From Octopus vulgaris (taxonomy: Eukaryota): 64,000 bases of DNA. Made by a program: the position numbers and the translations under genes. Positions 1-64,000 of this stretch are shown in pieces; positions within the stretch are counted from its first letter, which is position 1; every line of letters begins with the position of its first letter. Under the pieces are notes generated by a model. It was not told where the DNA came from. It did not search any database and was given only the letters and a program-made list of their open reading frames with translations. Location of the stretch: contig OX597824.1 of NCBI GenBank assembly GCA_951406725.2, positions 46,500,001 through 46,564,000 of the forward strand. The letters run 5' to 3'.

Positions 1-369
1 GACGTTATAGGTGAGTAAGAAACGCCACCAATCAAGTTTAGATCTAAATAACTTTATTTTAGAAGCAAAATATATTTATATTTATACTTTATTATGAATA
101 TAGTTCTAGGGCACTTTTGATATATGTCACCGGTATCATTGAGGTAAGGAAAAACATATCAACGACACCGCTAATTAACACATTTGACATATTATTAATT
201 AGCATAATAGCATAGCCTGGAAAAAAACATGGATTACATGGAAAAATGCGAGCAAGAGAAATAATATTCTTAAGGTTCTTGCCCAAGATGTCACATTTTA
301 GGACTGAACTCAAGAGCACATGGTTAGGAAACAAGCTTCATTAGCACACTGAGTCACACCTGGGCTTCT

Positions 370-588
370 CAGGTGTGGCCGTGTGACAAGAAGCTTGCTT
401 CCCAGCCATATGTTTCCAGGTTCTGTTCTACTCCGTGACACCATGGGCAAGTGTTTTCTGCTATAACTTCGGACAGACCAAAACATTTTGGTAGACGGAA
501 AGTGATAGCCAGTTGTGTGTGTGTCTGTGTGTGTGTGTGTGTATGTGCGCGTGTGTCTTTTTGTCTGTGTTTGTCCCACCACCACCAT
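370..588 (+). mobile_element. tRNA-derived SINE family A (head plus internal GT microsatellite), partial
   Basis: gtggccgtgtgacaagaagcttgcttcccagcc...ggttct head, then gggcaagtgttttctgctata...ggtagacggaaa. Same motif order as the copies at 1745-2237 and 25361-25755. Confidence 0.75.
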
Positions 589-731
589 CGATCCCAGTGC
601 TCGACTGGTACTTTATTTTATCGACCTCGACAGGATGAAAGGCAAAGTCGACCCCGGCGAAATGTGAACTAAAACGGACGAAATGCCGCTAAGCATTTGC
701 TCGGCATGCTAACTATTCTGCCAGCTCACCT
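588..731 (-). mobile_element. SINE family B (conserved central domain), partial
   Basis: ctggtactttattttatcgacctcgacaggatgaaaggcaaagtcgacc...gaaatgccgctaagcat...tctgccagctcacc, a motif string that recurs many times in the window. Confidence 0.8.
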
Positions 732-769
732 AAAAAAAAAGATAAAGATAAAGATAAAGAGTCCTTCCG

Positions 770-963
770 GCGTGTGTATTTCCCGTTAGATGGGACGCTG
801 ATCCATCGGAGGATTACTAACTTTTTATCAGATGAGTGGACTGGAACAATGTGAAATAAATTGTTTTGCTTAAGAACACAGCACATCGCCCGGTCCCGGA
901 ATTGAAATCACAATCTTGCAATCATAAGCCCAACACCCTAACCATTAAGCCTCGGGTCTCCAC
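770..963 (-). mobile_element. tRNA-headed SINE (family D), degenerate
   Basis: Minus strand has a ggcttaatggttagggtgttgggctt...gtgatttcaattccggg A/B-box-like head. A related copy lies at about 1250-1450. Confidence 0.55.
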
Positions 964-984
964 TTTTCAGGTCATAATGTATTG

Positions 985-1207
985 GTTTCAAATTTTGGCA
1001 CAATGCCAGAAAGTTCGGGGGATGGGGTAAATCAATTACATCGATCCCAGTGCCTTTCATCCTTTCGGGCTCGATAAAATAAGCACTTATTTTATCGAGC
1101 TCGAAAGGATGAAAGGCAATATCGACCTTGGTGGAGTTTGAACTCAGAACGTAAAATCGGAGGAAATGCCTTTCGGTGTGCTAATGATTCTGTCAGCTGA
1201 CCACCTT
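985..1207 (-). mobile_element. SINE family B
   Basis: ggtttcaaattttggcacaa...gaaaggatgaaaggcaa...tttgaactcagaacgtaaa. Confidence 0.8.
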
Positions 1208-1491
1208 AAATATAATTTTAAAAAAGAAAAGAAAATGCATAAAGATCATTTCCGAGTCGTACGGCCGGTTTCCCTGTTTTCGTGACGCATATATTTCGCC
1301 CTACCTTCACTGGACGGGTTGCCGGATTACTAATTTTTGTCAGCTGAGTTTTACTCAAGAGTACAACACGTCGCCTACTTCAGGAATCCAAAACCACAGT
1401 CTTACGTTCTTCAGTCCAACTCCTCTAAACATAAAACCGCGTGCCTCCACTTTTCAGCTTCTAATATATTAATTGTATACAGCAAATAGCT

Positions 1492-2000
1492 ATGTCGCGA
1501 ACAACAGAAGCAAAAGAGGTCTGATTTTCAAAGAGGGCTTATTGTGGGTTAATCTGGAGAGTTGGGGGCGAACTTAGCCAGCGTAAGGTTGCACAAAGCC
1601 TTAGGATTCCTTTTGCTAGAGTCAATACAGTAATTGTACAATTGCTGGCATAGCAATGGAATCAACAGCATTCTACTCAGATCGTCCTAAGTTTTCTTAC
1701 AGGACCTTCATGCTGTCAACGGAATTTTCATTTTACTTTCATCTTCTATTCTTATATTTGTTTCAGTCATGTGACTGGAACACCGCCTTTAGTCGAACAA
1801 ATCGACCCCAGGACTTATTCTTTGTAAGCCTAGTACTTATTCTATCATTCTCTTTTGCCGAACCACTAAGTTACGGGGACGTAAACACACCAACGTTGGT
1901 TGTCAAGCGATGTTGGGAGAACAAACACAGACACACAAATATATACATATATGTTATGTATGTATATATGTATGTGTGTGTGTGTGTGTATGTATATATG

Positions 2001-2086
<86 letters not shown>

Positions 2087-2440
2087 ACGGGCTTCTTTCA
2101 GTTTCTGTCTACCAAATCCACTCATAATGATTTGGTCAGCCCGAGGCTATTGTAGAAGACACTTGCCCAATGTGCCACACAGTGGGATTGAACCCGGAAC
2201 CATGTGGTTGAGAAGCAAGCTTCTTACCACGCCTACACCTGTTGTTGAAAATAATCCCCGTTGTAAGGCAGCTGATATTGCAAGACAATTCCAAAAGTGT
2301 CGGAGTATTTCTGCGAGGCGTCTCCATCAACGTGGATACTGGAATGAAAATACTAATGGATTAACAAATTCGAAGAAAGCACCAGATAGTATTCGTACAG
2401 AAATATCACTAGAACGACTGGTGTCTACTTTTGAGATGCA
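1492..2440 (+). mobile_element. Degenerate Tc1-like transposase N-terminal (HTH) fragment interrupted by a SINE
   Basis: Translates with stops and frameshifts as SDFQRGLIVG..LSQRKVAQSLRIP..VNTVIVQ..SDRPKFS, and resumes after the SINE as VVENNPRCKAADIARQ..ARRLHQRGY. DFQRG-IVG also opens the Tc1 ORF at 53330. Confidence 0.6.
1745..2237 (-). mobile_element. SINE family A, near full length, with internal (TA)n/(TG)n tract
   Basis: ttgtttcagtcatgtgactgg...gacgtaaacacacc...microsatellite...gggcttctttcagtttc...gaacccggaaccatgtggttg...cttcttaccac. Confidence 0.85.
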
Positions 2441-2524
2441 TACATACATACATACATACATACATACATACATACATACATACATACATACATACATACA
2501 TACATGTGTATATATGTACGTAAG

Positions 2525-2569
<45 letters not shown>

Positions 2570-2852
2570 ATGTATATATATATATGTGTGTGTGTGTATA
2601 TTCGTATGTATATGTATGTATATATATATATATATATGTATATACATCGATAGGAGAATGAATTATCCTATGTTTATCGTCAACATGGAAAATTCGATGA
2701 ACCGATACCAGGGTAGCAAATTCTCGTCAGAAACACGGTTGAAGCTACCTGTCCTAGGGTAGAAACTCCGGGTTCATGTGCAGAAATTTGTGTGTTATAT
2801 ATGAATAAATAAATGAATGGAGTTGAACGAAGATGTTAACAAAATGTCTTTA

Positions 2853-2934
2853 CTCTCGACATATGTTTCGAAGACAACATGGTTTCATTCCAAAGGAATA
2901 AACGGTGCAAGATGCAATCTTCTCGTCAGGAAAG
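2853..2934 (-). ncRNA. Type I hammerhead ribozyme motif (PLE pseudo-LTR)
   Basis: Minus strand: CUUUC-CUGACGA-GAAGA-(43 nt)-UCUUC-GAAA-CAUAUG-UC/GAGAG. Catalytic core intact, palindromic short stem III. Confidence 0.75.
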
Positions 2935-3651
2935 AAAGGGGGCCTCTCTCAACAACAAGACAAACAAAAATTGCGATGACTGCCTACATGGTAAACAAAA
3001 CGATAATAAGTGTTTTAAAAAAACCGTTAGTAGAATTGACGTCAAAGTTAGATAGTAGGAAGAGAAGGGTTAAAGGAATAATAGGTAGGGAATGATTAAA
3101 AGAATGTTCAAAGGCTTAGGGAAGAATTTCGCTATTGAAGTGGAGTGCACGTTAAGCTAATTGTTCAAACCACAATGACTATCGAAGTCATTTATATGAG
3201 TAAAAAGTATGTTTCTGCAAGTGTTTACATTTGTACGATTTCTCTATGAGTGTGTTTACAAGGGGAACCTTAGAGAAGAGAATATGGAAGAGTTCAGAGT
3301 TGCAAATGTTACAAAATATTCTGCCCTTATCAAAGGGAAAGGATACAGACAGTATGAACCAATCTAACTTAAAATCTATATTATTGTCTTTAAGACGCCA
3401 AACTAATTTACTTAGCCCTGTACTATGTCATTTTTTACTATCTCTGAATATTGAATAATGGTTTGAAATTATCTTAGATAACTGGGAAGTGGACGCTCCT
3501 ATATAGAAGAAGACATCGGTACCGGAAGAAATTCTACACTGGTAAATAGAATTCTTAATCTTAGAATTACTAGACAAAAATTTAATTCTGTTGAGGTCGT
3601 CCTCCGAGATCGCAATTTTTGTTTGTCTTGTTGTTGAGAGAGGCCCCGTTT

Positions 3652-3733
3652 CTTTCCTGATGAGAAGATTGCATCTTGCACCGTTTATTCCTTTGGAATG
3701 AAACCATGTTGTCTTCGAAACATATGTCGAGAG
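3652..3733 (+). ncRNA. Type I hammerhead ribozyme motif (inverted copy)
   Basis: CTTTC-CTGATGA-GAAGA-(43 nt)-TCTTC-GAAA-CATATG-TC/GAGAG. Confidence 0.75.
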
Positions 3734-3824
3734 TAAAGGAATTTTGTTAACATCTTCGTTCAACTCCATTCATTTATTTATTCATATATATATATATATA
3801 TACACACATACATACATATATATG

Positions 3825-4275
3825 CAGGTATTGGACAAAATAATGGAAACACCTTAAAAATTTCAAGCAAATTTATTTTAATGTGGGGTGGGACCGTCTT
3901 TGGCAGTAATTACAACTTGAATTCAACGAGGTATGAACTCGTACAAAGTTTGAATTGTTTCCAAATGAATTTTTGTCTATTCTTAAGCTAAAACAGTCTC
4001 CAGTTCTTGTAGTGTTGATGGTGGAGGATATTGACTCCTTACTTGTTTTTTCTAAAATGCACCATAAATGTTCACTAATATTGAGATCCGGAGACTGTGG
4101 TGGCCAGATAAGTTGATCAACATCACAAGAATGTTCCTCATGCTTTGAATTGGTGCATTATCATCCTGAAAGACTGTCTTTCCCTCCGGAAACAGTTCCG
4201 CAAACATAGGGTGAATTTGATAAGATAAAATGCTTAAATAGTCTTGACTATTAATTCTGCCATGAAGGCAGATTT
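3825..4275 (-). mobile_element. Tc1-family transposon 3' half with terminal inverted repeat
   Basis: TIR caggtattggacaaaataatggaaacacc matches the reverse complement of the element end at 54391. Translates LHGRINSQDYLSILSYQIHP..FQDDNAPI..WPPQSPDLNISEHLW. Confidence 0.85.
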
Positions 4276-5880
4276 CATTTTTCGTTTCATTCAAGTATTT
4301 GTCGCCCTTTTCGAATAATAATATTTTGTTCCTCTATCCCCACAAATAGATGCAACACGAAGATGAAAAAAAGAAACAAATAAAAACTAGAAAAGTTAAG
4401 ATAAGAAAGAGACAACAACAAGGAACGTATGTAGAGATTTTATAGTCATTAAGTTTCATGTGCATTTTTTTATTGTTTTCTTTTTATTTATCTCTTACAG
4501 TTGCTGATCGCTCTCTTGTGCGACGGAAAGCTGAGATGTCGAGTGAATAGACCAAAGTTTTACAGAAACTAAAACAAAATTATATTATCAGAATAATACT
4601 CAATCAAATGAAAAAAAGCAAAAATAGAGAACATTTTGTTATATTTTTTTTATATAACAGCTTATCTAACTTCTGTCAATTCTCACGCACAAAACTCATT
4701 TCCAAAATACTTGTCTCATCTAGAAGCCATATTTATCAGATTTGATAACAGTTCAGATTGATTGGTAACAATCCTAGGGTGAGGAGGAAAAAAAAGGACA
4801 AAACATAGTGAAATAAATAAATAAATTTCAGCATTTTTTAACTGTCGTTCATGCTTTCGTTCTTTTCTTTCTCTCTTTTTTCTTTCTCTATTGTTCTGTA
4901 ATCATTGTAGCTTACTATTTTTATCGACGGAAGGTTTAGGGCGAGGTTTTTTTTAAGAAAATAAAGATCATGAGATAGCGCTGCTTTAGGCACACACGAG
5001 AACAGATTAACCAAATGTATATGTCTTTGTGTGTGTGTGTGTTTTGATGAGCTGAATGCCTATAATTAAGTTTCGGTTACACGCTCGTTGATACAACAAT
5101 TTGATCTGTGTGTATGTGTACCCTGTAGATCAAGCTGCCATCTGAACGATAGTGCAAGCACAAAACACAAGTCACGGCACACGGCTCAGCTGGATAAATA
5201 TAGAAATACAGCCATACTCTATATTATGTGTAGAGTACTTTTACCCTTGTTCTTCACAATATGGAGACATACCTTACATTACATTACATACTATCTTCAT
5301 TAGTACTTAATTAGTATAAATTTCGCTGAGTTGCATTAAATGTTGAGTATATATGTGTGTATTATCTTCATGTAATACATACATTTATAATGCATACATG
5401 CAATACACACATACATACTCAACGTTATATGCAACTCTACAAAATTTGTACTAATTGTGAAATAATAATATTAACATAAACATTATTGCTGTTTATATCG
5501 CTATTGTTGTTGTCGTTATGATAGTAGTAGTTGCATTGGTGGTAGTTATATGTTTTCCGTTCAGTTTCAAATATTGGTTTTCTTTCTTTCCCTTCTATTT
5601 CTATAGTTTTCTATTTAAGAAAATGCTACAATCGGAAAAATTGTTTTTGTCAACGAAGAAGAATTAGGAACGCCAAGAAATTCTAACCTATAACTGTTTG
5701 TTTAATAGCTTATAATTTTATCATTGTATTTTTTTTATCATTGTATTTTTAAAAATATATTTACTATACAGCTCTTCTTTTACATTATTCGTCCTTCAAC
5801 CTTCAGTTTTTAAAATAATATATTCCACGGAAAAAAAAAACAAAAAAATGTTCTTGCTCGTTTTATTTCGGATTACTTTC

Positions 5881-6840
5881 TCAACGTGGATGTACACTAA
5901 TGGTAACCATTGGACGGTTGGCACTGTCAGTTATGGTAAACTGAGATTCTTTGGTCACAACAACTTTCTTAACATCAGAACTTTGTGTTACGGCGTAGGA
6001 TTGGCGGGGTAAGGGTTTTAGTGGTGCTTCTATCGTGAGTTTGCCATCTTCAGCCAGAAAAGCATTAACACTCATTGGATCCACAGATTCTGGTAGTTCG
6101 TATTCTTTGTTGAATTCTTTATGCATGGTCCTTCCTTCTCTCTTCTCTTCATGACGAGCTGAAACGACTAATTTCCGGTCCATGGTTTTAACAACTACCT
6201 CTTCTGGTTTGAATTCGCCAATGTCTACTTGAAGCTGCAGTTTCCTGGAACCGTCTGGTTCTGTAATTATTGGGTTCTGCACGGATGTCTTGTGCGATAT
6301 GCTGGGAACATTTTCACATTTTATTGGTAGAAACGTTGCTTCCTTAAAAGGAGATTGCTGATGTGTCGGTCCTTCCACTGTAAGAATACCGTCTTTACTG
6401 ACGACGCAGGTTATTTTATCTTGATCAACATCCCAAGGAATATCTATCTGTCGACTGTATTCACGACTGAATGTGGAATTACCTTTCTTTTCTTCATTTT
6501 TTCCATGAATTACAATTCTGTTGTCTTGAATTTTGACTTGTATTTCCTCAGGACTGAAGTCAGAGACGTCAAAGCAAATTTTCAGTTTCCTGATACCTTG
6601 ACTGTCGACTTCGTACAGACTCCTGAATCCTTCAACCTTGGAGAACTTATCTACGCTTGTCGCATCAGTCGGAGTTAAGGTGAAGAAGTCTTCTTTCATT
6701 TTCTGGAAATCTTTCTCCCATTGAGAGCGTTTTTCGGTTACCTGGGTTTCTATACTATTCCACGCTTTCCTTTGGCGGTCCTCAAAAGTTAAACTATCTT
6801 TTTTTACTGGAATATGAACTTCAGTGCGATAGTGAGCCAT
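5881..6840 (-). CDS. Small heat-shock protein (HSP20/alpha-crystallin family) with two tandem ACDs; p40/major egg antigen-like, 319 aa
   Basis: Long uninterrupted non-repetitive ORF. ACD1 LKICFDVSDFSPEEIQVKIQDNRIVIHGKNEEK..FSREYSRQIDIPWDVDQDKITCVVSKDGILTVEGP. ACD2 LQLQVDIGEFKPEEVVVKTMDRKLVVSARHEEK..HKEFNKEYELPESVDPMSVNAFLAEDGKLTIEAP. Start ATG at 6840 in gccATGG Kozak context, stop TGA at 5883-5881. Confidence 0.93.
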   Translation of the reverse strand: MAHYRTEVHIPVKKDSLTFEDRQRKAWNSIETQVTEKRSQWEKDFQKMKEDFFTLTPTDATSVDKFSKVEGFRSLYEVDSQGIRKLKICFDVSDFSPEEIQVKIQDNRIVIHGKNEEKKGNSTFSREYSRQIDIPWDVDQDKITCVVSKDGILTVEGPTHQQSPFKEATFLPIKCENVPSISHKTSVQNPIITEPDGSRKLQLQVDIGEFKPEEVVVKTMDRKLVVSARHEEKREGRTMHKEFNKEYELPESVDPMSVNAFLAEDGKLTIEAPLKPLPRQSYAVTQSSDVKKVVVTKESQFTITDSANRPMVTISVHPR

Positions 6841-6884
6841 GGCGCTTCTGTTTTCGTCTCTGGCTGTTGGTACCTCCCTGAATA

Positions 6885-6907
6885 CCTGCAAATATAAAAT
6901 AAAAACG
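6885..6907 (-). other. 3' splice acceptor of the sHSP coding exon (exon starts at 6885)
   Basis: Minus strand ttttattttatatttgcag|GTATTC: pyrimidine-rich tract plus CAG, 45 nt upstream of the ATG. Confidence 0.75.
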
Positions 6908-7806
6908 TTCAAAATATACTGTTGCTATCAATTTTTTGGGTAAATCGAAGTTTTAGAAATATATTAAAAAAACAAAAATTAAGTACACTTTGTAAAACAT
7001 TCACGAAAGTGTTCACAGTTAATAACAATATTTACGGCTAAAGTAAACGTTGAAGATTTATAAAATTAACAAAACCGTCAACAATGCTATGGATAGTAAT
7101 TTCTTAAAAACATATAATTATATATATTTTAGCCTATATATGAGTTGATATACACCTTTTATTCAATTAATGAAACATAATTATCAAGACATTATAATTA
7201 GATTATCAACTTGAATTTTTCATATTTAAAAAAAAAATATTTTATTATTTTGGTAATAAATCTAGCTATTTCTCGAAGCATATTTTATGAGAGTAGACAT
7301 ACGCATATATACACACATATAGACACACATATAGACACACATATATACACACATATAGACGCATATATACACACGTATATATACACACACATATATACAC
7401 TCGTTTATTGCGACAAGATTTGAAGACAGGATGTAAAGAGTTGGAACTACAACAAAGCATTTTTTCCCCGATACTCAAACGACTCTACCAGTTTGCCGCA
7501 TTCTGGGGACATGAAAATAATAAAATTATGCTAAAATATATCATTACCTTCCCTCAATAGTTTTTTTTGTTATACTTTTACGCAAAGTGCACCCTAATAT
7601 TCTTGAATTTTTAGATTCATCTCCATTTGATAAAGTTCCTATATTCCCTCAACTCACATCATATCGCTTTGATAACACACACACAGACACACACACAGAC
7701 ACACACACAGACACACACACAGATATATATATATATATATATGTATACATAAATGCATACATGTACATACATATATACATACACACACACACGCACTTAT
7801 ATTTTT

Positions 7807-8163
7807 GTGGCACTCCGTCGGTTACGACGACGAGGGTTCCAGTTGATCTGATCAACGGAACACCCTGCTCGTGAAATTAACGTGCAAGTGGCTGAGCACT
7901 CCACAGACACGTGTACCCTTAACGTAGTTCAGAGTCTGACAAGGCTGGCCCTTTGAAATACAGGTACAACAGAAAAAGGAAGAAAGAGTGAGAGAAATTG
8001 TGGTGAAAGAGTACAGCAGGATTCGTCCCCCACCCCTGCCGGAGCTTCGTAGAACTTTAGGTGTTTTCGCTGAATAATCACTCACAACGCCCGGTCTGGA
8101 AATCGAAACCGCGATCCTACGACCACGAGTCAGGTGCCCTAACCACTAGGCCATTGCGCCTCC
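7807..8163 (-). mobile_element. tRNA-derived SINE family C
   Basis: Minus strand ggcgcaatggcctagtggttagggcacctgactcgtggtcgtaggatcgcggtttcgatttcc (A and B boxes), body ending gacggagtgccaca. Copy at 21907. Confidence 0.9.
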
Positions 8164-8273
8164 ACTACACACATATATGCACGTACACAAACTAATAAAC
8201 TTATGTCTCTTGATTTTTATAACTTTGCATGTACACACATATACATGCATACATACATACATACATACATACT

Positions 8274-8373
<100 letters not shown>

Positions 8374-8439
8374 TACACACACACACACACACATACACAC
8401 ACACACACACGCACGGACACATATATAAGTTTATGCATT

Positions 8440-8700
8440 TGTTTTGCAAGATTCCTGATGTGAAATCGTGTGTTGAAATAGATTTTGTTATATTTCGGGA
8501 TGGTCAATTTTTTTTCTTGTCAAATAAGCACACTCACTATTTATTTGTTCCTCATTCGCTTATTATTGTTCTTATTTTATCTCATGTCAACTATTCTGAA
8601 ATTTTTCGTCACACACCTGTGACCTTTTCACCGAAAATTTCCGTAAGCAAACACCTACACCAATGCAACACACATAATTAAAAAACTGTAGTAACAATCT
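8440..8700 (-). mobile_element. PLE-type terminal repeat with decayed hammerhead motif
   Basis: Tail ...atttcaacacacgatttcacatcaggaatcttgcaaaa is shared with 17630-17700 and 47267-47345. Minus strand 8636-8594 reads GTGAAAAG-GTCAC..GTGAC-GAAA-AATT-TC-AGAA. Confidence 0.5.
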
Positions 8701-9039
8701 TCCATGCGGGTTTTGAAACCGTAGCTCCAAATCACCATACGATAACACCATACAAACACCAGTTGCTGATGTCACCTAACTCTAGACCAATGAAGCTCTT
8801 TACCTCCGATCAAAATCGAACTGCAGCAAATACAACAAAATGACCCTTTAAGAGAATCAGGCAACTGGAACAGCTGATGACCGTTCCCCATAGGGAAGTC
8901 AACCAGGCAGAACGACAAACATGACCACCAGAAAAATAAGACGTCACCAGTACTTTAACGAATTAAAAATCAGATTCGTTCGCAGAAAAATTTATAAATA
9001 CACCGGATTCCAAAAACGCATTTTCAACTACAAATTTTC

Positions 9040-9126
<87 letters not shown>

Positions 9127-9872
9127 TACACACATATATATATAGGAAGAAATAAGTTAAAAAAGAACAATTCTAACTTTTTGAGAGGTCCAAAAAGAGA
9201 AGAGAAAATATGATTTCAAATTAAAATTCATCATATTCATAAAAACATTCAGCGCAAGTAATAAGAAAGAGAAAATAGTAGTTGAAAAATACTGTTATAG
9301 GTATAAATATACCATAAACAATTATATAAAAATGGAGGAGAAAAAGATGTTGCATCAAAATTAAATTTAATACAAATTTAGATTCATTACATACGCGCGT
9401 TTCAAAGGACAATACAAATATGTAAGAAAAGAAATTAGGAATTATAATTAAATTTATGCATTGTCATTCTCATTAGTGTGAAGAATTTTTGGAAGGACAT
9501 CAAAAAAGGTTTAATAAAATAAAGTAAATTAAAATAAGATACAATAAGGGAGAATACAAAAGAGATAATAGGAAAAATCGGGTATTTACAAGCAAGTTGT
9601 AAAAGGGAAAAAATAACAGTAATAATAATAGTGAGAGAGACGAAAGAGAAAAAAGACAGACATATCAATGTGTATGCACGTCTATATGTGCAGTAAACTG
9701 TAACATAAAAATAAGAATAAAAATTTAACGGACATGTTTAAAAAGTTATAACAAGTCGAGACGAAGTATAATGTAAACAGGGCAACATGTGCATAATAGA
9801 ATATAACGTAACAAGTGTAATATCAGAAAAAAGCATAGAGAGTTATACATATTCTTATTAATATTGAAAAAC

Positions 9873-9946
<74 letters not shown>

Positions 9947-10779
9947 CACGAGGCTAAAAGTGATAGGCAAGGTTATGTTTGAAAAAAATTACAATATTTA
10001 AGTAAAAAATGTACATACAAGCAGAGAAAAACGAGAAAGAATTTAACAAGGAAAAAACTTCGATCACTGACAAGACCGGCCGGTGTGTCAAGAGAGCTAC
10101 CTTACTCAAAAAATAGCCCGGGGTAGGAGAGACAATCAGAAAAAATAGGAACAATAACGATTATATGAAGGAGAAAATTATTATAAAATTACAAGTGATA
10201 AAAAAACGTATACACTTAACACATAAGGATATAGTCATACACACATACACAACACACACGTATAGACACAAAAAAAAGCGTGTGTATATATGCGTATGTC
10301 TACTCTCATAAAATAACTATCTGTGTAACACGTTTAATGTAGGTACATCATGGGAAGCCAGATTAACTGCGGGCGATTTTCTCAGTCAGCATCCTCGCGA
10401 ATGCCATCTAATAGAATGCATAGAACAGTTCCCCTTATAGAGAACTGTTCCACACACAAACTGAAATTCCACAGGTAGTTGTTTATTTATGAAGTATAAT
10501 ACCACAAGTCGAAGAATAGAGGTAACGGTATTAATGTTATTCTTTCATTACAATAGTTTCAACACGGGTTCAGATACATCAGGAATTTAAATGATTGTGT
10601 AATATTACAACATATCCATGTTCATCCCGTCAGACGAAGGTAAAAGAAGTAATACTTCGGTCACATGTAATATGTTGTAATATAAAGTCAATTATATTCA
10701 TGATTTGCTTGAACCGTGTATGGCCGAGAGGGTCCTATCGAAAGAATAAATTGAATATCACCACTTTCATTCTTGGACT

Positions 10780-10830
<51 letters not shown>

Positions 10831-11444
10831 CATATGGTTACACACGCGCACTTACACGCACACACACACACATACACATATACATATATACATATATACC
10901 ATACATACATACATACATACATACATACATACATACATACAAATTGTACATGCTTACTGATAGGTAGACGGATTGATAAAACTACAGTGTCCAATATTCC
11001 AAACAGTCTGCTTGATTTAGTTATAAGCGTAATAGAGGTAGCTATAAAGGTAATTTTTTACAGTTGTTTTAAAATGTATATCTGATTGATGATGAAAATA
11101 TATGTATAATCTATAATCAACGGCGTCCAGTCGGTTCCTCATTTCCTCTTCAAGATGTCGTTGTATAATAAATTTGAGAGGCGTTTACGACTGTCACACA
11201 TATCCAGCAAATTCTGTTAATTTACGAACCGAATCATAACAACTAGTTCCCTTGATATAAATAATTATTTAAAATGAAATTTTAGCATTGTCATACCCTG
11301 CCATTCTGTCTTCCAGAAATGGCCATTTAGAAAATGACAGGAAGGAGAATCCGGCTTCTTCCTCTTTCTTACCCCACGAATTTGTGGTATATAAACGCAG
11401 GGTATTTATAGCTGTCTATACATACAGTGTTGGGTTGAAAATGT

Positions 11445-11900
11445 ATGTATGGCTGTGTAGCAAGAGGATTGATTCACAACAACATGGTTTCGAGTTCAGC
11501 TCCTTTGATAAGCACCTTCTACTAAGGTCCCGAACTGATCAAAGTTTTGTAAGTGGATTTGGTAGACAGAAACCGAAAGAAGTTTATTGCATGTGAATGT
11601 ATGTATGTATGTATGTATGTATGTATGTATGTATGTATGTATGTATGTTTGTAGGTAGGTAGGTAGGTAGGTAGGTAGGTGTCTGAGTTAGCGTCTGTCT
11701 TCCACCAGACAACCAGTGTTGGTTGGCAATTGGAGTTGGTTTCTTTATACCTCTTAACTTAGCGGTTCGGCCAATGACAAACGACTGAATAACAGCCAGA
11801 GTTTAAAAATAACAACTGGGGTGGATTTCTTTGGCTAAAATCCTTTAAGGTGACGCCAAAGCATGGCCACAGTTCAATGACTGAAATAAGTAAAAACATG
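11445..11900 (+). mobile_element. SINE family A, degenerate
   Basis: gtatggctgtgtagcaag...ggatttggtagacagaaaccgaaagaag...cttagcggttcggcc...gcatggccacagttcaatgactgaaataagtaaaa. Confidence 0.75.
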
Positions 11901-11982
11901 AAAGATTAGAGTAGGACAGTGTAGCTTTGGAACAAAAAGCTGCTGGCACACAAGTTATAAATACATGTAAACGTACACGCAT

Positions 11983-12047
<65 letters not shown>

Positions 12048-12175
12048 TGTATTTATGAATGTGTGCATACATATGTATATGTATGTATACATATATACAA
12101 GATGCTATGCAGTGGAATTGAACCTGGAAACACATAGTTATGAAGCGGGCTTCTTAACCACATAGGTATACATAC

Positions 12176-12231
<56 letters not shown>

Positions 12232-12270
12232 GTATATATATATATCTACATATATATATGTATATACATA

Positions 12271-12379
<109 letters not shown>

Positions 12380-12454
12380 TAAGTATGTATGTATGTATGT
12401 ATGTATGTATGTATGTATGTATATATCTACAAGAGTATGTAAGTACAAGCGTAA

Positions 12455-12664
12455 AGAGAGAGACGGAACAGAAAAAAGGAAAATGCCCCTTGTATTTGAA
12501 GACTATGGAAATATTTTGAAATTACATTTCATTTAATTTTTCTACAATTTAATTGTTTTTCATACTTTACTCTAAGTTGAAAAAGTCGCAAAAACTGAAA
12601 CCGGTACTAAAATGTTCTCCATGGTAAAGTTATTTTAGCATTTTCTACCTTGTCTTATTTTTCT

Positions 12665-12667
<3 letters not shown>
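12455..12667 (+). mobile_element. Dispersed ~220 bp repeat (probable PLE terminus with decayed hammerhead); second copy at ~47468-47675
   Basis: acagaaaaaaggaaaatg.cccttg.atttgaa.actatggaaa...ctgaaaccggtactaaaatgttctc...ttattttagcat is shared by both copies. Confidence 0.7.
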
Positions 12668-12727
<60 letters not shown>

Positions 12728-13011
12728 TTATATGCAGTCACGCACACATATGTGTGTATTATATGATATAACCTGTTATCGATAGTTCACAGTAACCACA
12801 TGTTTCGTGTATATTAATACTAAACAATCATCAAAGGACAAATTTCTAACTACTACTAAAATAACCATCACATATGAGTATGTGAAGTTTCCCGTATCGC
12901 ATGCCGGATAAAAAGGTGTGGTAAGAAGTATAAAATCATTGTGGGTGGGAGGGTGAGGCTATTAAGTGTAGAAGGTTGGAAATAAGGAAGGTATAACACT
13001 TAAACAATTTT

Positions 13012-13190
13012 TGCGCAGGCTTGGCTGTGTGGTAAGAAGCTTACTTCCCAACCACATGGTGCCAGGTTCATTCTCACAGAGGCTATAGTAGAAGACACTT
13101 AGGGAAAGTGTCTTCCTCTATAGCCTCGGGCCGACCAAAGCCTTGTGAATGAATTTGATAGACGTAAACTGAAAGAAGCCAGTCGTAAAT
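13012..13190 (+). mobile_element. SINE family A 5' half
   Basis: gcgcaggcttggctgtgtggtaagaagcttacttcccaaccacatgg...tatagcctcgggccgaccaaagccttgtg. Confidence 0.8.
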
Positions 13191-13344
13191 ATATATATAC
13201 ATACATGAGAGGTGCTGGTATCCAGAAGACCCAAGGAGGCAGGTAAAGCTATGTAAGTGCTATGGAAGGACCGTAGTTAAACTCTCAGTTTGATAATAAT
13301 GCGAGTGAGGATTGTAATGCAAATCTTGTAAGAGCATGTATATG

Positions 13345-13800
13345 TTAAATAAAATGTGACAACGAAGCCAAAATTGTATGGAATTTTCAGGACATCTATA
13401 AGGAGAAAGTTAGTCTTACAGCTGTCTCCACGTCTCCACACTTTCCATTTGTAATGACAAAATGCGAACTCCTATCGGAATTTACATACCATGGACAAGA
13501 AGCATTTCTACCACTTCTACACACCACTTCCCTTGGATAATGGAACTGCAACTATAACATTCTACATATATTTTTATTTTTACTTTTATTCTCTTATTTC
13601 CCTTTATACTTCTTATTTCCATCCTTTTCCAAAATAACTCCTTATATTGAACTATACTATTTCCTTCTATTTAACCATCTTACATCATCTTTGATGAAGG
13701 GATATCCCTAATGTCCTAGAAACAGCTGTAAGACTAACTTTCTCCTTATAAATGTCCTGAAGATTCCACACACCCTTGGCTTTGTTGTCTCATTTTATAT
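13345..13800 (+). mobile_element. PLE-like fold-back fragment with inverted arms and hammerhead motif
   Basis: Arm 13345-13428 is the imperfect reverse complement of 13719-13800. Motif at 13688-13733: TCT-TTGATGA-A-GGGATAT-CCCTA-ATGTCCT-A-GAAA-CAGCTG-TA/AGA. Confidence 0.65.
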
Positions 13801-14459
13801 ATGAGTACTAATTCTTTTAACCATGAGTACCACATACAAGTGAATAAATGCCTGTGTAATTGTAAAAATAAATTTATCTGTCTTTTAGAAAATCAGTGTT
13901 TACGGAAGATTATAGTGTATCAGTTGTAAGGTAATAACAGGTAAGTATTATTACGTAGATTCGTCTGCTACAATTTGGAAATCTAGATGTCACAATCATT
14001 TTCATTCATTTAAGTAGAGAAGTAAAGGTAATTCTCAGTAACTGCATTTGGGAGTAAAAAGATAAGAAATTTAGTATGATTTAAATTGGTCCATTATTGG
14101 TTACACACTATAGTACAATTCTGGTAATTCTACCTTAAGGAAATGTATTATATAATTACTTCTAAATTAATATTATTAAATCATAAAGGTAATTTTACAT
14201 TGAAATATTCTCACAAATATAGAACAGTATTTAGATATTCCAATTCTAAATAACTCATTAATTATAATTGCTTTTTATATGATATAATATGCATAATTTT
14301 TCTAGAAATGTTTAGCATATTTAATTGGTAGATAACTCATTGTCGTGACGTAAAACATCTGTGTCTCATTGTCGTAACATAAAATTCATGTTTATTTTTT
14401 ATTCTTTTGTTATCCACTGACGTCATCGAATGTTAAATACTAAACTAGCTTATCTTAGA

Positions 14460-14850
14460 ACTAGCAGTATCGCCCGGCGTATGCTCGGGTTTGTTTTGAC
14501 TCTTTAGAATTGGAATTTTTGAAAAGTAAAAATTTTGCATTATGTAGCTTGTTATTCTCTTTAAGTGAACATTTTTCTGGTTGAAATACACCGAAAAATG
14601 GCGACACAGCAGTCAAAAAATTGTAAAAAATAGGGATTTTCATAGAAAAAAAGCATCTTTTTGATGTAAATACTTTTTGGTGTTAACATGGTTCGATTTG
14701 AATTTTTTCTTCTACGGAAAGAAGAGAAAGCCTTCTATCATACTCTCAATTTTGGTCAACTTGCGCCGCAGGGTCTCGGAGGAGATAGTGTTAGTTGAAG
14801 GCTATCAAACCTACCATACACAGACAACTTCAGCGTTATATATATAGAGA
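14460..14850 (+). mobile_element. Non-autonomous Helitron/Helentron-like element (Lep1/HINE-type architecture)
   Basis: Starts actagcagtatcgcccggcgtatgctcgggtttg (5' hairpin) and ends cagacaacttcagcgttatatatatagagat. The same termini occur at 34848-35210. Confidence 0.6.
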
Positions 14851-15502
14851 TATTATAGTTCTTCTTAACGTTCTTTCTTTATGCCTTTGTGTACTGAAGA
14901 TGTTTTCTTAGTCCACTTTGAATTGAACCAATTTCGCATTGCTTTGATAACGTTGTGTTAACATTAATTTGACTGATATTTTCGGTATCTAAAAGTGTTG
15001 ATACAACAGAAACGACCGTCGGTATTGTATGGTTTAATCACTAATTAGAGATGGGATTTTCTCCATTCTTATTCTTGTCATACACTCCGAATTTCTTAAA
15101 ATTCTTCTAAACGATATTTGGATTTACATGAGGAATTACCTTGGATGTTTATTCTACTTGCATTTATTAGTGTCTGATTGTTCCATATATATAACCAAAT
15201 TCGTTTATCACTGAGGGCTTTATAGATATTTGCATGGATTTTTAATCCGTTTTACTTCTTATTATATATGTATGTATATATATATATACATATGCATATA
15301 TATACACATATATACATACATATGTATATTCATTTAGATATATCTATCTATCTATATTTTTTGCATAAACATATATTATATATATATGTATATATATATT
15401 TATATATATAATATTAATTCGAGACAAAACCACTATTTTGCAAAACAAACAAGGAAAGACTTAATCAATACATAAAAATTTTTAATATAAAGAAATAAAC
15501 CG

Positions 15503-15545
15503 CCACTACAATCGTTTCATGTCTTCAATGACATTCGTCAGGTGG
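15503..15545 (-). ncRNA. Minimal type I hammerhead ribozyme
   Basis: Reverse complement of the 15598-15640 motif, identical. Confidence 0.8.
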
Positions 15546-15597
15546 ATTTTCGATCTCCTAATCTTCATAAATTAAAACAGATTAGGAGATCGAAAAT

Positions 15598-15640
15598 CCA
15601 CCTGACGAATGTCATTGAAGACATGAAACGATTGTAGTGG
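15598..15640 (+). ncRNA. Minimal type I hammerhead ribozyme
   Basis: CCAC-CTGACGA-ATGTC-attgaa-GACAT-GAAA-CGATTG-TA/GTGG. Stem I 4 bp, stem II 5 bp, full core, GUA triplet. Confidence 0.85.
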
Positions 15641-15855
15641 CGGTTTATTTCTTTATATTAAAAATTTTTATGTATTGATTAAGTCTTTCCTTGTTTGTTT
15701 TGCAAAATAGTCTCGAATTAATATTATATAATATTTTACTATAAAATTGGATTTAATCCTAAATCTGATTTTTTCCCTGTAAATTTGGATTTATTCCCTA
15801 ATATTTATTATATTTATATATATATATATACATATATATTATATGTGTATATATG

Positions 15856-15931
<76 letters not shown>

Positions 15932-16042
15932 CATACATACACACACATTATATACATGTATGTATATAAACGTCACACATATCTATGAGTGTGTATATAT
16001 ACATATATATGCATATATATCTATATATATATGTGTATATAC

Positions 16043-16096
<54 letters not shown>

Positions 16097-16751
16097 TGTA
16101 TATATATATATATAAATATATACAGATATATAAATATACATATGCATATATATGTGTATATATATGTATGTATATATATATGTGTGTGAATACATATATA
16201 TGTGTATATATGTATGTATATATACACACACATATACACAGTGAAAAGAGTTACAGTGATTGAAAAAAAAGAATAGCGCATGCTTCGAAGTAGATACTCA
16301 GAGCAAGTAACTTTAGGTATAGCTTTGTGTTTGCCTAGCAAGGCAAGAGCAAATAAAGAAAAAAAGAAGACTGGCTCGTTTAGTTCATAAGTTAACGAAT
16401 ACAACTGAGCAACAACAATAACAACGAACAGCGAAAGAAACTGTGCTATTTAATATTAATTATAAACAAGTATTAGGTCGTGTGGGTGAAAAACAGTGGC
16501 ATAACACGGCACACGTAAGAAATGGCGCTTTACCGTAATATGCTTGTACGTCGGACCGGACATTGCTGTGGCTAAATATAATTGCCGTTTAGTTGTAGAA
16601 AAGACAAGTAGAAGAAGAGGAAGAAGAGTAGGAGGAAAGCACTACTCTCTCAAAGTTTTCGATGGGTCAGCTAGAAAAGATAACGAAATATAAAAGAAGA
16701 ATTGATCTGGTTCTTGTTTTCATATATGTATATAAATATATGTAAATATAC

Positions 16752-16782
<31 letters not shown>

Positions 16783-16997
16783 TGTGTGTGTGTGTGTGCC
16801 CGTGTCAATAGATATTTATGAATGTAGATTTATATCTAAATGTGTGTATGCTCGCGTATATGTATATGTATCTATATGCAAGTATGTTTGTACGCTTATA
16901 TGTTTGCTTCAAGGTATGCTATTCCAAAAATGAATTATTTCACGTTCTCTCGTGTATAAACTTCTCATAACGTCAACAGTGTAATATGTATATGTAC

Positions 16998-17054
<57 letters not shown>

Positions 17055-17595
17055 GTGTGTGTGTGTGTGTGTGTGTATTTATTCCTAGATATGATTGTAT
17101 TTATGTGTGTATGTAGCGTACTTGCGCGTGTATAATACGAGAAGCTTAATACTGTATAGAACATCGAGGTAAAAAGTAGTGTGATTGGAAAAGTAAAGAG
17201 TATACTCTTATATAATTAAACGCAAGATGTGACCTGTCGGTTCTGCTGTTGGAGGAAAAGTAAAACAAACAGAGTGAGAGTGAGTGACAGTCAGAGACAC
17301 TAAATGTGGGTGAACTGTTGTGAGAAGTTTTACTCTAAAATCGCTGTACACGTTTTTATCGTAAATAATATTTATAATAATTTCACACACACACACACAT
17401 ACTCACACATGCATGCACTCACACATATACACACACATTCACGCACACACGTACCACACACACATAATACATATATATATATATACACACACACAAATAT
17501 ATATAATTATGCATATACGGGTATAGGACGTCATCAACGGTGCAAATAACATGAAATACATAAACAACGCGGCGCATCCATCCATACATACATAT

Positions 17596-17627
<32 letters not shown>

Positions 17628-17729
17628 TTTCATTTTGCAAGATTCTTGATGTGAATTCGTGTGTTGAAACAGATATTGTTGTATTTGGGGAGTTCATTGG
17701 CTAAACTGGCAACATGACCGTCCCCCAAT

Positions 17730-17768
<39 letters not shown>

Positions 17769-19364
17769 CTTTTGGGGTTGGAGAAGAACATATAAATGCA
17801 TGTCTTTTCTGTAAATTTGAGGCGTCACGCTTCTCTGAGAAACCATGTAGACTACTGATTATGCTAGCAAGTTATTAAGCCTGTATATATTTAGATTTAC
17901 TTTTTTTTCTGGAAAAGCATGTTGTGTCTAATTCGTGTTAATTGGGCTTCGTACTGACTGCTGAAACGAAAATGTATTTTCATTCAACCATAAGCTAATA
18001 ACCACTTATCCATCCACCCTTTCCACCCACTCATCTGAACGCTACACCCAGAAGTAGGAGATAACGAGTAAAGAGAAGACAAAACATTTTCATCTTTGAC
18101 TTAGTACTTTTAAAGTTCAGACTGTATATTCGTACATTACGGATATTTAGGGACAGTAAAACTACATCAAAACGACTGTGAGCGAAACCATTTCACACAA
18201 AGCAACCTCTTTCAAGAAAGGCTGCAATAACCCGATTAATTAGCCAATCAAGTACATTACGGCTTTTTAGTTACTAACAGTCAGAAGTTAGTTTTAATGA
18301 TTTAGAGAACTTTGATAATTTTCAGGGCCTCCGTCATTGGTAAAAAGAAGGAAGTGAGCTAGAGCCAAATCAGAGACTTGGTTAAAATGCTTGCAAAAGA
18401 ACGAACTCCTCTAATAGCATCTATGGCCCATATGGAGAGGTTAAACCGAACAAGAATGCAGTCTCTTGGACGGATTTCTACGCAGTTTCCGTCTACCGAA
18501 ATCCACTCACAATGCTTTTGACGATCCGCGACCACGGAAGAAGACACTTTCTCAAGGTGCTGTACAGTGGAGTAGAAGGTGAAATATAGCGCATTTCATA
18601 TCTTTACAACCTTGATACGTTATTTTAGCGATCCAAGAAAGGAAACTGAAAAGAACGTTAAATTCGTAACGTGGAAGGAGAAAGTAGATATAAAATACAA
18701 TTATAAACAATTATATATCATACATATTAGTAATTACCTCTTTCATATTGAAATATATCTAAATATTGATTTCCAACGTTTCTAGGAGGTTACATATCTT
18801 TGAGAAATATCATTCTCTATTTTAGTGGTTCTTATTTTATAGACCAAGGGAAAGTGAAAAGAAATTATTGAAAGTGAAGGTACGTAACTGAGGGGAAAAG
18901 GAAAATAGGAAAAAAAGAAGAGTAGAAGTAAAAAGAAATGAAGGAAGTAAAGTTATAGGAAAACAGGAGAAGAGATGGAAATTGATGGTATAAAGGAGAG
19001 GGTGCAAGAAGAAGAGGAAGAATAGAAGGAAGACTTCAAGAAAGACGAAGATGAGGAAGAAAACAGAGGAGGAAGAGGTGTATGAGGAAAAGAGAAGCCA
19101 TCACTTTGTTCTGCATGAGGATGTTTATGTCTCTTTGGTGTAGACATGAGCTTCACAGCTTGCAATATTACTCTTTGAACTCTTGACTTCGAACGCAAAC
19201 ATAATAGGAACAGCTCTAGAGGGTTAAATTATTGGTCTGACGGAAAGATTAGTTCGGAATTAAGATTCAGTAGAGTAAAGAAACAAATTGCAATAGTAGA
19301 ATCTTCGGAATAAGCCAGTTTCCATAAGGGAAAATAAACAAACGTCCACTGAAGATATATCTTT

Positions 19365-19575
19365 TATCTTTTACTTTTTTCAGTCATTACACTGCAGCCA
19401 TGCAGGGAACCGCCATTACTTATATTTTTAGTTGATTGACCCCAGTACTTACATTTTTAAAGCCTGATACTTATTCTATCGGTCTCTTTTGCCAAACCGC
19501 TAAATAATGGGAACGTAAACACACCAACCCCGGTTGCTAAGTAGTGGTATGGGGAACAAACAGACACAGACAATT
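19365..19575 (-). mobile_element. SINE family A 3' part
   Basis: cagtcattacactgcagccatgc...tacttattctatcggtctcttttgccaaaccgctaa...gtaaacacaccaacc. Confidence 0.75.
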
Positions 19576-21162
19576 TGTCCGGCCCGCCGACGTATGCTGA
19601 AAAAAAAAACATGCTTTTATACTGCTTCTTACACTTCTTAGATTATGCATGTCGTATGTATACTGAGTCAGTCACGTCACGCACTATGTATTTCACGCGC
19701 CATAATAATTACTACAGTACATCACGTGTGTCTCGGGCTAGTCAGTTATTAGTGATTACAATTAAAACGAGAATATCTGACACTGAGGCTTAAGACTGTT
19801 TTTGTTTTTTCTTCAACTATCGTTATGGCTACAAAGAAGAGAAAGGTTGATGATGAATACCGCAATTTCAATAAAGAACGGGGGAGAAAAGTACTTCTTT
19901 GTGGAAACAAACGACCAGAAAGCTAGTTGCCTGATATGCAACGAAAGTGTTGTTGTTATGAAAGAGTACAATATTCGTCGTCACTACGAAGCAAAACATC
20001 ATCTCAACACATTCTAAATATTCTGAAAAATTGCGGTCCGAGAAATTTGAATCTACGAAACGTAGTTTGGAATCTCAAAGGAATTTATTTACAAAAAAGT
20101 TTGTTGAAAATGAATCTATCACTCGTGTAAGTTGCAAAGTAGTGAATAAGTTGGCAGAGCGATGAAAACCATTTACTGACGTAAACTTTATAAAAAAGTG
20201 CATGATGGAAGCAGCAAATGACTTGTGCCGTGAAAAAGCTAACATGTTTGGCTGTATCAGCCTTTCAGCAAGTTCACTTGAGCGGACAATAGAAGAAATT
20301 GGAGAGAATATACCGTTATAGGTACATGAGAAAGCTAAGAAATTTTTGTGGTATTCTCTTGCAGGATCTCTCTAATACAGAATTATAACGGCTTTTCGGG
20401 GAAAGCTATCATTGTTTGAAGCACAACTTGAAGGAGGAAACTTTTCTATTTTCAATGTTTTCAAGGGTTTTGCACAGAAAATCTGGAACATGTTAACCTC
20501 GAGTTTTAGAAAAAAATTATTCGGGTCTTAAATAAGCATTTTTCTCAAAGATTTTCAGAGCTTGACAGAATTGAGATTGAAATTCTTTTGTTTGAGAATC
20601 CCTTTGGCTGTTATCTTGATAACATGCCGACTGAACTACAGCTGGAGCTGATTGACATGCAAGCTAATACCTTGTTGATAGAGAAGCACAGAGAAGGAAA
20701 ACTCATTGAATTTTATCGCTGCTTACCTGCTGATGAGTTTTCAAAATTGAAAAAAAATTGCCTCAGATATGGCATCAGTGTTTGGAACAACTTATGTCTG
20801 TGAGCAAACTTTTTCAAAACTGAAGTGTGTGAAGTCAATACATCTAACAAGGCTCACTGAGGAACGATTTGAAAGTAATTCTTATAGTTGGCTGCTTACT
20901 TTTTATGCAATTCAGCTATGTGCGCACTTATTCTAAAAATTCTAACTTGACAATATTTTGGTATTATTAAAATATGTTTATTATTTTTATTATTTTGTGT
21001 ATTTTATGTATTGATAAATAAATAGGATGACTGTCTTTATTATTTGCGTACATTCAGTGTATTCTATATTGTACTGAATTCAACAAAATATTTATCCGGC
21101 CCCCGCTTGGCATTCTTTTAGCTATATCTGGCTCACTATCAAAAAGAGTTTGGTGACCCCTG
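19576..21162 (+). mobile_element. Decayed hAT DNA transposon (SPIN/Charlie/GTF2IRD2-like transposase pseudogene)
   Basis: From ATG 19825, with frameshifts: MATKKRKVDDEYRNFNKE.GEKYFFVETNDQKASCLICNESVVVMKEYNIRRHYEAKH..KPFTD..FIKKCM..ENPF..ELQLELID..SVFGTTYVCEQTFSKLK. Right TIR agtttggtgacccctg ends at 21162. Subterminal ccggccc motifs. Confidence 0.88.
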
Positions 21163-21838
21163 AATTAAATAACAAAAAATCGAGAGATGAATGACAGTCG
21201 TATCTCATTAGTCACACTGCACTGTTTCCTCTGAGTCCTCGACATAGAAACTTAACTGTTATCGTAGCTCAATCGGCCAAACCATATATAGACGTGACTA
21301 ATTTACATAAGGTTCTCAAGCACACTCAGCGAGGAGGACTTTAACATACGCACGTCGTCATTTCAGTCTTGTAACGTTTTAGAAGACAGATGTTGTTCAG
21401 AGTAGATTTTGTTCCAAGCAACACACACTGATTCCACTTATAATAAGCCATCTGGCAAACACAAAACATAATTGAAGAGATATAAAAAAAAAACACACAC
21501 ACACACACTACAAATACAACCGCAGCAAATATCTTAAATATTAACCACCCAAGCTACATGTTAGTATCTGTTAATTGAAACATACGATACGAATTAAGCG
21601 TATTGTGGGATTCATTTGCACAATTTGAGAGAGAGAAAGCTTGATGCCGCTGTCTGACGGAACTAAGAAAACTGTAGAAAGAATCGAATACATGTTATAA
21701 ATCATTCTGCGCATCGACATTGTGGCTGATAATTTCAGCTGATTTAGGAAAATATTACTGAATTATATATGCGAGTGATTGTATGTATGTATGTATGTAT
21801 GTATGTATGTATGTATATATATATATATACATATTATA

Positions 21839-21894
<56 letters not shown>

Positions 21895-21906
21895 TGTGTG
21901 CGTGTG

Positions 21907-22205
21907 TGGAGCGCAATGGCCCAGTGGTTAGGTCAGCGGACTCGCTGTTTCGATTCCCAGATCAGGCACTGTGAGTGTTTATTCAGCGAAACCACATAAA
22001 TCTCCACGAGGATCCGACAGGGGTTGGTGGCGAACCCAGCTGTATTCTTTCACCACTACTTTCTCTCACTCTTTCTTCCTGTTTCTGCTGTACCTGTATT
22101 TCAAAGGGCCAGCCTTGTCACACTCTGTGCCACGCTGAAACTCCCCGAGAACTACATTAAGGGTACACGTGGACCCTCGTCGTCGCAGCCGACGGAGTGC
22201 CACAA
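21907..22205 (+). mobile_element. tRNA-derived SINE family C
   Basis: ggagcgcaatggcccagtggttagg..tttcgattcccag...gacggagtgccaca. Confidence 0.88.
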
Positions 22206-23884
22206 CGGGATACATTGGCTGCTATTTTTAGCGTGTCGAGCAACCAGGTAGAGGCTCTTTCCTTGGTTTGATTGCGTGATGAGATTTCTTTTACACATAT
22301 GTATAATATGCATATATATCATTGTCAGAAGTTAGAGAGTAAGTCAAAAGTTGAGAGTTTCGTGTATTGGCACTTATCAAACACGAATTTGTTCATTGTC
22401 ACTCTGTAACTTGTGAGGAAATAATTTCTAAAATACAAAATTTTGTCAAAAACGTTAAGACACAGTTGTATGTGACACATTGTACCAGTATCGGAAGTTT
22501 CAAAGTGTTCCGTTAAAAAAAAAAAATTAAATAATCTGTACATCAAATTGAATAGATCCAAAATGGACAAAAGGAAAAGTCGAACTCGGCGGAATTTGAA
22601 TTCAAATATTTAAACACAGGTGAAATACCGCTAAGAATTTCACCCGGCGTGCTAACGTTTCTGGTAGCATGCCGCTTCAGGACGGAAACTTTCATGTTAG
22701 CAATATATTCTTTATTCTTATTGCTAAGCGTTACTTCCTTACTCTCTTACTTACTGACACGAAATTTCGTGGCATTTCACCCCATAACCTTTCTTCTACT
22801 AACTTTTGTTCAATACGACTAACGACTCTGAATTCCTCATACATTTTTTCTATCATTTAAGCCTAAGAAAAGTATACTTTTATTTTAAAATTAAAAAGTT
22901 TATGTTAATTGAAGGTGAATAGGTGCCTTACTGCTCCACTTGAGGTCGCAGATATTTTGATGTAACTTTTTTTCTACTGAACCCAATCTCAAACTATTTA
23001 TGCCAAAGTGTAGCTGAGAAGATGTCCTCTTTAAAACTATTAACAGTTTGCAATTTAGTTGAGAACTGAATTAGTGGTGAAGTTTGGAAACTGCTGCGAA
23101 TGACGAAATGGTGGCCTTAAGAATATAGTAATAATATTCACCCACACACACACACATACATTCGACTAAAATTCTTCATAGCGGTGCCCCAGCATGGCCG
23201 CACTCTAATGACTGAAACAAAGAAAGGAACGAGAGAGAGAGAGAGAAAGAGAGGGAGAGATACACGGTGAGAGATCGAGAGAGACTCATATGCGCAATTT
23301 ATATTATACATTTATACATTCATAGAATGGCAAATTTCCAACTGAAACATGTCAGTATATGAATAAATGGATAAAAGAACGCGTTTGTAATTTTCGTTGA
23401 AGAGAAATCGTTTGGCTCAACGTAGTACAATATAAAAAAATATAAATAGTATAAAGGCGATTTGTTGGGCGTAGGAGATATTCTGTGTCAGCCTAACACA
23501 ACACCTCCGCTTTTCACATTTTAAGAATTCTTTACACCCAGACGCTTGGCTCACTGGAAGAGCACCAGTTTAGGAATCTTGTGTTGTAAGATTGTCTATC
23601 TGTCTCTGTCTCTCCCTGTCTATCTGTCTCTCCCTCTCCCTCTCCTTCACTCTCTTTCGCTCGCTCACTTTCTTCTTTAATTGCTCACCAATTAAATTCA
23701 GTTGAAAATTGAACATGTGGGTACAGTTTACCACCTGACGAAGTAAAACATCTATTAGGCTGGAATGTTGAACAAACAATATTAACGTTTTGTATGATGT
23801 ATTGGTAGATTTATATTCGTATATCTGTACATATGCTAGTACGTACGTATGTATGTATGTATCTATCTATCTACTTACCTCTCT

Positions 23885-23942
<58 letters not shown>

Positions 23943-24429
23943 AATTTACAATAATTAAACTCTGTTTTTGAATTGAGTACCGTTATCTAAACTATAGACT
24001 TCAACTGATTTATCAACATTGGATCCTTCCTTGAATATCACTTGATCGAGCTCTCTGTCATATATTTGAATCATATAGCGGTGAATTACCGTGATTACAA
24101 CAGTCCTGTATAATTTGATCTTCGTTTGTATTTTATTGTTCAGTTCTTTGAAAATACTCGCTCAGATCTACAGTTGTGTCTGAGTAACGTTGCGGAATGA
24201 CCAGAACAGCTCAATATGTGGGAGAACTACTATGTAAAAAGCCTTCCCGTTTCTTACCTTCCTACAGAAGAACTACGCCCAATATAAAGAAACCAAACTG
24301 ATCTATATTGTATTTTGATAGATATACATTGATCTCTCTCTTTCTCTCTCTAGAGGGAAGGTTCAAATAATTGAGCCACCTCGGCCCTCTATTCATGTCT
24401 GTCCTTTACTAGTTGACACAGTTATGAAA

Positions 24430-24900
24430 AACTTCTGCCACTAGCTGTTTTGATAACACTAAATCTGGTTTTATGTCTTCCTCTTGTTCTTTTGTCATAT
24501 GCCGCACCTGTTAACAGAAACTTGTCAATGTCTTGTCTTCTAGTTATATAACTGGTGATGGTCATTCTCTTTTTATGATAGTATCTAACCGTCTTTTCTG
24601 GCACCTTATCTTGCGAAGAACCCGCTCATTAGTTCTTTTATCCGTTCAGCTAGTTCTGAGAATGCGTCTAAAACACCATTGTTTAAATGCTTCTATTTTC
24701 CATTTTCAATTTTCTTTATATTCCAGTTTTCAGTTTCATAGGTGACTATGTTAACTATCAATGAATTGAGAAATTATTTTTATTTTTGTTCAGTGATATA
24801 ATAGCATTCTTGGCTTATTCCCCCTTAATTCTGTCTATAAACGGGGACTCCCTTTCTGAGAGTCCAACATTTTTAAAAGTTATACTATCACTACCATCGC
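24430..24900 (-). mobile_element. RTE-clade LINE ORF C-terminal relic
   Basis: Minus strand, with frameshifts: EAFKQWCFRRILRTS*TDKRTNERVLRKI..KRRLDTIIKR..YDKRTRGRHK. Matches the RTE pattern 'EMW.YRRILRISW..K.TNEEVL..GKR.RGR'. Confidence 0.65.
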
Positions 24901-25049
24901 CTCAGCATCAAACAGTAACAACAATAATCATAGTAACAACATGCCAAACGGAAAGAAAAACAGCAAACTGTCAAACACAGCACCACTACCGCAGTTAGTC
25001 TCAGTGGCGGCAATAACAGCAACAGCAACAAGAAAAACAACACTGAGAT

Positions 25050-25207
25050 ACCACCACCACCACCACCACCACTGCTACCACCACCACCACTGCCACCACC
25101 ACTGCCACCACCACTGCCACCACCACCACTGCCACCACCACTGCCACCACCACCACCACCACCACCACCACCACCACTGCTACCACCACCACCACTGCCA
25201 CCACCAG
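25050..25207. repeat. (CCA)n/(CCACTG) trinucleotide repeat
   Basis: Directly visible. Confidence 0.95.
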
Positions 25208-25360
25208 TACAGTTAGTGGTGACAGTAGCAATAACAACAATTGTAATGACAAGTCAAGTAAAACAGTTTATGATAATAATGTAAGTACCATCATCGCCGC
25301 CACCACCACCACCACCGCTACCGTCACTGCTACCACTTGTCAGGAACAACCTCTTTAATT

Positions 25361-25755
25361 CTTTAACTTGTTTCAGTCATGTGACTGTGGCCATGCTGGA
25401 ACACCGCCTTTAGTCGAGCAAATCGACCCCAGGACCTATTCTTTGTAAGCCTAGTACTTATTCTATCGGTCTCTTTTGCCGAACCGCTAAGTTACGGGGA
25501 CGTAAACACACCAGCATCGGTTGTCAAGTGATGTTGCGGGGACAAACACAGACATACAAACATACACACACATACATTTATATATATACATATATACGAC
25601 GGGCTTCTTTCAGTTTCCGTCAACCAAATCCACTCACAAGGCTTTGGTCGACCCGAGGCTATAGTAGAAGTCACTTTCTCAAGGTGCCACGCAGTGGGGC
25701 TAAACCAGGAACCATGTGGTTCGTAAGCAAGCTACTTACCACACTGCCACTCCTA
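25361..25755 (-). mobile_element. SINE family A, near full length
   Basis: ttgtttcagtcatgtgactgtggccatgctgg...cgacgggcttctttcagtttccgtc...gcaagctacttaccacac. Confidence 0.9.
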
Positions 25756-28700
25756 TATTTTCATCATCACTACTAGCTTAACTGCCAGCAAAAATAAAGG
25801 CATTTCCAACTGAAAGCCTGGGTCTTTCATAAACGCAAATCGATCTACCAGACGAAAGTATAACACAAGCGGGAACACTTGTGGAAAAAAGGTCTAGGCG
25901 AGAAGTGTCCTTGTATGAGTTTGAATCAGTTCTGTAAGAAATCAACAGAAAAATGATTATATGTAAATGCATTGGCATGCAGACTAGGTGAGGGGAGCGA
26001 GCAAATTGAGCCAAAAACGGAAAGATGCCTGAGGTCAGTTTGGTGCCTCCAAATCTACAAAACGAGGGACAAAATGTTCGGTTCAGTTTCCGAGTGAAGC
26101 AACAGCAACGATAAAAAGCACTCCATAACCACCCTAATCGTGAAGAGTTTGGTCTTATACTGCATTACCAAGATCGGTGAGTGACTAGATTAAGAATAAT
26201 CGATACCCTACCAAAAAATCAATATCTGCTGGGCATCGAGTCCAAAACAGCCATCTTCGAAGTTCACAAGCTGTGCGAGGAAAATTGGTCTGGGATAGAA
26301 ATGGACCTTCTGAACTAGGAAATCATCCATGACTTAATTAGTTTATCAAATGGCATACAACTGTACATGGTGGAGAGAGTGAAAGACCTAAGTGCCAAGT
26401 TTGTAGAGACAGCAACCATCTAAGGATATTCTGTCCAAGACTACCTGGAAGAAAAGCACTGTTGCCGACACTCAACATGCAAAAACAACATCAACAAGGC
26501 TAGCTGCAACAGCAACTACAACAACAGTAGCAGTAGTAGATATCCCAACAGAGATGTTAGCGGCAGCAATAATAAAAACAACTGCAAGAACAACAACGAC
26601 AATAAAAACGACAGTAGGAACAGCAGCAGCAACTTCATTATCACCAGTGAAAACATCAGCAGAAGCAACAGTAGCTACCACAACACCAGCAACAGAAATC
26701 TGCAGCGACAACAGTACCAATCACAACACAAGTAACATCAACAAGCGTTTCACAAAAACAAAAACAAAAGAAATAATAAATAGATAAAATTAGATATAAA
26801 AGAACAAATAATCAAGACCCGTAAAAGTATACCTTCCCCATATACGACCGCTGTGACATGTTGAGTAACGAGGGGGAAATAAAGCAGTCAAGAGAAGAAA
26901 ATGAAGAAGGTAAAAAAATACCCAGCCAACACAGATGGCCGGGGTGTTCGAGAGGAAGCAGAGTTTCCACAAACTGGTCACACACCCATTCCACCTCCAT
27001 CAACACTGACACACTCGACACTACAACCAACACAGCAAAATCAACAAGAAGCCCACAACAATATGTTTTAGAGAAAATATCACAAACTTCACAGCCGTAA
27101 ACAAAATAGCAACGGAACGGATAATTTAAACCAACAGACAGACAGACAAACCCTTCACAACACGTTGTTACAATATACCATCCTGTATATTCATTATAGA
27201 AACTACTTAAGCGATCACAAAACAAAATTGCCCAAAGACTTAGGGGCTTTCTGAGATACAGTAAACAAAAGACTATGCAAAGAGTTGAATGGGGAAGCAA
27301 CGATAAGCTGGAGGACCGAATGACTTGTCCTTCGGCTAGAATAAAGTAAGTAACCTTTTTCACTTTCACCTTTCTGACCAACATAACTTTACTCAGAGCT
27401 TTTTGCATCATTTTTTTTTTCCAGAACTTTTCTGCCTAAGCTAGAAACATTTATTTGGCGAGCTGCCAGAAACGTTAAAAGTCGAAAAATGCTTTGCGGC
27501 GTTCGTTCAAGCATTTACGTTCTAAGTTCAAATGACATCGAGGTCGACTTTACCATTTACTTTTTTCAGAATCGATAAAAGAAGTATCAGTTGAGCAGTG
27601 GAGGTCAATATAATCGACTCCTCCATTAAAATTGTCGGCCATACACACTACGTGTATGGATATGTATATGTGCGTATATGCGTCTTCCTCTTTGCTTGTC
27701 CACATCCTCTTGACAACTGGTTTTTGTTTGTTAACGTCACCATAATATAGTGGTTCAACAAAAAGCCGCCGATAGGATGTGCAAGATTAAAATGAAAAAC
27801 CGAGGTCGAATAAATCCATCGAGGTAGTGTCCAATGCAGTCCAATGACTGAAATAAGTAAAACAATAAAAGAATAGAGAATATATTTAAATCTGAGATAG
27901 TTTTCCCAAGTTTATTGTAATGAATAATTTTGTAAGTTGATAATACTGAACCAGTAGAGCATAACGACAACAATCTTCATCATCATCGTCGTCGTCTACG
28001 ACATTATCTTCCTCTTCCCCCTCCTCCTTCTTCTCCTCCTCATCAAAGCAGTTTCAACAACTTATGAAGAAACCACCTGAGCGCTAGTTGTCCATATAAT
28101 TTTTAACAAGTAAATTTAAGCTGTTTCTGTTATGTTTAGCTCCAAGCCATCTGTGATGGAACTGACAGACAAATAGACATATGATCAAAGGCTCTCCAGC
28201 CTTCGCTACTTTTGCCTTTTTTATTTACAGTTATCTAAGACTACATTATCTAATGCAATGGCTTTAATCGAGTTTCCTTGGAATCCAAAGGTTTTGCGAG
28301 AAAAACCCTGATAAATAAATTGGCTAATTCCATGCAAAGGAATTTTTCTGTATATAATTTTACAGTCGTAATTTATCTATATACGCTCAGTATATTCCCA
28401 AACGTGTCTGCTGACAATAAGGCAACCCTAAGGGAAAACGACCCCCTAACAGGGAATTTGTTTAAACAAGGTCTCCGTCAAGACAATTTCTTAAACTTTC
28501 TTTGTTGACGTATGCAATTTAACTTTACAAAAGAGAAAGAAAGAATATTAATAAAAAATATATGATAATTTTTATGTAGAAGTTCCTCGAGACATGAAAT
28601 AATTTTCAAAAGTTCTCCAAGAGTAAATGAAATTATAGGAAAACGCTGCTCTAATGTATCTTTTCCTTATTTAAGACTGTAGAAGTGTGATTTTGAGGAA

Positions 28701-28879
28701 CTTTAGTCGCTATTTTTACCAGGCAAAACGATTATGTAGAGGCTCTGTTGTTTTCTCATGAGACTGGTTGTAGCAATTGGTATTTCTGTATTTCCGTCAT
28801 TATTTGTACAATCACATACAATGGGATATTTTCAGTTTCTCTTTGACAGATGGTGCTCAACACAAATGACTAACTATTC

Positions 28880-29030
28880 CTCATCACCGCACATACGCGA
28901 GCGTGCGAAACAAAGAGCTCAGTTGCAAGGTTACATCACGCTGAAATACTTCCGCATTGGTGATGCGCAGATAGCTACATGCGCATGTAATTGTATTAAC
29001 ATCACCACATGAGGTGTCTGCGCCTGTACC
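28880..29030. promoter_or_regulatory. CpG-enriched putative cis-regulatory cluster
   Basis: TTACATCA (bZIP-like), ACTTCCG (ETS), ATTGG (CCAAT), palindrome TACATGCGCATGTA (NRF1-like core) and CACATG E-box within 150 bp of apparently unique sequence. Confidence 0.3.
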
Positions 29031-30179
29031 TGTGTGTGTGTGTGTGTGAAAGAGAGAGAGGGAGAGGGAGAAAAACAGAGTGAATTTGTTTGTATGTCTG
29101 TGTCAGTGTTATTTTTTTTTTGTGTGTGATTCTTTTATAATTAAGTAAGTAGCTTACATGTTTTGAAGAAATGAAGAAAAGAAAGCTAATATTTATAACT
29201 AAAATCGCTTGCCCGAATAGCATACATATTTGACTTCCATGTAACATCGACATCATCTCGTCTACCTTCTTCTACCTGTTTGTTCTAAAACCAAACACAT
29301 GTGTTTAAGCAATACATATACAAAACTGTTTTACTACTTCCCGATTTATCATTGCTAAGGAAAGGTTGGCAGCGAGGAGTGCGTGGATTAGTTAGATTAG
29401 TACTAGGCTGACTTAGTAAGAAAGCAAGTAGTGATATTCTTGAACATTACTCACTATAAGTCAATTTGAACGTTTGGTATATAAAATAAATGTGAAATGT
29501 GTTTCAATAGGAATATATAAACTTTATTTAGAAACAGGAAGCAAATGTAAAATGGCACAGCAGAAGTTTTATCAGTAGCATGACTCGGATATACAGCCAT
29601 GTACGGGTGTCGAGCACGCACAAACATGCGTACGCGAACGGGGAATGGGAATGCACCATGATTGTCATGATGAAACTAGTGATAAATATTCATAGAAAGA
29701 AATCTTCGACGCAGATTTGATGTTCATTTGAGTCATTTCATTTACACTTTGTGAGAAGCAGTTTAGATAGCAATGGGTCATGCTGTAATCGTTCTTGATA
29801 CTACACATCGTGATAATTCTATGATCAATTGGCCAATACGAGACGATATATAAATAAAATAGACATACATATATACATATATAGACATATATACATACAT
29901 ACACACGTATATATATTCATGTATAATAGTCCTACATATGCGTGTATGTATATATCTTATCTACTCCATTCCTTAACTCCTATATTCTTATTCGCATACC
30001 TGGCAAACCTGGTCGCCTACCGTAAAATATAAAAACGACTTTTTTCAGTTTATCATACTTCGATACAAAAACAAATTCTCAATAAACCAGTATTGCCCCT
30101 GAAAGTTGCTTTTCATATTTACTACGGATTGCTTGAAGCTAACTTTCTTCCTACACCTCGATCCTTGGATCTTTTATTT

Positions 30180-30261
<82 letters not shown>

Positions 30262-30473
30262 CATTTACTTGTTTCAGTCATTAGATTGCGGCCATGCTGG
30301 GACATCGCCTTGAATAGTTTAATCCAACATATTAACCGAAGTACTTATCATTTTTCTAAAACATGGTTCTCTCTATATAGGGCATTTTTTTTACGAACAA
30401 CTAAATTAGGGGACGTAAGCGAACCGTCACCAGATGTCAAACAGTCTTGCGAGGAACAAACGCAAACTAAAAG

Positions 30474-30518
<45 letters not shown>

Positions 30519-30602
30519 TGTTTATGTGATTTTGATTTTTGATTTTTCCAGTTTCAGCTAATGAGCTGTGGCCATGCTGGGGCATGTATATATATATATA
30601 TT

Positions 30603-30800
30603 CTTTTATTTTTTTTATTTGTTTCAGTCATTTGATTGCAGCCATGTTGGAGCATCGCCTTTAGTCGAGCAAATCGACCCCAGGACTTATTCTTTGTAAG
30701 CCTAGTACTTGTTCTATCGGTCCCTTTGGCCAAACCGCTGAGTTACGGGGGCGTAAACACACCAACATCGGTTGTTAAGCGATGGTGGGGGGAACAAACA

Positions 30801-30850
<50 letters not shown>
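30603..30850 (-). mobile_element. SINE family A 3' half (5' half at ~32625-32745, split by the palindromic insertion)
   Basis: tttgtttcagtcatttgattgcagccatg...gtaaacacaccaacatcggttg...acaaacagacacac, then (TA)n. The head half resumes with tatacgacagatttctttcagtttccgtc after 32600. Confidence 0.85.
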
Positions 30851-30866
<16 letters not shown>

Positions 30867-30882
30867 TTTATTATATAGAAGG

Positions 30883-30933
30883 AGCTTCTACAGGACTAGT
30901 ACTGTTTCATTCAAGAGAAATCTTCAGGAAGCT
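30883..30933 (-). ncRNA. Type I hammerhead ribozyme motif
   Basis: Reverse complement of 32464-32514. Confidence 0.72.
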
Positions 30934-31315
30934 ATTTAACAAGAATTGTATTAGCATTTATACATTTAGGCAGGTTTAAAGGAGTGGTGGTGGGGGACTT
31001 TTTGGGGGTAGGCATAGCGCAAAATATCATACTTGGGGGAGTGGTCAAGGAGTCAGTGGTAAGTTAGATGAAAGAATAGATAAATAAAAAAATAAAAAAA
31101 TAAAAAATAAAAAAATAAAATAAAAAAATAAAAAAATAAAAAATATAAAAAATATATATAAAAAAATATATATATAAAATATATATATAAAAAAATATAT
31201 ATATAAAAAAAGGGGGGATAGAGTTATAGGTAAATAAGGAGATTCTCACTTATACCTATACACACATGTATACGTATCTACACACACATACATGCATACA
31301 CATATATATACACAC

Positions 31316-31346
<31 letters not shown>

Positions 31347-31690
31347 CATATATACATATACATATGTACACACATACATACATATCTACATACACACATA
31401 CATACACCCGCCCACATATACAAATTTATACACATGCACATGCCTATACCTGTCTACACATACACACACGTATATATGCATACACTCACTCCCATGCATG
31501 CACGCATACACACATGTATATATATATATATATACCCACGACCACACATACATATATACACATAAAAATATATATTCATACGCACATACACTCATGCACA
31601 CACAACACACCTAGTTCCCTATATACACATATTTACACCTATATATACATACACCCACATACACCTATGTACACATATATATATATAAAC

Positions 31691-31738
<48 letters not shown>

Positions 31739-32279
31739 ACATAGGTGTATGTGGGTGTATGTATATATAGGTGTAAATATGTGTATATAGGGAACTAGGT
31801 GTGTTGTGTGTGCATGAGTGTATGTGCGTATGAATATATATTTTTATGTGTATATATGTATGTGTGGTCGTGGGTATATATATATATATATACATGTGTG
31901 TATGCGTGCATGCATGGGAGTGAGTGTATGCATATATACGTGTGTATGTGTAGACAGGTATAGGCATGTGCATGTGTATAAATTTGTATATGTGGGCGGG
32001 TGTATGTATGTGTGTATGTAGATATGTATGTATGTGTGTACATATGTATATGTATATATGTATATATATATATATATGTATATATATATGTGTGTGTATA
32101 TATATGTGTATGCATGTATGTGTGTGTAGATACGTATACATGTGTGTATAGGTATAAGTGAGAATCTCCTTATTTACCTATAACTCTATCCCCCCTTTTT
32201 TTATATATATATTTTTTTTATATATATATTTTATATATATATTTTTTTATATATATTTTTTATATTTTTTATTTTTTTA

Positions 32280-32310
<31 letters not shown>

Positions 32311-32463
32311 TATTTTTTTATTTATCTATTCTTTCATCTAACTTACCACTGACCTGACCACTCCCCAAGTATGATATTTTGCCTATGCCTACCCCCAAAG
32401 TCCCCACCACCACTCCTTTAAACCTGCCTAAATGTATAAATGCTAATACAATTCTTGTTAAAT

Positions 32464-32514
32464 AGCTTCCTGAAGATTTCTCTTGAATGAAACAGTACTA
32501 GTCCTGTAGAAGCT
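32464..32514 (+). ncRNA. Type I hammerhead ribozyme motif
   Basis: AGCTTC-CTGAAGA-TTTC-tctt-GAAT-GAAA-CAG-tactagtc-CTG-TA/GAAGCT. Stem I 6 bp, stem III 4 bp with a palindromic ACTAGT in the loop, stem II weak with a U.U first pair. Confidence 0.75.
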
Positions 32515-32596
32515 CCTTCTATATAATAAATTAATTTTACTCTGCTATGTATTGAGTACCTTACTTACTGTGGTTAACCCCGAATCAACCCGGGAC

Positions 32597-32628
<32 letters not shown>

Positions 32629-32756
32629 CGACAGATTTCTTTCAGTTTCCGTCTATCAAATCAACTCACGAGAAGACACTTGCCCAAGTTGCCACGCAAT
32701 GGGACTGAACAAAGTGGTTGGTAAGCAAGCCACTCCTGCGCCTATAAAAGTGTGAG

Positions 32757-32869
32757 ACGCTTACAGCACCTAGGTTCTCCAAGCGGTCACCCACCTAAGT
32801 ACTCACTAGGCTCGTCGTTGCTTAACTTCGGTGATCGGACGAGAACCGGTGCTTTCAATGTGATATGGG
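32757..32869 (-). pseudogene. 5S rRNA-derived copy (slightly 5'-truncated)
   Basis: Minus strand ccatatcacattgaaagcaccggttctcgtccgatcaccgaagttaagcaacgacgagcctagtgagtacttaggtgggtgaccgcttggagaacctaggtgctgtaagc matches metazoan 5S rRNA, including box A and a box C-like region. The first ~7 nt are replaced by microsatellite. Confidence 0.9.
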
Positions 32870-32888
32870 TGTGCGTATGTGCGTGCGT

Positions 32889-32938
<50 letters not shown>

Positions 32939-33036
32939 TTACCACAATACTGAAGAGTATTGTGGTAAAAGTCTGCTCGAATTCGATGCTTACATTCTGA
33001 CTATATACATGTCAAAACCAGTACTATATTGCTTGA

Positions 33037-33073
<37 letters not shown>

Positions 33074-33085
33074 TATCTATTTATA

Positions 33086-33295
33086 AAGCGACCTGGCAGA
33101 ATCGTTAGTACGCTGGACAAAATGGATAGCGGTATTTCGTCCGTCTTTACGTTTTGAGTTCAAATTCCGACAAGGTCGGTTTCCTATTCATCCTTGCGGG
33201 GTCCATAAAAATAAGTACCAGTTGAGTACTGGGGTCGATGTAATCGACTTATCCCCTTCTCCGAAGTTGCTGGCCTTGTGTCAGAATTTAAAACT
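33086..33295 (+). mobile_element. SINE family B
   Basis: ctggcagaatcgttagtacg...gagttcaaattccg...aaaataagtaccagttgagtactggggtcgatgtaatcgac. Confidence 0.85.
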
Positions 33296-33339
33296 ATAAT
33301 GATTATTGGTGCTGTTGTTGTTTGTCAAGCTCGCAAGAT

Positions 33340-33683
33340 CGCGCCTCAGGATTGTCTGTAGTGGGAGAAGTCCGAAACGTGGTCCTTTGCTATTCGTGAG
33401 ACCCGCAGAAGAGAAAGCAGGTCAACTCTCGACACCCAGAGCATCAACGGGTGGATGAATGCGCATCCAGGCTCAGCGGTTGCGTAGGAAGTCGGGGACA
33501 AGAAACAGGAAGAAAGAGTGAGAGAAAGAGTACAACAAGGGTCGCCACCACCCCCTGCCGGAGCCTCGTGGAGCTTTAGGTGTTTTCGCTCAATAAACAC
33601 ACACAACGCCCGGTCTGGGAATCGAAACTGTGATCCTCCGACCGCGAGTCCGCTGCCCTAACCACTGGGCCATTGCGCCTCCT
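33340..33683 (-). mobile_element. SINE family C variant with a different 3' tail
   Basis: Same tRNA head (ggcgcaatggcccagtggttagggcagcggactcgcggtcggaggatc) as 7807 and 21907, but diverges after tctttcttcctgtttct. Confidence 0.85.
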
Positions 33684-34577
33684 GTTGTTGCTATTCGGGA
33701 AGTAGCAGGAATATCTTTGTCTCCGCTCCATAGATTTAAAAAAAAGGAAGATTTTTCTTTTGTGCATCTTTATATTTTGTAAGCATTGTTAGGGAGGAAC
33801 AGGAAGCAGCACTCACTACAGTGTTGATAGCACTGATGCGAACAGACATCCCCAAACATTTAAGACAATATACAGGAAAACAAATGCTTATACTTGCACA
33901 GAACAGCACACACACACTCACCCCCCCCACACACAAACATATACACACACCACACACAAATAAAAGAAAACTATCACCAAACATACAAAAAATTTAGACA
34001 CGAATACGTGTACAGTATTGGACAATTCAAAACGTATCTCTGGTTATATATGTTTAAATGATGCTACACTCTGTTTATATACAGCATAGCAAATATGAAG
34101 TACTGAGATAATGTAGAAGTGTGATTAAAAGCAGAGCTTGAGACAAATAGTAATAATTTTAAACTTCATTGACAACATAACCATTAAGTTTGTTTCTCGT
34201 CTTACGTCACTGAATCATTTGGATGCCACTGATCTATGATCAAAAGCGTTCCATTAGTGACCATTTTGATTTATATTCCTACATACAATATCTTGGACAA
34301 CATTATTTAGTGTATTCTTATAGTTGCAGGAAAGTAAAATTTGATTTGAAAGAAATGTGGCAGTCACTTTTAGCAGTTCGTGTAACAACGTCGAAACACA
34401 ACCAATCGCAAGATTTGATCATAGATTTAAATCATATTACATGTAATACTTCTTTTTTTTTTTTTTCAATAACTAACTCTATTTGTTATTGTTTCTCAGA
34501 AATAGTATACTTGGGTATATAATTGTTGCATTAATCTGTATTAGAAAAGCATTATGTTGGCCTGTCATAATGCGAAT

Positions 34578-34650
34578 CTACCATAATACTGATCTACCTT
34601 ATACTGATCTATCATAATACTGATCAACTACTGACCCATCATAATACTGT
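34578..34650. repeat. Short minisatellite, ~15 bp unit (cataatactgatcta)
   Basis: Four to five degenerate tandem units. Confidence 0.7.
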
Positions 34651-34847
34651 AATAGAATGGGAATAATTTGTAATAGACCATAATGAGGGACTATTACAGA
34701 TTATTCCCAGGAAAATATTTTTCATCTATTTTACTATAGTTTCTCGTTGTCAAACGTAAGGCAAACTGTTGAATCTAAGATATGGTAAATTAGCTACGAT
34801 AGATTACAATTAATTGAAAAATTATTTTCATTAAAAATTATAGGATG

Positions 34848-35210
34848 ACTAGCGGTATCGCCCGGCGTTGCTCGGGTTTGTAAGGGAAATAACTATAAAG
34901 CATTTTTAGAGAGTTATAGCCAAAAAATGGAAAAAAAATTATGGTAAATTTTTTTTAGTTAAAAAGGTCGAGTTGCGTCCCCTAGACAGTCTGTGGTTTG
35001 TGTTTCTGATTCTCGACCCCATGTCGAATTTATTGATTTTTTCAGAACTGGGGGAACTTTTCAAAATTTTCGCTGCGTTAGTTTTGAATTATGACATTGG
35101 GCTATGTGTGTGTCAAGTTTCATCAGAATCGGTTGAAAGCTGTGGTCAGGGTGACACACAGACACACAGAAACACACACAGACAAACTGCCGTTTATATA
35201 TAGAGAGATA
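34848..35210 (+). mobile_element. Non-autonomous Helitron/Helentron-like element
   Basis: actagcggtatcgcccggcgttgctcgggtttg ... caagtttcatcagaatcgg ... cacacagacaaactgccgtttatatatagagagat. Confidence 0.6.
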
Positions 35211-35394
35211 TTTTAACCGATATTATGTCAGCTCCAGCATTTCACTTTCCTGGAAAATAATTGGTATTAAATTTCTTTATTAAAAATTTTTATAGGGATT
35301 TTCAAGGTTAAAATGCAATTCTATTTTTACTATGAAAATAAAAGGATGGATACTTGATTTTTATTAAAATTTAGTGCAACACTATTCATATATT

Positions 35395-35790
35395 CGTTTC
35401 AAATTTTGGCACAAGGCCAGCAATTTCGGGAGAAGAGCTAAGTCGATTACATTTACCCTAGTACTCAACTGGTACTTATTTTATCGACCCTGAAAGGATG
35501 AAAAACAAAGTAGACCTTAGGCGGAATTTGAACTCAGAACGTAAAGACAGGTGAAATGCCGCTAAGCATTTTGCTCGACGTGCTAACGATTCTGTTAGCT
35601 CGCCGCCTTGTACTATACATATATTCTTTTCTACTCTAGGCACAAGGCCCGAAATTTCTGGGGAGGGGGCCAGTCGATTAGATCGATCCACTACGCAACT
35701 GGTACTTAATTTGTCGACCCCGAAAGGATGAAAAGCAAAGTCGACCTTGGCGGAATTTGAACTCAAAACGTACAGACAGACGAAATAGTA
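35395..35790 (-). mobile_element. Two adjacent SINE family B copies
   Basis: Copies at 35395-35608 and 35625-35787. The second is flanked by the imperfect TSD tactata(c/t)atatatt. Confidence 0.85.
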
Positions 35791-38700
35791 CTATATATAT
35801 ATTACCATATCTGAGAGGACAAAAGAGATAAAATTTCCTGAAAGAATTTAATGTCAGAAATATGAAATGTACAAGTTTCTACAATGAATCTTAGCTAGTT
35901 CTTTACCTGATATACTCAGCAATTGTAAATGGATAAGGCTTTTTGGGTGGGCGCTATTTAGGAATGCAAGGAGTGTTCCAAGAGAGGTAGCACCTCTGAA
36001 GAAACACATTTGCTGTGTTCTCTCAAAGAAAGTTTTCCCCTTTAGTTTCTGCTTGGCACCTAACTCTCTCCTGTGACCCAAACAAGCTGCAGCGCAGTCA
36101 ATACACCCCGGCTCACTACTTTGACAGGCGGAATGAACAAGGTAAAGACTTGAGAACCCTTGGTGAACTTGAGCATCTGTCACTGAGCATGTGAAACAGT
36201 TGACACTAGTGGAATGAGTGCGCATAAACAACAGTTAAAATAGCAGTTTCAGCAGGCGTTGCAGAATGTTAAAACTACGACGAAACACTATAGAAGCTTT
36301 GATCATCCCAACATCTAGATTTACCTCCACCTCTCTTGATGTATCTAGATTATGGCAGGTCTAAATGGAGAACGTGGAACAAATGTTTCACAACTCTACT
36401 CTCCCTCACCCACACTTGATACACTCCTAAAAGCACAAATCATGACGTCGCTTGATATCATCACGTGATATCGTAGCCATTATCTTATGGACGAACAAAG
36501 AAACTGAGGTTTTGTTAAAAAAAATAGAAGCTAAAGCGTTAAGAGTTAAACGGTTAAAAATGTATATATTTCAAGTATATAACAAATGAAATGTTGAAAT
36601 ACTGTAGATATTCCTTTCGATTTCGAATAAAATGGACAGTAACTGATTTCATTTTTCTACATAAAATTCCCCAAATTCGCCAATGCAAAATTTTAATCAT
36701 ACCATATATATGACTGTTTGTTTAACACAAGATATCGGAAAGGCTAGATATAAAAAGATTTTTAAAATATGAAAAAGAGAGGCAAAGCATGTTAAAATCC
36801 CAGGACAGTCGTTTTGAGACTGAAATGTATACAACACCTGTTTATTGTTGAGTTCCATTTTATATTTATAATAGTTCTAAGTAGAGCAAAGCAGTCACTC
36901 TACCTGCTAAAAGTAACTGCCAAACACTCTAAAACTACAGCGCATCATCTTAAGAGAGAAAGGATACATGGAATAGTTTTGTTCTACATATACATGGAAA
37001 AGTGGGTAGGGAGAATGGTAATGGTTGAAATGTTTTTGATCATAGGCCTGTTCGATCAAGGCTGGCCTGAATCAACACTACCACCACCGCTGCCGCCACC
37101 GCCACTGCCGCCACCGCCACTACCACTACCGCCATCACCATGAGAATTACTGATACACAAACAGATGCAGACTTTTAATGGAGAAAGTCAGTTACTAGCT
37201 TGGATTCCACACTCTACTTCCTTTGTTGACATTGTGATAATAGTTTTATTCTTTAGACTCAAATCACAACAGATGGTATGACATTCATGTATATCTCAAG
37301 GTTAAGAAATTGGCATCGGGAATCAAATTTGGCATGGGGATTCGGTTCCAGAAAGTTTCCTCTCCACATTATTCTGCATCTAATACTAATGTTTTTTAAA
37401 AGCATTTTAGCAATTAATTGGAAGGTTTTCGAAACCTTCTTTCCTTTTTTCTTTTTCTTTTTTTGTGCAATAATGCTTACTTCATTGATCACTCATTTTA
37501 AAACACTATGATTGTTTTTACCTTCCTATTGAGTTAACAACTGTATTTTGTGTAGGTATGAGAATTCGCAGTAACTTTATTCGATACGGTACTACCGAAT
37601 GAAGTTTCAAACATCAAGTTTCTTGTCGCCGACAGTTCAAATACATACATGCTAAATTTACTGAGAATATACAAGTGCCACGTGAATATAAAAGTTCACT
37701 ACTGTACTAAAGACGACAATACGCTATGACTGTCTCTCGAATATTTTATTAGTTTGTATGTGGTGCAAGCATGGCCATGTGGTTAAGAAATTTATTTCAT
37801 GACTATATTGCTTAAGATCCGATCCCAATGCACAAGAATTTGAGTGAAATTTAGTCGATGGAAACTGTTGAAATCTGTCGGAATCACTGTTCTTGTTATT
37901 GGGTGCTAAACTTAATCCTTCCCAGCGTAGCACCATCAAATGTCTCTTGGACTCTGCTACAAATATTGGGATCACGTTTCTTGTATGGGAGATAACTTTC
38001 TCCTATCAGTCTTGGTGACCAGGAAAAGATGAAGTCGCTGCCATTCGCCTTCGCACTAAATCATGTTAAAAAGATCATGAAATTTATTAACGAAACTAAA
38101 TAATATTTCAATGAAATATTGTGTGGTATTTTAAAGAAGGTTGTATAATCAGTGAGTGTACTTGTGACAGTACATTTTCTCAATGAATCACACAGTATCG
38201 TTCATTCATACAGCAACTAAACTATTCATGATCGGCGAGATATAGACAAAAATCCATAAGTTCTAAATTTGGTAGGATAAAGGATAAGTACAATGAATGA
38301 AATATAGAGGTATACCGAATCTGAGAAATTGAATCTGTAATGCGAGTTCGATTCCGTATTGAATTATTTCAAATACACTTTCTACCTATAATTTCAAATA
38401 GTAGCCAAATAGATGAATTCTGTCAGGTTTTCTAATTACTTCAACATAAAACTTTTGGATATGATTCGAAAAACTTCTGATTCTTCAGCAGTGTATAATT
38501 TCTCAGAAACTCTGTATTATGTCTCTACCCAAGGCCTTTAATATTCAAAAAGTTACTCTTGCTCTAAAACCGCATATCAAGCAGCAAGTTGTATCGGTTC
38601 TGAAAACCATGTAACTAAATACTCTGTTTTAATAAATGAATTATGCATATTCACATGTATCGTATTTGATTTTCCACTTCAGTGCTGGTTCGTAGGTGCC

Positions 38701-39405
38701 TCTTTTTTTAATATTTTCATGCTTTTAAATATGCTTGTGGAGACCGACGTAAACTCGGTTTAATCAACTGAAGTTGAGGTTAATTTTTTACACCGTTAAT
38801 TTCATAGAAATAGAAAAAACCTAAAGTTGAAAATGACTTAACTTGAATCGACATAAGTTGAGGTATGCCTGTACTGCCTAATAGACAAGAAACATTTAAC
38901 TTTTTTTTCACCGGGAAAGACTCGATCAAACTGTCTTGTTCTAAATATGCTCATTGCATTACTGATTCAGCTTCCTAGTGGGTTAAAGGCTTTCTAGAGG
39001 CAATAATGACGTCATTGATTTTCTAATGACTAGGCTGAACCCTTATTTACAACAGTAATCTCATCAGCCTTGAAGGTCTTCAAAAATTGTAACGAAAGGA
39101 CTTGAAACATGTACCAGACTTGTTTGGCCGTTATGACGCGTCCAGAGTTTACAATTATTGAGCGAACCATCAACAATATCAGACAATACATTCAAAGCTT
39201 ACACTGCCGCCACCCATTCATTTGTTTAACCTTCTAATAAATTCTTTACAGCCATTTTTAGAACTAGTCCTTTCGTCTATTTTCTCACCTTCTCTCGAAT
39301 ACTTTGCTGCACTTTCTCTTACATTCACATTTTCTCTTTCACCTCTTTAATACATGTACGTGCAAAAAAAAAAAAAAATCGCGCGCGCACATACACACAC
39401 ACTCC

Positions 39406-39450
<45 letters not shown>

Positions 39451-39979
39451 CCTTTCTTTCTCATTCTCAGGTTCACGAAATCCTCTCTCATTTCAGCTTC
39501 CCTCTCTTTCCCTCCCTTATTTCTACTTTCTGTTTCTTCTCTATTGCACGCTGTTATACGCGCACACACACACACACATTGAAATACACACACACATTGA
39601 AAGACACACACACACACACTGACACACGCATACACGCATACACATACATATACGCACATACTCATACATGTACAAACTATTCCTCTTATCTCTAAACGTT
39701 CTTTCTTTCGCACACACTTCGCTTTTCCTTCTCCTCTCTTTCTCACACGCTGAATGATGTTAAAAATCATATTAGTTCCTTTTCTATTCAAACACAAGAA
39801 ATATGTGGAGAGAATTGCATCCAAGAAATCTCTTATCTTGAACGGAGCGTGGTATCGTGACAGGAATTCTGTTTTGGAAGCCCACAAGCAAAAATAATGT
39901 AAATAAAAGAGATAGGTGAAATAATTAAAGGTATGTAACGAAAATATTTCTTTCCAATTTTCATTTTATCAGTGTGAAT

Positions 39980-40470
<491 letters not shown>

Positions 40471-40479
40471 TTCATATAC

Positions 40480-42310
40480 ACTCAACAGATTAGACTGTTG
40501 GAAAAGAAAAGAATCCTAACATCGGGCTATATATTTCTTCACTATTACCTATATAGGAGTCTCTATCTGCTGTAACTAACTCCGTGTAGTCTTCTACTGA
40601 TATTAACCCTCTTTCGTCTTCCTGTCTAGGTAGGTATAATCTTGCTACTCCTGCCCTTGAGTCCTCTATTCATATTGAATCCCTTCCTAGTTCTTCTGTC
40701 TAGCTTTGCTAATTCAGCTTTGACTTCATTAGCTTCTTCACCCTTCTGATGAACTCCTCTATTTTCGTTTTCATTTCTACAGTTAGTATTCTGTCAGATT
40801 CTAATACTCCTAGATACTTAAAACTCTCTCTTCCTTTCAATGATTTTAATGCCTGGCCATCTGATAATTGGATGTTTTTGCTGTTGACTACCCGTCCCCT
40901 TCTCATGACTAATATTGCACACTTTTCTATGCCAAATTCCATGCCTATGTCTTTGATGAAGAGTCTTACAGTCTGTATTAAAGAATCTATCTCTTTTTCA
41001 TTCTTAGCCCTATTCCTGCAACCTTTCTGTTCTTCTGGTAGTAAATTCTCGTAAATACTTTCTGAAAGCATTCTTGTTAACAGCTTCCGCACTAATGGTA
41101 AGCAAGTAATTGGTCTATAGTTGCTAGCTGTATTACCCTTGCTCTTATCTTTCATAATGCGTATTGTCCTCCCTCTAGTCATCCAATTTAGTATTACTCC
41201 TCCATTAAGGCAATCCTGAAGTTGTTCCCTCAACCTCCCATGTAAACTACTGAATTTCTTTAGCCAGTACTCTCGAACTAAATCTGGTCCTGGGTTCTCC
41301 CAATTCAGCATTTTTCCTAACACTTTACTCATTAATGCATTAGTTGATCTTAGATCTGGCTGCTTCTCACAAACTACTTCTTCCCTCACTTTCTTTAACC
41401 ATACTGCATCTCCATTACGATTGACTGGCTTATCCCAAATATTACTTCAGAACTTTCTTGCTTCTTCTGCATTAGGTTTTTTTATCTTCAGTACATCGTT
41501 CTTCACTATTTGGTCATAAATCTCTGGTCTGTCTCAAATAATCTATTCTGTGATATCTGGAGAGCATGCCTGATACTGCTATGATACGCTCTTTCAACTC
41601 TTCTATTACTGTCCCAAATTCTTTCTCTTTGACTCAGTATCCTTTCTCGGAGGAAGATTTGCATCTTGTGTTTCCTACTGTGTTCACTTTCCAAGCGGCT
41701 TCTATTCTGCTCATATCTTGTCTTAAAGCCTTCACTTTATTTTGCATCATCCTTTTCCACATTTGCTCTCTTTTAATCTTTCCCTGTGAGATATCTAATC
41801 TTCTGGCGGCTGCTACTCTCCCTGCAGAGATCAATAAGTTAGTGTCTCCTATGTTTTTAGTATCTATCCTACGGATAACAGTATCTACTTTCTTAGTCAT
41901 TTTTAGCAACTTCCTTCTGTTGGTACCTTTTAATGCAGGCAGTCTTTTTCTTACTTCTTTATTCATTACTTCCTGTAACTCATCTAAAATCGTCTGATCT
42001 TCTTCACTTAAATCACTTAAGACATTAGTGCCAGTTGTCCCTTATTGGTAGCGCTATTATTATGTTTTCCTTTAGGCTCTTCTTTGATTTGAGCTGTATC
42101 CCTTATGTTATTTGTCTTTCCCACTGCCTGGTTTTTCTTTTCCAGTTCTCTTGTGATCTCTTCTACCTCCACTTCCGTAATCCACTTTCTTCTCCTAATA
42201 GTATTAGCTTTATCAACTAATCTCTGCTCAGTCACTTTAAAGTGTTAACATATGTTTTCTATAGGCCCTTCTTTTAGGTTCACTTTCAGAATTGAAAAAA
42301 GATGCTAATG
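40480..42310 (-). mobile_element. R4/Dong-like non-LTR retrotransposon relic (RT fragments, internally deleted)
   Basis: MTEQRLVDKANTIRRRKWITEVEVEEI..; ..PGPDLVREYWLKKFSSLH..WMTRGRT..NYRPITCLP..LLPEEQKGCR..DIGMEFGIEKCAIL..FKYLGVLES..RRVKKLMKSKLN. The 3' side abuts (TAA)n on the minus strand. Confidence 0.85.
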
Positions 42311-42313
42311 AAA

Positions 42314-42371
<58 letters not shown>

Positions 42372-42377
42372 TAATAA

Positions 42378-42683
42378 TATACAAAGATGGGCTACAGCAA
42401 ATATTCTGCTCAATACCACAGATTTACTTGTCAGTTGTTTGACCTTAACCAGTTGAGTATATCCTTTGGTGTCTAACCATATATGCATTTCTGATCACGA
42501 GCAGAAGTAGTGGGGGAGCATCATAACCATGTGTTGAGAGGAATTCTTTGGGGTTTGAACAAGTCACCTCTGGAAACATGGGTGTTTTTTGTTCATCATC
42601 CTTAAACAGCCCTTATTTAGGGACCTGGGCTTCGTATATTTTACCCCAGTGTCACTTTGATGGCATGTACTGCTCTCTCACTC

Positions 42684-42735
<52 letters not shown>

Positions 42736-42750
42736 GTAATAATAATAATA
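42378..42750 (+). mobile_element. Dispersed non-coding repeat with (AAT)n tail; longer copy at ~60600-61140
   Basis: ctacagcaaatattctgctcaataccacagattt...ctgatcacgagcagaagtagtgggggagcatcat...cccagtgtcactttgatg...ctctc..aataataat is present in both copies. Confidence 0.8.
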
Positions 42751-43560
42751 ATACCTTATTGACCCAAAGACGGCCAAATCTTGTAATACAATACAAAAAC
42801 AAAGGACAGTGGAGATTTACAAAAACACTTGTAAACAATACAACAATAACAAAAATGATAACAAAATACCTCATACGTGAAAAGTCACTCAAAGGTAACG
42901 AAGCACTCATACAGATATTGGCTCTCTCCTACTCACCAGGAGTACCATGGCAGGCGGTCCTCTCTCCTCCATACTTTTCAGCGCGGGCTTAGAGTAGGTC
43001 TATTCACTCGAGCTATTCTCGCTACATTCACCCACCTTTTTTCAAATTTATTGAGGAAAAGTGATCAGTACATCCCTCTTCACCTTCAATTTCTTTTCTA
43101 ACCGGAACTTGAAAAGTCAGTGGGCGCTTAGCCGTAAAAGAAAGTGTCTGTTTTCAGCCGTTTTAGTCGCGTCTATACACAATCTCTTTCGCCATAGCTG
43201 TCAGACAAGCTAGTTGAGTTTTATCGATGCCCAGAGTTTCCCAGAGGTGATCGACACTCTTTCTAATCCGTAATCTTCAATAGAACGCAATGGTGGAACA
43301 TCCATGGACCGTATTATTCGACAGATGGCTATGAGCCCCTGACGGCAATCAAGGTGCCAGGGAACCAGCCTCGGTTTACGCTTGATCCTGGGCTGCAGCT
43401 CTGTCAAAGAGACGAACTGTGGAAAAGTGCGACTAACAAGTACGATCATGTCTCTTCACCATCAAGAAAACGCTGGAGCTGTCGTGACCCCAGTGCATGC
43501 TTGTACATCATTAACTTGGCTTGCTCGATGTTAACGTATAGCGGAAAACAAACGTTCTAT
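42750..43560 (-). mobile_element. L1/Tx1-like LINE ORF2 3' relic
   Basis: Minus strand LFKFRLEKKLKVKRDVL..NKFEKRWVNVARIARVNRPTLS, then a 3' UTR ending caataagg plus (ATT)n. Confidence 0.55.
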
Positions 43561-43984
43561 TCTGGTCAATCATGAAGTGGAGCGAGGCACAATGGTCGGA
43601 CGGTAGTAGAAGATGGATGTGATGTCAGCATTCATCACTTCCACCTGACTTTTCAAGGATACTTTTCTCTCGATCATTTTTGGGTGAGACCAATCACCCT
43701 GCTTGTCACCGTGCCCAGTTCTTGTCCGCCTAGAGTTTGGACCAAACCAAACCAAGCCAAACCGAACTGAACGTCGAATAATTTAACCTGCCCGACTATC
43801 CAGTGAGGAAGGGTATAAGTGGATTACATCAACTCCAGTGAGAAAATGGTACTTATTTTGCCGACCCCGAAAGGATGAAAGGCAAAGTCGGTCTCGGCGG
43901 GATTTGAACTCCAAATGGAAAGTCGGAAGAAATACTGCTAAACATTTTGTCCAATGCGGTAACAATTCTGCCAGTTCGCTGCCT

Positions 43985-44580
43985 TTCTTTATTGGCCACA
44001 AGGGAAACAAAGACATTTAAGACAATACACAAAGGACAGTGAAGGCAAACAAGTGTAAACAATAAAATCAAGAGCAATTAACAGAGGAATTACAACAACA
44101 AAAATCCCCAACGGGAGTGACATCGCCCTGGAGCAACCAAGTAATCAAATAACAAATCCCGGGACATCCTGCTCACCACTGCAACTACGACAAATACTCC
44201 AATCTCCTCTGTACATTTTAACCTACCAACGCATTATTAGAGTAAGTCTATTGACTCGGGATGTTCTCGCTATATTCTCCAAACTTTTTACAAATTTTCG
44301 AGGTGGGGTGGGTGGGGAGCACTTAACCCTCTCTCTCCCCTCATTTTCTTTTCTAACTGGAACTTTAAACAGTCGATGAGGGCTTAGCGAAGTAGAAAAA
44401 GCTTTTCTTCAGTCCTTCCTGTCGCGAAAGCCTCTTCTTCCCGGCCAAAGGAAGGCAGTGGAGTAGGCCGATAAAGTACCTCGGATATTTTCGAACTACG
44501 GGTATGTCCTACAAAACTGAAGATTTGCCATATATTTCTCAAACAGAATTCAGCTTGGCCTAGTGGCACACGTTCGAATA
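43985..44580 (-). mobile_element. L1/Tx1-like LINE 3' relic (second copy)
   Basis: Minus strand ALIDCLKFQLEKKMRGER, and a 3' UTR ..cactgtcctttg..gtggccaataaagaaa similar to the 42750 and 58945 copies. Confidence 0.5.
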
Positions 44581-45117
44581 TGTATATTTTCGTCGATAAG
44601 TACCTATACAGAATTGTTTTCTTTTCTGTTTACTGAAGAAGTGTTGCGGTACATTGAGCGTGACTTTTCTCAATTCCAGGCTGTTGATGTCTCTGTCTTT
44701 TCTAAACTTCCGTACTCATTGAACACTGAGATGCGATCGAAAACCGATTTGAGCAAAGGAAATGTGTTTTCTTTTGTTTTCACTACTTTTGCTACACTGC
44801 TGTGGTTAGTTTCACTGTTATCGTTGCCGGCATTGCTTCTTATTAGAGAAGGTAGTGAGATGGCAGTTTTGCGCTGCGACAGCTTATTGCCATAACAGTG
44901 GCAATGCACGATTATACTGCGGTGGTGATTTTGCGAATTATTTTGACAGTCATTGTTGTTGCCGCTGCTACTGTTATTGTTAGTGTTGTTGTCTTTCCAG
45001 ATGCCGTTGTTACTGATACTGTTGCTACTAATTCTAATTACTACTACGTCTGCAGTATTGTGCGGTAACAAATGACTGAAAAGGATGGTTGAATCCAGAT
45101 GAAAAAAGACACACGAA

Positions 45118-45332
45118 TAAAAGTCACAGCAATAAAGTCACATAGGTTTTGTCCGGGGTGGGGTGTCTGAGGGGTTGTCCAAGGGGAGGTTGTCCGAGGG
45201 GGTTTTGTCCTAGCGGGGCTTTGTCCGGATTCCATAAATTAATTGTGACTTTTTTCCTGTGACTTTTTTTCCTAGCCAAAATTGTGACTTTATTACTGTG
45301 ACTTTTTTTTTTCCTTTGACTTTACTACCGAT
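45118..45332. mobile_element. Foldback-like MITE remnant with modular subterminal repeats
   Basis: aaaagtcacagcaataaagtcaca is inverted to tgtgactttattactgtgactttt, enclosing five G-rich..ttgtcc modules. Confidence 0.55.
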
Positions 45333-45559
45333 CACTTGACGGTTTCATCGTTAAAACTTCCTCCACCCTCCTCTCTTGCTGACTGGACGATAAAGACAAT
45401 GCCTTTTTGAAAATTAATAAAAAAAATTATTTTTAAAAATAAGAGGCAAAGGCACACGGAGCTTCCAGAATACGTTCAGCTTCAGCGATAAACAACAAGA
45501 GCTGCTGCAGCAACAGCAAAAGCAACCACAAAAACAACAACGACAACAATAATAATAAT

Positions 45560-46110
45560 CCCATCTAGTAAAGGCACAAGGCCTGAAATGTTTGGGGAGG
45601 GTACTAGTCGATTACATCGACACACGTTTTAATTGGTACTTGTTTTATCGATCCCGAAAGGATAAAAAGCAAAGTCAACATCGGCAGAAATTGAACCCAG
45701 AACGTTGACGCTCTGGGCAAAATGCTAAACATTTTGCCCAGAGCTTTAACGATTCTGCCAGCATGCCGCCTTACAGTAATAAAAATAATGGTTTCAAATT
45801 TTGACATGAAGCCAGCAATTTCGAAGGAGAGGGCAAGTCGATTACAACGACCCCATTCTTTAACTAGGTCTTTTTATCGACTCAGAAGGAATAAAAAGTA
45901 AGGTCGATTTCGCGGGTATTTGAACTCAAAAGGTGAAGACAGACGTAATGCCGCTAAGCATTTTACCCGGCGTGCTAACGTTTCTACCAGCTCGCCTTTG
46001 GTACAATGCCAAACATTCGACCTCAGTACTTGATTGATGGTTTATTGTATCGACCTAGGAAGCAAGAAAAGCAAATTGGCCTCGGTGAGATTTGAACTTA
46101 GAAGGTAAAA
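45560..46110 (-). mobile_element. Three head-to-tail SINE family B copies
   Basis: Units at about 45560-45770, 45790-45997 and 46000-46110. Confidence 0.8.
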
Positions 46111-46174
46111 AGGTGTAATTAAATTGCGTGAGGCATTACTTCGATTCTATTCTTACCCTTATAAAATAATTTGC

Positions 46175-47345
46175 ATACCTGTGGCGTCAAAAATTTCAGC
46201 AGTTCTCTTAATGACAGAAAATGGTGCATCAAAACAATAGGAGAAACCATTGATGTCAGTAATCGAGTCAATATATATACATATACAGAGACAATATGAC
46301 GACAAAAAACAGTTCTCCATACTCTACCAACCTGCCAAGGACCAACATGGAGGTGACTCGGGCCAACTCGACATCTGCATCTTATCCAAGTACCTAAAGG
46401 ACCCAACACTCAGATAAATACGGGAGTATGTCCTCATAAATGAAACTTCCCCAAAACTAAATAGGTAGATATCATACCCTCCATACCTACAATTTACACA
46501 GGTAGAATAGAATAGTTAGTGGGCTGATATGTAGATAAATGTATGTATGTGTGTGTGTGTGTAGATAGATGTATGTATGTGTGTGTGTGTGTGGGGGTAG
46601 GTTTTTGAATATATATATGTACATGCACATGTATGTAAGCATATAGATATGAAAGTAAACAGATCAACATACAAACGGATAGTTATATAGGTTATATGAA
46701 CAAACAAGCAAACATACGCAAATGAAGACCGAAACATATGACCATATATACACACACACTTTACTTCACACAAGGATACACATAGAGACACACGTCCACA
46801 CATATGGAGATGCAACCTATACATACAAACACGGCACATCGTTGCTAAACACACACACACACACTCAGACACGCACACACAAGGAGACAGAGGTACACAC
46901 ACACACACACATATACAAATACACACACACGCACATACATAAAAACACGCAAACACGGACATGCAAACGCATGAATATGCAGAATACATACATACAAATG
47001 TACATGCGTAAATAGATATGCATGGATACACATACATGGATACACACATGCATACATACATACTTCCATGCATGCATGTATAGGCACACACACACTGATC
47101 CACATACATGCGCACAAACAAACAAAAAGGAACGCAGTGTGAGTAACGGACAGAGTCAAAACTATTGGTAAGGTTGCAAGACGCAGCGACAAATTTAGAA
47201 AAATGAAAAAGAAATAAGTGGAGATTTTACCGGTGAGTGTGTTAAATTATAAGGCACCAAAAGAGAATGACTCTCCCCAGACACAAGAGAATATGCTTCA
47301 ACACACGAACTCACATAAAGAATCTCGAAAACCAAATTCAAAAAC
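46175..47345 (+). mobile_element. Decayed Penelope-like element: GIY-YIG relic, microsatellite-rich 3' region, decayed hammerhead and tail
   Basis: Reads TCGVKNF..CIKTIGET..SNRV..QIREYVLINETSPKLNR* with frameshifts. 47165-47200 TTGGTAAG-GTTGC..GCAGC-GACA-AATT-TA-GAA parallels the 8594-8636 motif. Tail shared with 8440-8505. Confidence 0.5.
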
Positions 47346-47796
47346 GATATATATATATATATATATACTATAACTACTACTGCTTAAACAATCAAAACCA
47401 AGAACTCATATCAAATATTAGGACTGCTACTACCTGCTACCTGCTATCAAGCCTTTACCAGATTAAAAAAGAGAGACAGACAGAAAAAAGGAAAATGTCC
47501 CTTGCATTTGAAAACTATGGAAAAATTCTTAAAAAACATTTCATTTAATGTTTCCACAAATCAATTGTTTTTCATGCTTTACTATAAGTAGAAAAGTTGC
47601 AAAGACTGAAACCGGTACTAAAATGTTCTCGATAAAATTATTTTAGCATGTTCTACCCTGTCTTATTTTCCTTATATATATATATATATATATATACCTA
47701 CCTACCTACCTACCTACCTATACCTACCTACCTACCTACATACATACATACATACATACATACATACATACATACATACATACATACATACATACA

Positions 47797-47828
<32 letters not shown>

Positions 47829-48495
47829 CTAAAAATGTAGATTGAAGACATCACACATGTGATTAGCAGCTGCCCAAAAATGTCATCAAGGTACTACCTT
47901 CCTATGAGACAAGACGTTGTCGTGCAAACAATATACAATGTCATCCGAAAAAAAGACTGTCCTGGAATAAATATAGAGAACCCCCCTGTTATTGAATACG
48001 AACACAAACATCAACACGAGGAGTACTGGTCCAACATTCTCATCAAAACATCTGTGAAATGGAAGCATAATAGGTTGGATATTGTTGTTTGGGATAAACA
48101 AGTAAAATTATGTACCAACATAGAAGTTGATGTGAATATCTCTTTAAAAATCAAAGAGAAATAGGATAACTATGAAAACTACTTCGAAATCTTCAGCTTC
48201 TATATCCAGATTATAAATTTACATTTATACCAACAATAATTGACGCACTTGGTTTGAGAGTAAATGCCTAACTGACAGGCTGGATAAGCTTGGATTTTGA
48301 GCAACAAAAATCAACCAACTCGCACATTACAAACACAATCTGTAAGTGGAGCAGTAAAAGTATGCAAGATTTTTCTCAAGTTTAAAATGTGTCATTGTTT
48401 TCTGCATGCCAGTGACAGAGCTTTGTATTTTTGTTAGAAACCAGCTCCTTCTCCATTTGAAGAATTGGAATTATTAAAAGCAGAAGAGAACATAT
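47829..48495 (+). mobile_element. RLE-type (R4/Dong-like) LINE 3' fragment flanked by (ACAT)n
   Basis: EDITHVISSCPKMSSRYYLPMRQDVV (end of CCHC knuckle)..YWSNILIKTSVKWKHNRLDIVVWDKQVKLCTNIEV..VNISLKIKEK (PD-(D/E)xK-type nuclease region). Confidence 0.8.
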
Positions 48496-48549
48496 ATACA
48501 TACATGCATATGTACATACATACACAAACATACATGTATATTGTATATA

Positions 48550-48588
<39 letters not shown>

Positions 48589-49899
48589 ATATATACATAC
48601 GTATGTATGTGTGTGTGAGTGTGTGGTGTTTGCAAAAAAGATTAAAAAGTATATATTAGCATCAAGATAGTAATTAAACTTCATTCAATTCAATTTCAGG
48701 CCTCTCTCTTTCTCTCCCTCTCTCTCTCTCTACACACACACACATACAGTCTAATTTTAGCAAGAAAGAAAAGCATTTGTACCAGTAAATAAACGCAGTT
48801 TTTCACTTTCTCATCACGTGTTACTGTGTCAATCGCTACACAAAAGGGCTAAGTACAGAGTTAAAAATAAAGTAACACAATGAATTGTACTAATCTGCAT
48901 TGAATTTTTTAAGGTATTCTTTAAATATAATAGGATTCTATTTCATGCAACCATATTACATTAACAACGAAAATTTCTCACTGTATAGTTGTTTTGTTTA
49001 ATTGACAAATGACCAACCAATTTCCCATTTCCAGAAACATTGAGAGTATAATTATGCATTGGACTCAGTCCTGAACGAAGTCGTGATTTTGCTAAAATTA
49101 TAGACTAATACACACAAGCATTGCACATGTTCACATCAAACTGCCTAGTTTCATAATAGCAGGATTTACCAAAGAAACAAGAGTCATTATATCAATGGAA
49201 TAAACCAGTCCACGGAAGGCTTGGTTTATTTGAGAATGTTTCCGTGCATATAGTTGTTATTAAGACAAAATATCACCCTCTTTACTTTCTGAGTTCAATA
49301 CCCTCCGAAATCAACTTTGTACTTCATACATTCGAGATCGATATAATAAACTAAATCCCCACCCTTGCCTCCATAAAATTACTGGCCTTGTGACTAGATG
49401 ACACTCCATTGTATTACGACAGAATATGGCCGATGGATAAGCAGAATCGTAAATGCGCCGAGAAAATACCTTGCGTATTTGTTTTGTCTTCAAATCTGAC
49501 GAGATCAACTTTACTTTTCATCCCTCAGGGGTCAACATAATAAAGTATCAATCAAGTACTACGAGTGATATAATCGACTAGACCTTCGCTCAAAATTGTT
49601 GGCCTTATACCTTTTACTCTACACTTTTTAATCAGGAAGAAAGGCGGCGTCCGTGACATATTACAGGGCCTCCGAGGCGGAAGGCATTGAGAAAGGTATT
49701 TTTAAATCGGAAACCCGACCTGAGTTCTTGCAGAGCGGACTCTGCTAACGGCACCTAAGGTAGAGCTGTCAAATTGATGCATGATTTGATCTGAGAACAA
49801 ATACTTACATTTCTACCAATCTATTGCTTTGGATTGGTACATTTTTATCGACCCCGAAAGGATGGAAAGCAAAGTTTACTTCGACAATGAGTAACATGT

Positions 49900-51185
49900 G
49901 GAAGGGTAGTGGTGATAAGGCAATAGTCAAGCAACCAGATAGTTGCCATGTTAGCAATAGTTTTGTAGAGGCTGAGTTTATGCAGTCGAGAAAGAGTTCA
50001 AGTGTTTGAAATGTCTGTATATCTAAAAGATGAGTATAGGGGACGAAACAAATTCGTATTGAACATTACAAAAGATTCAGCTTCTGCCCAGGCAGCATCT
50101 GTCTAAGACGTATGTGAAAACCATAAGGAATTGCACGTACTGAAATTAGCGAGGACGATGACTTTAAAGAGGGGGTGGTTGTAAAGTCTATTCTAGAAGA
50201 CAATTGGTCAAAGTGATGTTACTATTTTGAGGAGTTTGTAGTGCTTGGAGTATGGCAGAGGAAGCAGACATTTACAGGAATCGAAAAAGAGTATTGGAAG
50301 CAGAATAACTGGCGGTATTCGTTACTGATACTTAGGTGTAAGAGATGAGTGATGGGGTGAGTGGAATCTACGTATACCCAGACATCGCCTTTCAGAGTGA
50401 AGTTTATATATAGGATGTATCCTGTACAGCAGAGATGAGTTATAGATAGGGAATGACAGACCTATACAAACAGAGAAGAACAGGACGTGTGGGTTGTGTG
50501 TTAGTACGTGCGCTGTATGGGGTTTATGTTGGATCGGAGTTCGCGGAAATTAGAGAAGAGGAGAATTTTCAAGTCTGTTTAGTGTTAATCTTGGCATCTA
50601 AGGAAGTGAAGAGAATATTGGTGTACCATGAGATCATGATAACAGTAATCACCGGCTGGGAACCTGTTTTGAATTCTTGCAACAGAGCGAACTCTGTTGA
50701 AGACACCCATGGTTCTGAAGTGACATTAAACAGGCTGAGCCGCGTGATGGTCCTATTCACCCCTACTCCCTCAAAGAGAGGACTCTTCTACGCCATGTTC
50801 ATTAGGACTTCATCAGATAACACAATTCCAGACATGAGGATCCAGAGTCAAACGACAATGCTTCAACAGTGTCAAAAGCATGAAGTTAAGTATAAGTTAA
50901 CACAACCGGGCAGTAAACCAGAAATAGCTTTCAATCACTTGAAATCTTGTGTACATGATCTGAAGTGTAACGAGGAGTGAAGTTTAGGAAGAGAAAAATA
51001 TGAAGTGTCAAAACTGAAATGTGACTTCTGAGAGAAACTGCACAGTATGTAGCTAATGCACAGAAGTGGGGGTGGGATATATGAGTACTATTCCTAATCC
51101 TGGAGTACGCTACAGCTGACAGGAAGTGTGCTGGAGTGACCTTTCTTGGCACACGCTGCAATTATACTGTATGACAGGAACTTTC
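49900..51185 (-). mobile_element. CR1/L2/Jockey-group LINE 5' portion with decayed apurinic-endonuclease domain
   Basis: Minus strand ~50570-50010 with frameshifts: FSNFRELRSNINPI..NPHVLFFS..KGDVWVYV..VIVLANFSTCNSLW..TDAAWAEAESF. Resembles the APE motifs NIRGLRSN, GGV.VYV and GDFN.HN..W. Confidence 0.6.
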
Positions 51186-51504
51186 TAAGAAAAGTCAAAT
51201 GGATAGATACTATAAACGAACGACTCAGTTCGGGGTTTCATACTCGAGACATTTGCTAATCTTAAACGCAAATCTAACGTTTTGTCGAAAATTTCAAAAG
51301 CGCCGGAGCACTGGAACACCGGAGAGTGACACAGGAAATCAAGTTTACTGTGGAGAGCAACATTCAATATGGCCAAAGTGGTGATCAGTACCGGTTGTCT
51401 GCATCAGGTTTGGGATGTTGGAAGTGAGAGCGATAGAGTAGTACTTTGCTGGGTCGGAGAGAATATCTGGTGAGTGAGTAAAATACTGTAAAGTATTTAC
51501 AAAT

Positions 51505-51720
51505 ATTGGTTTCAAATTTTGGTACAAGGCCAGCAAATTCGGGGGAGGCGGAACGTCGGCTATATCGACCCCTGTGTTCTGCTGGTACTTATTTTAACGA
51601 TCCTGAAGGATGAAGGGCAAAGTCGACCCCGGCAGAATTCAAGTTCAGAACGTAAAGACGGATGAAATGCCGCTAAGCATTTTCCCCGGCGTGCTAACGA
51701 TTTTACCAGCTCACCGCCTT
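51505..51720 (-). mobile_element. SINE family B
   Basis: ggtttcaaattttggtacaaggccagc...ggcaaagtcgacc...ccagctcaccgcc. Confidence 0.85.
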
Positions 51721-52702
51721 CACAGTGTTTATGAATATTGAGACAGATTCATGTAAAGAGAGGATTAGGAGACGAGGAGTCTTTATCAAACGAGGTGTGT
51801 ATTGCATTTCAAGTAAACCTGTTAGTGTACTCTATATGCATTTATAACAGGTGAATGTGTATTTGATAAGTGCACACATAACACTGTATACTTAATTTGC
51901 AATTAGCGAACGGTGCTTTAGGATGGAAGCCGGAGCAAATATTTAAAACATTAGGCTCTGCTCATGTATTTTGTTACCACTCTAGCTAAAAACAGGATAA
52001 ATTGGGCATAAGAAAGGATGTGAACAAGTTATGTATGATTTGAAGAAGGAACAAAGAACTTATTAAACTTGACTCTCCTCAAGCTGAGCAACTAATTACT
52101 GGCTTCCATTACAGAAATATGAAAAGCATTCTCTGGCAGGCAGTAAACTTATCCATTATAAACCAGTTTAGATTAGGTCGTATATCTTTGATCTACATGC
52201 TAATTAACACTGGTGAAATCCTGATCTAGCATGACGTTGCTGCCTAAATCGCCCGTTAGTAGCTTAGATTATACAACAAAGCGTATAATTAATTCAATTA
52301 TTGCATGTTTTACTGGTTTACAATGCAAAACCTTGAGCCACAGTGGGAATGGACACTCGGTGACGTTACTTTCCACGGACGTTTCAAATACATTCGCATA
52401 CATACATACATACATACATACATACATACATAGTGATTTAGAAGTGCGTTTAGCATTTAAATGATATATACTTTTTTATTTTGTTGCTGTTTCAAAAACT
52501 GACTTTACTGAGTTTCTTTTTTTTTTATTAATCTTTTAGACAAGGCGGAAGGCAATGACCGCCTATGACAGTTTTACAGAGCCTCTGAGACTCTTGGGAA
52601 GGAGTGAGGAAGTTATCCTCGAACCAGGAAACTGGCTCAACTGCTTGCAACAGAGTGGAATCTGCTAAACCCAAAAACCAGGTAGTAGTATTGAACAGGG
52701 CG

Positions 52703-52737
<35 letters not shown>

Positions 52738-53173
52738 TGTATGTATGTATGTATGTATGTATGTATGTATGTATGTATGTATGTATGTATGTATGTATGT
52801 ATGTATGTATGTATGTATGTATGTATGTATGTGTGTGTGTGTATGTGTGTATGTATGTATGCATTATGTAGGTAGGTAGGTAGGTCGGTAGGTAGGTAGG
52901 TAGGTAGGTAGGTGGATGGGTGGGTAGGTAGGTAGGTAAGTAGGGAGGTAGGAGGCATCCATTTTTTCTTCTCATCTCTTTCTGTCGAAGTGTGTAGGCT
53001 CAAAACGTCAAATACTTTTCTATTCTTCCCGGACGTCAAACTAGTACACCTGTTTGTTGTTACTTCACCTGTCATTGTATTTTGTTTTCTGTTCAATTGA
53101 ACAATATATATTCTTCAAGACCGTGCCCCAGCATGATCGCAGTCTAATGACTGAAACAAGTAAAAAATTAAAA

Positions 53174-53239
<66 letters not shown>

Positions 53240-53243
<4 letters not shown>

Positions 53244-54391
53244 TATTATTAGTGTTGCTTAATATGCTTTGCTAAAATTGCTGTTTCTTTTCAGATATCA
53301 TCAGAAAAAGGTAATTAAAATTCATTAAAATGACAGATTTATTGGACTTTCAAAGAGGTCAAATTGTTGGTGCAGATGCTAGCGTAACGAAAACTGCCGA
53401 AATGTTTGGTGTATCAAGAAGTACTGTCTCAAAAGTAATGACAGCCTTTGAGAAACCGAGAGAAACCTCCTCGTCGAAACAAAACTCCGGAAGAAAACCA
53501 AAACTTTCAGATAGGGACCGTTGGAGCTTACGTGAATTGTTAGAAAGGATCACAAAAGCACAGCTCCCAAAATTACTGCAGAGCTCAATGACTGCCTCAA
53601 GAACTCAATTTCCACAAAAACTGTTCACCAGGAGTTGCACGAAGCCGGATTTCATAGGAGGGCTGCAATCAGAAAACCACTACTTTCAAAAACAAGCGTT
53701 GCTAAGCGTTTTGAGTGGAGTAAAACCCTACAGAATTGGTCCTTAGAGCAGTGGAAGAATGTTATTTTCATGAATGGGTCATCCTTTACCTTATTTCTGA
53801 CTACCGATCAAGTATACATGTGGAGACAACCAAAAGAAGCATTTGACCCAGACTGCCTTCTTCCAACTGTTAAACATGGAGGAGGATCTGTGATGATCTG
53901 GGGGTGGGGTGGGGGGAGGCTATATCTTGGAAATTCATGGCAGAATTGATAGTCAATACTATTTTAGCATTTTATCTGATCAAATTCATCCTATGGTTAC
54001 GGAACTGTTTCCGCAGAGAGACACAATCTTTCAGAATGATAATGCATCAATTCACACAGCTAAAGTTGTTACTGAATGGCACGAGGAACATTCTAGTGAA
54101 GTTGAACAACTTATCTGGCCACCACAGTCCCCAGATCTCAATATTATTGAACATTTATTGTGCAATTTAGAAACAAACAAGTAAGGATTTGATATCTTCC
54201 ACCATCATCACTACAAGAACTGGAGACTGTTTTAGCTGAAGAATGGACAAAATTCCTTTGGAAACAAACTTTGTACAAGTCCATACCTCGTAGAATTCAA
54301 GCTGTAATTACTGCCAAAGGCGGTCCTACCCCATATTAGAATAACTTTGTTTGAAATTTTAATGTGTTTCCATTATTTTGTCCAACCCCTG
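53240..54391 (+). mobile_element. Tc1-family transposon, frameshifted transposase pseudogene with right TIR
   Basis: MTDLLDFQRGQIVG..TKTAEMFGVSRSTVSKV..SGRKPKLSDRD; LHEAGFHRRAAIRKPLLS..WKNVIF..PTVKHGGGSVMIWG; FQNDNASIHTA..WPPQSPDLNIIEHL. Ends cattattttgtccaacccctg followed by TA. Confidence 0.93.
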
Positions 54392-54451
54392 TATATACAT
54401 ATGTATATATGCAGGTATATGTATGTATCTGTATATACATGTATGCAATAT

Positions 54452-54509
<58 letters not shown>

Positions 54510-55104
54510 ATGCGTGCGTATGTGTGGTTGTGTGTGCGCGCGCGCGCGAATATTTAGGCTCGCTTACTAAAATAGATTGGATATTTAAACCAGATGTTTT
54601 TTCTCTGGCCAGAAAAAGATCGTCTGGTTTCAGCGTTTAATGTTTCTTACCCATTAATCAGCGATTGGTTACTAATTTTACTGGCCACTGAGAATTAGTA
54701 GCTTATAGTTATTTATAGTACATACAAAATCTGATGATTGGCAGAATAGTTAGAGCGTCGAACAAAATGCCTTGCAATATTTGTCCTTGCTCTTTACACT
54801 TAAATCTTGCCGAAATCAACTTTGACCCCTTCTAGCGGCAAGTACAAGACCAATGTCATTAACTGTTTCCTCCTCACAAATCTCTGCCTTGTGTCGATGT
54901 GAAATGGTCATTTACAGTATAGACAAACTGTCCTAAATTGCCTCATAGTGCAATCGTTGGCAGCGAGAATTGATTAACAGAAGCCTACGTAGCCTTTTGC
55001 AATAATTGGTATGAAAGAAAACTCATGCTAAGTACTTTCGGATTCAGAAGTTGATATTTTAATTATGCTATATGTTTTTGTTCTTTCTCAAACCGAGGAA
55101 AGAA

Positions 55105-55151
55105 GATCGACTTCAATAGTTTCAGCAATTTTTACCACCTCATCAGAGATC
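55105..55151 (-). ncRNA. Candidate type I hammerhead motif (wobble-rich stems)
   Basis: Minus strand GATCT-CTGATGA-GGTGGT-aaaa-ATTGCT-GAAA-CT-attga-AG-TC/GATC. Confidence 0.5.
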
Positions 55152-55450
55152 GGGTGTTTATTTCCTAAAAACACACAAAATAAGTATAATCTGTATCTCA
55201 GTTTATGTAAAACTCCACACAGTTTTTTCTAATATATAGGTATGTTTGTGTGCACGCATGTGCGTATGTATAGAAATATATATGTATGTCTATGTCTGTA
55301 TGTATATATGTCTGTGTGTTTGCGCGTGCGTGTGATGTGTGCGTTTGTATATATGTACGTATAATATGTATATACATATACATACATATACACACGTGTA
55401 TGGATAAATGCATAGGTAGACAGACAGACAGACAGATACATACATACATA

Positions 55451-56235
55451 CACGATGTTGTAGCTAGGACACTATATAATGAAATCTGTCGGAAGAATAA
55501 CCCCAGGGACAAAGAAATAAGAACCCGCAGTATGCTAAAAGTCATAGCTACACATAATAAAAAGGGGTGCTGGTGGAATATCCCAGTGAAAACCTCAATT
55601 TGCACAACAGACCTGATATAATGATTTGGGATAGAGAAGAGAAACTGTGTACAGTTGTCGAAATTAGCTGCCCAGTGGATGTTAACATAAAGCTGAAGAT
55701 TAGTGAAAAAGACAATACCTATGCCAAACTTTTGAGAAATCTGCAGTTACTCTATCCAGATTACAAGTTCAGGTTTTTGCTTGTAATTATTGGGGCACTG
55801 AGATATGTAGCACACTACCTAAATAACAATCTTGAAAAATTAGGCTTCTCAAAACCAGAAAGGAGAAAGCTGATTCGAAGGCTACCGATCTAATCCATCA
55901 TTTGAACTGTAAAAATCTGTAAAACTTTCCAGAGGTTTATCACTTAAGTATATATGAGCATGTCTAGATATGCAACGATATGCATGAGAAGGCATACATA
56001 AGATAAAACAGACAAATCTGCGCGTATACATATATACATACATGCATACATACATACATTCATACATACATACATACATACATACATACATACATACATA
56101 CATACATACACACACACACAAAAATATACCCTCTTGTTGATGTTAAAATTTAAACGAAGGAGCCTTGGATCTAGGTTAGAAACCGGCTCTTTCTCTGTTG
56201 GCAAGAAATCTTGAAATAAAACTGAATAATGACAT
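55451..56235 (+). mobile_element. RLE-type (R4/Dong-like) LINE 3' fragment associated with (ACAT)n
   Basis: HDVVARTLYNEICRK..WWNIPVKT..HNRPDIMIWDREEKLCTVVEISCPVDVNIKLKISEKDNTYAKLLRNLQLLYPDYKFRF..IIGAL. 3' UTR gttagaaaccggctc is shared with 48435. Confidence 0.85.
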
Positions 56236-56744
56236 ACATGCCGGCATGCATCCATGAATCCATATATATATATATATGTGTTTGCATGTTTGCCTACTCG
56301 TGTCTGTATTTATGTAAAACCGTCGTTTCGTATAAAAACGTGATTCGACAAATATAGATGATAGAATATACACCAAACTGAGTATATATCAGGGAGATAT
56401 ACTGGACAAAATCCCTTGAAGGCAGAGGCCCAGCGTAGCCTTTGTCAAATGACTGAAACCAACATCGGAATAGAAAAAGAGGATACATAGAAAAACACAC
56501 GTATACAAACTTACATACAAAAATTTTCACGCATGCGCAGGAAGAGTAGTGTCACCTTCCTCCCGAAAGATTTTGTCCACGCAACATTAGTTTCGGCGGG
56601 AAATAATAAAGTCGGATACATTACGTATTAAAAAATCGCAGTTTGAGCCATTGACGGAAATGTAATAATGTGCGAAACCTTCCAGAAATTTAGCTTATAG
56701 AATGTACACGGGCGCACATGTAAAGGAACAAAAATATTGCTTCC

Positions 56745-57165
56745 ATGTATACATACACACATACATACGCACATACATACATACATACATACATACATAC
56801 ATACATACATACATACATACATACATACATACATACATACATGCATACATACATACATACATACATACATACATACATACATACATACATACATAAACAC
56901 ATACACACATACATACATGCATACATACATACATACATACATGCATACATACATACATACATACATACATACATACATACATGCATGCATACATACATGC
57001 ATACATACATACATACATACATACATACATGCATGCATACATGCATACATACATACATACATACATACATACATACATACATACATACATACATACATAC
57101 ATACTTACATACATGCATACATACTTACATAGACACATGCACACATACATACATGCATACATACA
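56745..57165. repeat. (ACAT)n microsatellite, ~420 bp
   Basis: Directly visible. Confidence 0.97.
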
Positions 57166-57539
57166 TGGTGGAAGTCAACTCGCAGCCGAGTAAAACGACT
57201 TCCCAAATGCACTAAGTCCGTGAAAACGTTCAGAGAGTCCAAGAAGTTTCTCTGCGGGAATTTGTATTGACTGGATAAAGTATTGCAGAATACTGACTTA
57301 ACTTTTCAGCGCAGTAGCTATAAAACCAGTGGCGATTAACCTATAGTTGGGACCCTAACTGGTGCTACTACACCGGGTCAGAGTAGACTTGAGAACAATA
57401 GTTGCTAAGAGGTGATTCCACACTCTTCAATCTCAGAACTTCCGTACACTGGTCGAACTTCCGGATGCAGTTTAAAGTCATACCCGGGATATTAACAGCT
57501 TTAAAAATAAGGAACATGCGAATAAAAACAGCAATTTGG

Positions 57540-58255
57540 TGCAAACATAACAGAGAAACTATTGTTTTGTAGGTGAGGGTACAAATGTTATACACTGTTG
57601 TAGAGGTGAGCTACCCAGCGGATATGAATGTACAATCAAAAATATAAGAAAACGTGAACATTTATGGTGAATTAATGTGGAACTTAGAGCTCTTGTACCC
57701 AAGCTATTTGTACATACAATCATGGATACATTAGGCTATGTACCAACAACTTTACACAAAACCCTAGAAATACCAGGTTTTTCGAAGAAAGAGCAAAAGA
57801 AACTGACGCAGATTCTCCAAATCCAATCTATTCTTTTCTACTCTAGACACAAGGCCCGAAATTTTGAAAGGAGGGGGCCAGTCGATTAGATCGACCCCAG
57901 TACGCAACTGGTACTTAAGGATGAAAGGCAAAGTCAACCTCAGAATGTAAAGGGAGATAAAATACCGCTAAGCAATTGTCTCGGCGTACTAACGATTCTG
58001 CCAGCTCACCGCCTCTCCAAATCCAATCTATTAGCGGCATTGTGAAGATTTGTAAGACATTCCAAAGATTCTCCATCTGAGATTCTTTAGATGTATAGAT
58101 GCACACACTTGGAAATGTACATCGACAGTTCAAGCAGCACACCAACTCAACTACATATTTACAAACACCGGGTACTCTCTTAACTCAAAAGTCTTGTTTT
58201 GTTAGCGACTGGCCTGAACTCTCTCAAGATCTTAATTAAAACTCAAAAGGAAAAC
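57540..58255 (+). mobile_element. Third RLE-type LINE 3' fragment, interrupted by a SINE B and followed by (ACAT)n
   Basis: CKHNRETIVL..TVVEVSYPADMNV..LELLYP..IMDTLGYVP..LEIPGFSKKEQKKL..LQIQSI|SINE|SGIVKICKTFQRF. Confidence 0.7.
57833..58013 (-). mobile_element. SINE family B with 19 bp target-site duplication
   Basis: TCTCCAAATCCAATCTATT occurs at 57814-57832 and 58014-58032. Confidence 0.9.
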
Positions 58256-58685
58256 ATACATACATACATACATACATACATACATACATACATACATACA
58301 TACATACATACATACATACATTCATACATACATACATAGAGGTTGAGGACGTCATCTATGAGGGATCCACCAATAAGGAGAGAAAAAGTAATGAGTACCT
58401 GCTTAATTCATAAGCTGCAAATGATCACATTATCTGGGACAATAAATATAAAAAATCTGCAACACTTTCTGAAAATTTAAAGGGTAAGGGATAAAATAAG
58501 ATGCTTTCCTTCACATCCTTGTTACAAAGTAGGCGTCCGGTCAAAATCAACTCTAAATTAAAAAGAGGAAAAGAAAATACGCTTGCAAACACACATTCAT
58601 GTTTACATACATAACACACAGCCACACACATGCATACATTCATACAAACATACATATACAATAATACATACATACATTCATACAT

Positions 58686-58725
<40 letters not shown>

Positions 58726-58944
58726 CCACCCACACATGCACACACACACATTCATACATAAATACATGCGTGCCATGTCTGAATACCTAGTGAATAGAGC
58801 AGTGAACTAAATTCTTTATTGTATAAGTCTTCCTCAACGTTTTCTGTTCACAGTGCAAATGACGCCAAGCTCCGAAAGATATATACGAATAATAATATTC
58901 TATGTCACTCAATCGACTTTTCTATTCTCTTATACAAACTGTCA

Positions 58945-59290
58945 ATAGGAATCATGTGGGTGACTGGCAAAAAGGGTTAGGGTGAGCGGTCCTACTCTAT
59001 GCATGCACCTGTACAGCTGTTGGGCAGAGGGTTCATGTCTTTAGCGACAAGGGTGAACCTGGAACCGTGGGGTTACTTGATTAATCCCCGTATCAGGAGG
59101 ACTACATCGTTTATGAGTTCCCATATTGTATACACTATGGATACTTTTATCTCTTTTCACCTTCTTTTCTCTTTCTTTTCTTTCATCTTTTATATAAAAC
59201 CCACACGCAAATTGTAAACTGTCCTTGTAATGTCCACCTCATCTGATGTCCCTGTGGCAAATAAAAGAAACCATTATCATCATCGTCGTC
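58945..59290 (+). mobile_element. L1/Tx1-like LINE 3' end
   Basis: WVTGKRVRVSGPTLCMHL parallels WVNVARIARVNRPTL. Ends gtccctgtggcaaataaaagaaa followed by a trinucleotide tail. Confidence 0.5.
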
Positions 59291-59590
59291 GTCGTCGTCG
59301 TCGTCGTTATCATTTTGCTCTATATCCTACATGAAATGAACATAATTACATGTTATTGAAATCTGCTCGAAAATAGAACTGCAGTTATTGTTTGCCTGAA
59401 CGGATGACTGCTTTAATGTTTCCAATGGATGACTGCAGCTTTCTCTTATATATTCTAAATGCAATATAGGAATAGATAGACAGACAGACAGGCAGACAGA
59501 CATGTTGGCATATATATATATATATTATATGTTCTTTTGTTCTTCATATACATTTCAGCCGAAATGCTGTGGCCATGCTGGAGCCAGTTG

Positions 59591-59656
<66 letters not shown>

Positions 59657-60109
59657 AAGATAGATTCTCATGCATATCATCCCCCACACAATCATAATCT
59701 ACAGACCAAAAGGGTACATTCTGGTCAATATACACATAAAAAGATATTATATATGCAAGTCATAGTTCCTAATTTAGGCGCAAGGCCAATAATTTTTGAG
59801 ATGGGACGGTAAATCGATCGATGCCATCGATCTTTGTAGATGACTGGTCCTGTACTTTATTGACCCACCCCAAGAAGGGACGAAAGTTGAATTTGACTTC
59901 TACGGGATTTGAACTCAGGAAGAAATACGGCAAAGCATTTTCCCGACGTTCTGCCAGCACACCCTCATTATGCATGTAAATAATAAGACGTCATCAAGGT
60001 CTCTAGGAAAAAATTTCAAGCCAGAGAATGTCTAAATAGGGCCACAAAGGATTTCCTCTCAAAATTCAAGGGGGTTATCAGTAATTTTTTGTTTTTTATT
60101 GAGGGTTTT

Positions 60110-60420
60110 GTCATATACTCACAGGTATCCTCCTTGGATGTCACTGCTCTGGATTGAGATACCGGCTAAATTATCCTCTGTTAGGTCCTGGATATGATGG
60201 TTATGGTATTGGCCATTGATCATAGGTGTGTTCAACTGCAGTTTGTCCAGGATTGAATAACAGAGGACAACGACGAACATATTTGTGAGGAAATTCCAGA
60301 GAGTTTAGTTGTGGGAAGGAATGACTTAGCAAATGGTTTGGTTGCAGGGACTTGGGAAAGATAAACTAAGAATGATGAGTTGTATCGTGTCGGGAGAAGT
60401 TTGGGGTAAATAACAGCTTT
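60110..60420 (-). mobile_element. CR1/L2-like LINE 3' relic
   Basis: Minus strand, with a frameshift: KPFAKSFLPTT..LWNFL, resembling the 'SF.PRT..LWNSLP' C-terminal motif. Confidence 0.35.
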
Positions 60421-60439
60421 GCTACTTCACAGCAGCAAC

Positions 60440-60510
<71 letters not shown>
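60440..60510. repeat. (TAG)n microsatellite
   Basis: Directly visible. Confidence 0.95.
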
Positions 60511-63500
60511 AAACTTTATATCTATGAGCGTGGTTGTAGCATGTTGAGTCTTTACCAAAACAGTAGGATGGATTTCTTTTTTGCTTACTCTTGAATAATG
60601 TTCACTAAGTTTATGTCATCTTAACTGATCGGAAGTGTCATCATGTACATTGTTTTGTTTTGGTATAAAAAGATGGTCTACAGCAAATATTCTGCTCAAT
60701 ACCACAGATTTGCTTATCAGTTGTTTGACTTTAATCAGTTGAACATGTCAGTTAGTGGCTGACGATATGTGCATCTCTGATCACGAGCAGAAGTAGTGGG
60801 GGAGCATCATAGCCATGTGTTGAAAGGAATTCTTAGAGGTTTGGATAATTCACCTTTGGAAATATGGCTGTTTCGTACAACATCCTTAAACAACCCTTAT
60901 TCAGGGACCTTTTGAGCGGGATGGGCTGCTCGACCTGAAGAAAATTCTAACTGGGCTCCACCTTCAAGGTCATGCGCTGTTTATCTTGGTATGAGATCAC
61001 CATGTCGCACACATATGGTTGTGATGTATGTGCCTGGTGTATCCTTATCAGACACGTAATCAGAATGGGTATACTGGGCTACGTATATTTGTATCCCAGT
61101 GTCACTTTGATGACGTGCACTGCTTTCTCAATAATAATAACAATGTTATGGCGTAAGGCATCAGTTGCGCATTGTGATTGTACCCATGATACAAAAGGTC
61201 CAGTATCTTGTTGCAAGTAAGTACTGTCCTAAGCAGTGGTTGCGCTGTAAAATGTTGATGTTTCATTAAATTAGAGACGTATGGGCTTTGTTAAGCTGAC
61301 TATATGCTCTATATGAAGATAAGACTATTAGTTGTACCCATATGGCTCAATAGACAATAGGACTTGCAGATATCACAATCGCATATTTAGATACCCATTC
61401 CAAGTAGTTTATATAGAATGATGTTTGACATATGCTTGATAGGACTGACTGCACTGTATCGATATTGGTAATTAATTTATCGACTCGACTGATAAATGAT
61501 CTGATGGAGTTTGATCTGGAAATAGATCAGATTTGATACAATAATGAATTTAATGGAAATTAATAGGTTTCTCAAGAAGCGTGACGATTCGGTAATCCAC
61601 CGTATGTAATAGAATTCTCTCTAATTTTGATACTAGGGAAGGTGGAAACTCGATAACATCAACCCTAGCACTTGACTGGTACTAACTTTATCGGTCCTGA
61701 AAGGATGAAAGGTATAGTTGACCTCGGTGGAATTTGAACTCAGAACGAAAAGGCCGGAAAGATATATTTTTTCCGATGCGCTAACGATTCTGCCAGATAG
61801 CCGTATGTGATATAAGAAAAGTGATAGTAAACCGTTGGCATTGGTGTTTAGCTCCCAGGCCAGTTCTGGTTGAGTAAAGATTTGACCAAAGACATTTCAA
61901 CCGTGATCATCCTGTCTTGTAATCAAGAATTATTCAATATGTTCAAGTATCAGTTGGTTACATTGAAAGTTGCTATCAAAATTACAGCGATGAAGCTTTA
62001 TCAGATTTTGTTTTTTGCTGTTTATTTTTCAATCTTTGTTGTTTCTTTTTTTGTTAGAAACCAGTTTTTTCTGTTATTGGAAGAATTCAAATAATTAAAA
62101 AGATAACAAACATATGGTAAGGGAAGAGGAAAGGAAGGAAAATATATGTGTATGTGTGTGTGTGTATTTGCATGGATATATAAAGAATGAGTGAGTGATT
62201 GAGTGAGTGTGAGTGACAGAGAGAAGGGGGAGACTTAATTACGCTCCTTGTTTATAAGAATTTACCAAAGAAGCAATAAAACAATAAACCCCCGAGATAC
62301 ATGAGCAGAATGGTGATTGAGAAGAAAATAAAATAGCTATTGACAACTTGCTTCAGGATAATGATTTCACATTGAGGAACTATGAATGAAACAAGTGTCT
62401 TGCTCAAGAATGCAAGGTATTCCATTATGAACGGAACAGGTGTCTTGCTCTCAGACGCTAGATATTCCTTGCAATCGCATACGAAATCGTGGAACCAGGT
62501 TGTTATGACTCAAATATTTGGTTGTTGTTGTGATAGTGGTGGCGGCGTTGGGTGTTGTTACTTGTTCTGTGACTTCAAGTCGGTCCTAGTCAAACCGACC
62601 CGTAGCACGACGTAGATTGAAAGCGAAACGACCGGGTTCGATGTACACAGACTTCTCAATCAAGTGCTATGAATTTGTGAAACGAATCTTTATCGTCTTG
62701 CTAGTTTTCCAAAAGTAATAGTTGGCTGCTATTTTTAGCAGTTTAAGTGACCATATACAGGCTCCTTCATTGATTGCCTGTAGGGATGGTTTCCTAAGTC
62801 GATAGGAATAATCTCAGAAAAGTTGGTAGAATGTCTGTGAGCATTTTGTCCGTAGAAGAAATGCAAAACTGAAGACACAATACTGCCCCGGAGAGGATTA
62901 TATGAGACCCTACTACAATGTTTCTTAACCTGTTTTCTGTACCCCACTCTTATCAGTTCACAATTCCGATTTCATCTCACGCTTACCCAAATGTAGAACT
63001 GCACACAACACAGTTTATTGCATGACATTAATTTCGTTAGATTAATTAAACAGTATCATCATCAAAAAGCAACATTAAAAGTAATAAGTCTAGCAAAAAT
63101 GATAATGGATAATAAAAATAATTTTCCAACCTGAAACCAAATTTCCCCACTCGAGTCCTAAAGATTTTCTTCAGATTAGAGCAGAGGAAATTTCTTCCAT
63201 ATTAAAAAATGAGATTTCAGACCAGTCATGGGCAAATTACGACCCGTGGGATTTTCTTAATGGTTCGCTAAACGAAAACTCATCTTGAACTTTTTAGTTG
63301 TGCGACCCACCTGATGACGTACCACGTCTCACTAACAGGTTTCTCATGCTTGCATTAGGTACTCAACCTTTGCAGTTTAAGCTCCCCCTTTTCAGACATA
63401 AATTCCAAAGGAGCCGAAACCAGAATTAGTTACCTCCTTTAGAGTTTTGCTTCACCAACACAAAGCATTTAAGACACCAGCGTCCCAACAAGGGAGACTA

Positions 63501-63629
63501 CGTTGTCGAAATATCTACAAGAAATAGAAACAAATAATTTTCTAAAATAAACAAATAATGCCCTTTTTAGTATTATGCTCTTTTTATAATGTATAATGCC
63601 CGTTTTAGTATTGTCATTGTTATTGGAAA

Positions 63630-64000
63630 GGCAGCAAGTTGGCAGAATAGTTAGCACGCCGGGCAAAATGCTTAGCGGCATTTCGTCCGTTTTTATATTC
63701 TGAGTTCAAATTCCGCCGAGGTCGACTTTGCCTCTCATCCTTTGGAGATCGATAAATTAAGTACCAGTTGAGTACTGGGGTCGATGTAATCGACTATCCT
63801 CCTCCCACAAATTCCAGGCCTTGTGCCTATAGTAGAAAGGATCATTATTATCATTGGAGACAAATAAGGCGGTGAGTTGGCAGAATCGTTAGCACGCCGG
63901 TACTGATAAGCATTTTGTCCGATGGGCAAACGATTGTACGTTCTGAGTTCAAATACCGCTGAGGTCGATTTTACTTTTCAACCCTTCGGGATCGATACAA
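63630..64000 (+). mobile_element. Two tandem SINE family B copies (second runs off the window)
   Basis: ggcagcaagttggcagaatagttagcacgccgggc...gaggtcgactttgcctctcatcctttgg.. at 63630-63845, and a second copy from 63868. Confidence 0.88.

Follow-up and report, generated by a model that had tools for sequence, protein, structure and literature searches.

How did a hairpin with a hammerhead motif in each arm come to lie in a (TA)n-rich stretch of the Octopus vulgaris genome, and of what is it a copy? The original prediction offered two options: a severely 5'-truncated, inverted Penelope-like element (PLE), or a distinct non-autonomous unit, MITE- or retrozyme-like. We addressed this question in the window (the whole 64-kb stretch of DNA analysed) and in related copies across the genome.

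Structure of the hairpin insertion

The predicted inverted repeat was borne out: two arms of 133 nt each (15432-15564 and 15579-15711) are 100% complementary, and pairing resumes beyond a gap of 8 nt on the right-arm side, out to 15405 and ~15729. This gap, originally described as an indel of ~8 nt between the arms, is a deletion in the right arm; with a single match genome-wide, it is private to the window copy. The arms are indeed separated by 14 nt, but these do not form the spacer that had been supposed: they belong to exon 1 of the right arm (Table 1). Similarly, the hairpin begins at 15405 as predicted, but the insertion continues for ~80 nt beyond the hairpin, to ~15811, as a tail found on one arm only. 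In agreement with the original prediction, no ORF of at least 200 aa overlaps the hairpin, and (TA)n tracts border the insertion on the left and on the right. Both ends of the window copy fall within (TA)n, with no distinguishable target duplication.

Elsewhere in the window lie an open frame of 347 aa that encodes two HSP20/alpha-crystallin domains (5881-6924, minus strand), a full-length 5S rRNA match (32758-32876, minus strand; 83.9 bits) and a fragment of a non-LTR-type reverse transcriptase, seen as a weak RVT_1 match (40709-41446, minus strand).

Table 1. Features of the hairpin insertion. Positions are those of the window; unit positions are counted from +1, the putative transcription start.
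Feature	Position	Strand	Remarks
Left flank	15260..15404		(TA)n-rich target
Short-ended arm	15405..15564	minus	Spliced PLE 5' end, unit ~+18 to +177; alignment to natural copy L014
Second minimal type I hammerhead	15503..15545	minus	43 nt
Left-arm exon 1, final 10 nt	15555..15564	minus	Splice junction 15555/15554
Tail-ended arm	15563..15811	plus	Spliced PLE 5' end, unit +2 to ~+257
Overlap of the arms	15563-15564		2 nt common to both arms
Right-arm exon 1	15563..15588	plus	+2 to +27; splice junction 15588/15589
So-called 14-nt spacer	15565-15578		Part of right-arm exon 1
Minimal type I hammerhead	15598..15640	plus	43 nt; predicted cut after GUA, 15636/15637; intact across cut site
8-nt deletion site, right arm	15709..15710	plus
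One-arm tail	15730..15811	plus	~80 nt; parent equivalent is 5' UTR, ending ~50 nt before the ORF ATG
Right flank	15812..16240		(TA)n-rich target

Minimal hammerheads in both arms

Hammerhead pattern matches occur at 15602-15636 (plus strand) and 15507-15541 (minus strand) and nowhere else in the 64-kb window; over 100 shuffles, matches averaged 0.11 and never reached 2. The two motifs point outward, one per arm. Each contains the CUGANGA/GAAA/NUH core together with stem I (4 bp), stem II (5 bp, with a first pair, A-U, that differs between subfamilies) and a self-complementary helix III of only 2 bp; the helix III variants of other subfamilies are likewise self-complementary or nearly so. For the monomer, the predicted active fold (-5.1 kcal/mol) compares with a lowest-energy fold of -7.8 kcal/mol, and a pair of copies forms a double hammerhead at -20.8 kcal/mol. 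In these models, a single copy does not favour the active fold, and two paired copies do. Thus, the claim of a textbook 43-nt hammerhead on both strands holds for the presence of a 43-nt motif on each strand but not for the word textbook, as the motif is minimal and dimer-type, with a helix III of 2 bp. Rfam hammerhead models gave no match at the gathering score, nor at E<=10; matches to Rfam microRNA families below the gathering score were dismissed, as they merely reflect the perfect hairpin.

In the predicted fold, the whole inverted region forms a single hairpin of -238 kcal/mol, an energy at which sequestration of the ribozyme by the hairpin would be thermodynamically sound. The idea that splicing alters ribozyme folding was dropped, because the spliced and unspliced forms share the predicted double-hammerhead core. 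The part of PMC4209133 that deals with dual hammerheads describes dimer-type minimal PLE hammerheads, including opposite-strand pairs 100-700 bp apart that are read there as truncated PLEs. These resemble the present locus in their opposite-strand pairing, predicted action as dimers and an intron end beside helix I; unlike here, spliced copies and boundaries are not analysed in that part.

The parent element

A search with the right arm returned 1250 first-look candidates, of which 40 were scored. In one copy the 5' end lies 70 nt further out, and through this extra sequence we reached long elements. In one of these (L061), a pLTR, an ORF, a 3' region, a second pLTR and a tail follow one another, at ~5.1 kb per unit, and the hammerhead sits in the pLTR. 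[quoted passage not shown] For one ORF, the complete translation was compared in an alignment with 13 of the 40 relatives from the database. The 840-aa sequence contains YRDD and C-terminal YKC...YIG motifs, as read from the sequence, and the alignment adds DKT, a CxCX5C linker and CxxC/CxH near the C-terminus, with no CCHH seen; at the position where most of the 13 relatives have RWK or RWR, the parent has KWK. Pfam and PDB sequence searches with the parent protein returned no informative match.

The description of the Hydra clade in PMC8557442 lists DKT, CxCX5C, CxxC/CxH, the lack of CCHH, RWK, a hammerhead and (TA)n insertion. The octopus element shares DKT, CxCX5C, CxxC and CxH, the lack of CCHH, the hammerhead and (TA)n insertion with this clade, and by these motifs the parent classifies as a Hydra-type PLE. 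It differs in having KWK, a 5' UTR intron of 1.1-1.9 kb and, separating RT from endonuclease, an asparagine-rich insert; moreover, its unit is ~5 kb, whereas Hydra clade elements are described as generally <3 kb (PMC8557442). Intron retention is a reported PLE habit and is not diagnostic of membership.

In the parent ORF of L240 (at 733-3255), the asparagine-rich insert lies between the RT thumb and the endonuclease; it is absent in most relatives, and an insert of this kind is described in rotifer Penelope. Some parent copies (L244, L251, L253 and L260) have an internal pLTR duplication, in which a single acceptor is preceded by two exon-1 sequences spaced ~1.2 kb apart. By eye, we also considered a downstream promoter element and a further intron following the hammerhead, and dropped both for want of evidence.

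Both arms lack the parental intron

In the long copies, the unit opens with 27 nt, after which come GTATG, a long intron, TTTTAG and then the hammerhead exon; this GT-AG intron is 1162 nt in one parent copy (L063). In both arms of the window hairpin, by contrast, exon 1 is joined precisely to exon 2, with no intron. We found that the exact spliced junction occurs 222 times genome-wide versus 60 times for the exact acceptor (same subfamily; reversed controls 0). Degenerate patterns yielded 628 further spliced junctions in sister subfamilies and 455 unspliced acceptors across all subfamilies; the junction patterns differ in strictness, so the ratios of spliced to unspliced copies are rough. None of 94 loci mixes spliced with unspliced arms, and in 37 pairs both arms cross the junction. 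Spliced copies exist in at least five subfamily variants, each like its own intron-bearing parent. Contigs from four presumed-RNA runs cover exon 2 and the start of the ORF, and are uninformative on start, strand, splicing and level; these contigs leave the end of the intron uncovered, which we do not count as evidence.

The 5' limit of the spliced arms

Where do the spliced arms end? In a sample of 79 arms, drawn from 70 loci of a chromosome-ordered list of spliced-junction matches, 77 end at or inside +1, the A of TCACTT, which we take to be an initiator-like sequence. Genome-wide, 49 spliced arms reach +1, and 42 of them stop there while 7 continue upstream. In contrast, all 13 of 13 unspliced donors continue upstream of +1 (versus 7/49 spliced arms; Fisher 9e-9). 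Directly before +1, where the parent has C, 23 of the 42 stopping arms have G (background 11%), and the excess persists (11/30, p=3e-4) when 12 arms sharing one recurrent junction are left out. In three arms, a lone G separates +1 from a pure (TA)n tract. A sample from sister subfamilies behaved similarly with regard to the limit, as 26 of 30 arms stop at or inside +1; just one of the three arms at +1 carries the G. The other four of the 30 arms pass +1, three to -5 and one to -14, which hints at a minor start at -5.

From these positions, we infer that Pol II starts at +1, and the extra G would then be a reverse-transcribed cap. Untemplated 5' Gs in L1 and SVA insertions have been ascribed to cap reverse transcription in the relevant part of PMC3287187.

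Paired arms and their junctions

The 3' ends of the arms fall at two places, near +180 (short) or near +260 (long). In a sample of 94 distinct loci (drawn from 100, with a bias to long arms in the 30 that were chosen as best BLAST hits), we found 81 head-to-head pairs: 77 combine a long with a short arm, none combines two long or two short arms, and 4 include a damaged arm. Across the 77 pairs, the deeper 5' reach belongs to the tail-ended arm in 35 and to the short-ended arm in 16, with 26 equal. In the window copy, the tail arm starts at +2 and the short arm at +18, and their 2-nt overlap is a junction unique in the sample. Both flanks are TA-rich in 53 of the 81 pairs and one flank in 25. 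Single-arm insertions of both end types also exist.

At the centre, the arms overlap by microhomology in 58/81 pairs, enclose an insert in 20/81 and meet bluntly in 3/81. The original prediction had proposed asking whether other copies share the same palindromic boundaries; we found that the boundaries vary. The 81 hairpin loci show 65 distinct centre junctions, and therefore represent separate insertions, not one replicating palindrome. One junction recurs in 10 of the 81 pairs and another in 4; a recurrent junction is nearly palindromic, and recurrence is seen with either arm as the long one. It could mean that some hairpins are re-copied units. At some loci, private variants are common to the two arms, which fits copying from one template, and also fits fold-back or gene conversion.

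Intron retention in ORF-bearing copies

Copies on the ORF side were located by a motif just past the tail (85 matches); an 85-nt tandem array on C5 (L308-L320, L338) was left out, and the 50 rows obtained include 8 from one further array (L321). Twenty of these 50 rows have the unspliced acceptor, none is spliced and 30 lack the junction. A merged duplicate adds a 21st unspliced place, and two further copies carry intron sequence. Thus, the intron is absent from the window copy and the 222 matches and present in all ORF-side copies that reach the junction. No spliced arm runs into the ORF among the sampled loci, the sister sample included. As for signs of cleavage in vivo, 5' ends do not cluster where the hammerhead would cut: 1 of the 22 truncated ORF-side copies ends there, and 0 of 46 partner arms. 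A circular or cleaved template for the long copies is therefore without direct support.

At L125 (1214-1840; C6 near 72319136), a hairpin of the same family has tandem 69-nt hammerhead units in its arms (~3 and 2.5 copies) and a splice acceptor. This locus resembles a miniature retrozyme array, and might reflect rolling copying of a tiny circle. At L321 (600-3800; C9 near 50396541), 250-nt units comprising the tail and the first ORF codons stand head to head in 3 and ~10 copies; the array is without a hammerhead and ends at the usual short and long ends. L338 (C5, 119297418-119300926) is an 85-nt tandem satellite that stems from the tail end and the sequence preceding the ORF.

Origin of the hairpins

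Together, these results make it highly probable that the hairpin consists of two spliced 5' ends of a Hydra-type PLE joined head to head, formed when capped sense mRNA was copied into (TA)n, likely by the element's own RT and endonuclease. In the model that we propose, a promoter in the pLTR would give a sense mRNA, which would be capped and spliced, and the element protein would bind this mRNA near the start of the ORF. The (TA)n target would be nicked on both strands, and each strand would prime one cDNA, at ~+260 and ~+180; both cDNAs would run towards the cap and then join, mostly via short microhomology. The template mRNA would not be cut by its own minimal hammerhead. Priming at the first internal site would copy only the 260-nt leader and so give a dead-end hairpin, while ORF-bearing copies would arise from longer-than-unit or circular RNA whose downstream intron copy stays unspliced. 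A coding copy would need such tandem or circular RNA because the ORF must lie upstream of a complete priming site.

Other routes to the same structure have to be weighed against this one. With the same spliced mRNA as template, the second arm could have arisen by fold-back of a single cDNA, which would prime itself at its 5' end; self-priming is proposed in part of PMC3846280. The microhomology at 58/81 junctions, the several private variants in both arms and the nearly palindromic recurrent junction would all suit fold-back; it nevertheless seems unlikely to us, since the short-ended arm reaches further 5' in 16/77 pairs, and in those pairs folding back from the short arm could not supply the tail. 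The sequence inserted between the arms at 20/81 junctions and the single-arm insertions of either end type also speak against it. Another possibility is that a spliced copy once gave rise to a non-autonomous unit of SINE, MITE or retrozyme type, which has propagated itself by re-copying ever since. Short spliced arms are commoner than intron-bearing ones, 10/81 pairs share a junction, one locus has tandem 69-nt hammerhead units, and PMC2377424 places the Penelope promoter internally and reports that an intron-less construct was still transcribed. Even so, we judge such a unit very unlikely, given 65 distinct junctions in 81 pairs and at least five spliced subfamily variants that each match their own intron-bearing parent. 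In addition, the recurrent junction is seen with either arm long, the deletion of the window copy is unique, tandem arrays are absent from the 94-locus sample, and the terminal-repeat and duplication signature of DNA transposons is lacking.

Finally, the hairpins might derive from antisense RNA, from events at the DNA level or from mis-assembly, to which palindromes can be prone; an antisense template for head-to-head palindromes was itself proposed in PMC3846280, as far as its discussion of these structures goes. We regard all three as extremely improbable. Exact removal of a sense-strand GT-AG intron from both arms, and arms that end, with an additional G, at a base resembling an initiator, call for processed sense RNA; in particular, the spliced copies cannot have had an antisense template, because their splice junction is that of the sense strand. 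For the long unspliced copies, an antisense template could apply. An artefact is at odds with the inequality of the arms (tail, deletion) and with the same asymmetric plan at 81 loci.

What, then, becomes of the two options with which we began? The first is supported: the locus is a short inverted PLE insertion, as the parent element and the 65 junctions among 81 pairs indicate, but it is not simply a truncated DNA-like copy, being spliced and ending at the apparent start. The second is not supported: a MITE does not fit the 65 junction types in 81 pairs, the unequal ends and a parent that is a retroelement, and a retrozyme-like unit does not fit the lack of head-to-tail tandem hammerhead units at this locus. 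The features of an endonuclease-bearing PLE insertion were found: an ORF with RT and GIY-YIG between pLTRs, an inverted 5' copy with a tail at one end, and a hammerhead in the pLTR. In the portions of PMC8557442 and PMC3846280 on inverted-pLTR-plus-tail insertions, a head-to-head copy, a one-end tail, variable 5' truncation, (TA)n targets and a pLTR hammerhead are all shared with the octopus copies. The published tails are 30-40 nt versus ~80 nt in the window copy, which also differs in its intron-less arms ending at the apparent start and in having no part of the ORF. Non-LTR retrozymes, as presented in part of 10.64898/2026.07.22.740005, are likewise non-coding and PLE-derived with type I hammerheads; they are, however, head-to-tail tandems with at least two hammerheads, whereas the window element is head-to-head and dispersed. 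The shape of the insertion is already known; in the literature searched, we found no report of spliced genomic PLE copies.

Discussion

The route that we favour, priming of both target strands on spliced mRNA, has close counterparts. The in vitro experiments described in PMC11167929 show both DNA strands being cut and then extended by a PLE protein on uncleaved RNA, starting at two internal RNA sites whose spacing equals the tail, and that RNA downstream of these sites is required. The element used there, Anolis Poseidon PAc, is like the octopus element in that two internal starts set the tail, both strands are primed and the template is uncleaved. It differs in that its start sites lie inside the ORF, while both octopus sites are in the 5' UTR; PAc also belongs to another clade (Poseidon), and splicing and the cap are not addressed in that part of the paper. 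L1/SVA insertions and L1 twin priming, as covered in parts of PMC3287187 and PMC11702581, share the untemplated 5' G, second-end priming and microhomology joins. In L1, however, there is hardly any overlap between the first cDNA and the inverted part, whereas the octopus arms both copy the same 5' region, and poly(A) priming is absent.

Taken singly, the window locus is probably inert debris, and the hairpin form arises as a by-product for which we found no sign of a function. The wider value of the hairpins is the record that they keep, in hundreds of young insertions, of a sense template that was spliced and apparently capped; these insertions stand cleanly apart from the ORF-bearing copies, which are all unspliced. 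The spliced hairpins also give sharp and cheap predictions for the existing in vitro PLE system, as portrayed in PMC11167929.

Why PLEs keep their introns is called unknown in the section of PMC8557442 on this subject. In its treatment of Penelope, PMC2377424 reports that transcripts are mostly spliced and proposes selection against intron-less copies as the reason for retention; PMC3846280 put forward an antisense template instead. Our data tilt us, somewhat, towards the idea that PLEs do not avoid spliced RNA: capped, spliced mRNA would be the commonest template and would yield dead-end hairpins, and coding copies would need intron-retaining longer or circular RNA. If this is true, intron retention in PLEs would be a matter of geometry and not of selection or antisense templates, and the hairpins would constitute a genomic map of PLE start, splice and priming sites.
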